From Octopus vulgaris (lineage: Eukaryota), in contig OX597821.1 of NCBI GenBank assembly GCA_951406725.2, positions 10,664,001-10,728,000 of the forward strand: a DNA stretch of 64,000 bases, in the 5' to 3' direction. Shown here in pieces: positions 1 to 64,000 of this stretch. The position numbers were made by a program, and so were the translations under genes. Each line of letters starts with the position of its first letter. Position 1 is the stretch's first letter. The notes beneath the pieces were generated by a model. The model saw only the letters and a list, made by a program, of their open reading frames with translations, made no database searches and had not been told where the DNA came from.

Positions 1-409
1 TGTTTCGAATTTCATACAAATTGCAGATGAGGATTATTTCTCTCTTTACACACCCTAAAAAATTTGTATTCGTGCCACATGTATACCATACTACTAATTT
101 TTAAGCACATATTCCTAAATTCCAGTGTTATTGAACCTGTTAAAAATATATTGCTCCTAAAATTGAAGGTCATGGAGCTCTAAAATGTGAGAGTTAAGGC
201 CCCTGTCAACCAGAGAAGTTGAATTGTTGAAGATATTTTAAACTTGGGTCTTATATGTATTGTTTGAATTTCTTTGAAATAGGAAATATATGTTCACTGG
301 GTTTGTAAAAGAGAGCAAAGCTACAGGAAGCCAAAAAACGAATGATCACAATAAGCAGTCAGTTACCCTAACCTCGTCGTTACTTGAAGTGCCTGTTCAA
401 GAACTATGT

Positions 410-443
<34 letters not shown>

Positions 444-565
444 CATATATGTATACATATATGTATATATATGTATACACACACACATACACACACAAAG
501 ATAAATCGATTGATATAACTGAGTGGGCAAACAAAAATATGAGACACTTCGTAGTGCCATTTTAT

Positions 566-880
566 ATTTTGATAAGCCTGGTACTTACTCTATCAGTTTC
601 TTCTTGTGAAACCAGTAAGTTATGGGGATATAAATAAACGAACACCAGTTGTGAAGCAGTGTTGAGGGAGAAACACGAAGACACACATAGGCTTACATAT
701 ATACATACAATTGATTTCTTTCAGTTTCTGTCTACAAAATCCACTGACCAGGATTTGGTTATTTGGTTGGTCTCAGGCTATAGCAGAAGACACATGCCAA
801 GTTACCACACAGTGGGACTGAACTAAGAACCATGTGATTTGGAACCAAGTTTGTTACCACACAGCCACACCTGCACCTAT
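566..880 (-). mobile_element. tRNA-derived SINE family 1, diverged copy
   Basis: Reverse complement begins ATAGGTGCAGGTGTGGCTGTGTGGTAAC...GTTCAGTCCCACTG; colinear with the copies at 2371, 10803 and 11800 but more diverged and 3'-truncated. Confidence 0.85.
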
Positions 881-929
881 TTATATGTGTGTGAGGGTGT
901 GTGTGAATCGGTGTGTGTCTGTGTGTAAG

Positions 930-1257
930 TATGGGTGTATATATATATGCATGTATATATATATGCATATATATGTCTACATATTACATGTACATCTATA
1001 TATATATATATATATCTAGACATACATGTTTACATATACATGTATATCTATAGAAATACATCTATACGTATACATGTATACATATACAGCTATACATATA
1101 CATGTATACATATACATCCATATATATACATGCATATACACTTTTGCCCATGACACTCCTTGTACCCTAAGTAAGGCATGTGTAAAATTTGAATGAAATT
1201 GGTTGTGTAGTCCTCAAGTTTTGGGGATTCACACAGACAGACAGACACACATTCTCA

Positions 1258-1315
<58 letters not shown>
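930..1315 (-). mobile_element. Non-autonomous Helitron fragment (5' end plus internal piece)
   Basis: 1145-1315 closely matches 50860-50992 (GGCATGTGTAAAATTTGAATGAAATTGGTTGTGTAGT...CAGACAGACACACATTCTCAGTTTTATATATAT); 960-1010 matches 49660-49705. No 3' hairpin-CTAG terminus was seen. Confidence 0.7.
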
Positions 1316-1527
1316 TAATAGCATTCATAATTTGGTCGATAGTTCAAATATGCGCCAGTAATACTCTGACACATAAGAATACAACATTAAGTATCCAAAT
1401 ATTCTCATAAAGAATGTCCAAATAACAAGAATACATTACAAAATGATGCCGCATTATTGCTGAAGAGATTCATATAACCAGCACTAACTCATATAAAACA
1501 TATTTAAGTAGCTACAAACTCCTCGCT

Positions 1528-1695
1528 CATAAAATACAGCACAACGAAACAAAGAAAAACGACTCTGTTGTAGTTAGGCTAGCCAGAAATGTCAAATAAA
1601 TATTAAATCACCATAAAATACAGCACAACGAAACAAAGAAAAACGACTCTGTTGTAGTTAGGCTAGCCAGAAATGTCAAATAAATATTAAATCAC
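1528..1695. repeat. Perfect 84-bp tandem duplication
   Basis: CATAAAATACAGCAC...ATATTAAATCAC occurs at 1528-1611 and 1612-1695. Confidence 0.95.
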
Positions 1696-2006
1696 CTATA
1701 AATTCAAACCTACCATCTTAAAAAAGGGACGCTTTCAAGCTAATTTAAGTATTACGCGACGTTTTCCCCTTTTCATCACACTGGAGTGTCTCTCCTTAAG
1801 AGAAGACCTTACCTTTGCTGGCCATGTCGGTTTTTCATTGTCTTTGACGATTCTCTAACTTTGCTTTCTACTAAGTAAGAATGTCCTTCCTACTCAAACC
1901 TATTTTTAGGATTCGGAAGATGTCTGATTTGCAACTGTTAAGAAAAAGTCGGTCCCTTTAGGGCTAACCTGTAACCTGTAGAACATAGCAAAATATCATA
2001 TAGTAA

Positions 2007-2070
<64 letters not shown>

Positions 2071-2370
2071 ATATTTGAAAGAAACATTATATAATTGAAC
2101 ATTACTGTACAAAAGTTTATGTTTTTAGGGTACAAGTGAGTCTCTCCAGCTACACAAAAATAAAGATCACAGTTCCCGTAGTCAAATCCTTCGCACAGAG
2201 AACATTCAACACACAGGCACACCAATTCACGTAAAATTTACCTACATAACCAAACCACAATCCTATAATTATGAAGTTTTAATTCAACCTCGAAGGTGCT
2301 TGAACTTTGAATACAGACGGAAAACCTCAACAAGGCATTTGCCAGACCTTCTAAATGTTTTAAATATGCT

Positions 2371-2588
2371 CTTTACTCTCTTACTTTTTTACTTGTTTCA
2401 GTCATTTGACTGCGGCCATGCTGGATCACCGCCTTTAGTCGAGCAAATCGACCCCTGGACTTATTAATTGTAAGCCTAGTACTTATTCTATCGGTCTCTT
2501 CTGCGGAACCGCTAGGTGACGGGGACGTAAACACACCAGAATTGGTTGTCATGCAATGGTAGGGGGACAAACACAGCAAAACACACAC

Positions 2589-2653
<65 letters not shown>

Positions 2654-2820
2654 TACGACAGGCTTCTTTCAGTTTCCGTCTACCAAATCCACTCACAAGG
2701 CATTGGTCGGCCCGGGGCTATAGCAGAAGACACTACCTCAAGATGCCACGCAGTGGGACTGAACCCGGAACCATGTGGTTCGTTAGCAAGCTACGTACCA
2801 CACAGCCACTCATGCGCCTA
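2371..2820 (-). mobile_element. tRNA-derived SINE family 1, full length, with internal (TA)n/(TG)n
   Basis: Minus strand: head GGCGCATGAGTGGCTGTGTGGTA...GGTTCCGGGTTCAGTCCC (A/B-box-like), body GTGAGTGGATTTGGTAGACGGAAACTGAAAGAAGCC, tail GGCGGTGATCCAGCATGGCCGCAGTCAAATGACTGAAAC followed by a GAGTAAAA-type repeat. Confidence 0.92.
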
Positions 2821-3214
2821 TATATATTCAACTGTTATCGAACTTTTTAAATGCAAATAGACTTCGGTTTAAATATTTTGATAAGTCGTTTTCCTCACTC
2901 CAGATTACTTGAAGGCGAATTGAAACCAAAGCACAATTTACCATACTACAACTACAGCGTAAATGACATAGAAATTGTATTTTCCTGTGTGCATTCCAGT
3001 AAAAAAAAATGGCATAGGCATCAGAGATTCCTTATAATATTCATAGATATATAGAGTTATGTGATTATGTTTGCTATAAATTTAAACAAATCAAAATGCT
3101 AAGGAAAAGTTTGATAAATATTTGCTCAGAGATCAGAAACGTGAGTGTTAACAAATCACTGACAGAAAACATAGAAAATACCTCTCCTTGGACACATGTA
3201 TGTATATGTAATTC

Positions 3215-3266
<52 letters not shown>

Positions 3267-3323
3267 TACACACATCATACATATATATACACACATTTAT
3301 ATATATGTATTTATGATGTATGC

Positions 3324-3354
<31 letters not shown>

Positions 3355-3971
3355 TATACACACATTTATATATATGTATTTATGATGTATGTATATATAT
3401 ATATATATATGCGTGTGTATGTCAGTATCTGTGTGTGTTACATTAACGTATACTTGGAAGCAGCAACTAATTTACTCGTATATACTTGTTGGATTCGCGC
3501 ATGTGCTCTCGGTAAGCTATTGCAAAAGTACACATACTCATAAACATACACACACATACCTACGTACACATTTCCAAATATGTAAGTTGTATTCACATAT
3601 GCATATACTAATATTTTTCTAAAGTATGCACTGATAAGAATTCTTCCTACTCGAATGTTAACCAAATGTAGTAAATATTCAATTTCTTTTTCATACAACA
3701 ACTTATACTTAGAAATAACATTTTTGAATAATTAGAATTCAAAACATACTTAATATCCTCAAGGTAAAGAAGGAAAATATATCAACAAATACACGGACGA
3801 TTAAAATCACGAAAAGATAAGTATTTAAAGAGGCCCACTCGTGTTTTATACTTAGAACCACGCACACACGAATACTGCCATCACCGATATAGTACGTGTT
3901 TACATGTACGATTACGTCTGCTCCTACTTAGAAATATATGTACGTATGTATCTTTACACAGATATATAATG

Positions 3972-4415
<444 letters not shown>

Positions 4416-4939
4416 AATGTGCACACTTAAATTGCTATAAAGATGTTTATGTAAATGTATACTTACGTATATAAACATGCACACACACATGCACACATAA
4501 ACACACACACACGGACGGATGCATGTACGCATATATTATTATACAGTTGTTTCGGAATGTTTCTCTATGAGTGGTCCTTTATGTTGTAAACCATATTCTT
4601 GACACCTTATAAATCCTTTTCTTTTTTCCATAATATAATTCAATGTGTCCCCACCAAAACAATAATTGTTTGTTTGATTTTTGTTGTTGTATATTTTATT
4701 TTTCATTTTCCATAGGCTATATTGTAATGTATAGTTTCAAATTCTTTGTAAAGTTAATGATTCGGTAATGTTATGAAAAATCTTCCTAAATGCTTCACAA
4801 ATTTGTAGATTTCATTTGAAATATGAGCAAGCTAATTTTACACTTAACTCTATGCAAAATCCTGTTTTCCTTTCTTCCTTTCTTTCATTCCTTTGGTTCT
4901 CTTTCTTTTCATGTACGTTCAATTTTTTTTCTGTTCGTA

Positions 4940-5004
4940 TTTTTCTTCCTCTCCCTCTTCTTCTCCTTCCTCCTCTTCTTATTCTTCATGTTCTTCTTCT
5001 TCGT

Positions 5005-5049
<45 letters not shown>

Positions 5050-5062
5050 TTACTACCACTAC
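4940..5062. repeat. Compound (CTT)n/(CTA)n microsatellite
   Basis: Directly visible trinucleotide runs. Confidence 0.9.
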
Positions 5063-6345
5063 GTTTTTCTTCTAATATTTATAATCATCTCCTCTACGTT
5101 TTCCCCTCTATTTTCTCTTTCTTCTGCTTCAAGTAATACCAGCACATTGCCTCCTGCCGTATTTCTTCACTTCTTTCTTCTTCAGTTTATTCATCTATTT
5201 CTCCTTCCTACATATTCTTCTTCGTTTCCTAACACAATATTACCCAAATCACACAATCTATATACTCAACTACGGAGAAATAAGCATTTATCATTAATAC
5301 CTAACTACGGCATGGTTTTGAGCTTAAGTTAATCCAACTTTGCAACGTTATGAACATATTTTTCACAAATCTCTTCTAACACGATACAGTGCTGTACACC
5401 TACTCTTGATTGAAAACATTGATGACATAATTGATTTTCTTATATTATGCAGAATTATAGTTCAGTATAATCAACGTAAAATACTTTTATCCACGACAGT
5501 CTTGGTTCTTGCTAATAACCGCTCAATGAGAGACTATTCCACACCATTTTTTTCTTCTTCTATTGTTCCTGCTATTGTCCATCTTCTACTGTTTCACAAG
5601 AAATATGTTTCAATGCAATCTTTAAAAAAGTAGCGTTTTAATTATATCACTGACAGAATGTCTGTAATTAAAATAATGCTTCGTTGTTTCCCGCTCCTCC
5701 TAATTGGTGTCTTTTGTCAAAACTCTCTTACACTCCGCAAATTAAAACAGGCTGAATAAAAAATATATGACAATGCGAAAAGGAGCCATGTTGTTCCTCA
5801 TGCAATTTGTGTCTTTGTTTGAAACCCTTTCATTCATATGCGATGTCACAATTCTTTAGGCACCATTTAGGATAATACTATGCAATTAGCGGTATATGGG
5901 GTTGTGAGATTCTGGTATCCCAATAGCCCAAATTATTTTAATAAAATTTTTATTTGTGTTTCCCAAACGTTCCAGATGCATTTAAACTACTAACATGTTA
6001 TCATTACATATTTCAATTTTTATATACGAAGGCAATTCAAGGAATATTACAACAGTAAATATCTTAGTGGTCGTCTTTTGGTAGGGTAGAGGGAAAAAAT
6101 CCTTTCGGTTACGAATGACAATGTGATTGCACTAAAAATGTTTCCCTCCGATGCACAAGTCCGAGCAAATTGTTTATGGAAGGCCAACAGGCGCTCATGA
6201 ATACCAGCCTCCCTACTGCGCACCATCGATGTTATCAAGGCTAGGCAAAATAAATCCATTTCAATCAGTGACGTCGCAACACATTTCTACAGCTGAGAAC
6301 ATAGCAAACAGCTCGGTCGGGGAATCAAGCATACTCCTTCAATGT

Positions 6346-6560
6346 TCTGAGCCTGTCGCTCTAACCACTTATCCATGGGCATTAATTTTACAAATATATA
6401 CGCTTTATGTGTATCATACCATTGCAAAGTATAAATATATTAATGTTACCCTGTCTGAGTCTGTCGCTCTAACCACTTATCCATGCGCATTAATTTTACA
6501 AATATATACGCTTTATGTGTATCATACCATTGCAAAGTATAAATATATTAATGTTACCCT
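6346..6560. repeat. 108-bp tandem duplication including the start of a decayed tRNA-like head (- strand)
   Basis: TCTGAG(C/T)CTGTCGCTCTAACCACTTATCCATG...AATGTTACCCT at 6346-6453 and 6454-6560, differing at about 2 positions. Confidence 0.93.
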
Positions 6561-8405
6561 TTAGATTACCAAGCCATTCGCCATGAAGCACGTCTGTTGT
6601 CGTTTCAGTTACTCACTCTTTTCAGAGCGTTGGCCAGGAATACAAAATAGCATTCATTAAGTATTATTCCATAGAAACTTTAAATATTTTGTTATGACCT
6701 GTTTACATAGCCTGCCACATCAGGACATTTCATAAAGAACAACAAGTTTGTATTTTTGGGGAAATTAAGAATGACTGGATACTTTTAATAATAGTATGTG
6801 TTATTCCTGATTTCAGATAGCCGACTGAGAAGTAAGTTTTTATTTTTGTTCCTAGTATTGTAGGTGGATGTGAAGTTTAGAGATTTTCGATGATAAACCT
6901 CTATGATAGACGTCTTCGCTTTTTTGGTAGAATGTCGATTGATTTATTTTGGTATACTCTTACTGTTGCAACCTTTTCGTAGTCATTATGGTATTCAGTA
7001 TTCCTAAAAGAAAACTACAGCGGAGAAACGCCCGTAAAACATATGGTAGAATTTCATCTAGTTCCCAGTTTTTGTGGAAACTTTTTCATTTAATGCTAAC
7101 TTTAAGTGCTTTAATAAATATTTGATATGCATTTGTATTTTATTTATCGTTAGTCTCTTAGAATTAATAACATTTCAACGGAATGTTTTAGTCGATTTTC
7201 TACCTGTGGTCGTGAGTACCAATTTGAAGTTCACAATTCATTTTAGATTCAGGTTCGGGCATTCATTCACTTGCAAATTATTTTCCAATATTTTCCAAAG
7301 TTATTGATAAAATGTGTGTAGCCTTACCTCTGATCTTATGCATTCTTATACATTCAGCTGGGGCGGATATCATTCTCATCCACCTCCATATGTTTTGCTC
7401 CGTAAATTATGTTTTTCTAATAAATGAACTCAAAATTATTTTGAAAATCATTCAAAGATCAAATCTCAGTGAAAACTAACAATGAATATAGAAACTATGA
7501 TTTTTAAAAATAATTCACTAACGAACCAACGGCATTTTAAACTCTTGTGCAAGTCAACGAGATTTCATTTCAATTATTTCCCTATTGGATCGTCAAAATA
7601 GTTTTAAAGGAAAAGTGCAAGTAATCTTTACATGATCAGAGCGGATGCACTTCCGTTGTACAGACTTCAGATAAATAAAAAAATCCCCAGCTCTGATGAT
7701 TTTAATGTAAAACAAAAGAATATTTAGTCAAATGTCTTCATGCGTATTTCCCGATTGTATTCAAACACATATAGGCAAAAGTCATCGCAATCTGGAATTT
7801 CATCTATAATGCTATTTACCATAGTTGTCAGCAAGTAGAACATTTTTACAGCCTTAGAAATCAGCAAGAATATGTCTTTGCAACACGGTGGTGAAACTTT
7901 TTGAGAAACATTATAGTTCTAGAGGTATTGACTGCAACATGAAAATCCATTCACCCAAGACCATAATATGTAGACTAACGAGAAGCAATTTAACTAATCA
8001 TTTCTTAAATCAACAGGATATCATTTCAATCGTTATAATGATCTATTTTATGCAAGAAATATCCATTTTCCATTCGATTACTTCACTGGGTATTCATGAA
8101 ACCCAAGCTAATATTTAGTATCAAAGTATGAAATTTGCTGATACACACTAGTGTAGGATCGATATTTTGCCGCTGGTTGACAGATCATAGATCCCTGGAT
8201 TTTGTATATTTCTATGAAGTTGATCAGTAGAGATATAGTCGCTGTTCAATATTGTATCATATATGCTTGTTTTCTCGTTTATCTAAATCTCCGAACGTTT
8301 ACAATGATACAGGTAGTTTTTGCTTTGTACTGATAATCTGCACATTCTTACGCACAGCCCACACCACTTGCTCTCTAAATGTGCTTAAACAGCCCAGATA
8401 CGCAC

Positions 8406-8437
<32 letters not shown>

Positions 8438-8510
8438 GTATATATACATTTTGTATATTATATACTATAATTTCTTACGGTCTTATTAATGAACACTGCT
8501 AATTATAATC

Positions 8511-8599
8511 TCATTCCTGATGAGATTCATACTTTTATTCCACACTATTACTCCTCTCCGAGTAATTTTAATGACTCCATCGAAACATACGTCGGCAAT
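8511..8599 (+). ncRNA. Type I hammerhead ribozyme motif in a repeat next to a TA array
   Basis: CTGATGA (8517-8523); helix II GAT/ATC enclosing an ATTACTC/GAGTAAT hairpin; GAAA (8582-8585); near-palindromic helix III CATACG; GTC cleavage triplet. Helix I is weak. Confidence 0.7.
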
Positions 8600-8773
8600 A
8601 TAAATGACTTAAATAACAACGTGTACGTTTGTCTCCGTTTCTATTTCTCTTATATTCTCAATTCTCCTTGGAATTATTAACCGTGTGTGTGGTTACTAGT
8701 ATCTTAAAGTGCCTATGTAACATTTGTCTACATTGATAACTACTTATCCGGGTCTTTTCTCGTATATTAAGCA

Positions 8774-8839
<66 letters not shown>

Positions 8840-8844
8840 GTATG

Positions 8845-8877
<33 letters not shown>

Positions 8878-8950
8878 GTATATATATAGGAATATATATA
8901 TATATATGTATGTATATATATATATGTATGTATGTATATATATATATAGG

Positions 8951-8991
<41 letters not shown>

Positions 8992-9000
8992 ATATATATG

Positions 9001-9042
<42 letters not shown>

Positions 9043-9215
9043 GTTATTCGGGGTTAACCACAGTATATATATATATATATATATATAAGTTAGGTACAAT
9101 AAATTCAGGGTGAATACTTGATAAACGTAAGCACCTGTATATGACAGCTAGTAGCATAGGTGTTAGGATATATGTATCAAATGAAATAAATGAAAAACAA
9201 GATCCATAAGATGTT

Positions 9216-9308
9216 GCAGTACATATGTTTCGGGCTTTATAGAACAACTTATTTTTACATCAATGCATAATCGATATAACAGCTAGATCAAAAGCCTTCT
9301 TCAGCCGT
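9216..9308 (-). ncRNA. Type I hammerhead ribozyme motif (left arm)
   Basis: Minus strand reads ACGG-CTGAAGA-AGGCTTT...AAAGCCC-GAAA-CATATG-TA-CTGC. Confidence 0.75.
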
Positions 9309-9981
9309 GTGCCATTGCTACACCAAAGACTTGTATCACGTTATAAAAGGTTTGAGAAAAAACCGAGTATCATTGGAAAAGTATGTTTGTAAATCTTCAC
9401 AGGCGTACATGGTATTATTAGACTCCAAAACAAATCGTCCATACAGTTTTTTCACTCGATATAGAATGAATACTGTGTAGATTACTTCATATAAGGGAAG
9501 GAATTGGATGTTGAGAGAAAGAGGAAAGGAGAGGGAGGGGATGAAAAATTTAATGAAGTTGCGATCACAAAAACGAAAATATATAAATATAAACATAATT
9601 ATGACGTCCTTTTTATGTTTATATACTTATATTTTTACATTTTTATTATATTTTATATTTATTATTATATTTATTATTATCCTTTATAATTATGTTTATA
9701 TTTATATATATTTTCTTTTTTGTGATCGCAACTTCATTAAAGTTTCATCACCCTCACCCTCCTTTCCTCTTTCCCTCAACATCCAATTCATTCCCTTATA
9801 TGAAGCAATCTACCCAGTATTCATTCTATATCGAGTGAAAAAACGGTATGGACGATTTGTTTTGGTGTCTAATAATGCCATGTACGCCTGTGAAGATTTA
9901 CAAACATACTTTCCGAATGATACTCGGTTTTTTCTCAAACCTTTGATAACGTGATACAAGTCTTTGGTGTACAAATGACAC

Positions 9982-10074
9982 GCGGCTGAAGAAGGCTTTT
10001 GATCTAGCTGTTCTATCGATTATGCATTGATGTAAAAATAAGTTGTTCTATAAAGCCCGAAACATATGTACCGC
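9982..10074 (+). ncRNA. Type I hammerhead ribozyme motif (right arm)
   Basis: Helix I GCGG/CCGC; CTGAAGA core; long helix II (GGCTTT/AAAGCC with distal ATCGAT/ATTGAT); GAAA; palindromic helix III CATATG; GTA triplet. Confidence 0.82.
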
Positions 10075-10110
10075 AACATCCTTTGCGTCTTGTTTTTCAT
10101 TTATTTCATT

Positions 10111-10170
<60 letters not shown>

Positions 10171-10274
10171 GTATATATATATATGTATATATATATGTAT
10201 TTTATATATATGTATATATATATATATATACGTATATATATATATATGTATATATATATGTATATATATATATG

Positions 10275-10337
<63 letters not shown>

Positions 10338-10471
10338 TTTGTCAAAATGTATTATTGTTCTGGAGATTCATGGTATTAGAAAATACATTAGCGTCTATTT
10401 TGAATTCAGTAAGTGGCGCGACACTTAACGGCCCCCTTATTATAATTATGTATATAATTATAGAATATTTC

Positions 10472-10554
<83 letters not shown>

Positions 10555-10802
10555 TGAATAGATAGATTGATACCATATGTATACATACTAACACACGAAA
10601 CAATGAATTGATAGAAATCTAATTACATAATGTAGGCAAGTTAAAACTCCATATGTAAACTTGCATCTCATCGACGCACGTGCAGAAAACAGCGACTTGC
10701 ATCAATTATATCCTTAGCATAGAGCTAATCACACTGAAAAATGCCAATTATTTCACTCATTCACAATGATTTTCGTAGAAGGATTTCAAGGTCAAGCTTA
10801 AT

Positions 10803-11219
10803 TACTCTTTACTCTTTTACTCTTTTACTCTTTTACTTGTTTCAGTCATGTTACTGTGGCCATGCTGGAGCACCGCCTTTAGTCGAACAAATCGACCCCA
10901 GGACTTATTCTTTGTGAGCCTGGGACTTAATCTATCGATCTCTTTTTGTCGAACCGCTAAGTTACGGGGACGTAAACACACCACCATCGGTTGTCAAGTG
11001 ATGTTGTGGGGACAAACACAAACACACACACACACATATATATATATACATATACATATATACGACGGGCTTCTTTCAGTTTTCGTCTACCAAATCCACT
11101 CACAAGGCTTTGGTCGGCCCGAGGCTATAGTTAGAAGACACTTGCCCAAGGTGCTACGCAGTAGGACTGAACCTGGAACCATGTGGTTGGTAAACAAGCT
11201 GCGTACCACACAGCCACTC
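10803..11219 (-). mobile_element. tRNA-derived SINE family 1
   Basis: Colinear with the 2371-2820 copy; (TACTCTTT)n tail on the plus strand. Confidence 0.92.
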
Positions 11220-11799
11220 GAGGAGAAGTTTTATATATTAGCCACATTGTGTAAATATCCACAAATTTATTTATCTATTTAGTCATTTCTTTCAATTTTG
11301 AAAGAGTATATTATATCTTGTACATTTAGTTGCATTTATAGAACGGTTAAATTGTGGCAAATTTGTTGCTTCGTCATTACTTTTGTAGCGACTAATGTTT
11401 CTTAAGTTAAAATTTATCTCCGGTACAATGTTCAAAATGTTTACAACTAAAGCTATCCCACACTACCCTTACCAAGTACTACACTGGCCAAGGCCTCGTA
11501 AACCTCATTCTTTCAAGATAATCGTCCGATAATCGGTGGTACCTTTTAGAAATATTCACAGCTGCTTAAATAATAACTCAATGTATCATTCTAAATTAGA
11601 ATCATTATTTCTTCAAGGACTAAATCAATATATACGAACAGTCATAAGTAACGCAGCTGTCTCAACATCTTATTTTCATTATAGATTCTGTTGTTGATGT
11701 TTCAACTGTAATTAAATTTACACAGAGCAAGCCAAATTTCAAAAGTAGTTTAGCTAAAACCGCTTCATAGTATACTTTAATTCACATTTAAACTACCTA

Positions 11800-11959
11800 G
11801 GCGCAGGAGTGGCTGTGTGGTAAGTAGCTTGCTAACCAGCCACGTTTCCGTGTTCAGTCTCACTGCGCGTCATCTTGGGCAAGTGTCTTCTGCTATAGCC
11901 TCGGGCCGACCAATGCCTTGTTAGTGGATTTGGTAGACGGAAACTGAAAGAAGCCTGTC

Positions 11960-12029
<70 letters not shown>

Positions 12030-12266
12030 GTGTGTGTGTGTGTGTGTGTGTTTGTGTGTCTGTGTTTGTCCCCCTAGCATTGCTTGACAACCGATGCTGG
12101 TGTGTTTACATCCCCGTCACTTAGCGGTTTGGCAAAAAGTAGAATAAGTACTGGGCTTACAAAGAATAAGTCCCGGGGTCGATATGCTCGACTAAAGGCG
12201 GTGATCCAGCATGGCCGCAGTCAAACTACTGAAACAAGTAAAAGAGTAAAAAAGAGTAAAGAGAGT
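11800..12266 (+). mobile_element. tRNA-derived SINE family 1, full length
   Basis: GGCGCAGGAGTGGCTGTGTGGTAAG head, internal (TA)n(TG)n, tail CCAGCATGGCCGCAGTCAAACTACTGAAAC followed by an AAAAGAGT repeat. Confidence 0.93.
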
Positions 12267-12791
12267 GTTCAAATTCTGAGTATGTTGTATTCATCATACA
12301 TACATTTCTGAAAATTATATGTATGTATGTATGCATGCATAAATATAGAAATACGATAATGCATTGTAAAAGTTATTTTATCGTGTTCCTAGAGTGTCAA
12401 TGCTATCATCCTTATTCAGACTATTTGCAACAACATTTAATTTCAAACAGATGAACCATCTCGTTAGTATTTGAAGAATAAAAATTGAGAGAGAGGATTT
12501 CACTTTTACACTTTAACAGTTATCTCAAGTTTATATTGGTATCTCATTTCAAAGAATACACTTGATAAATTGCGAAATTCTCCTTTGTAATTTCACTTGT
12601 TTAGCATAGAAGAAAGCTTGGAACCTTAAGCATCATAGCTAATAGCTATTCTACAGTAAATTACAGTGAAAATGTCCACGGGCATATCTTATCGCGTCAG
12701 TGTTAAAGCGAATGTTAAATTGACTTGCTAGCTTCTTAGAGTTTAGTCGAGAACAAGGGTACAGTCATGCATGAATGTATATATATATATG

Positions 12792-12843
<52 letters not shown>

Positions 12844-13336
12844 CCTTCATATGCCTCCGTGTGCGTGAATGTGCACGCATATGTATACAACTTGCTTAAG
12901 CTTAGATATCTATATAGACATAGACACATACACATATATATGCACAAACACCTATCTGCCTATCTCTCAACCCCTCTGCCTCTTTACACGAGCACATATA
13001 TATATATATACAAAGATGTATGTATGTATGTACGTATTTGTAACAAAGTCAGTTTGTTTTTCTTTCGTGCCTGAATTCTGTTGTTAAGTATATTTTCAGC
13101 AATAAGAGAACGACAGATTGAATAAAATACTGTTGGTGATTGGCGATTTATAGGCATTGTTGATGTAAATTGTGAAATTAGAGATATTGAGATATCGTGT
13201 GCTATTTTGAACCATTAGGAATCTGTATTTTCAGAAACGCTGAATATACTGCCTCCGGCAATATGTAGGTGTAGTGTTGATACAAGTTGTAGGGGGAAGA
13301 ATGGTGAATGTATACAGAATCTGCTCTCTTCTTCCC

Positions 13337-13472
<136 letters not shown>

Positions 13473-13522
13473 ATGAATGAGAGAAACTGCAAATTGTTTA
13501 TAGAAGAATATTTTTTTCAACA

Positions 13523-13566
13523 CACTGATCGTTTCGACATATCCACCATATGTCACTTACGAGTGG
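13523..13566 (-). ncRNA. Degenerate minimal hammerhead motif
   Basis: Minus strand: CACT-CGTAAGT-GACATAT/ATATGTC-GAAA-CGA-TC-AGTG. Helices I and II are intact, but the CUGANGA box is mutated. Confidence 0.5.
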
Positions 13567-14586
13567 TATACAGTACAGCCATTTTTATTGAATCCTTCAT
13601 TATAGGTTGCATCCCGTTAGGTGTCTCGTTTCAAATAAGATACTTCGTTACATATACTGAGTTTCACTAGTCATGTTGCGGTCTTTCGTAGATTTTAGCT
13701 ATACAGTATACACATTGAATCTCATCTTAAACTGTTACAACTGCTAAATCCCTTTCAAAGAACTCAAGACTGCCTTATATCAAAGTGAAAATATTGGATC
13801 AGATCAGTGAAATAATGAGACGAAACCATTTTGTTTTATGAATAGTTGAAATTAATGATCGCATCTCTCTCACTGTCTTATCAAGAGGCCCTACGAATCA
13901 AAAGAGCAATAGCTGAGTGGGTGTTCTGAACAATGCATTTGTACATACTCCCATTTAAGAACGATTGTTATATATACAATACCTTTTTATTTAGAGGAAG
14001 CCTTGGGATAAAATGCAACATACCCAATGATTTAACTACAATTACATCCACCTCATTCTGATGTGCAATAGGTTACAAAGGCATCAGTAGTTAAGATTTT
14101 CCTCATCAATGAAAGGAAAAGGCTGCACATCAGTGAAGGTCTTCAATATGTAGTACAACGCATCTGTGTCGCATTGTGACCCATTCTGTGCACCCGAGAA
14201 ATAGGTGAGAAAGATTATAAAATCTCAAAAAGCAACCAGAACGCAAGCACATACAAACAAACATACACACACATAAACATTCAGAGACAGAAACACATAC
14301 TCTCACAACACACGCTGGAAAGGAAAGTGAGACAGAAGGGGACGGAGAACAATTCTTTCCAGGTATACTTTACTTATCGTCTACGCATATTTAAGACTCA
14401 AATTTCATCTCCATTGCTTCGAAATCAAGGTGAACAGATTCATTTTTTACGCACAAAGACAATCAAGCACCCAATTAGTTCACCTCCCATCTAGGTATAT
14501 ACATATATTTAGTTATATATGCGTATATAAATATATACCTATATTCTGTTGAAGAGCTAGGCTCGCAAGGTAAAAGGCTTTCTCAT

Positions 14587-15227
14587 AAGAGAAAACTACC
14601 TTTAATAGCGTCAAACTATTACACCTGTTTATTGTTTAAAGACCTTCCTTCGTTTTTTGTTTCTGTAAATTTCAACGTTATATATATATAAATGTGGTTT
14701 TGGTCGTTTTGACTGCTTCTTCTAGTGTGTAAAATATACCTATTAAAGGTAATTTTCTCTTGTGTTTAAATGTAAACTATATTATATTGAGAATATGTTT
14801 TCTTTTGACTTTTTATAAATACCAGGCCACTGGTGGTGAAATTTCTATAAATATTCGCCACCCTATAAAATTTTATGAATGTGATTTCAGCATTTCCAAC
14901 ATCGGTTCGGCATGCCTAATATTGCTACCGACTGAAACTGCGCTTGCGCTGTGAATTTTGAAAAATTATAACATATAATGATGAGACATGTGATATTTGT
15001 CTCTAAAATATGTTAATTGTTAAGGCACGGTTACTGATGAAGATTCGCCTACCAAGTTATTTCATTTGCTAAAAAAAATCGGAAACCTAGATATAACCGT
15101 AAAAATATAACAAGGTAAAATTTTTTATTTTTCCTTCTCTTCGATAATTGTTGTTAAATGTGCTTTTGGTCATTTTGACTATTTCTTCTAGCGCGCAAAA
15201 TTTACCTGTTAAAGGTAGTTTTCTCTT
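14587..15227 (+). mobile_element. Non-autonomous PLE/retrozyme-like element: ~466-bp unit, partial tandem repeat, short inverted terminus
   Basis: A ~70-bp direct repeat at 14691-14761 and 15157-15227; 14587-14608 is the reverse complement of its end; hammerhead inside the unit. Confidence 0.75.
15027..15100 (+). ncRNA. Type I hammerhead ribozyme motif
   Basis: Perfect 7-bp helix I ACGGTTA/TAACCGT; CTGATGA; helix II GATT/AATC; GAAA; helix III CCTAGA (one change from the palindrome CCTAGG); then TA. Confidence 0.8.
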
Positions 15228-15229
15228 TG

Positions 15230-15715
15230 CGTAATCTTCAAAAAAGGAAGTAAAGCAGCTGGAACTGCTTACAATATGAAAGAAACCTCTGGTGAGGAGA
15301 TGAGCAGTGAGTGGTCAGATCGGAAATGATTTAAACGATTTTGCAGTGGGGACCTGAGCGTTGAAGGTAGTGAGCGGAGTGAGCAGAACTTCAAGTTAGC
15401 CAGAAAATTGTCTGCAGTCATTTGTATGCCATCCTAAAACCATAGGAGATCAACTGGAAATTGTGGGAACTTGGCTACTAATTTCTTCACCACCCAGCTT
15501 AGTCTCCAAACCTTTCTCCTACCAACTACCACCTTTTCAATCACCTTCATGGTTTCATGAGAGAGAAGGAATTCAAATATCCAACCTATTTTGGAAGTGC
15601 GTTCAAAGAGTTCAGCAGCTCCCGAACCCCGGGAACTTATGTTACCAGCATATATAAACATGTTGAAATATATTGTGAAGTTTATTGTGAAGAATTTCAA
15701 GTTTCAAAACCGTTG
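15230..15715 (+). mobile_element. Mariner-family transposase relic with internal deletions
   Basis: Translates to FKKGSKAAGTAYNMKETSGEEMSSEWSDRK*FKRFCSGDLSVEGSERS (HTH region) and LLHHPA*SPNLSPTNYHLFNHL (YSPDL-type motif), with stops. Confidence 0.85.
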
Positions 15716-15729
15716 CTCACTTTCTAGTC

Positions 15730-15762
<33 letters not shown>

Positions 15763-15819
15763 TATGTATATATACATACATATATATATATATATATACA
15801 TGCATACGTATATATAAAT

Positions 15820-15865
<46 letters not shown>

Positions 15866-16434
15866 ACGTATGTTTGTATCTATGTATGTATGAATTATTA
15901 TATATGTGTTTATGTGTGCGTGTACCCATGTGTGTGAAAGATAGAAAAAGAGAGACCGCGCGAGAGTGGTGTGTGTCTTCTTGTGTCATATTCGATAAAA
16001 TAGTATTTTACATGCTGTTTTAGATACCGTACCGGAGTAAATGTGTCACGAACACGAAAATAAGCAAGTAAACATATTTAAATATAGTTGAAACACAAAT
16101 GTATCCATCACTAAAGAGATGTCTTGAAACGCAAACGTAAATCATCTACCGATATTTCAAGAATCAATGAACAAAGAAATAAAACGGAAAATATTTGAAT
16201 CCATTCGATCGTCGTTTTCTGATGCTGCAAATAAAATGGAAATAAAGAATTTTGTTTCAGATTACGCAAAAGCACAAAACTGCATGCAATGTATAGATTA
16301 TCCACGATGGACTATACTCTCAGTGCTGTATGCGTGAGTAATATACTAACGATGAGTATATAATGAAAACGGGCTAAAAGTACGTAAATGTAATATAATA
16401 TACAAACGCTGCTTGCGTGTGGCTTATACATACA

Positions 16435-16503
<69 letters not shown>

Positions 16504-17109
16504 TGTTTGTAAGTGTGTGTGTGTTTGTAGAAAGGACATTTTCTATTACATACTCTCAAAAGTGTACTACTGCAAAAGTAAATTTGTGAACTCGGAAGAT
16601 TAAGAAGTAAAATTTGACATGAGCGTTATTTGAACTCAAATACTATGAGATATTGGGCTGTAAGTTAACATGCTTTAAAGTGAACAAATAACTAATACTC
16701 ACACAATACTATACAGTCTTTTCTATCTGTTGGGTTGTGTAATTTATTTTCTTTCTACATATCGAAAGTGAAAGAAACATATTCTTTTTCTTAAAATATA
16801 TATATTTGAATGTTCTTTTTTCTATCCATTCATCTTGTAGTGATATTTTAAAAAATTCCTTTAGAATTCAACCCATTTTAAATTTCTCTGATGTCAGGTT
16901 ATATTTTTTCGGTTCAAATAATATATGGTTGATATTTTATACATTTATCTGTATCTAAATATGCGGGCACAGTGGAAACGATCGTTAATAATGTACGGTG
17001 TAATTACCTATTAAAGATGTAATTTTCTACATTTATGTTCTTGTTATGCATATGTAAATATATATGAAGTAATGATTTGATAATCGTATATACATTTGGT
17101 AGTAAGCTG

Positions 17110-17329
17110 TTTCAAGTCCAGCTCAGTGTCCGGGTACCAGATGTCAACAGCTGTATGGATATATATATCATGAATGAGAAATGTCATATAGCAAATTGCA
17201 GTGCCGGACTTCTTAATGCAGAACTACTACGATCGTTTCGACTTATCATGCGCCGGTAATTTACAGTATCCATGACAACCGTTTGTGCTGCATCTCACCT
17301 GTCTGGTACCGGTGCATTGCAGGTTGAAA
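17110..17329. other. ~220-bp imperfect fold-back hairpin
   Basis: Nested complementary blocks TTTCAA/TTGAAA, CCGG(G)TACCAGA/TCTGGTACCGG, ATGGATA/TATCCAT, AAATT..GCCGG/CCGGTAATTT. Confidence 0.65.
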
Positions 17330-18071
17330 TGATCGTAGGTATTTTGAACAGTCTTGTTAATCTCATATTTTTCTCACTCATATGTATATACATATAATTA
17401 CATACACATGTGTGTGTATAAGTGCTTGTGTAGTTGTGTGTGTGCGTGTGGTTATGTGTATGGGTGTCAGTTCAATACTTAATGCTAATCCGCAGGTTAT
17501 GGTGTTGCTCAAACTGCTGGATATTCATACATTGAAACCGAATGTATTGTTTATCACATACATATTATATAAACCTATAATACCCCTTAATCTCTTACGA
17601 ATATTGTATGAAATATTACGGGTGCTGAATCCTTAATCTATATCTGGGTCCTGTTTTTGTTTGTAGTTGTTTTTTGCAAACAAGTATCACAAGCGCAGAA
17701 ATATTGCATTATTTCCTTATTTTCCCGTATACTTCTATTTCCCTATATCTCTCTGTAAAAGATCATCTGCCACCAATTTCTTCCTTCATCTAGTACCTTA
17801 ATTTACTTTAGAGAATAAGCGACGTTTAGTGAATATGAAAGAGAATACATCATGAGAAAATTTTAGAAGATTGACAGATTGTGTTTGTAGTGAGATTAAT
17901 AGATTTGTTGAGCAGGTAAAAATACATTGAGACCCCTTTCCTATTCTCACAGAAATTTCAGTTCTAATGAAATGAATGTGAATAAATATAAGGGTATTAA
18001 TATGCTCTCTTTGCCTTTTTAATTTCAGTGGCGTCGTAAAAGTATACACATCACAATACAGATTTTCAGGT

Positions 18072-18108
<37 letters not shown>

Positions 18109-18120
18109 ATATATATATAA

Positions 18121-18167
<47 letters not shown>

Positions 18168-18233
18168 TGTATAATATATATATAAATATATAATATATAT
18201 AAATATGTAATATATATATATAATATATATATG

Positions 18234-18288
<55 letters not shown>

Positions 18289-18759
18289 GTGTACTATATA
18301 TACTATATATATATATATAGGGAGAAAGAGATAGAGAAAGAGAGACATATTATTATCGATTGCATGAGATGTTCACTGTGTATACTTTTCAAGTTGGCTT
18401 AAATATTCTATTGTATAATTAGAGCGGTCGTAAGAAGTATTTCATATATTCTTTTCAGCTCTTAATTTTTGTGTTCAGAAAACCTCCTGAGTATCAGCTA
18501 CTCCGATTCTTTCCACATTTCTAATTCAGTAATTAATAAATCTCCTAGACTTCAGAATTGTTAGCCTGCAAGGCAAGTGAAACATTAGATTCTTAAGTGG
18601 AATGACTTGCAGCATTCTCTTGCCTCTCTGTATGATCTGTTTAGGCATCCTGTCAACTTTATTTTGCTAACCAAGTTAGTCATCAGGGGAATCGACAACT
18701 TTCATTTCCCTCAAAATTGCTGCGTATGTGCCTTGATGACAAATCATTATTTTGCTTAT

Positions 18760-18960
18760 AAAGTCGCTGAGCGAGATAAAAATTACGCTAGAGATAAAAA
18801 TATCTAGCGTAATTATTTTCAGTTCATTTGGTTCTAATATTAAACCTTTCTGAGATCAACCGAACATTCTGTTTCCCGAGGCCGATGAAATAACGAGTGA
18901 AGGAAACGTTGAGGACAATTTTTTTCACTAGATTCTTCCACGAAAGTTTCACACTCTAGA
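18760..18960 (+). mobile_element. Ancient, heavily decayed SINE relic
   Basis: Patchy similarity (GAGGCCGATGAAATAA) to the GGGTCGATAAAATTAGTAC-type core also seen at 41530-41710 and 40185-40375. Confidence 0.4.
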
Positions 18961-20949
18961 CATTTAGAATCATTTCTCTGTTAGTATTGTCTATTTTCGT
19001 TCAACTCCTAAACTTTTAACTATCACGATGTATTTTTTATAATGTATAGCAGTAGTAGAAATATAAAAATGCATTGCTTAATCATTTATTTCTCAATTTA
19101 TAAATTGTTAATAGAAATGTTTCTGTTACAGGAATTACTCTTATTAATGAGGTGCAAATGTTGTCAAATATCTCACACTTCTTAACAAAAGTAACACACA
19201 ATTTGCAATGTATAAACGCATAACAGACAAAGAACTGACATTTTAACAGCTTGGTGAGGGAACATATTTCTTGGGAAATATTGTTTAATTAACGTAATAC
19301 GATGGGCATATATGTGGCCTGTATGATTTCTATTATATAAATTATTGTCAAGTCCAAAAGTGAAATTGTAATATAAAATTTTTCACAAGAGACATTAAAT
19401 TCCTCATCGATATTATAAATTATATAAAGTGAAAATGTTTCATTAAATCAACAGCTGTATATTCTAGTATGATACTAAACAAAGCGAAAGCTATTTGGAA
19501 CCTCATGCATTCAATACTAGCTAGAAAACGATACCTGACTAGATAAATGTATTTCTTCGTTATGGTTCCTAAAAATTAATTGCTAATACATTTTAAAATT
19601 TACTGCTCCGCTTAATTTGAAATCTTCAAAGGAAATACACGATTTAAATTCTATACAACAGTAAACAATATATTATGTAATATATATCAGAAAGGAACTA
19701 TAAACACTAATAAAACTAACATACATTTTCGAACTCGTGTATATTTTATCTCCCCAACAGACTTAATTAAACTTTAATCGTCTTACATTTTCCTACCAAC
19801 TTCAATGTTGTGAGCGCTCACTCACATCAGGTGTGAAATGTAGTAATTACTTTTAAAACAAGTAATCTAATTTAATTAACTTCTAGAACATAGGTCTAAT
19901 TTTATTTTAAAATATTCATTTTATTCAGTCATCACAGTTCAATTATTTAGTTTCGAAAATTATTTAAGTTTGCTAAGACATTTTCCGAACTACACATGTT
20001 ATATAACGCAATGTTCTCTTCTATGTATATCAATCGGTCCTCTATAGATCGGTAAGAATATGTCTGTATCGCAATAGAAACAAAACAACGAAACAACTCT
20101 TATACACACACTTGAGAGAACCAAAATTTACAAGTATACAATCGTGGAAAATTGATACACAAAGCCGCTAAGCAAGAATAACAGGAAGAATATATTTCTA
20201 CCTCGAAGATAAAAATTAGAAAATAGAAACTGGAAGGAGACATCATTATGAAAAAAGCTGTTGCGAAATGACTAAAATAGCTAAAATCTTGGTACAAAAA
20301 ATTGCATTGAAAAACAATGGCAATAAAAGCCAATTCTTGCCAAGAGCTTCAAGATTTGAACAGAATTGAAGCATCAAAATGACAGGATGCGTGGAAATAA
20401 TGACTGAAAATTATAGATTCATAACTGAGATATCGACCAAGCAAAGAACCAGATATGAATAACAGCATGATATTTTGATGGAAATAAATTACATTGCCTC
20501 TATGTAGTTCAAATGTAGCTGAAGAAGAGCTCACACGCAGTAGTGTGGCAGTGTTGATATTTACTACGGCATTGTAAGTACTATGGAATACCAAAAACAA
20601 AGATATAAGATACTGTGCATTTAAGAGAATCGAAAATAATCCAAATTCTGGAATAAGCTATTAAACTCGAACTCGGATATCAAGGATAAAACACCGTTCT
20701 GTGCCAGAAGAAAAAGAAATGTGGTATATATTTCCTTTATGAATACCTGGGTTATTGCTAATGCAATGAATACATAGGTTTTGTAATATCATGTGAGGAT
20801 TGAGTAGATTTTAAAAAAATTAAGAAGTATCAGAACTTGGCGACTGAGATGAGACAGGAATTTAGCGTTTTAAAGAGAATTCACAACAAACCGCATGGCA
20901 ATATCCCTGGCAACTAAAGCAAAATTTAACGTCATTATGATAAAGATAA

Positions 20950-21079
20950 ATAAAATGACAACAACAACGGCGATGCTAATAATGATAAAAATAATAATAA
21001 TAATAATAATAATAATAGTAGTAGTAATCATAATAATAATAATAATTATTATTATTATTATTATTATCATGATAATAAG

Positions 21080-21115
<36 letters not shown>

Positions 21116-21140
21116 AATAATGATAATAATAATGATGATG

Positions 21141-21201
<61 letters not shown>

Positions 21202-21203
21202 TA
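20950..21203. repeat. Compound (TAA)n/(CAA)n/(TGA)n microsatellite
   Basis: Directly visible; lies just upstream of the Dong/R4-type LINE relic. Confidence 0.9.
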
Positions 21204-21339
21204 TGAAGATAGCCAAAGAAATAAGAAGGGTCTAAGTATGGCTTGGATCGATTATCGAAAGGATTTTGATAGCGTTCCCTACTTACGGATCCTAGAAACC
21301 CTAGCGATAAACAAAGTAGCAGCAATAATCATAAAATAT

Positions 21340-22915
21340 ATAAAACTTTCCGTGAATAAATGGTAAAGTCTGCTGCAGATACAGACGACAGAATGATTTA
21401 TAAAAAAACAAAGCCATCTCCATTTGAAGAGGAATATTCTAGGGTGACATGCTTTTTCAACTCATTTTCTGCTTGGCACTGACACCTTTATCTAAGATGC
21501 TAAACACATCTGGATGTGGTTACATCTGTTACGGCAAAAGAATCAACCATATCTTGTATATGGATGATTTAAAAGTGTATGCTACAAATGATAAACAGCT
21601 GGAAACTTTACGACATACAATACATGGATTTACTAAAGAGATAAATATGAAATTCGGCTTAGAAAATGCGGCAACGGAACCTTGAGAAGAGGAAAACTAG
21701 TTAAGAGTAACAACATCACATTGGATAAAGCAAGGGAAATAAGAGAATTGGGCCAAAGCCAGACATGCAAATACTTAGAAAGCAATTAACTACATACGAT
21801 GCAACATTCACAAATGAAAGGCAAATTAAGGAAGGAATACTATAGGTGAGTTACATTAGTACTAAAAACAGAGCTCAATGCGAATAACAGATAAGTTTCA
21901 ACACTCTAGCCTTCCCAGTTGTAATTTACAGCTAAAATTGTTTAACTGGAATCTAAATAAACAAGAAAGCAAGCAAAATAATGACAGGATTTAGGATGCA
22001 CCACCCAAATTCAGATATAGAAATGTTATACAAAGGTGGTAGAGGCGTTATACAGCTAGGAAAATATTAAACATTACTACTACTATATTATTGCAGAAAT
22101 ACATACATATGAAGCCAGGTAAACTGACACAAATAACCACAAAACACGAATAAAACAAAACAAAAATGTTCTCAGTTTTTAAGAAGAAGACAAATAAACA
22201 AATAAAGGTCATAGTATCTAACAAGAAAAACTTGAAGTAACAAAAGCTGTAAATCAACTGAAATGCAAACTAAGCAATAACAGCAATGGATCATGATGAA
22301 ACGATGGTAATAAAAACCCGTATATGGCAAATATTGGGTTAAGATAAACGGAAAAGAAATAGACAAAGCAAAATCTTAAAGATGTTGAGAAGTCTCAGGA
22401 TTCAAAGTAGAGACTGAAGGTTGTTTAATTGCAGCGTTCCCACCAGAAATCACCATAAACATTATGAAAATCAATAAAATTACTGCAGGATATGTAGTGA
22501 TGGAGAAGAAACAATATGTCGCATTATCTCTGACTGCCCAGTGGCGGCTAAGAAGTGATATATTCACAGAAATGATAGAATTGGGACCTATATACGCTAA
22601 CACTATGGAATAACAACAGGAAATATATGGTATGGACACATGCCAGAAAAGATCACAGAAAAATGAGAATGCAACCATACTCTTGGATATGATAATACAC
22701 ACAGATAGAGAAATCAGGTGTCATTGGACGGATATAGTTGTCAGAGATCACCCAGAAAAAATGCTTTTTACTCGATGTATCAATGTCCACAGATTACAGC
22801 GTTTCTCTAAAAGAAACGGAGAAACTTTCAAAATACAAACATTTGGAAATAGTGGTAACTCGAATGTGGCGCCTAAAAACAGAAACAATTTCAATTATAG
22901 AAGATGCATTAGGTA
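21340..22915 (+). mobile_element. Dong/R4-clade non-LTR retrotransposon relic (RT plus RLE endonuclease), 5'-truncated pseudogene
   Basis: RGIF*GDMLFQLIFCLALTPLS, INHILYMDDLKVYA and MKFGLE RT motifs; C-terminal TDREIRCHWTDIVVRDH...CFLLDVS...EKLSKYKHLEIVVTRMWRLKT RLE region; many stops and frameshifts. Confidence 0.9.
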
Positions 22916-25900
22916 TATATAATTAACAGCCATATATTGCTTAATTACAAATAAAAGATGCCATTGGAAAATGATACAGGAGCAAATTAGTTTTCCTGCC
23001 GTATCTAACATTAAAACATCGACTCACTTAAATTCCTTTTTGAAGGAGAAATAAGGAGCAACTGAGGAAGTTTAAATTAGATGTTTACTGATAATCAGTC
23101 TCTTTTTACCATTATAGCCGCAATATTAGCTGTGCTGAAAAGACTAATCATCAAATGCGTTCCAACCGTGAACAATTTAACTTGCAAATCTTTTGACCGT
23201 GTTCAGCTTTGCTCTATAGCTTAACATTTCTACTGGTAATAATGTTTTTACGCTTGATGGTTATATTACTATATTTTATTATTATCATTATACTGGAATG
23301 TTTTGTTTGTAAGTAGCTGCTCTTCGGCTACTACTATATTTCTACTAAAATATTCTATGTTGCCTTCTTTTAAATTTGTAGAGGATTCTAAATTACGTCT
23401 TTCTACTCAACAGTAGTAGGTGTTGACTGGTGTGTATGACTATTTACTGGAAATGACGGCCAAAGTTAGTATCTAATACAGTTGGCCACAATATTTTCTC
23501 CTTACAGATCAGCCGTCTTATATAGTCATGCGAGAAGCAGAAAGCCTGCTGTCCGTTAGATACTCATGCTGCACATTCCGGAATGCTCGCAGTATCATCT
23601 TGCTCGTTTTTAACCACTGTACTAAAGACGCCATAAAATGAGCAACTGATACTAAATGGTAGTCAAAGCAACCATGCAAGTGAGTACCTTCGACTAGAGA
23701 AAGCCACATACTTGTTGGGCATTACACCATTTGTAACTAAGGTCCAAAGGAATAGCAGTTTTAGGTGGCCACATCGGCATTTATTCATCTGGGTATCGGT
23801 GAAACCTAACACAAATCAGATGAAAATAAATCCCTTACTTATATATATAGCCTCGCAAGTCTTGCCATATTCTGTCTCAGGCTTGAGGCCCTTTATAAGA
23901 GTCATTATCCTTGTATCCTAGAAAATATTAGTTGCTTTGTGCATTCTTGTCAGTGTTGTAATAACTCATGACTGTTTGAGTTGTTCAAGATTCTCTTGAT
24001 ATTGTATCTTCCAGGTATCATTCCCTAGCGCTCTACAACTAAGAGATGCGTCTCAGCATGAAATTAGTGCAAACAACATTGACCACACTTCAAACTTTTT
24101 GAGATCGCCATCTTCACGAACACGTACAAAGAAGCATATTCATTAACTGACCTATACAGTATATAGCCTTTGAATGACACTATCACAAGTTGTGTTCATC
24201 TTCCTGAAGAACGTCTTGATTTTTTCGTCCCTTACTTTACCATGTAGAACTGAAGGGATCCTGATGACAATGCAACGAAGAGTATGAACATTTCCTGATA
24301 TTCCATGCATTTTGGATAGCTTCCTCCACATAGTGCAGCTGATGTGTTGTAAACCCACTGACACGGTGAGTGCATTTCGGCGTATTGAAATCGGGTGGTT
24401 GTTGTCTAGGAGGCGTTTTTTGATTAAGGAAAATTTGAAAATCGGCAAGGCCTATTCGGAATTTCTGATATAGCGTTTCTTTACATATACCGTTTCTTTT
24501 AATATATATTTCATTTCTATATCTTTCACTTTAATTTTTCCTTTTCTGCTAGCATCACGATTTTGTTTACTTACTCACATTTTCTGAAACTCCAGTTAGA
24601 AACTAAATATTCTACTAAACTAAACAGCTTGCTCCTTTCTGTTATTTAGAAATTTGTATTTAAAATGATATTCCTAAATTAATGCAGCGATAGCTAATAA
24701 TAGGAGAAATCTTTGTTTGTGATTTTAGTTTTGAAATTGGAACCACAAGTTTTAGTTTACGAATGGATTAAAATGAAGTCTTAAACTTGCACAAATTATG
24801 CAACAAGTGGACACGGAAAGCAACGAGAGAAAATAAGGGTAAATAGTATGCCACAAAAAAAAAAGAAAGAATGCAAGTAAGATAAGGTAAGAAATAGAGA
24901 AAGATAGTAAAGAACTGCAAAATTGGGGATAATATTAGAGTAGTAGAGAGAGTAACGTCAAAAATAGATAACATATTTATTTTTAAAAAGCTGTAAAGGA
25001 CAAGGAAAACATATCAGACAATATCTGAAGGAGTATCAGGAAAAGAAAGTAAAAGTAAAACAGAGACCCGACTCCGTGGATCTACCAAAGGAGTTTATTT
25101 CTACATACAGAAGAAAGACGGAAGTGATACATTTCCCAAACACATTCGTATTGTTTCAAATGTATGATTAATATTTACCACACTTTAAACGTCATCAGTT
25201 TTTATATGCATGCTTTATTTACATTATTTACAATTGAAGAAGCAGTACTAAACTGTCGCAACTTTGCGACAAGCATCAAGCGCATTCCATATTTGGGCAT
25301 TGGAGATAGCCATAAAGATAACAAAAGCTAAGGGAGATGAACTAAGGTAGAAATTGGGACAGGTAGTAGAAAAAGCGAAGCTTCCCAAACCAAACATCAC
25401 TAAGGAAGAAACTTTCGCTATCAAAAGTCTACACTGTCACTACAGAATGGCAATTCCATCATAATACTTCCAGCAGACAAGGGAATTGCTGCAGCGGTGA
25501 TGAACAAGTCTGACTACTCGGAAAAACTGGCAAGTCTTACAAGTGATGTTAGCTACAGCAAAGTAAAGAAAGACCCTACTTTGAAAACAGAGAGGAAGTT
25601 GTCCCAGATCTTGATCAAGAACAAGGATCACTTTACACTAATGAAGTACAGACAACTGACTCAACAGTACAGTAAACTACCACACATGTACGGTCTTCCT
25701 GTGATTCACAAGGATGGTATTCCGTTCAGAACTATAGTGAGCTGAAGAGGTTCAGCTTGTCATCCACTGAGCCGCTTCCTTGTGGATATAATCAGTCCAT
25801 TAGCGGGAAAGTCAACATCGTACGTGAAGAATTCCACCCATTGAATCCAACCAGATGGTGAGTTCAGATGTGATAAGTCTGTTCACCAAAGTCCCAACTT

Positions 25901-27029
25901 GTGAAACACTATCCGTGATTCAAGAAAAAATAGTGACAGACACCCATCTAAAAGAACGCACTAGTATACCAATCAGAAACTTGATGGAAATGTTGAAATT
26001 CTGTGTAGAAACTACCTACTTCAGTATGGACGCTAATATATATCGATAGTAAGAGGGTATATCTATGGGTTCACTATTATCACCGATAATAGCCAATATA
26101 TACATGGAAAACTTAGAGAATTGGGCTTTAGGATCAATAGCACTAAAACCAACCCTATGGCTGCAATATGTTGATGACACCTTCATACTCGGCCTCGCCA
26201 GGAAGATGTCTAAATGTTGTTAGATCATGTGAACTCAATAACGACATCCACGCAGTTCACAATGGAAAAAAGAAAAAGACAATCAGCTTACATTCCTGGA
26301 CGTATTAATAACACGCGCCAAGTATAGACTCAGGACATCCGTAGACCGCAAGCCGACCTTCACTGGACGAGGCCTCAGTTTCAACTCCCACCATCCATAC
26401 AGTGCAAAGATAGAGATTGCTCAGTGCCTAAAACATCGAACAATGAATATAAGTAGCGATCGTGATATCCACCACGAAGAAATCATCAAGCTTAGTAACA
26501 ATCTATTAAGCGACAACTACCCCAAAAGCATACTCTCCACTCCAGTTATGAAGAAAAGAGAGGATGAAACCAATAAACTCTCCACAGTCTGTTTGCCCTA
26601 TATGAAAGGCCTCTCCGAAAGGATACAAAAGATTTGTGGCCCATATGACATCAGGACTATATACAAATGTAATACAACACTTCGCAAATATCTCCTTCAA
26701 GTAAAACCACTAATAGAAGGGAATATGCCTAAGAACTGCATGTACTCTATCCCATGCAGCTGTAAGATGTGGAGATATTCATAAATCGGGTATAGCGATC
26801 ATGTATGGAAAAATGGAGTCTACCTGCCCCTCTGGGATGAAGTTAAAATGATAGACAGAGAACATCACTGGAAAATACGAAAACTAAAAGAACCAGCACG
26901 TATACTAGGACACAACAACCTCCTAAGCAGACGAAGTGCAGATACGCGCAGCATATGGGAACCGGTATTGAAGAAGGATAGGAGAATATTAGATTTATAA
27001 GCCCTAAAATTCACTCCCTAATTGCCCAC

Positions 27030-27100
27030 GGGCATATGGCGTATTGGTTAAGAACTCGGGTTGCTAACCCCAAGATCTGAGTTCGATTCTAGGCAGTGAC
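27030..27100 (+). promoter_or_regulatory. tRNA-like segment with Pol III A and B boxes inside the PLE 3' region
   Basis: GGGCATATGGCGTATTGG (A box), anticodon-like stem-loop CGGG-TTGCTAA-CCCC, GAGTTCGATTC (B box); starts about 30 nt after the apparent ORF stop at 26998-27000. Confidence 0.75.
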
Positions 27101-27152
27101 GTGAACAATAACAATACCTTGGGAATGAGAACCCAGGTTCGAAATTCTCCAA

Positions 27153-27200
27153 GACACCTGATGAAAGCTGGAGGGAATATAGCAGCCGAAACGGTGTGTT
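27153..27200 (+). ncRNA. Minimal type I hammerhead of the PLE pseudo-LTR (this copy probably mutated)
   Basis: GACAC-CTGATGA-AAGCTG...CAGCC-GAAA-CGGT-GTGTT; helix I GACAC/GTGTT, helix II GCTG/CAGC. The position expected to be U16.1 is G. Confidence 0.75.
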
Positions 27201-28249
27201 AACAACAAACATGATGAGGAAAAAATAGCAGTCGATTGTAAATAATGTAATTAATGTACATAAGTCCTCATCTCTTAAATATAGAACTGTATGTATGATT
27301 TAGTCAAAAGATGGAAGACAGCCTCATACCTTTTCACAGAGCCTCCGATACTGGAGACGTAATACGTGCGAATAATTGGAATGAGCGTCTTCTGCTAAAA
27401 GCAGCGAACGACTTGCTGCCGCTGATAAAACTCGAACACTAAATACAGTAAGTCTAGCAGCTTAGAAAGTATTGTATGTATGACATCAACTTCGTTATAT
27501 AACTGGAATTTATAGAAAACGATCAGCAGCATGGAATAAAATTTATTGAATTTTATTACTATTGTGTGCGTGACGTGTAACAGTGACAGGGTCTCGAAGC
27601 TGGTTTGTTAGTGCCACTGGGGGGACAAATGCGTGGTATAATCAAATTAATATTTTTCCAGCTGTCGACGATTATGAATTGGCACTCCAATATTTGACGT
27701 TTGCAAATGGGAGTTACTGAACTGAAAATCAAAACTTAGTTTACACTCTTTTATCAAACAAGACATTGCTACCGTTTCATGGTGGTCAGAGTTAAAACAA
27801 ATTAACTGTCGCCAAATATTGATAACTAGAATTAAGTACATAGAATATATAAATATATATATATATACACACACACACATACATACAAATTCGTTTGCAT
27901 GTGCGATTGAATGTGTACGTGTGTGCATGTACATATGTATATTAGATTTAAAACATGGTATAGTAATTTCTATTCATTATCATAATTTATGTAACCCGTG
28001 ATGGCATAAAATGAAATAGTTATCCTTTGTGATCTTTTTTATGCCTTTCAGTCCTGTGTGTAATGTGTTTCATAACTTCGATAAACAACGTCTGCACGGC
28101 TAATTAACCGCACATCTAATTAGTTTCGGCTCAGATGCCTAAAACCTTCTCCTTTTAGTCTAACTTTCTTCAATTATTGTTTTGAAATATATAATACAGA
28201 TAAAAGAAAATAGAATACACACATTAAATTAATAAACAAAATATTACTA

Positions 28250-28433
28250 TTATTTACATTTGACCTTGGTTCTCATTCCAAAGCTATTTTTCGATGTTAT
28301 TATTATTCTGGTCACTGCCTGGAATCGAACCCGGAATCTTGGGGTTAGTAGCCCGTGCTCTTAATCACTAAACTGCATGCCCGTCACATGGAAATAATGT
28401 ACATACTTCCTCATTTCTTAAATATAGAACTGT
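28250..28433 (-). mobile_element. 184-bp non-autonomous derivative of the PLE pseudo-LTR (inverted tRNA head plus sense tail)
   Basis: 28264-28383 is the reverse complement of 27029-27140; 28392-28433 matches 27240-27291; perfect 12-bp TSD AAAATATTACTA at 28238-28249 and 28434-28445. Confidence 0.88.
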
Positions 28434-31400
28434 AAAATATTACTAACATTTTTGAATTTAGAAAAAGAAATAAGCTCACATATAGCTTTTAAATATGAAA
28501 TTAATAACACAATAATTCAAGATTGTTAAAATCTATTTATATGTAATTTACATAATAATATATAAATTAAAGACATGGATATAATATTGTGGTGTGTAGA
28601 ACACGATAGTATCGGTTGATTTACATAATCAATAATTCGTTTCTGGTTATTCGATTAATAAAAAAACAAAAGTCGATGTTCACTCCGGTGGGTAATACAC
28701 AAAGATTTACTATTGCCCCAAAACAGGCTTTGTTTGCCTGTCACCTTAACTTTTATGATAATTCCTCAATACTGGTATGGCTTTTCTGTAGTAAATGTAA
28801 TTTATGACTAACGTATGACGATCTCTTTCTAACCACAGATCGTGCGCTGGAAATTTGTTGTTCACTTTTTCAACTTTATGAGCATAGCTGTATATTACAT
28901 ACTCTAGGAGTAGAGAGCTACAAAGTTCATGAAATAATTATATCTGATGTTGGGTTAATGTTAGCAAGTTAATGTTAGCAAGGTGAGGTGGCGAATTCCT
29001 TTGCAAGCACATCTACACAGAAATAATAAAATGTGTAGTTTATTTGAATGGTATTTAAACTAAGAAAATAATGAATCAACACTTTAATTTCATGAAGTAA
29101 TTGAAACAATGTATGGTATGTTTTACAGAAATCTGCTTCACAGCCTACTTATTCCTCTTGGTAGAAAAAAACCTATCTTTAAAAAACGTTTTCTTTATAA
29201 CATATAATTTTCACATATTTTCACATTTTTTCTGATACTTTTTTTCACAAGACTACACTTGAATATTGAATTGTCAGACACTTCATCATGGCAGTATATA
29301 ACTGATTAACGTTAGTTTTATATTTTCATCCACATGTCAACATATTTATGTCCTGTCAATTACGTTTATGTCAAAATTTAGCTGCAGTTGAATACTGGGA
29401 AGGAATACGTCTTATTCTGTATGTGTGTGTTGAAATGAGTGAAATCATGTCTTCAATGCATGTATCAGTTTAAATAATTGAAGTCAGTGTGTCATAATCC
29501 AGTGAAAATTTCTAACAATCATTATAATCTACTTCATCTTTAATAACGACCAGGAAATTCTACATCTGCAGAAGAATGTAACGATGGATTTTGTTTTCTG
29601 AAGAACTCTGCAGTTAATCCTTGGAACATGACAGCTTCAATAATCTGCATATAATTATAAGCCCTTTTTATTGGCACCATTCTTTTGCATTTTAAATTTG
29701 AGATCTATTCTGATCAATGCAAGGTAATCATTGGCCATATTGGATGGCATATTTATGGTAGAATGTAGTTCAACCATATCAGACATGTCTTGTTATATGT
29801 TTTACGTAGCTATTCACTGAATATACCTGAGTCTCCATCCATATATAAATTTCAAAACAAAAAAACAGTCATGCTTTGTGATATGCAAGACATTGTATAA
29901 AATTCTATTGCATACTTTAACAGGATTGTTCTTGTGTTAATGCTTATGAATATATCTGGCAAAGTAATTCGTAGTGAAAGCTGAATTGTTTCATTCAGAA
30001 ATGAAAAATTTACTGGAGTATGTTTGTAAATTTAAAGGTTGGTATTATATATGCTATTTATGTATCTATATTCAAATTCGATATTGTTATTTCACAATTA
30101 ATTTTTGTTTCGTGTGGCGTCTATCACAACTAAAATCTTTCATTCGAAATCCAAGTAATGTATACACTTGATATACGTAATGTGTTTACATGAACATGAA
30201 TGAATGTCTAGTGAGACTCCAATAATTTGATGAATAATTTGTCAATAAAAATCTAGCGAACAACAAATTCTTGTATTTGTTTGCTGAATTCCATACATAT
30301 AGAATAATATTATATAATCACAGTATGCAGGGCGTGGATTCATTAGATTAATAGCATTCCAGAAAAAAAAAGGGCCAGGAAGTGACGCCTAACACAACAT
30401 ATGTCTCGTGGGAATATATTTCACATTGGGCGTGTAATTGATTTCCGATATTCCTATCAATGCAGTTTAGCCTCTGTATTGTTACGATCTGGTCTCCAAC
30501 TGCTTGCGTATTTGTTGGATTATGCAAGAATTGAATGCATTGATTTGACGTATATTGCGTAATGTTCTTTGTGCATGTCCCAGTTCCAGTAAAACATTGC
30601 TGATCAATGGTGCGGGTTTATCTTTTGTGCATTAACTTCTCACGGGATATAAAGACGGAATATATATTCAACTATTCAATGCAACTCCCTACCGGATATA
30701 CACGGATAAACAGTATATGTGAGTTTGTGTGCATGAGTGTGTACAGAGAGTGAGAGAGAGAGAGACAGAAAAATATATAGATGAATATATAGATATGTAG
30801 ATAGATATATGAATATGTATATATGTGGGTGGATGGTTGACTATTTGAAGTAACTCGATAATAACAGACTACAAATAAGCATATACAGATATACATAGAG
30901 TGAGACAGGTTCGTGTTCTGTTAAAATATAATCAACAAGAAAGCATTGCATCCAGTGAGTCACAAATATTACTTAATGTATACAGTATAAAGATACGAAC
31001 TATTACTAGTTTCTTGCTCTGGAGACGCAAATTATGGCAGGTTTTAATACCACGCCTTGTGATTGCAAGCAACCCCAATCTCTGAGCACACAATTTATTC
31101 AATTTGCAAATTAAGTAGTTTGTACAAGACGGAACACGATAATAAAAGAGAGGACAGTAGATGAAAACAAGGGAATACAATAATATAAATGTGACGAAAG
31201 AAAATTATAGCTATGTTGCTTTGAGTATCAAGGTGTTAATCTAACACTGGAAGCAGGTGAACAATGTTTCGGTTAGAGTTATTCTTGAGGGTAGACCGTA
31301 TCATCGAAAACACTAGTTAGGGTGTGCATGTGTATATGAACGCTTTTCTGTATGTATATACACACAGATACGCACACACAAACACGTACACTCATACACA

Positions 31401-31487
31401 CATACATACACGTAAACCAAACACTCACATGTATACACATATAGGGGCTTAGTGTGCGATAGTATGCGTTTGTGTTTATACATATAT

Positions 31488-31534
<47 letters not shown>

Positions 31535-31612
31535 GATAGATAGAGAGAGAGAGAGATAGAGAGATAGATAGATTTATATATATATATTCATATATGTATA
31601 TATATATATATT

Positions 31613-31696
<84 letters not shown>

Positions 31697-32609
31697 TATA
31701 CACACACATATACACACACATATACACACACATATATATACATATATATGAGTGTGTTCATATACATGTACGTATTCATGTACGGACGTATGCATATATG
31801 CATGTATGTATGGTGCATGAAATTTAATAGTTGTATAACGTAGCGGAAAATTCCACCCAAGCCGCCATTAAGCTATTAAATTGTCACATGTTAATGCTTA
31901 TTACAGAAATTTAAACTAACTGCTGGGGAAATACCTAGTGATGTAAACGAATTTATATATGTACATGCACAGTATCATAAATCACAGGAACCTGTAAGCA
32001 TTATTTATCACTTGTAGACGAATGTTTGTCTAATCACAGCGCAATACACCACAATACATCACAAATATTAGAATATATTTCATCGCGTATACTATGATCT
32101 GAAATGAATTGATGAGTAACAGGCACCTTGAAGATATTCTTCTACAGCTTTAATCGATCAGAAGTGTAGCATCATCATCATCTACAACTACAGCAGCTAC
32201 TACTTAGATATATGACTTGTTGCAGTCTTCATATTCAATGCAATATATTAAGAGTTGATGACATGTTATCTTCTTTCTTTTTCAATGAAACCATACTTAG
32301 AGATAAGATGGGTCTAATTTTCATATGAGTAGCGTTTGAATGCTTGCAAGGAGACACAATAGATTGACGTGGCCAATCTTTTAAACCAATATTCATTTAT
32401 TTATTTAGCTATTCGTAATTCCATACATCAAAAATACTGTCTATAATAGGGTCTTTTCGGTGGAGCATATGAAACTAGAATTCATGTTTTGAGAAGTTAT
32501 GCGTTTTTCTGTCACCACCGCCAGTGATTGTTTCATATGTGTGTGTATATGTGAGTGTGTGGGTGTGTGTAAGTTTGTGTGTCTGTGTGTCTGTGTGTGT
32601 GTAAATCTT

Positions 32610-34070
32610 AAAATTTTTTCAGCTTCCAGGCTGCGGTGATGCTGGGCAACTACCGTTGACTGTGCTACACCATTATTTGAAACCGCCTGTGATATGTGGC
32701 ATTTAGTGAATGGGGGAATATGATGCCACTGCCCTCATCTGTGTTTCCTGCCTTGAGATAGGCTCATCTGGATCCCTTGAGAGGAGAATATATCATTTTG
32801 GAAACACCTACATCCACACCATGCAGGTTTCTCAGGCATTTTGGAAGGATATTGAAGAGCTGTGGGACCTTGAAACCCAAGATGTTGTAGTATTTGGTCC
32901 TGTATGTTGATGGAAATGCTGCGAACTTTAGCACTATGCAGTAACTCTCAGTGCCAAAATATGGAACAAGTCCTTTCAAGATTTTCCAGATATATAAATC
33001 ACTGCATATCTTTCCCACCTTCGTTCTTTCAGTCTTTCCCAGTACCAGATACATTGCATTGCGACGAATTTCTTTGTGTAGCTCCGTTGAACTACTTCGA
33101 TATACGCCGTTAATTTTATATTGTGTGGTAACCATAGTTGCGAGCGGCTGAAAACGTAAGTCCAAGCGGCTGAAAACGTAAGCCCTCCAATCATTATCTC
33201 GTTTTCTTTTGTCTTGAAAATTCAGAGTTTTCATCCAGCTAGTCCTCTGCATTTTATTAACAAATCGGTAGTATGCACTTGGAAAGATGAATCATTGTTT
33301 ATGTGAATGTGCAAGTCAAGTTCTGATTTTGATTCAGGGATTGTAATTCCTCGAGGGTTAGTGTAACCTATATGCTTGTTAAGTTTTGTGTGCTGGTAGC
33401 GCAGAGCTTGGAAATGTCCTGCATAAAACTGTATGTTGTTGTCTTCAGCCCAGCTGTATATGCGTCCAACTCTCGTTGCAGATGTTCAATATCTCCATGA
33501 TTTTGTATTGACTGAGAGACGTTTGTATCATGCGCACAGCTAGATATCTGAGCAGCTGAGGGCATTTCTGAGAGGGCCACGATAACAGTGGCCCTAAAAC
33601 AGTGCCATCTGGAACACCATTTAATCTTTGTGTTGCCTTAGACGTGGATCCATCGGCCATTGCAGCCTGACGACTATCATTTAGAAAGTGCTGCAGCTAC
33701 ACTCAAGTTTTCCGACTATGCTGAGATTACGTAGTTTGTGACACATCATACAATGATAGACTTTATGAAAGTTTTGGCAAAGTCCACATCCACACGAGAG
33801 TCATCCACACGAGCAGTCCATGCTGGGTATCAATCAGCAAGTCATTTTCTTTCTGACTGTTCGTTCCATAACTTTGCTGACGTATGAGGTGAGATTGATA
33901 ACCCTATAACTTTTAGCATCTGCTCTGCTACCTCTCATATCGATACGGCATATTATACCTGACTTCCCTGTTTCTGGGAGCTTACCACAACCAAGAAATC
34001 TCTGAAAAAGAAACCGCATTGGATTTGGAAGGTCTCGTTTGTACAATTTGAGAAGGACTGGTGAGAATCT
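32610..34070 (-). mobile_element. CR1/L2/Crack-type LINE relic, 5'-truncated
   Basis: Minus-strand frames give SRADAKSYRVINLTSYVSKVMERTV, VDFAKTF, NGVPDGTVLGPLL, CAHDT (YADD-equivalent), LQRELD and LFNILPKCLRNL; frameshifted. Confidence 0.88.
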
Positions 34071-34077
34071 ACTCTAA

Positions 34078-34535
34078 TGTTGATAAAGCACGATAACCAA
34101 CAAACCGGTCCACAAATATTATTTGGTCCTGGATGGGAGCGCTAAACTACCTGTTCGAAAATATCAGGACACATATATTGTGTCTTTAGCCAGCTGGAAA
34201 CAACAGTCGCAATCGACCCTTCCATTACAACCACATTATGTTTGGTAAATATCCTATACTTTGAAGAAGCGTTACTGGATATCTCTCTTTCAGAGATTTA
34301 GAAATAATAATACGTATATTTTATTAGATCTGTGGTTGTGTACGATTTGGAAAACTATATATTTACGAACGATGAATTCAGCAACGCCACCTAGACAATT
34401 AAATACCGTGTGTTGATAAAATGTAATAACCGATAAACTGGTCCACAGATTTTTTTTGTGTTGGATGGAGGTAGCTGGACTCCCTGTTCGAAAATATAAA
34501 GATTTAGATATTGTGTTTTATAGCCAGCTGGAAAC
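34078..34535. repeat. Diverged direct repeat, ~125-bp aligned blocks about 333 bp apart
   Basis: TGTTGATAAA...GGTCCACA...CCTGTTCGAAAATAT...ATATTGTGT...TAGCCAGCTGGAAAC at 34078-34201 and 34411-34535. Confidence 0.8.
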
Positions 34536-35114
34536 GATGTTTCCTGGAACTAAGCAACAATATCCATCGTCCCTTCCAGGACGGCCCCAGTATGTTTGCA
34601 AATAACCAACATTATAAGGACGAAATTGTCTAAAAATATAGTATATAGCCATATTATTATTATAAGAAAAGGTGGACAGAGAACTAAGAATATACTAAAA
34701 CATAATTTTGTCTTAGCTTTAGTTGACTGAAAAAGAAGGAAAAAGAAAATTGTACTTAACTTCAGCAATTCCTTCCGTTCGTAAGAGGAAAGTAAAATAA
34801 ACAAGACAAAACAAAACAAAAGTCCGATCTCCGTAGTTGCAAAATTTTAAGTTTCGGTCAACTACTTACGGTTTTGGAAATCATAATTTCGCAAAAAATG
34901 TAAGAATATGCAAGATATGCTTATACAGACGCAGCTAGCGTTCTTTTGTTTCTTTTATACATCCAAGTCAACACGTGGTTTTGACAAAACGTATTGAATA
35001 TCACTTGATATCTTCACGTCGGATAGATTGTATTTGTACCTGCGTATATTTGGACTGAAAGTGAAATATTATTTTTAAATATAGTTTACTAGTCGTACAT
35101 TATGTATATAAATA

Positions 35115-37440
35115 TAGTGATGAGAGTTACGACGACCCCTTTAGAGAGAGAGAGTGTGTGTGGGGGGGGGATCCAAATAAAATATAAATAGTGACCAACC
35201 GAATAGGTTGAGAGTTCGGAGTGGAGTGAAGTTCTTGTTAGCTCGAAGTGAAGTTGGAATGTGACGGCTGGTTATTTAACAAGGAATACTGATTTTTGGT
35301 ACAAAAGTGATTATTTTAGTTCGTTACATTGTTTTTACAGTTGTCTAGTTATCTTATGTATTTATTTAAGAAATAATTTACAACAACTAGCGACGAGAAT
35401 TTCGAAGCTCACACAGGCTACTTAATTTGTTCGCGACACAACTTGTTAAATTATGGAAGACTAATTAGCTCCGATAGTACAGTTGCAAAAGCAAAAACAA
35501 GAACAGCAACGGGTTTTGCAAAAACATCTATTATACCAACAACTACAACAACAACAATCATTGGAGCTATATTCAAAGACGTCTAAAAATGAGGTAAACT
35601 CGTTTTCGCCAGACGGCGTGTCGAACTCGATTAATGAAATTAATTATAACCCAGAGGAGGGTATAAGTTTTGCATCGTACTACAGAAGGTATGAGGAGAT
35701 TTTTAAGCAATATCGTAAATCATGGTAGGACGAACGAAGCTTGAGATTGTTATTGCAACAATAATTTCCGTTAGAGCATGAACATTACTGTAATGCCATA
35801 TTGCCCGAAACTCAATAAAATTTGTTTTAAACAAACAATAGAATTACTAACGTGGAGGCGCAATGGTCCAGTGGTTAGGGCAGCGGACTCGCGGTCATAG
35901 GATCGCGGTTTCGATTCCCAGACCGGACGTTGTGAGTGTTTATTGAGCGAAAACACCTAAAGCTCCACGAGGCTCCGGCAGGAGATGGTGGTGATCCCTG
36001 CTGTACTCTTTCACCACAGCTTTCTATCACTCTTACTTCCTGTTTCTGTTGTACTTGTATTTCAAAGGGCCGGCCTTGTCACTCTCTGTGTCACGCTGAA
36101 TATCCCCGAGAACTAGGTTAAGGGTACACGTGTCGGTGGAGTGCTCAGCCACTTACACGTTAATTTCACGAGCAGGCTGTTCCGTTGATTCGGATCAACC
36201 GGAAGCCTCGTAGTCGTAACCGACGGAGTGCTTCAATCCAGAATTACTAACATATTCGGTGATAAAATTTCTCTATTTAACACTCGAATGGAGTGTTGGA
36301 ATATAAGAGAATGATGATTTTATCACACAGGCAGAGAGAGTCAACTCTGAAAGTTTTAAAAGCAGAGAAGTTACACCTGAGATGATCCAGAGTCATATTT
36401 TCACACAAGACCTTACAGCAAGTGAAGATACAGAAATTCAGGTAAGAATTCTTTCTAAATTAGAACAAGCAAAACAAGTTCTAACCTTACCGTCTGTAGA
36501 AGAAACAAGATGTAGAAACATTTCAAGAAAAATGTTTTTCTCAAAAATGTAGAAAACCCGACCGGAAAGTACGACCAAAAAGGAGCACTACGATGCAGAC
36601 ATTTCAGCAAAGGCTGTTCACTTAAAAATTTAAAAGATGTTACAGCTGCAAAAGCAGTTGTTATAAGAGTTCACTTTGCAGAACAAAATTACGAAGTCCA
36701 GACGTTAAAAATCCTAGAGTACTCTCAGCAGAAAGAGAAAAACGACTTCTAAGTAAGAAGATTCTTACACGTAAAAATAAATGGAATACCTATTAAACTT
36801 CAATTCTATCCTGGAAGTGATATTTCAATAATAAATATGGACACATGAAAGAAAATAGGGAAAACTATATTAAGAAAAACAGCGAAATCTGCTCGTAGTG
36901 TGACGGGAGACAGATTACATTTCTTAGGCTAAACGTGGACTGTCATATTTCGAGCGCAAAAACATGCAAGGCGAAAGTAGTTGTCGTTAGGAAAGCAACC
37001 GATCCATTAGGTACCGATTGGTTAGAATTATTCGATTTATGGGAATCCCCATGAATCTCTATTGTAAAAACGTAAAGGGTTGTCTCTCTAAAAATAATTC
37101 GTCGGAAGAGTTAAAGAGAAATTTAAAAAAAAAGAACTTCCCGCAAGTAGTCTCGGACAAACTAGGTCTATAGACAATGACTGAAATCCCGTGGTGCAGG
37201 ATGCATATCGACCACGCTGGACCAGTGAGCGGCGCATACTATCAAATCGTTGTAGATAGCCAGAGGTATGCATATAAACTCGCAGCAAAGACAACAATGA
37301 AGTTCCTACACGAGTTATTTGCACGATACGGTGTTCCAGACACGTTAGTGTCAGAGAATGAGACATAATTCACGAGATATGAATCAAGAAATTCCTGCAA
37401 AATATAAACCGTAAAGCACATCTTTACCTCGCCACAATTT
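35115..37440 (+). mobile_element. Ty3/Gypsy LTR retrotransposon relic (putative 5' LTR, PBS, gag, protease, integrase; RT/RNase H deleted)
   Basis: PBS-like TAGCGACGAG near 35388; gag-like YNPEEGISFASYYRRYEEIF; protease INGIPIKLQFYPGSDISIIN; integrase PWCRMHIDHAGP...LFARYGVPDTLVSEN. LTR limits are uncertain. Confidence 0.85.
35852..36239 (+). mobile_element. tRNA(Arg)-like SINE family 2 (OR1/OR2-like), tail type A
   Basis: GTGGAGGCGCAATGGTCCAGTGG...GACTCGCGGTC...GTTTCGATTCCC head; 12-bp TSD AGAATTACTAAC (35840-35851, 36240-36251) interrupting gag. Confidence 0.93.
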
Positions 37441-37454
37441 CCGTTACCCATTTG

Positions 37455-37745
37455 TCGACCTTTTATGGTTTTAGGATCGGATACAAATGACTGCTGACAA
37501 TTTTCTGGCTAACTTGAAGTTCTGCCCATTCCGCTCACTTTCCTTCAACGCTCAGGTTTGCACTGCCAAATCATTAAAACCATTTCCGAGCTGACCATTC
37601 ACTGCTCATGTCTTCACTAGAGGCTTCGTTAACGTCATAAGCAGTTTCACCTGCTTTACCTCCTTATTTGATGTTGATTGCAGAATTGCTCGACTATCGA
37701 ACATTGACATTTCCATTACAGATTATTGTAACAATGCTGAAAAAC
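37455..37745 (-). mobile_element. Mariner deletion derivative, same family as 15230-15715
   Basis: Reverse complement matches 15240-15455, including GAGCGGA..G.GCAGAACTTCAAGTTAGCCAGAAAATTGTC. Confidence 0.85.
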
Positions 37746-38068
37746 ATAATCAATGTTAATTTATTGATGCAATTGGACAACACTATGTCTGTATTATCAA
37801 ATCGTCGTGGATAGCTATACAAATTTGCCAGAGGCATGCATATAAACTCGCAGCAAAGACAACAATGAATTTCCTACACGAGTAGGAACCTCTCAGGTTC
37901 ATAAATTGAACCTGAGAGGTTAGATTAGTATAATAGATAGAATGGAAAGAGTTCAAAACAGGCGGACTACGATTAACATATACATATATAGGTTTAGTTA
38001 AGATAAAATAAAAATTGCACAAACTGAAACATAAGTTAATATAATAGAGATACATAAATATATAGAAA

Positions 38069-39053
38069 CTAGCTTAAGGTGACCCGCTCTACGCGCGGGT
38101 AAGAGTGTGGTTGTTATTTTCTGTTGCATCCTTTCGGCACGTAAAAAGCAGCATCCGAACGTGGCCGATTGCAACGCCGCCTTGACTGGCTTCTGTGCCG
38201 GTGGCACGTAAAAAGCACCAACCGATTGCGGCCGCTGCCAGTGCCCCTCCCCCCGTGGCACCTCTGCCGGTGGCTCGAAAGAAGCACCCGCTACAATCAC
38301 GGAGTGGTTGGCGTTAGGAAGGGCATCCAGCTGTAGAAACACTGCCAGATCAGACTGGAGCCTGGTGCAGCCTCCTGGCTTCCCAGACCCCCGTCAAACC
38401 GTTCAACCCGTGCTAGCACGGAAAACGGACGTTAAACGATGATGATGATGATGATTATGATTCTCCCTCTTTGTTTCTCTCTCCTTTCACTCTCCCTTTC
38501 CCAGTCTTTCTCCCGGACTCTCCCTCGCTTTCTCTTACTCTCTATCTTTCTTTATCTATCTCTCTCCCATTTATAAACAACAAAAGATCTTGAGTAAGTT
38601 GAGAAAGAAAGTAGTTTGAAAGATCAATCATAAATATCAGGCAGTGACAACCGGAAAGGTCTGCTTCAAGGCAGAAAGCAAAACAGTAACATTTAAAAGG
38701 GACAGACGAACTTGCGAGCAGAATAAAAATAAAAAAATATTGGAAACCAAAGTTTGAAAGGATAGAATCTGAGGATGGTAGAGTCACCATGGCTGGCATT
38801 TCTTAACGACGGACAGTAACATAGTGGCAGTTTAACGGCTGGCGTAAAATTTTGAACTTGATGTAAAAGAAAATTCCTAAAAACCAAGCTTTGAAGTGAT
38901 TCTTTCTCACGACAGTAGACTCATCATGGTAAGCATTCAAAACTTCTTCATCATCGACAACAACACATTAACGATTTAAAGGCTAGCGCAAACGCATTAT
39001 ATATCTATATGTGTGTGTGTGTGTGTGTACGCATTATATATACAAATATATAC

Positions 39054-39098
<45 letters not shown>

Positions 39099-39880
39099 TA
39101 AATTAGAGATAAAACCACTATTAGGCAAATTAAACAGTGAAAAATATAACCCAAAACATAAAAATAAAAATATAATGTACAAAATCTATAAAATATAAAA
39201 TTTAGAAATTTAAATTATTTAAATTTAAAATTAAAATTAATAATTTATATTTATAATTTTTTTTAAACATATATAACTATCAAAAAATATTAAAAAGTTT
39301 AATATACATACATACAGATATATACACTTTGTATATATATACATTATTTATACATATTTATATATAGAACACACACACACATATATAAATTAACCCAATA
39401 AATATTTGATTCGTAATATTTGTTCGCATGATTGTGTGGTGATGATAATTCTCTCTATGAATGCAGACAGACGTAGAGAGAGAGTGGATGAAAGCGCTGT
39501 CGAAGGCGGGGTGGAGGGGGAGATTCAGGACGCCGTGACACGACGTCATAAAGAGAAAGTGAAGGTAAGGGAGATAGACGCCGTGAAACAACGTTATATA
39601 TAGAAAGTGATGGGAAGGGAGGAAAGAGAATGAGTAACGGAGGAAGACAGATACATAAAAGAATGAGAGTAGACTTGTCAAAGTGGGTTTTTTGCCCTAG
39701 CAACGACACCTTTTAAGATGGGAATTTCTAACCTAGCCTACTAACATTCTCACATCATTTTACATCTCCCTGTAAATTTTGGAGTCAATCCGACGGGATC
39801 TAGTGGCCTTTAAACCTTTCTAAATGCCAAAACCAGACAAACAAACAAACTTTTCGCATTTTAGATTTATAATATAGAGA
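38069..39880 (-). mobile_element. Non-autonomous Helitron with nested insertions
   Basis: Minus strand begins A|TCTCTATATT...(GTTT)n GTCTG and ends with hairpin ACCCGC/GCGGGT followed by CTAG|T; no TSD. Confidence 0.75.
38126..38456 (+). mobile_element. SINE family 3, 3' part with (GAT)n tail
   Basis: Internal GGCACGTAAAAAGCA repeats, GGTTGGCGTTAGGAAGGGCATCCAGCTGTAGAAAC, ending GGAAAACGGACGTTAAACGATGATGATG. Confidence 0.85.
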
Positions 39881-40184
39881 TATAAAAATATATGAATACT
39901 AAAAAATACATGGAGATATAGATATATAGATGTATAAGCATAATAATAATAGAATACAGATAAAAAATAATCGTGGAAAGTAGAAAACAAAAACGCTTAT
40001 AAAATAATTTAAAATATGGTATAGTAATAGCCATTAAAAAGAGTTTTGGCCTACATGTTAGAAGACATACAGTGTTCCGACGGTCATTTCTGGAGCTCAT
40101 TCGTCCGAATTACTGAAGAAACTTAAGATTCATTTTAAGAGAATGCTCCGTTCATCAAATATATATAATCATTATAGTAATTAA

Positions 40185-40375
40185 GAAAGGGAGCTAGTAA
40201 TACCTTTTCCACTCCAGACAAGTGCTATAGTAGCAGTTCGTCCACTTTTACTTTCTGAGCCGATGTCAAAGTTGCCTTTCTATATTTCTGGATTGATAAT
40301 AGAAGTACTAAGGTCAATGCAATCGACTTCCACACTCCTCAAAAGATTACTGTCCCTGTGTCATGATTTGAAACT
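40185..40375 (+). mobile_element. Ancient SINE relic
   Basis: Degenerate core TTGCCTTTC...GATAATAGAAGTAC...GCAATCGACT, similar to 41530-41710. Confidence 0.5.
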
Positions 40376-40380
40376 GTTAC

Positions 40381-41288
<908 letters not shown>

Positions 41289-41304
41289 ATTATTAATATT
41301 ATTA

Positions 41305-41341
<37 letters not shown>

Positions 41342-41436
41342 TACTATTATTATTATTATTATTAATATTATTATTATTATTATTATTGTTGTTGTTGTAG
41401 TTGTTGTTGTTGTTGGTGTTGGTGTTGTTATTGTTG

Positions 41437-41519
<83 letters not shown>

Positions 41520-41529
41520 TTTATTATAA

Positions 41530-41710
41530 CAAAGTCGGCGAGATTGCAGAATATTTTCAGCACTGGAGAAAATGATACAGTCATTTCTTCTGCCTTTACC
41601 TTTCATTTTACTGGGTCGATAAAATTAGTACAAATGGAACACCGAGTTCAATATAATCAGTATGCCCCCTTCCCCTTAATTACAGTGCTTCTCCGATTAC
41701 TAGATAACAC
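41530..41710 (+). mobile_element. Ancient SINE relic
   Basis: GGCGAGATTGCAGAAT head remnant and CCTTTCATTTTACTGGGTCGATAAAATTAGTAC core. Confidence 0.55.
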
Positions 41711-42230
41711 TGTTATCATCATCGCTTGTATATACCATTTATAAATAATTAGCCTAGTTCTTCAGATTCCTCAACTCATTATTTCGGTATATTAATTACT
41801 ATCGCCCGCAATCCTGTATCTATCCTAAATGTTCAATTATTTTTCAGTCTTACGCAAAATTTGATTTTAACTTTGTTATATATACGTGTGCAGATACGTT
41901 TACATTCATCTACATATGCTTGAGTGTGTGTATGTGTGTGTTTGTATGGGCCTGTATATCTATGTGTTTGTATGTGCGCACATACTGTGAGTAGAGGGAG
42001 GGAGAGAAGAAAGTGAGTGGAAGATATGTTGAAATTAGAATTAATAATTACTTTCATTCAGTTGGCTTTCTATCAGAAGCATTCAGTTTTGCCATTGGCT
42101 TTAGGAATATATTTTTCATTATATGTCAAAGTTAATATCCTTCAAATTAAAAGCTTAAATAAATGAAATCCAGAATAATTCAAGCAGTAAATTTACGACC
42201 ATTCAAATTTGAGTGATATACGTTCGAAAT

Positions 42231-42524
42231 GTGGAGGCGCAATGACCTAGTGGTTAGGGCAGCGGACTCGCGGTCGTAGGATCGCGGTTTCGATTCCCAG
42301 ACCGGGCGTTGTGAGTTTTTATTGAGCGAAAACACCTAAAAGCTCCACGAGGGTCCCGGTAGGGGGTGGTGATCCCTGCTGGACTCTTTCACCACTCTTT
42401 ATTCTGTTGGCCTGCTCGCATAGCCAGCGGGGTGGCGTCATTCGAAGGCTAAAACAATGCGAACGCATTGTGACCAGCGATGTGTAACTACATCTGATGG
42501 ACTGGTCGGTCACGTGGTAACGTG
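42231..42524 (+). mobile_element. tRNA(Arg)-like SINE family 2, tail type B
   Basis: Same head as 35852; 11-bp TSD ACGTTCGAAAT (42220-42230, 42525-42535). Confidence 0.93.
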
Positions 42525-43920
42525 ACGTTCGAAATACATCATGAAAGTGTGCTCCAAGCCAAACAACATATAGTTTTAATTTGATAGATTATTAATAGCA
42601 AAATATCTCAGTGATAATACTGAAGAAACAGGATGTGGCGGGTGAAATTTAGCAGTACACTAGATCTCGTTGACGTTTCGGCCAGTGAGTTATTTAAAAA
42701 ATTTCGTCTTTCTGTTCTTTACTGTATTGCGATGCACAACTCATCACCGCCATTTGTGTTGCTTGCCAATCTTGCACAGTTCTACAAATCCGAAAATTAC
42801 ACACTTCTTCCATGCGCCTAAGCACAAACAACAAGTACTGCTCTTTTCCCAAGTCGCGTTTTGTAGGTTAATTTTGTATTTAGTACTGAGGTCCAATACA
42901 CGTTTATGGCATCCTACCATATCAGCTAATATACTACTTGCACGAACATCACTTCTAATTTTTCACCAATACTTGACACTAACTTTTAAATACAAAAACT
43001 TTTCTTCGCTTAAAACTCTAATGTCACTAAAACCGCTCTCCTGTACAGCGCAAATCAACCACGAAAGAGGGTTCCATTGGCTGAGTAGTCTGTACAATCA
43101 CTTACTAACTGGATTAGAAATCTGTGACAGTCACTCCACAAAACTGGTACGTAGATCCACGAATAATCTCGTGCGAATATCACCTTAATTTCGATCTTCA
43201 CTTTATAGTGTTGATTTCTCTTCAATTGTGCTTTAAACGATTTTAGGCTTATAATAACAATTACAAGTTTAAAGGTATTTGCTTAGAGTAAGAGACTTTG
43301 CCACATCATAGAATCAAGCATAGAATCTAACCACAAAATTTGATGCATCCTTCAATTTTAAATACTTTTGAAACGGTTGGAAATAATATACCTGGCATAG
43401 CTTAAAGGTTGATTTCAAAAATCTAATAGTATCCAGCTATTGATTTGCCGATAGTAGAGTAATATTAGAGTTTTAACAGCATGGAAATGCTTCCCAGAAA
43501 TTAGAGATCGATACCAGTACTAAATAATTAATACAGCATTATAAGTATGGTCTGACTAGAGAGTGGAAATAAAAGCGGAATATTATTATAATAGTATGAG
43601 CATGAACCTTATTCTCAGAATGAATGGACGAGCACAAATGATTGAAACGTTCCGCGTTTATCTTATAAAATTTTAATTTTCCATTTGTGAACACTTATTT
43701 TTTAATAAAATCATTGATATTATTTTGGGAAGGTTTATTAATGCATACGCCATCAATAATGATAAATATTTCATTTGTTGTTGTGAACTAGAAATAAGGG
43801 TTAATGTGCGTGTATTTATATGTGCATGTGTGTATGCTTTTGTCGTTGCTGTGTATACGGATATCTCTGAACGCGTGCGATTCTGTTACTTCTCTCAGGA
43901 TTAGTTACTACAATTACTGT

Positions 43921-44224
43921 TGTTTGTTATTCCTCGAGCTACGCCTGGCTCATAGGGCCGTTTTCCCAGTTACCTTGGCGTATAGGTTCCCCACCTAGAC
44001 GGGACGCCGGTCCGTTGCAGGAGAGCTGCAAAGATGCAGGAGGAAAGAGTGAGAGAAAGTTGTAGCGAAAGAGTTAGCAGAGGTTCGCCACTACCTTCTG
44101 CCGTAGCCCCGTATGGCATAGGTGTTTCGCTCATAAACACACACATCGCCCGGTCTGAGATGCGAACCTACGATCCCTCCACCACGAGTCCGCTGCTCTA
44201 ACCACTAGGCCATGTGCCTCCACG
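43921..44224 (-). mobile_element. tRNA(Arg)-like SINE family 2, tail type C
   Basis: Minus strand GTGGAGGCACATGGCCTAGTGGTTAGAGCAGCGGACTCG head; different 3' half; imperfect TSD AATTACTGTT/AATTAATGTT. Confidence 0.9.
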
Positions 44225-44429
44225 AAATTAATGTTACTTGCATCAACCATAATGGGATTTTATATATATATATATACATAATGGAAACTGCATTTGAAAT
44301 AGATATTTTCATAATTCGATTTAGAGAAAATGTATATGAAAACACAAAGCAATAAGTCTTAATTTTACTCAGGAAATCCTGAACGAATACAACAGGTATA
44401 TACAGACATACACACACACACACACACAC

Positions 44430-44533
<104 letters not shown>

Positions 44534-44551
44534 TTATATATGCATATATAA

Positions 44552-44680
<129 letters not shown>

Positions 44681-46304
44681 TTATGTATGTATATATGCAT
44701 GTATGTATCAGTATCTTTCATTTTACCTGGCATGAAAACCAAAACCAAATATGAGTCTATATTTCTACAACTTATTACTTTATTGAAGGAGCTGATAACC
44801 AGTCTCTTATCGTGTTAGAAATATCACCAAAATCAATTGTTGATGTGTGTTACCGGTTTGACAATTGCTTTAGTAACGATATTTCCCCATATATACAATT
44901 GTGAGTACTTAATTTTCTCTCTTTAAAAGAGCGTTTCCATCGTTACGTTTTATTTTCCATTGTTTAACCATGAAATAGATAATGTTTATCATTGCTCCAG
45001 TGGCAATAGATATAAAGATATGTATTAAAAGAAGGAAGAATTACAATTGGGAAATTATGAAACGTTATAATACGCGTATAATAGATTCCCCAGCGTAGAC
45101 GTGAAATTACCGTATGAAAATTAACCGAAAATGTTAGTTGATTTTTTATTTCTCCTTGTTCTATTTTGCAGCAGCAATCTTGTAATTAGTTAGTTAGTAA
45201 AGAAAAAATAATCTGTCAGATTCACTCCAAAATGTCGGCTAATTATACTTCAACGAAATTATTCAAACGCTAATGTTCATATAGATGTTAAATAAAATAT
45301 CGGCATTTTCTTGTCTTCTCTCTGATTGGTGCGCATAATCGCACAATTTTAAGAAGCAAGTAAATATAGTAATTGCTGATTTTTTGTCGTGGAAACAATC
45401 TTATCTATTATTTCATTTTGCATTTTGTGCCTATGTCTATCTTTTTCATTCTCTAATTTACTCGTCACTTAGCAAAATAACTTACTTTAGACCTAAGTGA
45501 TCTATATTTAACAGTTATTAAATTTGTGGAAATGTAAGAACCAAATAATTAGTTTCATGCTGGTACTGAGCGGAGCGGAGAATTTCAAGTTAATTTTTTA
45601 ACTGCTTTGCATGTGTGCATTTAGCTCCCCTCCCCTCAGACACCTTCTTGTTATCTGCAAATGTAAATGACAAAACAATACTAAAACAAACAATAATACA
45701 TTCTAGCCTCTTATTGTTGTCTTGATTTTGTAGGTTAATGAAGACTTCCAATCAATATGAACCAACACTAATGCATACTGATGGTAAATTAGATCATTTG
45801 GCGAAGGCAAACTTATCAATTATATTAATAGACTATTGAACATGTTGATTCTATAACATATACAATGTCTGCTTGGTTCTTTTTTTCCACTTGATGTTTC
45901 TTAGAAGCACAAAGGTAGAATGACTGAGAAGTTTAATTTGAAATAACGAGGTTCCGGTTTCAAACACGCTTCGCATGCTTTCAGGCAAATAATGTATAAA
46001 TTCGACACGAGTTGAATGATGTACTGTATCTGGGGTTTGATAGAAAAGTGTACCAAAGGCGTTCTGATGCCAGACCAATTGTACTGTAATTAAAGCTGCA
46101 ATATTTAGAGACTCATTGAGCCACGGCGATTACATCTAAGACTTCCAATAAGATTAAATGTGTGTCGAATTATCAGAGACTTAGCTAGTTGAATCCCCAT
46201 TTCAGTGAGATGCAACGCTCCATCGAACAAAGAGAACGACGAAGAATTCATCCATACACACACACTATATATGTACATACACACAAACACACGCACACTC
46301 ACAC

Positions 46305-46462
<158 letters not shown>

Positions 46463-46469
46463 TATATAA

Positions 46470-46538
<69 letters not shown>

Positions 46539-46641
46539 CATACATATATATATATATATACATATATACATATACATATATATATATATACATATATACA
46601 TATACATATATATATATATATACATATATATCTACATATAT

Positions 46642-46693
<52 letters not shown>

Positions 46694-46714
46694 TATATAC
46701 ATACATGTATATAT

Positions 46715-46765
<51 letters not shown>

Positions 46766-47949
46766 TAAATATTTATATATATATTTATATTACATGGACA
46801 GATTGTTCATTCTAACTTTCCGTTAATATTAATCCTTATCATTCCAACAATTTTACCAAAGCTAACATTAGTATATTCTCTTATCAATTTTCAAGACTTC
46901 TTGCCAACATTCTACTGTCTTCTCAATACATAAGCATTAGAAATCCTCTAGCGTTAACTAAGTAGAATTATTCAACGAGCCATGAATACCGCCTCCCACA
47001 TCTGTTGAAACGATCCGCAGACTATTCGATAGCGGCAGAAACGTTGGTAATCTAAAGTTACCTAATCAGGATTATTGGATGGTAGAAATCCCATCACCAC
47101 CACCAATTATGCACGTGGAGTGCGTTTCTGGTCGAAATAGCGTTGTGGATTGGTTGGGGTCGAACATTGTTTGGTTGAAGAAGCACAACTTGCTGTTTCG
47201 AACATATTAGATAGATTGACTCTTTGAAAAAGCGCATTTGTTGAACTTAAAGCTCATCGTTGGTTTCTTCAGGCATTTCCTTGCATGTGAGGCCTTCCCA
47301 ATCACATTAAATTGCAGCTTGTCTTGTACGGATTCTCCTCTGGCTTGGTGCGAATATTTTCTTTTCTAATTTTTATTTTTCTTGTCGGAAAGCTAATATT
47401 ATTTCCTCTGCTTCAGTTCCATGTAATGACAAAGTTTTCGTTGCTGTTGACAACGCGGCAAAGAAATCTGTGTTTGTCCAGTGAAACTTAATACCGAACA
47501 AGCAAACGTGTGATACTGGAGGAGCGTTGGACTTTGTAACCTTCATTCAGAATATAAAGCAGGTATTTATCGAGATCTGGGCTTTAGCAATGCAATGAAT
47601 GTGGCTGGCACTGGAATCATGAGAACATCCCATCTTCTGGGACAACTTTCACGTTGGTTGTCGCACGTGCTCTCATATAAGATTCGATAAATCTGTATTG
47701 AAATAAACAAGCCAGTTGGAATGCTTGTTTTTTATCTATTTGCTCAATTTTTATCTTTTTGCCGTTCCAGTCAGTCATCTGATATGGCATGAATTTATTC
47801 AAATTTGAAAAGCAATAACCAAATGTAGTAGAGGCCGAATAGAACGAAAACTACAACACTACAATATTAATATTGCCTATCACATTCCAAATAATATAAG
47901 AAAGAAACTCACTAATTAATCTGCCAACTCGTATCCGTTAACACTAAGC

Positions 47950-48325
47950 ATTTATCGGAGAAACATTGGCCGCTCGAAGCTGAGGTACAGTGACGTGTGC
48001 AGGAGGGATATGAAGTCACTTGGCATCAACACCAATTCCTGGGAGGATCTCGCAGCCGACCGAACCAGCTGGAGAGGCACTCTTCACAAACAATTGCAGA
48101 CCAGTGAAGAGAATTTGAGGGTGGCTGAAAACCGAGCCCACAGAAAAGAAATGACAGCCAACAGACCGGGTTCAACGTATAGGTGTGACCTCTGCAAACG
48201 AGACTACCACTCTCGCATCAGTCTCTATAGCCACAGGAGGCGTTGCAAAAACTGAATAGACAACTCAACGGCTGGATGACATCATCCATTGTCAGCCATG
48301 ACCGACGGAGGCCCTAATAAATAAT
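47950..48325 (+). mobile_element. RTE-clade LINE 3' end
   Basis: RNIGRSKLRYSDVCRRDMKSLGINTNSWEDLAADRTSWR and a terminal C2H2-like CDLCKRDYHSRISLYSHRRRC; short 3' UTR ending GACCGACGGAGGCC followed by TAA repeats. Confidence 0.9.
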
Positions 48326-49340
48326 ACTAAGTAAAATTCTTAATGTGTAGTTTGTAATTGAACTGATGTTGCACATCTTACATTAAACTATTACTAGCTT
48401 TACGAGAGCCTCTCAATAAGCTGTTATTTAAGCTGTTGATTAGCTCTACGTAGCTACGATAAAGCATTGCTACGAAGTGGAGTGCAGGCCTAGAACCATA
48501 ATTTTACCATATTCTGTAAACAGTGAACTGCAATATCTAAGGTGTCCTCCTCGTTGAAGCCGAGTTTTAATGAGATGTATCTATTATTTGTGGAGGGTAG
48601 GAGGGTAACAGTCATTCACTTCATTCTGGGAACATTAATGCTGTTTAGTATATACATGTATATGTACAACTCAAAATGTGCAAGCCATTTATTTGTTGAT
48701 ACTTGCTTGTACTTCTAACCTCAGATCAATCTGACAAAGCGGACTGAAGATATGGTTTGGGGTAATATTGTTTCTAGGCTTATAGATTGAAGCGTAATTA
48801 GTGGTTCATCAATTATATTAGATGGATGAATGACATTCATTCATGTTAATCAGTGAAGCAAAATATTTCAAAGAAAAAGTGTTGTAATTATACATACAGA
48901 TTTATGAGCTTAAAATACGAACAAATGATATTTAAACGAATATATCAGAGTTGCCCATTCAAAAACACAGAGCATTATGAAAGTTTTGTTTTTTAGACAG
49001 AGGCGGACAATAATGGCATAGGACTTACTGCAGAAAATATTTATGAAATAGATGATAAAACACGAGATCTTTTAGGGACACTGAATAATGAAATACAGTA
49101 GGCGCTGTTTTGAACGACCTACATATGATGTCGAGGCAAACATAAATTTCGGTTCTCGAATTACGCTCACAGAAGCCTCATCGACACTATTTTGAACAAA
49201 ATAGAGGCACTTCACTATCTAAAGAAACTCCAGTATGAACAAACATGATAGCAATCTTAATGAAGCGAACAATCTCTTCTGCGCCAATGCGTTTATGTCA
49301 GTTTCGATGGGTTCTCCGCGAGTTTGAATAGCTCACAGTA

Positions 49341-49381
<41 letters not shown>

Positions 49382-49604
49382 AGAGGAGAGAGACAGAGAA
49401 AGAAAAGAGAAAATATAATTTTGTTTTACAGAATTTAAGAGTATAATAGAGCCATGATGATAATTATATAACATTTTGTAGAAAATGATGTTTCGCTCGT
49501 CAACATATTTGAAATAAGGACCAGTTTAACACTGTTCATCAAACTGACAGTTCAAAAAGATATGTTGCTAGGGGGAAACATATATATATATATATATATA
49601 TATA

Positions 49605-50992
49605 CTAGCATTAAAGACCCATCGTTGCCGGGTCATAGTGCATGTGCATGTATATATGTGTATATATATGTGTACATATTACATGTACATCTATATATAT
49701 ATACATTTATACATAAAATACAAAATACAAAGTTATATCTTGATATCGCTAGTGATAACAATACTCAAAATATATAACTGACAGGAATTGTAGGCCCGTC
49801 TCTTGCAAGTTCAATCAATTGTATCTTGTCCCCCCTCTTGTATAGAAGTGTGGCTACAATCCAGCCTACCTCTACTTCGGGGTGGGGGATTTTAAATTTT
49901 TATCTGGGACGTAGGTAAAAATAAAATATTTCCACTTTGCATGTTTCGAGTCAAGTACTCCCTTGCACGCTCCGTTGACTCGAACCTTGTTTCTATTGCG
50001 GCGAATTTACCGCCTCTGGTTAGATATCTTTCATATTCACACCAAGACACTTTTCGATGGTGCTTTCCTCCAGGTGTTCAAATTTTTTTTTTTCTCTACA
50101 TTGTATACTTTATAGACCATAGTCTTTTCTTTAATTTGATTTTTTATTTCGTTTGTCGGTGATCAATCAGAAATAGGTTTGTATTCCTTCCATTTTAATT
50201 TTAATGAGTTCGCGCCCGCTGACGGCTGCAGTGAAATTCAATTTTGGACTTTCTTCTATCGAAGGCATCCTAACAAAGATGCTTCCGTGTAAACGGTGAA
50301 AATATTGTCAATTTCCCCAAACAGGGACACAATTCAATTTTTAAACAATAATCAAAGCTCCTTCTCCCAAAGGGGAGGGTTACAGTTTACAATTATTTAA
50401 CAAATGCAAAACAACAACGTTTCCCTTAGGAGAAACCAACAAACGTGATAACAATAGTTAAACAGTAATAATAATAACAACAAACCTTACGTTGAACCAA
50501 AAAGCAGTACGCAATTAAAGCTATAGTCCTTTATGTATAATTGTCCATCTGGATTTTATTTTTAATTTATTCCCATTCATGTGAAACCACTTATTCAATT
50601 TCAAGTCATTGACGCAATTTTATACAAATTGCTATTTTTACTTATGTTATGTTACGATTATATTATACTTTAGTTTGATTTTAATTATTACTTACTACAT
50701 ATAATTCAATTGTTATTATTATCTCTAATGTTTATTGTTAAAGCGAAAGTATCTGACATAAAATAGAGAAATGTTTTTGTTTCACTTTTAACACGTAATA
50801 CTGAAGCTGTGGAGAAGAAATTGCAATGGGCTCGCCCTAGGCAAGAAGTTGAGTATTTTTTTGCCCATGAAACTACATGGACCCTAAATAAGGCATGTGT
50901 AAAATTTGAATGAAATTGGTTGTGTAGTTCTAAAGTTTTAGGGGAACACACTGACAGACAGACACACATTCTCAGTTTTATATATATAGAGA
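49605..50992 (-). mobile_element. Non-autonomous Helitron, both termini intact
   Basis: Minus strand A|TCTCTATATATATAAAACTGAGAATGTGTGTCTGTCTGTC ... GACCCGGCAACGATGGGTC hairpin, TTTAATG, CTAG|T. Confidence 0.85.
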
Positions 50993-51189
50993 TATATACA
51001 TTGCTAAGGGAGATAATACTACATTCATTTGTTTTACAGTAAAGGGGAGATAATCTGTAATTTGTATTATTTTTTATGTTCTCTACTTTATTCTGGCTTA
51101 CATCACACATTTGATGAAGTAAGTCTTGCTTTTAAGAGGGGTTCATATTTAATTCTCGTTTGTATTTTTCGATAAATGAGGCTTCTTTA

Positions 51190-51670
51190 GTTACTCTTAC
51201 TAGCGTTCAGATCCAGAAGGCAAGTTGATACAATGGGAAAATTACGAACTGTGGTTGTAATCGTTCTGCACATACATGAATGTGTTGACTGAGGTATTTT
51301 GGGCGATATTCTGGGGAATTTCCTGTTAAGCCAATATAGTTTTGATGTCAGACTAATATCTAGGAAAGACGCGGATATGCGATTACCCCCTCCTCCATAT
51401 CTTGGGAGTGCAACCTCCCAGGTGTTCATAGCTTCAATCTAATTCCGTCCGTTTAATTTCGACTTAAGTATCAGTCTCATTCTCTGCAAGTACACCACAC
51501 TAAAATTTTCTGCCATTTCTTTCCCCATCCATTTTTCCATTTCTAATATACACAAATACTTATAACACGTCTCATCTATCTGCTTCATAACCTCCTCCGA
51601 CAGTATCGTTAGTCCGCCCATACATTTGAATTTGCCTCCCTTCAAGGCACCACACATTTTCAGTCCCGAC
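51190..51670 (-). mobile_element. Dong/R4-type RT fragment
   Basis: GLKMCGALKGGK...YKYLCILE...YLQRMRLILKSKLNGRN then MNTW and LPRYGGG, typical of the post-RT region of R4/Dong elements. Confidence 0.8.
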
Positions 51671-51747
51671 TCCAAAACAACGTATATGATAACACTTGCA
51701 GTGAGTTAAGATCAGAAGCCATGGGATCCACTGTCTTATTATCATCA

Positions 51748-51813
<66 letters not shown>

Positions 51814-52459
51814 GTGGAAAGCGTTTGATTTGGCGTATTCTTCTTACAAAAACAGAACTCATTGAAATATCAATTGCGTTGTACGGTGGATCGGGGAGTG
51901 GGACATCGTTGGCACATCGGCAGAGATTTTCTACGGTATATGTTCTGCTCTCTACATTATGAAATCCACTAAGATATGCCTAGAGAGCGCAACGGAAAGC
52001 CACACCAGTTTTCATCTCAAGTCTAGCCAAAATAGGTAAACGTTCAGCAATCTATTTCATGGCAGCTAGAAAGAGTTTGAACCCTCACAACAGGTATTGG
52101 AGAAGGTTCGTATGCCCAAAACCTGCCGAAGTGCAGACCTCCCATGGAATGGACGCATACATGCATACATGCGTAGACACATACATATACATATGTGTGT
52201 GAGTGTGTGCGGACGCCTGTATATATGTATGTATCTGTATGTATGTGTGTATGTTTGTGATATATGTATGTGTGCTTCCAAAACATAAGCAGTGATCAGG
52301 TAGAATATTGAATACAATTATTATTAACTTGCTGACGTTCATTATGCAAGTCGTCGTGTAACAAGCACTTCTCGGCATAGCTAATCTACAGGCTAAGTCC
52401 TCATTATGAAGTCTCCATTGTTACAGAAGTAAACAAATTCTCTACACCCTAACAACCAA

Positions 52460-53915
52460 CGAATGGTCAGCCGAACAGAATAAATAGAAAAAAATCAGAA
52501 AGAAAATAAAATTGAAATAGAGTATAAAAGATGATCAAACGCGCACACGCACACACAACACACACACACACATATACACACACACACCTCCATTTCATAT
52601 ACATGTACATATATCTCACTTTCTCCTCTTTTTCACATTTTTCTCTCACTTCAAGGCAAATGATGCATTTTCATTTACGCTCTCTTGAAAGCATAAAGAA
52701 ATAGTAAAACTTACAGAAGGTAACAAAAAATCATATGATCCTATATGATCCACCATGTGATCGAGTGGATAACTTCGCCTCTTCAAACGAAACAACGCAA
52801 TAAAATAACTTCCTTTGGTACACACATACACTCCACGTGCACACACACACATACACACACACACACACACACATACAACACACACACACACTATAGATGA
52901 AACTTCAGTTCCGATTATGTTATTTCTTGCTGTGTTTACGCGCAAAATACAGCTCAAAGTCAATTGAAACGACTTTTTTTCTATTCTGTAATTCGTGTTT
53001 GTGAAGAGCGTATTTAAAAACATGATCTTTGATATAAGCTTAGAAGGAATTTTTTTCTAAAATCCTGTGCTGTACCTGTTGCTTCTAGCATGTCCGACAG
53101 GACATTTGCCCCACCTCCACCGTAACTACAGCTTCTTTTTGTCCTAAATTTCTTTCCATTTCTGTGTTTTTGATAACGGAAATTAGGATTTCGCCCGAAG
53201 AAACACGTTCCACCAATTTTCACTTTTTTTTACTCTTTTCCAATTTTTTTCTTGTTAATCCACGGAGAAAGAAACATAGTACGAATCTTTAAGAATTTTC
53301 TTCGTTTTTCGTCAAGAAACACTAAAATCTCCTCCCCAAACATCCACTCATCACCTCACAACATTCAAAAAGCTACAAACTCTCAATGTTTCCCTTTTAG
53401 CTTTTTAGAAAGCGTTGAGGTTTCTTCAGAAACAATGTCGTTTAGTTGTTTCTAGCATGTTGGATTTTTTGTAGTTTTTTTTTACGTCTGGTATTTCAGT
53501 ATAATTCACGCATGCGTGAGACATCAGATGAAAGTGAAACACTGGGAGGTTTTAGCTTTTTAAAAAGTGAGTAGGTGCTATGTCGGCGAGGTGGGAAAAC
53601 GGCATTGAGTGTTTCTTTAAAAACATTTAACTTTAAAAACTATATATATATTCCCAGATCCGTAATATTTGTATGTTTCTACGTGGATGAAAAACAATCA
53701 AAAAAATTTACAAACTAAGGATTTGCGGTGGGGCTAGTGGGAAATTAACATTTTGATAACGTTATTTCTGGGTAAAAATCCTATTAACCCCTTTTTATAC
53801 AATGAAAACATACATAGTTCGTGATCCTTCTTAAGAACAGGAAGCATTTTCATGTAAACCCATGGAAATTTTACCCTCACCTTTCATCTTTAAACAAACA
53901 AAATCTTCCATTACG
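52460..53915. mobile_element. Possible old Helitron-like element
   Basis: The right end (CATAGTTCGTGATCC...CATGTAAA...AAACAAACAAAATCTTCC) loosely resembles the Helitron ends at 39730-39880; termini not resolved. Confidence 0.3.
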
Positions 53916-54929
53916 ACAGTAATCCAGTTCACTATATATTAACTGTACCGATTCTGCCCATAATAAAGGAACAATACGATTTGCTGTAGATCATAAACCC
54001 GGGAAACACCGGGATGGATTGCTATGACGAATATCAGCGATTTATGAAATAATTACGTCTATCATTCTACAAGTTCCACTGCTTATACTTTTGGTGTTTT
54101 CATTCGCATTCTCAGCAGTGTTAGTTGCTAAACCATGAATTGTATAGAAATAATCATCTTATCGAAATTTCTTTTGGCTCCGATGCGAGAAAATCGTGTA
54201 ACATACGATGTTGATAAGTATTTCTTTTATGCTATACTATCCAATTCTTATTCCCTATATTAGATGCCTCTCGCTTGAAGTTTACTAACTTTCTACACGT
54301 GCATCCCTGATTATCACCTAGTGAAATTTGCTGTATGGATGTCAGAAACTTAGGTTGGGTATATCATTTAAGGATATCTCTTTACCGGTTAAAATGAATA
54401 TCTGAGTCTGTTGATTCACAGTACTAAGCAAATGATTCTCCCATTGATGTGGAAGGCTCTTCTATGAATTCTGATACCCGGAATCATGAAGTGTCTTCAA
54501 TAAATTTAGATCTAAGAAAAACTCATCTCTTAATGTTGATATGGATAAATTCTCAAACAAATAATCTTGATAAGAAATGTGGAATTCAAGTCCAGGAACT
54601 CTGCACTATACGTGAAGAATATTAATCCCTTTGAAAATTTCAGAAGCACTTTGGAAATCTGAACCATGCTGATAAAACTAAAAACCGGTAAAGTGTACCA
54701 GTGGATACATACCGGAAACTTATATTCAAACAACTACATAGGGAATACAAATATGTATTGGACTCCCCTTTAAGTAGTAAACTAAGTAAAATAAAATAAC
54801 TCGTGATTTAGCCTTCAAACTCGGTCTGGAAGACAGAACATACGAACCCACACCAACTCGACTCTTCTTGTAGAAGAAACAGCTCTAAGCTACTAAATTT
54901 CTCAAGATAATCGTTTATCCCCTCGTCAT

Positions 54930-54969
<40 letters not shown>

Positions 54970-55721
54970 TTTGTGTATGTGTATATATGTATGTATATCT
55001 TGATAACAAAGATTTTAGTAGACGAACAAATGTTTATGTACAAGAAATTATAGGATACGTCGCATTTATACATAGACCTGAGTATTTCATGATATCGGAT
55101 ATGAATAGATGCAGATACAAATGGATGCATTTCGATACGGAATGATTAGCAAAAATCCATAACCCAATGCTTTATACAGTGTACGTAGCAACCTCTATAT
55201 TGTATATATTTATTTGCGTTTCCATGGGGATGCATATACTGCTGGCCGTCTCTCACCTATATAGATAGTTTTGTATCTGTAAGTTTACATGAGTTTCACT
55301 TTTGCTGGTAAATTATTTCATGGTGAAATAATATTTGTGGATATGTTGTTTGTGTTGACGGCTGAATTCATATTTTCGATATTTCTAAACGTATATTTAT
55401 TGGCATTATTTATGTTCATTGCTTGCTTGCATAATGTCGAACACCGATTCGTTTTATGCACCTCTACATCGATTATAGAATGCCTGGCTGAAGACTAAGT
55501 GAATTAGAAAAAAAAAAAAAAAAAAAATTATGTCTCTCATTCACTTTTGAAAGGAATATAGCAACTAAAACAAACAAAAAATCGAATAAGTCAGATGTAA
55601 TTATTTTCTACTAAATAACCTTAAAATATAACTAATACAGCATGAAATATCGCAATTTCGAAAATGTCGCAGATATTTAAGATCAATCTTGTTCACTCTC
55701 AAGAATATTTCTTGTTCATTT

Positions 55722-55802
<81 letters not shown>

Positions 55803-55985
55803 ATAGTAGTAGTAGTAGTAGTAGTAGCAGCAGTGGTGGTGTTAGCAGTCGCAATAGTAGTGGTACCAACAGGAATAATAATATTACTAGTAACATCATC
55901 ATCATCGACAAGAACAGCAACAAAAGCAACAATAACAAAATGAACAACAACAACAACAAAAACAACAACAACAATAATAATAATG

Positions 55986-56020
<35 letters not shown>
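55722..56020. repeat. Compound (TAG)n/(CAA)n/(TAA)n microsatellite
   Basis: Directly visible. Confidence 0.92.
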
Positions 56021-56023
<3 letters not shown>

Positions 56024-56615
56024 AAAAAAGAGACTAAGAGCACTATACAGATAGAGCAAGACAGGCTTTTGCCTGGAATTGGAGGACCAACAGTAGAAAT
56101 GAGCAATCGTTTCCTTGTGTCGCATGTGTAATAGAGTGGATGAAACCATTGCTCATATCGTGAACTAAAGCCCTAGACTTACTCAAAACCATAACAAACC
56201 GTGGCGACGCGGTGAGGAAACTGTGCGAAAAGTGTAGGCCAGAGACTAGAATGGAGGAATTGCAGAATACATTCAAAATTCTCTGCTGGAGAATGCTTGC
56301 AGACTAATTTGGAACTTCCCAATCCAAACAGATCAGGTGCTAGACTGTAACATATCAAACCTAGTGGTGATCAACAAGATGCACCACATGTGATATACAG
56401 CTGATGCTGCGTCCTTCTTTAACCCACAAATAATCAAGAAGGAACGCAAAAGAATACATATATACACTCCTCTTAAGTACGAAATAACCCAGCTATAGCA
56501 AATGAAGCGGGGTGCAGAAAGTGCCAGTTATTATTGGGTCAATTAGCAGCGTATCATAAGGCATCAACTGGAATCTGAAGGGAATTGGAATAGAGTGCCT
56601 AGTAGAATTCCTCAT
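56020..56615 (+). mobile_element. Dong/R4-type LINE 3' fragment (CCHC knuckle plus RLE)
   Basis: LCRMCNRVDETIAHIV, ENACRLIWNFPIQTDQVLDCN, YTPLKYEITQL and VPVIIGSI; directly follows a (TAA)n array. Confidence 0.85.
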
Positions 56616-57403
56616 CAATTCCAGCCGAATTTAACGAATATATATGAAGACTGTGTAATACTGCATATAATATTTGTAAACAAACCAGAAAGGCTTTGTA
56701 AATTACGGAAGGAAAGCTACTAAGGATGATTCATAGTATGATAATCGGATGCGCAAGGAACCGGGTTAGAGCTGATTTGTGGGTTCGATTCTGGCTGGGG
56801 TTAGCTCATTATTTTTCGGTCATTTGTATTTAAAAATTGTCGCTTCAAATCGGAGGATACATATTATTATGATACATCCTTAAATGTATTTTATTATATC
56901 ATAAGTCACTGCATGTAAATATGCAACAGTATACAATTATTATGAATAAGCTAACTGGATATCGCTCTTTATATCCTAATTAGTCAAAAAATAAACTGTC
57001 AATTCCTATGGGACTTAAAGTAATTTTACCATGTTACACATCCTCTCACAGAACCAGCCTTGACATTTTACATACAGAAATTCGTTTTGTATCTAGATAT
57101 TATATTCCAGTACTTACTATATATATATATGTATATACATATATATATTTGTGTGCGTGTGTGCGTGTGTTCGCGCACGCGTGTGCGTGCGAGCGCACGC
57201 GTGTGCGTGCGAGCGCGCGATAATTTTTTCTTTTTCTAGAATTACATCTCGAAATTCAATTTTTTTTTTTACAGGACGCAATTTATGCATAAGCTACTCG
57301 ATAACACTAAGGCTGCAGCCCAGAACAAGAGTCTGACGTGATTGTGTACCCATTTCGTATGTGTGTGATTATGCATATAATGTGTGTGTGTGTTTGATTT
57401 TGT

Positions 57404-57450
<47 letters not shown>

Positions 57451-57560
57451 CACATATATATGTGTGTGTATATACATAGATATATGTCTATCTGCATTTC
57501 TGCATTACCTATCTCTTTCTCTCTCTCTCTCTTAATATATATATATATATATATATATAC

Positions 57561-57591
<31 letters not shown>

Positions 57592-57964
57592 GACGGAATG
57601 ATATCTATAAGTAAGCTGTAAGATTTATGTTTCGGATTAACTAAGGCTGGGTTTCTCTTGTTTTCCGAACAGCGCGAAAGTAACCGAAGGTTTGTTAATT
57701 ACATTAGGTTTTTCACAGACATGAATAAATAGATGAAACAACTTCCAGTGGAATGTCTATCGAATTCCTCGACATTATATCACCCTTTCTATATAATGCA
57801 TATACACACACGTATATACACAGGGACATTGACCCATACATACGTATACATGTATATGTATGTATGAATAACTATATATATATATGTAGGTATGTATATA
57901 CAGAGAGAGAGATGGATATACATATATATATATGTAGATAGATATACATACATACATATATGTA

Positions 57965-58012
<48 letters not shown>

Positions 58013-58126
58013 CACATGTGTATAGATATATCACTGCATGCATATATAGATGTAAGTATATATACTTATATAGATATACATATATATCTGTATATATATG
58101 TATGTGTTTATATATACATATATGTG

Positions 58127-58221
<95 letters not shown>

Positions 58222-58431
58222 AGGTGTGTGAGTACTTGTATAATTCTAAAGTCAATTTGTGCGTTGTGAGAACAATACTATATTATGTTCTGTGTTAAAT
58301 ATTTTCCCTCATAAATCCAGTACCTGTCATGAAATCCGTGGCATCTTCAGATTTCTTGCTTCTCTTATGAGCTTACAGCTTCACGTTCGTTCATAAGCAT
58401 TAGTATGTAGTACTAGTGGAACACACACTAC

Positions 58432-58511
<80 letters not shown>

Positions 58512-60932
58512 GTGTGTGTGAAACAATCATTACTCTTTGAAAACATTCCCACTGACATAAGTATGATTTGTAAATTATTATGCAAGACAACTTCTTTAAA
58601 TTAAGATACATTGTTGGATACTATTTTTTGTTGTACCGTAATCTATCGATCCTCGTTTTATATTAGTCACACCTTGTCAGACTTAGTGGCTTGTTGACGA
58701 TAACGGAAATTGGTAGATAATTAACATCGTGCATATTTCGTACTGCTCATGTAAAGTATTATGTCTCCCTTGTAGTAGGGTTGAATAATAGCCAAAATAA
58801 GGGTTTTCATCATTTAATCGACGAGATAGAATATAAGTTTCAAATCTATTTCTTTACAGAAGCTGCAGATATGAAATTATAAATGATATATTGTATGATG
58901 TATTCTGAGTTGTTACACAATCCCGAAAGGAAGCTAGGCTTTACATCACTAGAATAATTTCGCTATTTGTAACTTTGCTTGAAGATCTCCCAAGCTAACT
59001 CACAGGAACACAAATTCCGAAAGCATTGAAGTTGTTTAGTTGAATAAGAAACACCAAAAGTATGATGAAATGGCCGTTAGGGGATCGCTTGAACTATTGA
59101 GAATACATAAAATTCTAACTCAAATCAAAATTAATTCTCCTGTGAAAGGGCAGCTTCAACGGAAAACTTCTACAGCCTTCCACTTGAAGAAATCTATGAT
59201 AATGAAATTTGGAAGAGAAAATCTACATACGAAACATATATATATATACACACAAAATCAAACACACACACACATATATGCATAATCGCACACATTCGAA
59301 ATGGGTACACGATCACGTTAAACTCTTGCTCTGGAAAGTTACTGCATCCTATTGTAGCTTATAAATTTATTACGAGTGAGTACGCTGAACGGTGATAGGT
59401 AAAAAATTCAATGTTAATACAATGTTAATACGAATATCCCAAGAGTCCGTTCAAACTTGTAAACAATCCATTCACCGTGTTTTTAATGAGAAAGATTGCT
59501 CTCTTTAGACATATGGTGTAAAAGACACCCAAGTCACCTAAGTCTCCATAACAGTGAGCAGTTTTCTTCATGACAGAATACGGCGAATGGCTTGTTTCCA
59601 AGTTTGAACGCGCTCGAACTGGTATTACCATTATATTTGTTTTACTTATCATCACTTAGCGCTCTGACTCCTTAATTGTATTACGATCAGCCGTCGACTT
59701 GCGCTACCAGACAACGTATGTTGACTGGAAAAATATGAGATTGTGTCTTTCCTAACAAGCTCGCAGCGCAACCGCCCGGATTCTATGACTACAGAGGAGA
59801 TAACTACACCGAAATGCTTACATTTCATATTCTTGCATTTCACATGTTTGATTTCACAGGTGGTGCTGCAAGCTGATTTGGGTGTCTTTTTTACCTACGG
59901 CGAGATATTTTCACTATCATAACTGGTATTAACATTACTGGTATTAACATTAGTAATTTATTATTGCCTGGCTATAATATAATGTGTGTGTGCGTGTGTG
60001 TGTGTGTGTTTGATATACGTATATGCTTGCATGACTTACATACTTTCCTGTGCATCTGACAGCGCTGAAGCCAACTGTCATTTCCGCTGATTGTCATTAT
60101 TCTTTCGGCGAGAATTCATTGATGTTCTCTTCATATTTCACCTTCTACTTCAAATAAGAGTAGATTGTTTTTCTGCTTGCTTATTTCATTAGTGTTACAA
60201 TATATTATTAATTTTTGCTTTCTGCTCTTTTTCTGACAACTTCATTACGATGCCTGCATTCAGAAAGTTTTATGACACCCACATACACGCACACACCCAC
60301 ACACACACGCACGCACACACACACACACAACACCTGTTCTTACACGTATACAACTACGGAACACATACTACAACATACGGACTCAATTCTGAATAAGTGA
60401 GCATCTGCATGGTCATTGCGCTTGTAAAGGATAGTAATTTTTGATCATTGAAGTCGTACCCTATTTGATTATGTATATTTATATCCATGAATATACAAGA
60501 CAATTGACGTGAAAACCTACTAGATATGAGATGTATACATAAATTTTAAATAACCTCAGTAATTCAGAGGAAACGATACTTTAGGTCCTTTTGTGATCAG
60601 TGCACATGATAAAATTTTCAAAATGTTTGCAGTTAGGATACTTTTATGCACAGGTCTGCAGGTTTAGGAGTGACCTGATCTTCATAAACAGGAAACACAC
60701 TATATTTACAAACTCATATTTTCATACCCACACGCATACACACGCGCACTCACTCACACACACAACATATACGCATACAGACCATATGCCAAAAAAACAA
60801 ACTCGTAGACAGTAAAAGAATCTTCGGTGTGTCACCCTTTTGCAATATCGTGTCCTCTATTTCCTCTATCTTCCCTTCTGTTGGTCTGCTTCCCTGTCTG
60901 TATGTCTCCCTTTGCCTCTTTTCCTCCCCCTT

Positions 60933-60978
<46 letters not shown>

Positions 60979-62759
60979 TCGCGCTCTATCTCTATTACAC
61001 TTAAAAGGCACACAGGATAATCTGGAAATGTCGTTTGAAATTTGAACCTCTCAGATTTTCTTTTTTGCTTCCTCGAAATCGATTTCAGTCGCAAACCGTT
61101 ATTTTCATACATATCCTCACTGTACACAGTTTAAAACTACATTCTATAATGAATCAATCTCTGCCGAGCAAAAATTCCTTTTTTACATATTGATGTATGG
61201 CATGTCGTACAACAACATTATTGTACACGATTATCTCTCAAGCAGGCCTATGTTGATCCTCAGGTCTGTGACCTTTCATCCGTGTTCCGCACATTACCAT
61301 GTTCCGCACATTTCCAAGTTATCGCAGGCAAAGCCGCCTTACCCTATCACCTTATATATGCCCTTACATCCTGTCCTTTCCCAGATCTTAAAGATAATAA
61401 CCATGTCTTCCTACGTAGTTCTCAATGTTTCACGGAAACATTTTATATCAGAAGCAGTTTCTCACTTAATACTATTTACGCCATCGGAGGCGTAGATCAG
61501 AGCAAGAGAGTGAATGATGTCAAAGAAATCCATGGCAAAGTTGCAAAGCAATGATTTTATATGTATACAGGTGCGCATAAATACATAGGTACATACAGGT
61601 GTGCATAAGTACATAGGTACGCACATATTTACATGCACATGTATATGCATGCATGTATGTGACGCGACTATAGATACTTTATGATGTTACCATATTTCAT
61701 TGACAAACAGCCGATGCTATTCGCAAGGTTGTACGTATGAAGGAGATGGATACATAAGTGCACGTTTAAAGACCGTTGTTATTTAAATGTCCATCCGCCG
61801 GTAGGTAGAAGCTTAGATTTAAAGGACTCCGATGAATTCCCCTAATGTTACAGAAATATGAGCTCATTATTTCGGGTACTCTACACTAAAAGCAGGAGAT
61901 GCTATATAGACAGCAAGTTTTCGAAAGCGCTTAATGTAATTTAAGAAGCTAAACTAATGTCCTAATCTTATTCAGACGACACATGATCTATCATGCCAAA
62001 ATGTCTAATATCCTAGTCATTATCAATTAAAAATATAATCCAACGCCCTTGTACAGCCGTTCCAACAGAGTTACACAAGCATAGAATTTTAAAAAAAAAC
62101 ACTCGATGCCAGGAAGATCTTCAAAATGACTTATACATTTATTTTCTTAAAATACTACAGATCATACTCATGTATATACTTTGTGTCATGCACATTCCTC
62201 TCTAGTAAATTATCCAGCTTTATTCTACAAAATATCAAGTACAATTTTCAGACACCAGCAAATGCTGTAGGACGCACAATACCTAATTTCATTACTACTG
62301 TTGCCTATATATATATAAAGCAAATAGTATATGTTGTGCATATCACAGGTATGTGGTATGAACACTAATTTAAAGGAAAGAAACGCTGTGAAACTGAGAT
62401 ATTTCTTTACCTTTGTCTGGAATTTTGTCAAAAGTTTAACTCGGAATTCTTTAGTAGTTTCTAAGTATCTATATTAAATTTATTCCGAACTGTATTCCCT
62501 TGGCTTTCCTAATCACTTTCTTTTGATTTTTTAAGATGCTTTAAGCTAAGTAGAATTCAAACACGCATCACACATGTGTGTATATACTTGTATGTATTTT
62601 CATGTATTTTCGTATAGGTCACACTGCTTATTTTAACATTGATAAAAAAAATCACACGGAAATTCAACTATTCAAACAACTGCACCGACGAGTATATCTG
62701 CGTATGTGTGTATGTGAGCACACGCACACAAATACATGCATACACACACACACACACAC

Positions 62760-62811
<52 letters not shown>

Positions 62812-62812
62812 A

Positions 62813-62873
<61 letters not shown>

Positions 62874-62983
62874 TGTTTGTATATCTCCAAATTAAAAAAT
62901 AAATTATGCATAAATTTATCTGTATATGTGCATGCATGTCTCTGCATGTTTTATGAACATGCGCTTCGATAAACATATACTGA

Positions 62984-63029
<46 letters not shown>

Positions 63030-63035
63030 TATATT

Positions 63036-63066
<31 letters not shown>

Positions 63067-64000
63067 ACATATATACATACACATACACACTCGGCACATT
63101 AATTCAAGTCTACTAGAAAACACATTTGTCAGGATGCATAACAGTGTGTATAAATGGAGGTCTCTTTTTTTTTATAGTGCCGTTAGCACTAGAAACGTTC
63201 GTCTTCATCAGTCAGTATAATCTGCAAATACTTTTCCTGCAGTTCATATTCCAAAGTTGCTCAAAATTGTTATATATAAAAATAAATAAACATATAAAGA
63301 TAACCTCATTTAAAATTTGAGAAGATAAAACTGTAAATAAACCAAGCATTGGAGATATTTTAGTTCGCGTTATTTTCTTTCCTTTTGAGGTTAGAATGGG
63401 TTTTCTGTTGAATATATTATACAACCGTTTTCTTTTTTTTCATAAAAATAATTATTTGGTCTGGCACCATAAAATTTATGCTAATTCTAAAGACAGTATT
63501 TCATCTGTTTAAATCTGTTATCTCTAAGAAAATATAAAAAAAAATAAAACATTTACTTTCACTGATTAAATATAATTTTAGATTCATGTTTTAAGTTTCT
63601 AACTACACTAGTGTCAGTATGTTACAATTTTATAAAATTTTAGAAAAGTTACGTTTGCTTTACAATTCCAGTATTACATTGTATCTGATAGTTTAACGAA
63701 TCAAAACAGAGTTCAAACACTACTGATGAATATGAATGACATAACAGAGAACTATTCTAACAATTCGTGCGCTTTCGCTTCATCTGGTAGTATAATATAT
63801 TTGACAGTTGGTAGGGAAAGAAATAGTTGTAAAGAAATGATGTGAGGGAGAACGCTTTCGGGCAGAATCAACAGAAAGTGGCCGCTAACCACATGTTGGT
63901 TACTACCTACTATAAACAGAATCCAAGGAACATACACAAACAGCTCCAACATCAACCGCTTGAACATAATTCCTCACATACGAGATTAAACAAACATTCG

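Follow-up and report, generated by a model that had tools for sequence, protein, structure and literature searches.

A Penelope-like element of Octopus vulgaris that codes for its own RT carries a tRNA-derived head within its own terminal repeat, an arrangement that is family-wide, real and unusual. Two copies of the family lie in the window, by which we mean the whole stretch of 64,000 nucleotides analysed (contig OX597821.1, positions 10,664,001 to 10,728,000). The usual view pairs SINEs with LINEs and takes a Pol III head to mean a non-coding repeat; here a coding Penelope element carries such a head, and it appears to spin off thousands of SINE-like copies. Comparison of these copies makes it fairly probable that the head serves as a promoter, that RNA starts there and that reverse transcription starts internally at the tail, giving the SINE-like copies.

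Layout of the two copies in the window

The main insertion, spanning window positions 25215-27291, is a 5'-truncated and decayed element of the Penelope/Poseidon type. Its ORF (25235-27000, plus strand), recognised by translation, comprises an RT and a partly deleted C-terminal endonuclease of the GIY-YIG type and closes with a TAA stop at 26998-27000; it contains many stops and frameshifts, is truncated 5' at 25235 and has lost ~62 nt in the endonuclease region. The ORF is followed, from 5' to 3', by a tRNA-like head, an AAT spacer, a minimal hammerhead and a tail ending at 27291. This is the order proposed in an earlier, sequence-only reading of the window, to be corrected in that the ORF is broken and the ribozyme of this copy mutated. 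Upstream of the ORF, a short arm in inverted orientation (25215-25237, minus strand) represents a piece of the tail that ends at the short RT start site and is identical at 21/23 positions to 27232-27254 reversed; 50/61 head-to-head pairs elsewhere are arranged likewise. Pfam searches with three fragments of the window returned no relevant match.

A degenerate 11-bp direct repeat (9/11 alike) at 25206-25216 and 27290-27300 brackets the main insertion and is likely a decayed target duplication. To the left of the insertion, at 24900-25160, lies a lysine-rich reading frame with one stop, which matched only itself among the fetched loci and is possibly the remnant of another element. A ribozyme-like string at 25234 was rejected, being ORF coding sequence.

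The head (27030-27101, plus strand) starts thirty bases past the ORF stop and was delimited by a box scan, by alignment with genomic tRNAs and by a pile-up of 5' ends at -19..+4. Its A box (27037-27047) and B box (27081-27089) form the sole such pair in the 64 kb window, where 0.03 would be expected (30 shuffles). A 12-nt palindrome (27023-27034, without strand) overlaps the start of the head and forms the centre of many head-to-head junctions. Over its full length the head aligns collinearly with tRNA genes from this genome, the comparison covering Lys, Thr and one Ser-like gene only; the best match was tRNA-Thr(TGT), with 42-44/75 positions and a z-score of 4.5-5.9, and 0/300 shuffles were as good. 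ARAGORN and the Rfam tRNA model at its gathering threshold found no match in the window, and Rfam searches of six copies at E<=5 gave neither a tRNA nor a hammerhead match, only microsatellite-driven ones. Folding of the head produced no cloverleaf, and the z-score was not significant for the head alone or the ribozyme alone. Because tool calls and a cloverleaf fold are both absent, we regard the head as tRNA-derived and not as a tRNA gene. It is a putative type-2 Pol III promoter and transcription start. Elsewhere, 7/10 lower-scoring matches to the tRNA model (L351-L359) were divergent tRNA-Lys(TTT)-like copies, possibly pseudogenes or the heads of another SINE family.

The segment that follows (27102-27152, plus strand) combines the AAT/AAC microsatellite spacer (27102-27120) with the likely ORF start ATG (27125-27127). 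Spacer length ranges from ~23 to 880 nt across copies, with long examples at L111, L116, L118 and L119; since it varies between copies, the family seeds AAT microsatellites. The longest spacers are periodic in part only, and other insertions may lie inside them.

The minimal type-I hammerhead (27153-27200, plus strand) has CTGATGA at 27158-27164 and GAAAC at 27188-27192. In the window copy it reads GAAACGGT, and the family majority reads GAAACGTT. G10.1 is lost in the window copy, which has two core changes (changed positions, 27166 and 27194) and is predicted to be dead. The definition of the minimal motif was taken from the accessible text of PMC4209133, in which the palindrome is needed for dimer cleavage; the family majority has an intact core with the palindromic AACGTT. 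A generic minimal-hammerhead pattern led to this same Penelope family in 27 of its first 30 loci. Matches to the pattern outside the family were seen at L235, L240 and L243, and ~10/404 matches are expected by chance.

The tail (27201-27291, plus strand) contains a stem-loop (27213-27220/27265-27272) and has two fixed 3' ends, at ~27258-27264 and at 27291. Both ends recur in the second copy, at 28250-28434, where a minus-strand arm of head and spacer (28250-28384), its ribozyme deleted and its end at the short RT site, is joined head-to-head to a plus-strand arm consisting of the tail up to the long RT site (28388-28434). This copy is without an ORF and is bracketed by an 11-bp target duplication (28239-28249 and 28435-28445). 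The recurrence of the linkage that had been claimed for 28250-28433 is accordingly confirmed as to family, head and spacer, but the ribozyme is deleted and no ORF is attached.

The head within the terminal repeat of a coding element

A search with nothing but the ORF 3' end gave 29 other loci, of which 23 read past the stop into the head and six break before the stop, two of these rejoining inside the head; passage from the stop to the ribozyme without a head was seen in 0/29. Of the first 30 exact matches to the head on contig C1, among them two near-duplicates, 26 enter the family's own body and four end in or before the spacer; the head sat on another shared body in 0/30. The head is integral to the pLTR and not a SINE inserted by chance, as the sequence-only reading had held; its own counter-expectations, that most copies would lack the tRNA segment or that the head would occur on unrelated bodies, were not borne out in these samples. 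At two loci ~0.85 Mb apart on contig C1 (L120 and L124), near-identical insertions with near-identical flanks lie in opposite orientation, pointing to segmental duplication.

In the 2.8 Gb genome, exact matches numbered 1987 for the head, 742 for the ORF-head junction, 4666 for the ribozyme (3' half of the majority hammerhead), 5746 for the tail and 81 for the tail-ORF junction, while reversed-sequence controls gave 0 for all five probes. Dividing exact counts by the exact-match rates in sampled copies (14/86, 9/35, 10/72 and 51/141) yields rough estimates of ~12,000 heads, ~2,900-3,000 ORF-attached heads and ~30,000-31,000 repeat arms. Short copies outnumber attached ones by ~3-9 to 1. Copies are 90-93% identical to the family majority, and because they are 7-10% diverged from it the burst is old. 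A single majority sequence fits both the 25 attached and the 63 solo units, with variation mainly at CpG, and no separate SINE lineage is visible among them.

RVT_1 was detected above the cut-off in relatives of the ORF, with the sister copy L192 just under it (E 2.7e-6). An open stretch of 569 aa in the sister copy contains motifs of both the RT and the C-terminal endonuclease and shares 67% identity with a database protein of 806 aa. DKG and a C-terminal CVYSIP..YKGET motif can be read in its translation, and we take the endonuclease to be of the GIY-YIG type from the general features of that family; Pfam did not match GIY-YIG. No CxxC-rich linker between RT and endonuclease was seen in the same translation. 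An extra Zn-finger linker would mark Neptune/Nematis, according to the clade features in the accessible text of PMC8557442, and the lack of one in this translation tentatively points to a place for the element in the Penelope/Poseidon clade.

The family follows the single-ORF plan of EN+ Penelope-like elements, RT followed by a GIY-YIG-type endonuclease. It also has a pLTR derived from a partial tandem, in which the tail directly abuts the ORF 5' end (the 81 exact tail-to-ORF junctions, and full-length copies), as well as the minimal type-I pLTR hammerhead, the inverted upstream arm and the optional 30-40 nt tail of these elements. The natural copy L164 reads SSSLKYRTVLSNRYG across the tail and matches the N-terminus of P0029; as translated, the tail in tandem copies is the predicted coding sequence of the ORF N-terminus. 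Of the 7 natural junction copies in which an ATG preceding the ribozyme was located, 3 have it in frame with the ORF, and the frame is open in L164. It is therefore likely that the start of the ORF encloses the ribozyme, as in anole Poseidon. Candidate ORF copies numbered 2599 for the 3' part vs 355 for the 5' part, in line with the usual 5' truncation. A metagenome scan for relatives gave three weak, uninformative matches.

Copy ends and the origin of the short copies

The 5' ends of the arms were mapped for the first 100 tail matches on contig C1: 33 end in the body, 26 in the AAT spacer, a second strong end hot spot with no promoter, and 41 reach the head. Two of the 41 were dropped as partner-arm matches, and one fold-back end at -19 was scored as a start-site end; the remainder comprise 10 arms that end within the head, 20 that end at -19..+4 and 9 that continue into the ORF. 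Of the 29 arms extending as far as the start of the head, 20 thus end inside a 24-nt interval around tRNA +1, a loss rate of 4.9% per nt vs 0.3-0.5% elsewhere (P ~1e-12). Fold-back forms account for ~9 of these 20 start-site ends; counting just the blunt ends at -4..+4 leaves 10/29 (P 4e-7). A ribozyme-anchored sample of 57 arms comprised 21 start-site ends, 4 inside the head, 2 attached, 17 in the spacer and 13 in the body; 21/27 head-reaching arms start at the boundary, or 18/23 without four doubtful joins (gaps >300 nt). In a head-anchored sample, 27/30 start there. Most of the sampled arms lie near the start of contig C1, and every sample required an exact anchor, which favours younger copies. 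The boundary corresponds to +1 of the aligned tRNA genes, the position at which a type-2 Pol III promoter would start. In this way genomic fossils by themselves indicate where transcription likely starts, and the pile-up fits internal initiation by a Penelope RT.

The 3' ends are bimodal, with 22 and 29 of 57 arms ending at two sites ~30 nt apart that flank a stem in the tail. Among 61 head-to-head pairs, which include some alternative pairings within one locus, 50 combine one long with one short end, and 32 have a 9-13 bp target duplication, vs 3/302 for mismatched flanks. Such a pattern would follow from cleavage of both strands by the Penelope protein and initiation at two internal sites. 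Anole Poseidon, as described in the accessible part of PMC11167929, starts reverse transcription internally in vitro and inserts without need of the ribozyme. Solo pLTRs produced by recombination were rejected as an explanation, since the short copies have two arms and duplications of their own.

The idea that short RNAs are mobilised by the PLE enzyme accords with these Penelope-type ends and duplications, but the copies do not support self-cleavage as the step producing that unit, nor retrozyme-like monomers as their main source. Most short copies would have been made from uncleaved RNA, because the head is kept upstream of the ribozyme. Some 6-8/100 arms start at body positions 84-93, beside the predicted cut at 85/86 (P 0.008-0.0004, before discounting of two microhomology deletions), and cleavage may occur in a minority of templates. 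Head-started copies entering the ORF 5' end were found at L175, L176, L168 and L061. Junction copy L178 joins the ORF 3' end, the repeat and the ORF 5' end in one continuous stretch; therefore, templates starting upstream of the head also existed. Three chimeras of unit and ORF 5' sequence (L168, L169 and L186, on C3 and C6) share the same ORF break point, two of them rejoining the head start; the shared break is possibly a microhomology hot spot or the mark of a small non-autonomous subfamily.

In the mechanism that we favour, with the head as promoter and an internal RT start in the tail, the repeat upstream of the ORF would be transcribed from the head through the ribozyme and the tail into the ORF. 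The protein, if it acts like that of anole Poseidon, would bind the ORF-5' RNA, and reverse transcription would begin internally at the tail. An RT start at the first repeat would copy 270 nt back to +1 and leave a short copy, and a start at the downstream repeat would leave ORF-bearing copies, usually 5'-truncated. Most short copies would be dead ends because they are without the ORF-5' RNA. The ribozyme, lying within the ORF start and needing a dimer, would cut a minority of templates at most.

The same boundary could arise without a promoter if the tRNA piece were a captured passenger, Pol II transcription took place from elsewhere and cDNA folded back or annealed at the 12-nt palindrome. 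We consider this unlikely, even though the palindrome (27023-27034) has 2131 exact matches, many of them paired on both strands, and the ORF-attached flank resembles a decayed inverted head start, as a captured insertion would. Rotifer Penelope elements likewise have palindromic pLTR 5' ends, together with Pol II-type promoter motifs, in the accessible text of PMC3846280. However, 10/20 start-site ends are blunt at -4..+4 and without palindromic extension, the boundary coincides with tRNA +1, and the RT passed stronger stems in the tail and the ribozyme of the same RNA. As an internal control, the spacer contains a palindrome of similar build, with a slightly weaker fold (-3.5 vs -5.4 kcal/mol at the head start), that stops just 3/71 arms vs 20/29, which makes the passenger explanation less probable. 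Quite improbable, in our assessment, is a self-standing SINE or retrozyme lineage like Sm-alpha, with its own transcription, self-cleavage or circularisation and mobilisation in trans, that joined the coding element secondarily. The excess of short copies would suit such a lineage, as would the few 5' ends just past the predicted cut and the recurrent chimeras of unit, short ORF-5' piece and unit (L168, L169, L170 and L180), which are possible non-autonomous masters. Yet solo and attached units show no diagnostic differences, copies retain the head upstream of the cut and tandem monomer arrays are rare; moreover, the tail is the ORF coding start, conserved in protein relatives, so the body is the element's own repeat.

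A more far-reaching version of the promoter mechanism, in which the element is autonomous and coding, its whole 2.9-kb RNA is made by Pol III from a captured tRNA promoter, it generates its own SINE family in this way and the latter would be the first Penelope-mobilised tRNA-SINE, we regard as tentative and rather doubtful. The copies that start at the head and enter the ORF would suit it. T4 runs are absent from the sense strand over ~2.7 kb of the majority profile, which lacks two ~38 nt segments; a Markov model would predict 3.1 (P 0.04) and synonymous-codon shuffles of 715 codons 2.45 (P 0.046). The window copy has 0 T4 runs in 2057 nt vs 23 A runs. The sense strand is also without G4 runs, which weakens the argument. 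As to a headless control Penelope family for this test, a protein search gave the present family only (30/30 loci) and the generic ribozyme pattern almost this family only. The absence of T4 is a weak hint at full-length Pol III transcription. Contigs of four runs, which we guess to be RNA, cover the unit, and four bridge the tail-ORF junction; starts, strand and level are not readable from them.

Relation to known elements

The separate parts of this arrangement are already known, namely minimal pLTR hammerheads, Sm-alpha, retrozymes as PLE derivatives and Pol III heads in non-autonomous LTR elements. Full-text searches, which did not extend to subscription papers and repeat libraries, listed no paper on a coding PLE with a tRNA-derived head in its pLTR and none on a Penelope-mobilised tRNA-SINE; the family may already be annotated under a different name. 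The word 'hammerhead' does not occur in the supplement to a 2026 octopus repeat paper. Automated repeat libraries would probably split the family into 'SINE' and 'Penelope'.

Three tRNA-derived SINEs of octopus, OK, OR1 and OR2, were reportedly described by Ohshima and Okada in 1994. By description only, the present unit resembles them in its tRNA-derived head, its length of ~270 nt and its high copy number. OR1 and OR2 are cited as CORE-SINEs in the accessible sources, whereas the tail of the present unit is that of a Penelope element and not of a LINE; set apart from OK, OR1 and OR2 by description only, it could still be identical with a named SINE family. The SINE2-type feature of a tRNA-derived A/B-box head at the 5' end of short non-coding copies is present. 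A LINE-derived or simple-repeat 3' tail and a separate lineage were not found in this family, whose 3' ends are Penelope RT start sites.

Comparison with the remaining systems draws on the accessible parts of the sources cited. The closest counterpart is the anole Poseidon element PAc (PMC11167929), which shares the single ORF with RT and C-terminal endonuclease, a minimal hammerhead pLTR overlapping the ORF start, the optional 30-40 nt tail with two RT start sites, the inverted upstream arm and AT-rich targets. Unlike PAc, for which no such head is mentioned in that text, the octopus pLTR opens with a tRNA-derived A/B-box head. The Penelope pLTR promoters described so far are Pol II-like, with TATA/Inr motifs (PMC3846280). 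A Pol III promoter derived from a small RNA is found within the terminal repeat of TRIMp3 elements (Cassandra, Helenus and Ajax; PMC10886601), but these are non-autonomous LTR elements, whereas in octopus the coding element itself carries the head; the author of the TRIMp3 study expects autonomous partners to use Pol II, without a shared repeat.

Animal non-LTR retrozymes (PMC7229834; bioRxiv 10.64898/2026.07.22.740005) are, like the octopus unit, short hammerhead repeats and have been proposed to be non-autonomous pLTR relatives; the terms 'tRNA', 'pol III' and 'promoter' are absent from the accessible text of the bioRxiv paper. Retrozymes form tandem arrays and circular RNA, whereas the octopus copies are dispersed and start at the tRNA head. 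Head-to-tail tandem monomers set by cleavage were not the rule among the copies sampled, which are mostly dispersed head-to-head pairs, the sole multi-unit locus seen being L167, with several direct partial units. The schistosome repeats Sm-alpha and Sj-alpha (PMC6765202) likewise place a Pol III-type promoter before a type-I hammerhead in a short repeat. Sm-alpha, however, is described as tandem and released by cleavage, with no coding partner named in that text, whereas the octopus unit serves a coding element as its terminal repeat, contains a ribozyme of the minimal kind and enters the genome uncleaved, as head-to-head pairs. In the octopus family there is a concrete path by which PLE pseudo-LTRs could give rise to repeats that combine a promoter with a hammerhead, such as Sm-alpha and the retrozymes.

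Follow-up and report, generated by a model that had tools for sequence, protein, structure and literature searches.

A 184-bp insert in the Octopus vulgaris genome with the anatomy of a Penelope-type pseudo-LTR copy and a tRNA-like head

The 184-bp insert described in the present study is, as read from its sequence, a scrambled copy of the predicted 3' end module (tRNA-like head, spacer, minimal hammerhead, and tail) of a decayed Penelope-type element that lies 1 kb upstream in the same window, namely, the 64,000-nucleotide stretch of O. vulgaris contig OX597821.1 that was analyzed. The single insert is real, old, and mechanistically ordinary Penelope debris. What is noteworthy is that a pseudo-LTR with a hammerhead, found at very high depth, opens with a putative tRNA-like head, a variant that would make the unit a Penelope-mobilized SINE.

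Anatomy of the insert and of its Penelope-type neighbor

The insert is bracketed by a 12-mer for which the 64-kb window contains two exact occurrences and no more, starting at 28238 and 28434. The two copies are identical at 12/12 positions and their identity breaks on both sides, leaving 184 bp (28250-28433) between them, and the perfect 12-bp target duplication (TSD) that the earlier note had claimed is thus confirmed. No other exact 12-mer repeat with a spacing of 100-300 bp was detected within 22000-31000, and the chance of a 12/12 match at one fixed pair of sites is approximately 1.6e-7. The insert contains no ORF. Its order is TSD, inverted arm (15-nt terminal segment, 94-nt gap, spacer, and head to the 5' edge), 4-nt microhomology, sense arm, and TSD (Table 1), which bears out the earlier description of an inverted head and spacer with the hammerhead segment deleted, followed by a sense tail.

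The sole other match to the insert in the window is located at the 3' end of the 2-kb element (25215-27290), and no third copy of the module was found there. In the alignment of the inverted head and spacer (28263-28384) with 27028-27138, 90 positions were identical, 21 were mismatched, and 11 gap letters were needed, and the sense match extended over 28388-28434 and 27245-27291. The sense arm itself starts at 28381-28383, not at 28388, and is approximately 53 nt long.

Regarding the 2-kb element, its ORF (25238-27000) is interrupted by stops and frameshifts, and one of the five ORF pieces gave a relevant match, to RVT_1, at a level (E 1.5e-5) below the curated cut-off. In a tblastn comparison, a 582-aa relative (P0048) showed 54-70% identity over 25342-26982, spanning the RT and the C-terminal endonuclease region, in the latter of which the window copy is short of approximately 23 codons; a more distant relative (P0059) scored 22.4 bits against Pfam GIY-YIG (cut-off 22.6, E 1.5e-4). 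The closest named relative of the ORF is a predicted protein of Octopus sinensis (65%), which, along with the richness of the DNA in microsatellites, suggests an octopus-like host. The predicted order of RT and then endonuclease is the canonical order of Penelope-like elements (PLEs). The ORF stop is followed by 27 nt, the near-palindrome, the tRNA-like head, an (AAC)n linker, the hammerhead motif, and the terminal segment.

The two inserts begin with an identical 9 letters and finish with an identical 17, in agreement with the shared start and end motifs reported previously, and both carry a 36-nt tail past the inverted repeat. With an inverted arm of 23 nt, an equal 36-nt overhang, and a decayed candidate TSD of 9 bp, the 2-kb element thus shows the same design with opposite arm lengths. 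The join between head and spacer is no one-off because it is common to both independent inserts. A poly(A) or simple-repeat 3' end is absent in both window copies, in which the 36-nt tail abuts the TSD.

Three 9-nt repeat units stand ahead of the tail end region in the 2-kb copy (27238-27263), and two are present in the 184-bp copy and in several public contigs. Downstream of an ATG located just 5' of the hammerhead, brief open stretches that change frame extend through the tail (27125-27290). They could represent the decayed remains of an ORF start, as the pseudo-LTR of intact tandem PLEs overlaps the beginning of the ORF. Proteins starting with the module translation were found neither among the 207 fetched nor by a database search.

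Table 1. Positions of the features of the 184-bp insert and the 2-kb element in the window.
Feature	Position	Strand	Remark
Insert: left TSD, 12 bp	28238..28249	+	11/12 A/T
Insert: start of inverted arm	28250..28264	-	15-bp inverted terminal repeat of 28383-28397 (13/15); pseudo-LTR counterpart just upstream of tail
Insert: junction without 94-nt hammerhead segment	28263..28266	-	counterpart 27139-27232; 2-nt GT microhomology
Insert: inverted spacer, (AAT/AAC)n linker	28265..28309	-	loose contig ends at 28297 and 28307 show linker variable
Insert: inverted tRNA-like head	28310..28384	-	B box exact, A box decayed
Insert: 4-nt microhomology, end of inverted head = start of sense arm	28381..28384	.	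one family contig joins sense arm at 28382
Insert: inverted terminal repeat, sense copy	28383..28397	+	
Insert: Penelope-type tail, 36 nt, without poly(A)	28398..28433	+	33/36 vs 27255-27290
Insert: right TSD	28434..28445	+	
2-kb element: left TSD candidate	25206..25214	+	7/9 vs 27291-27299, decayed; p ~0.002 at fixed sites
2-kb element: inverted arm, 23 nt	25215..25237	-	21/23 vs 27232-27254
2-kb element: Penelope-type ORF, decayed	25238..27000	+	5'-truncated; RT and C-terminal endonuclease region; ~23 codons missing
2-kb element: near-palindrome, 12 nt, 5-bp arms, at 5' edge of tRNA-like head	27023..27034	.	apparent head-to-head joins centre there
2-kb element: pseudo-LTR tRNA-like head and spacer	27028..27138	+	27 nt past ORF stop
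2-kb element: minimal type I hammerhead motif	27153..27200	+	loose contig ends at 27146, 27178, and 27180
2-kb element: tail, 36 nt	27255..27290	+	
2-kb element: right TSD candidate	27291..27299	+	

The tRNA-like head and the hammerhead motif

The tRNA-likeness of the putative head is weak but coherent. The 184-bp copy scored 15.7 bits for tRNA in Rfam (E 0.95 over 4227 families; cut-off 29 bits), no Rfam tRNA match was obtained for the upstream copy, and ARAGORN returned no tRNA. The B box is exact in the 184-bp copy and one letter off in the 2-kb copy, while the A box is one letter off in the 2-kb copy and at least three off in the 184-bp copy. A 16-mer of the head falls inside tRNA genes in 39 of 53 viral loci, with an ambiguous isotype match; 18 viral loci from a motif scan are presumed to be chance matches of a 16-mer. 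Fold stability was not significant for the head, hammerhead, or tail (z -0.72 to 2.44). B-box-like motifs at 56782 (+) and 49986 (-) are unrelated to the module family and possibly belong to other tRNA-derived repeats.

A hammerhead descriptor search of the 64 kb gave two matches, the second of which was poorly formed, and no Rfam hammerhead was found at threshold; Rfam miRNA matches were rejected because they fall in a microsatellite at 27850-27950. The motif at 27153-27200 has a bulged base before helix II and a palindromic pair at 15.2-16.2, both of which are listed for such hammerheads (PMC4209133). Since the 2-kb copy departs from the majority letters of the public contigs at G10.1 and U16.1, this predicted hammerhead is likely inactive, and the 184-bp copy lacks the segment altogether (94 nt). 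Elsewhere in the window, 9168-9591 and 9699-10122 form a 424-nt inverted pair, 92% complementary with a TA microsatellite at its end, that looks like another PLE-type inverted insertion; a hammerhead-core-like motif with a long helix II region is located within it near 9985-10063. Among public proteins, five spurious ORFs (P0062, P0103, P0054, P0089, and P0201) fuse a Penelope RT to a region resembling the translated hammerhead and its downstream sequence. The peptides upstream in these ORFs gave no match to the translation of the tRNA head, which may be a lineage-specific addition.

Penelope-type double priming, taken jointly over the three readings considered below (a short RNA, a full-length RNA, and later trimming), very probably produced the insert. 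A tRNA-like head, a 12-bp TSD, and a 5' inversion are features of SINEs and LINEs, and all three would also be expected of a LINE-dependent tRNA SINE that was inverted by twin priming, with the 2-kb element as a Penelope fragment lying beside a SINE. This explanation is disfavored and appears highly improbable: neither copy has a poly(A) or simple-repeat tail, two independent inserts share an inversion start at a constant distance of 36 nt from the end, a Penelope ORF lies between the arms of one of these inserts, the module contains a PLE-type minimal hammerhead, and Penelope RT is fused to a similar hammerhead region in the spurious public ORFs.

Comparison with other genomes and the origin of the insert

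Four of the 24 public sequencing runs listed were compared; contig results came from three of these, and the raw-read run X14, with 7 reads placed, was left out. The earlier note had suggested a search for the empty site; none was found among the joints listed (15 of 249), and the left junction is filled in organisms B and C. The left junction and the junction that lacks the hammerhead are both spanned in organism B (contig 27896-28306; 10 differences) and in organism C (contig 27896-28326; gap-free, 12 differences). In B and C, contigs at 28408-28900 (7 differences each) cover the right TSD and 26 nt of the tail, a stretch below the 31-letter bridging rule, and no piece over the junctions was present among those listed for run X2 (24 of 54,231). 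Because organisms B and C share the filled site, the insert is considered to be old, predating a divergence of 1.4-2.8%.

These contigs also bear on whether the insert was once longer, with two full head-to-head arms or with arms and an ORF, and shrank by microhomology deletions while its TSDs stayed intact. Long palindromes are prone to deletion, microhomology is found at both internal junctions (2 nt and 4 nt), and head-to-head copies appear to exist. The orthologous contigs run unbroken for 57-77 nt through the hammerhead-less junction and break 26 nt into the tail, which weakly hints that the hammerhead-less form is perhaps local and, equally weakly, that its junction does not belong to a high-copy form, as later trimming would have it. 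On the other hand, two deletions would be needed, one of which would have to start exactly at the palindrome center, the hammerhead deletion is already present in B and C, and microhomology joins also arise at insertion (PMC3846280). We therefore regard later trimming as improbable.

Summed contig depth is not a copy number and drops where the window copy has diverged, and was used as a rough ratio only. On this scale, the hammerhead reached approximately 31,000-32,000 times the unique flank, position 26850 reached 8,900-17,600 times, and the RT region reached approximately 700-2,600 times, giving a ratio of 12-44 between the module (hammerhead) and the ORF (RT region); the head region stood at approximately 57,000-75,000 times, a value to which other tRNA-derived repeats may contribute. 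It is thus likely that copies of the module without an ORF are common. Relative to 26634, the final 200 nt of the ORF already show a 6-12-fold greater depth, and the depth of the hammerhead exceeds that of 26850 by a factor of just 1.7-3.7. In all three contig runs, this step of approximately 6-12-fold between 26634 and 26850 was located near 26830, inside the 3' end of the ORF; the step at 26830-27000 may mark an abundant class of approximately 460 bp consisting of the ORF end and the module.

The ends of the family members are also defined. Contigs ending at 27291-27292 numbered 304, 173, and 193 in the three runs and had A/T-rich flanks with an agreement of 0.38-0.40; the module therefore has a fixed 3' end without poly(A), because hundreds of contigs end there with unlike flanks. 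On the 5' side of the head, loose ends at 28370 (212, 172, and 199 contigs) pass through the palindrome and then disagree, and 3 of the 12 joints listed with letters fit a passage from an inverted head into a sense head at 27023-27030, the strand of which was inferred from letter register. A high-copy, dispersed, non-coding unit with defined ends is thus supported, by depth and loose ends, in 3 of the 4 runs. No family member emerged from motif scans, which returned 71 metagenome loci with nothing more than short matches around the motif, the longest of which (47 nt, L042) had an unrelated context, and 0 matches in prokaryote genomes.

The earlier note had also claimed that the non-coding module can insert alone. 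The lack of an ORF in the insert and the probable abundance of ORF-less copies (12-44 times) are in keeping with this view, but one ORF-less copy does not demonstrate independent mobilization because 5' truncation of a full-length RNA or a later deletion between the TSDs would look identical. The former would be the case if the template was the full-length, ORF-bearing RNA and the hairpin at the 5' edge of the head caused copying to stop or fold back, with the module having no transcript of its own. In favor of this reading, the module is physically joined to the ORF as its 3' end, depth climbs stepwise in the 3' direction, including a large increase within the ORF near 26830, and a proposal of self-priming at junction palindromes exists for PLEs (PMC3846280). 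We nevertheless consider a full-length template to be unlikely, though it has some weight, since the inverted arm stops within approximately 2 nt of the expected start of a tRNA gene, the A and B boxes are kept in the upstream copy, and the depth of the head far exceeds that of the flank, even if other tRNA-derived repeats contribute.

The reading that we prefer, with confidence slightly better than even, is that an old copy of the tRNA-headed pseudo-LTR, devoid of an ORF, was written by a Penelope RT-endonuclease from a short RNA, presumably a Pol III transcript, starting at the tRNA-like head. Following the published two-start-site model, the GIY-YIG domain would make two nicks, one per strand and separated by 12 nt, in an A/T-rich target. 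One nick would prime copying from the tail end, yielding a sense arm of approximately 53 nt in the present case, and the other would prime at a second start site 36 nt further in, yielding the inverted arm up to the 5' edge of the head. The two cDNAs would then be joined at the 4-nt microhomology, and gap filling would create the TSD. The 94-nt hammerhead segment may have been lost at the GT microhomology through a template jump or a later deletion. Consistent with this mechanism, the 36-nt tail in both copies falls within the 30-40 nt of PLEs, the same module ends an RT-endonuclease ORF that is 54-70% identical to the 582-aa relative, and the apparent head-to-head joins (3/12 listed) match the palindromic joins of PLEs. 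Against a short RNA, 5' truncation alone enriches 3' ends, the tRNA score is below the cut-off, and the A box of the 184-bp copy has decayed.

Relation to known elements and significance

The insert closely resembles EN+ PLEs, such as Pen2/Pen2a of Adineta vaga (PMC3846280) and PAc of Anolis (PMC11167929; see also PMC8557442), in its inverted 5' pseudo-LTR piece, a 30-40-nt tail at one end, and its TSD; the head-to-head palindrome, pseudo-LTR hammerhead, A/T-rich target, and C-terminal endonuclease are further likenesses to these elements (PMC3846280, PMC11167929, PMC8557442). In A. vaga, an inverted pseudo-LTR, a 31-bp tail, TSDs of 8-10 bp, palindromes at head-to-head joins, microhomology deletions, and solo pseudo-LTRs have been described, and pseudo-LTRs were sufficient for integration in trans (PMC3846280). 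An inverted 5' copy with a 30-40-bp tail has been presented as a general feature of PLEs, for which non-autonomous forms have been reported (PMC8557442). At A/T-rich DNA, both strands are nicked and extended by a PLE protein, which copies from two internal start sites the spacing of which equals the tail, and hammerhead cleavage was dispensable in vitro (PMC11167929). The signature of the insert is already explained because the published architecture and the two-start-site model cover the inverted arm, tail, and TSD. Of the fixed inversion-type signature previously proposed, the fixed shared termini hold, whereas a new mechanism does not follow from what is published Penelope architecture (PMC3846280, PMC8557442, PMC11167929). 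Two differences were noted: unlike the pseudo-LTR of A. vaga with its TATA/Inr-like motifs (PMC3846280), that of octopus opens with a tRNA-like A/B-box head, and the hammerhead has been lost from the 184-bp copy.

The SINE-like repeats Sm-alpha and Sj-alpha of Schistosoma carry a Pol III promoter and a hammerhead (PMC6765202). They resemble the octopus module as short non-coding repeats in which a Pol III-type promoter is followed by a hammerhead, but are tandem with canonical hammerheads, whereas the octopus module is tied to a Penelope ORF, inverted arms, and a 36-nt tail (PMC6765202). Non-autonomous PLEs and retrozymes (Chlamys/MRC1, PMC8557442; Heliconius, PMC6685494; PMC7229834) are similarly ORF-less and high-copy, with the 3' end of an autonomous PLE or a type I hammerhead. 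The excerpts of these papers describe no tRNA head for Chlamys/MRC1, the short non-autonomous Penelopes of Heliconius, or animal retrozymes (PMC8557442, PMC6685494, PMC7229834). Retrozymes are head-to-tail tandems that make circular RNA (PMC7229834), whereas neither window copy is tandem.

We tentatively propose, at somewhat less than even confidence, that the pseudo-LTR of a Penelope lineage in octopus acquired, at its start, a Pol III promoter derived from a tRNA, and that the resulting unit of approximately 265 bp (head, hammerhead, and tail) spread via Penelope, not LINE, enzymes to tens of thousands of copies. The partners normally assigned to SINEs are LINEs. TRNA-derived SINEs of octopus, of the families OK, OR1, and OR2, were reportedly described by Ohshima and Okada in 1994, and the present module is similar to them in its octopus host, putatively tRNA-derived head, and very high copy depth. 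The module of approximately 265 bp may be one of these SINEs; no link between the 1994 SINEs and Penelope or hammerheads was found in the literature searched. The literature search revealed no tRNA-headed or SINE-like Penelope unit in octopus, within a scope that mostly excluded subscription papers and Repbase/SINEBase sequences and is hence no proof of novelty. A tRNA-headed Penelope unit is likewise not described in the excerpts of PMC13282606, PMC8967140, PMC6962438, or PMC10294476.

In the 2026 annotation of the O. vulgaris genome, SINEs account for 11.6% and Penelope-like elements for 6.83%, and most of the recently active SINE families are unclassified (PMC13282606). If the proposed capture is true, part of the well-known SINE expansion of octopus was Penelope-driven, and that part would have to be reassigned to a unit with a tRNA-like head, a hammerhead, and Penelope ends. 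The family behind the insert thus matters more than the single insert. If tens of thousands of short copies exist, they would constitute a natural data set on two-start-site Penelope integration and on the need for the hammerhead.
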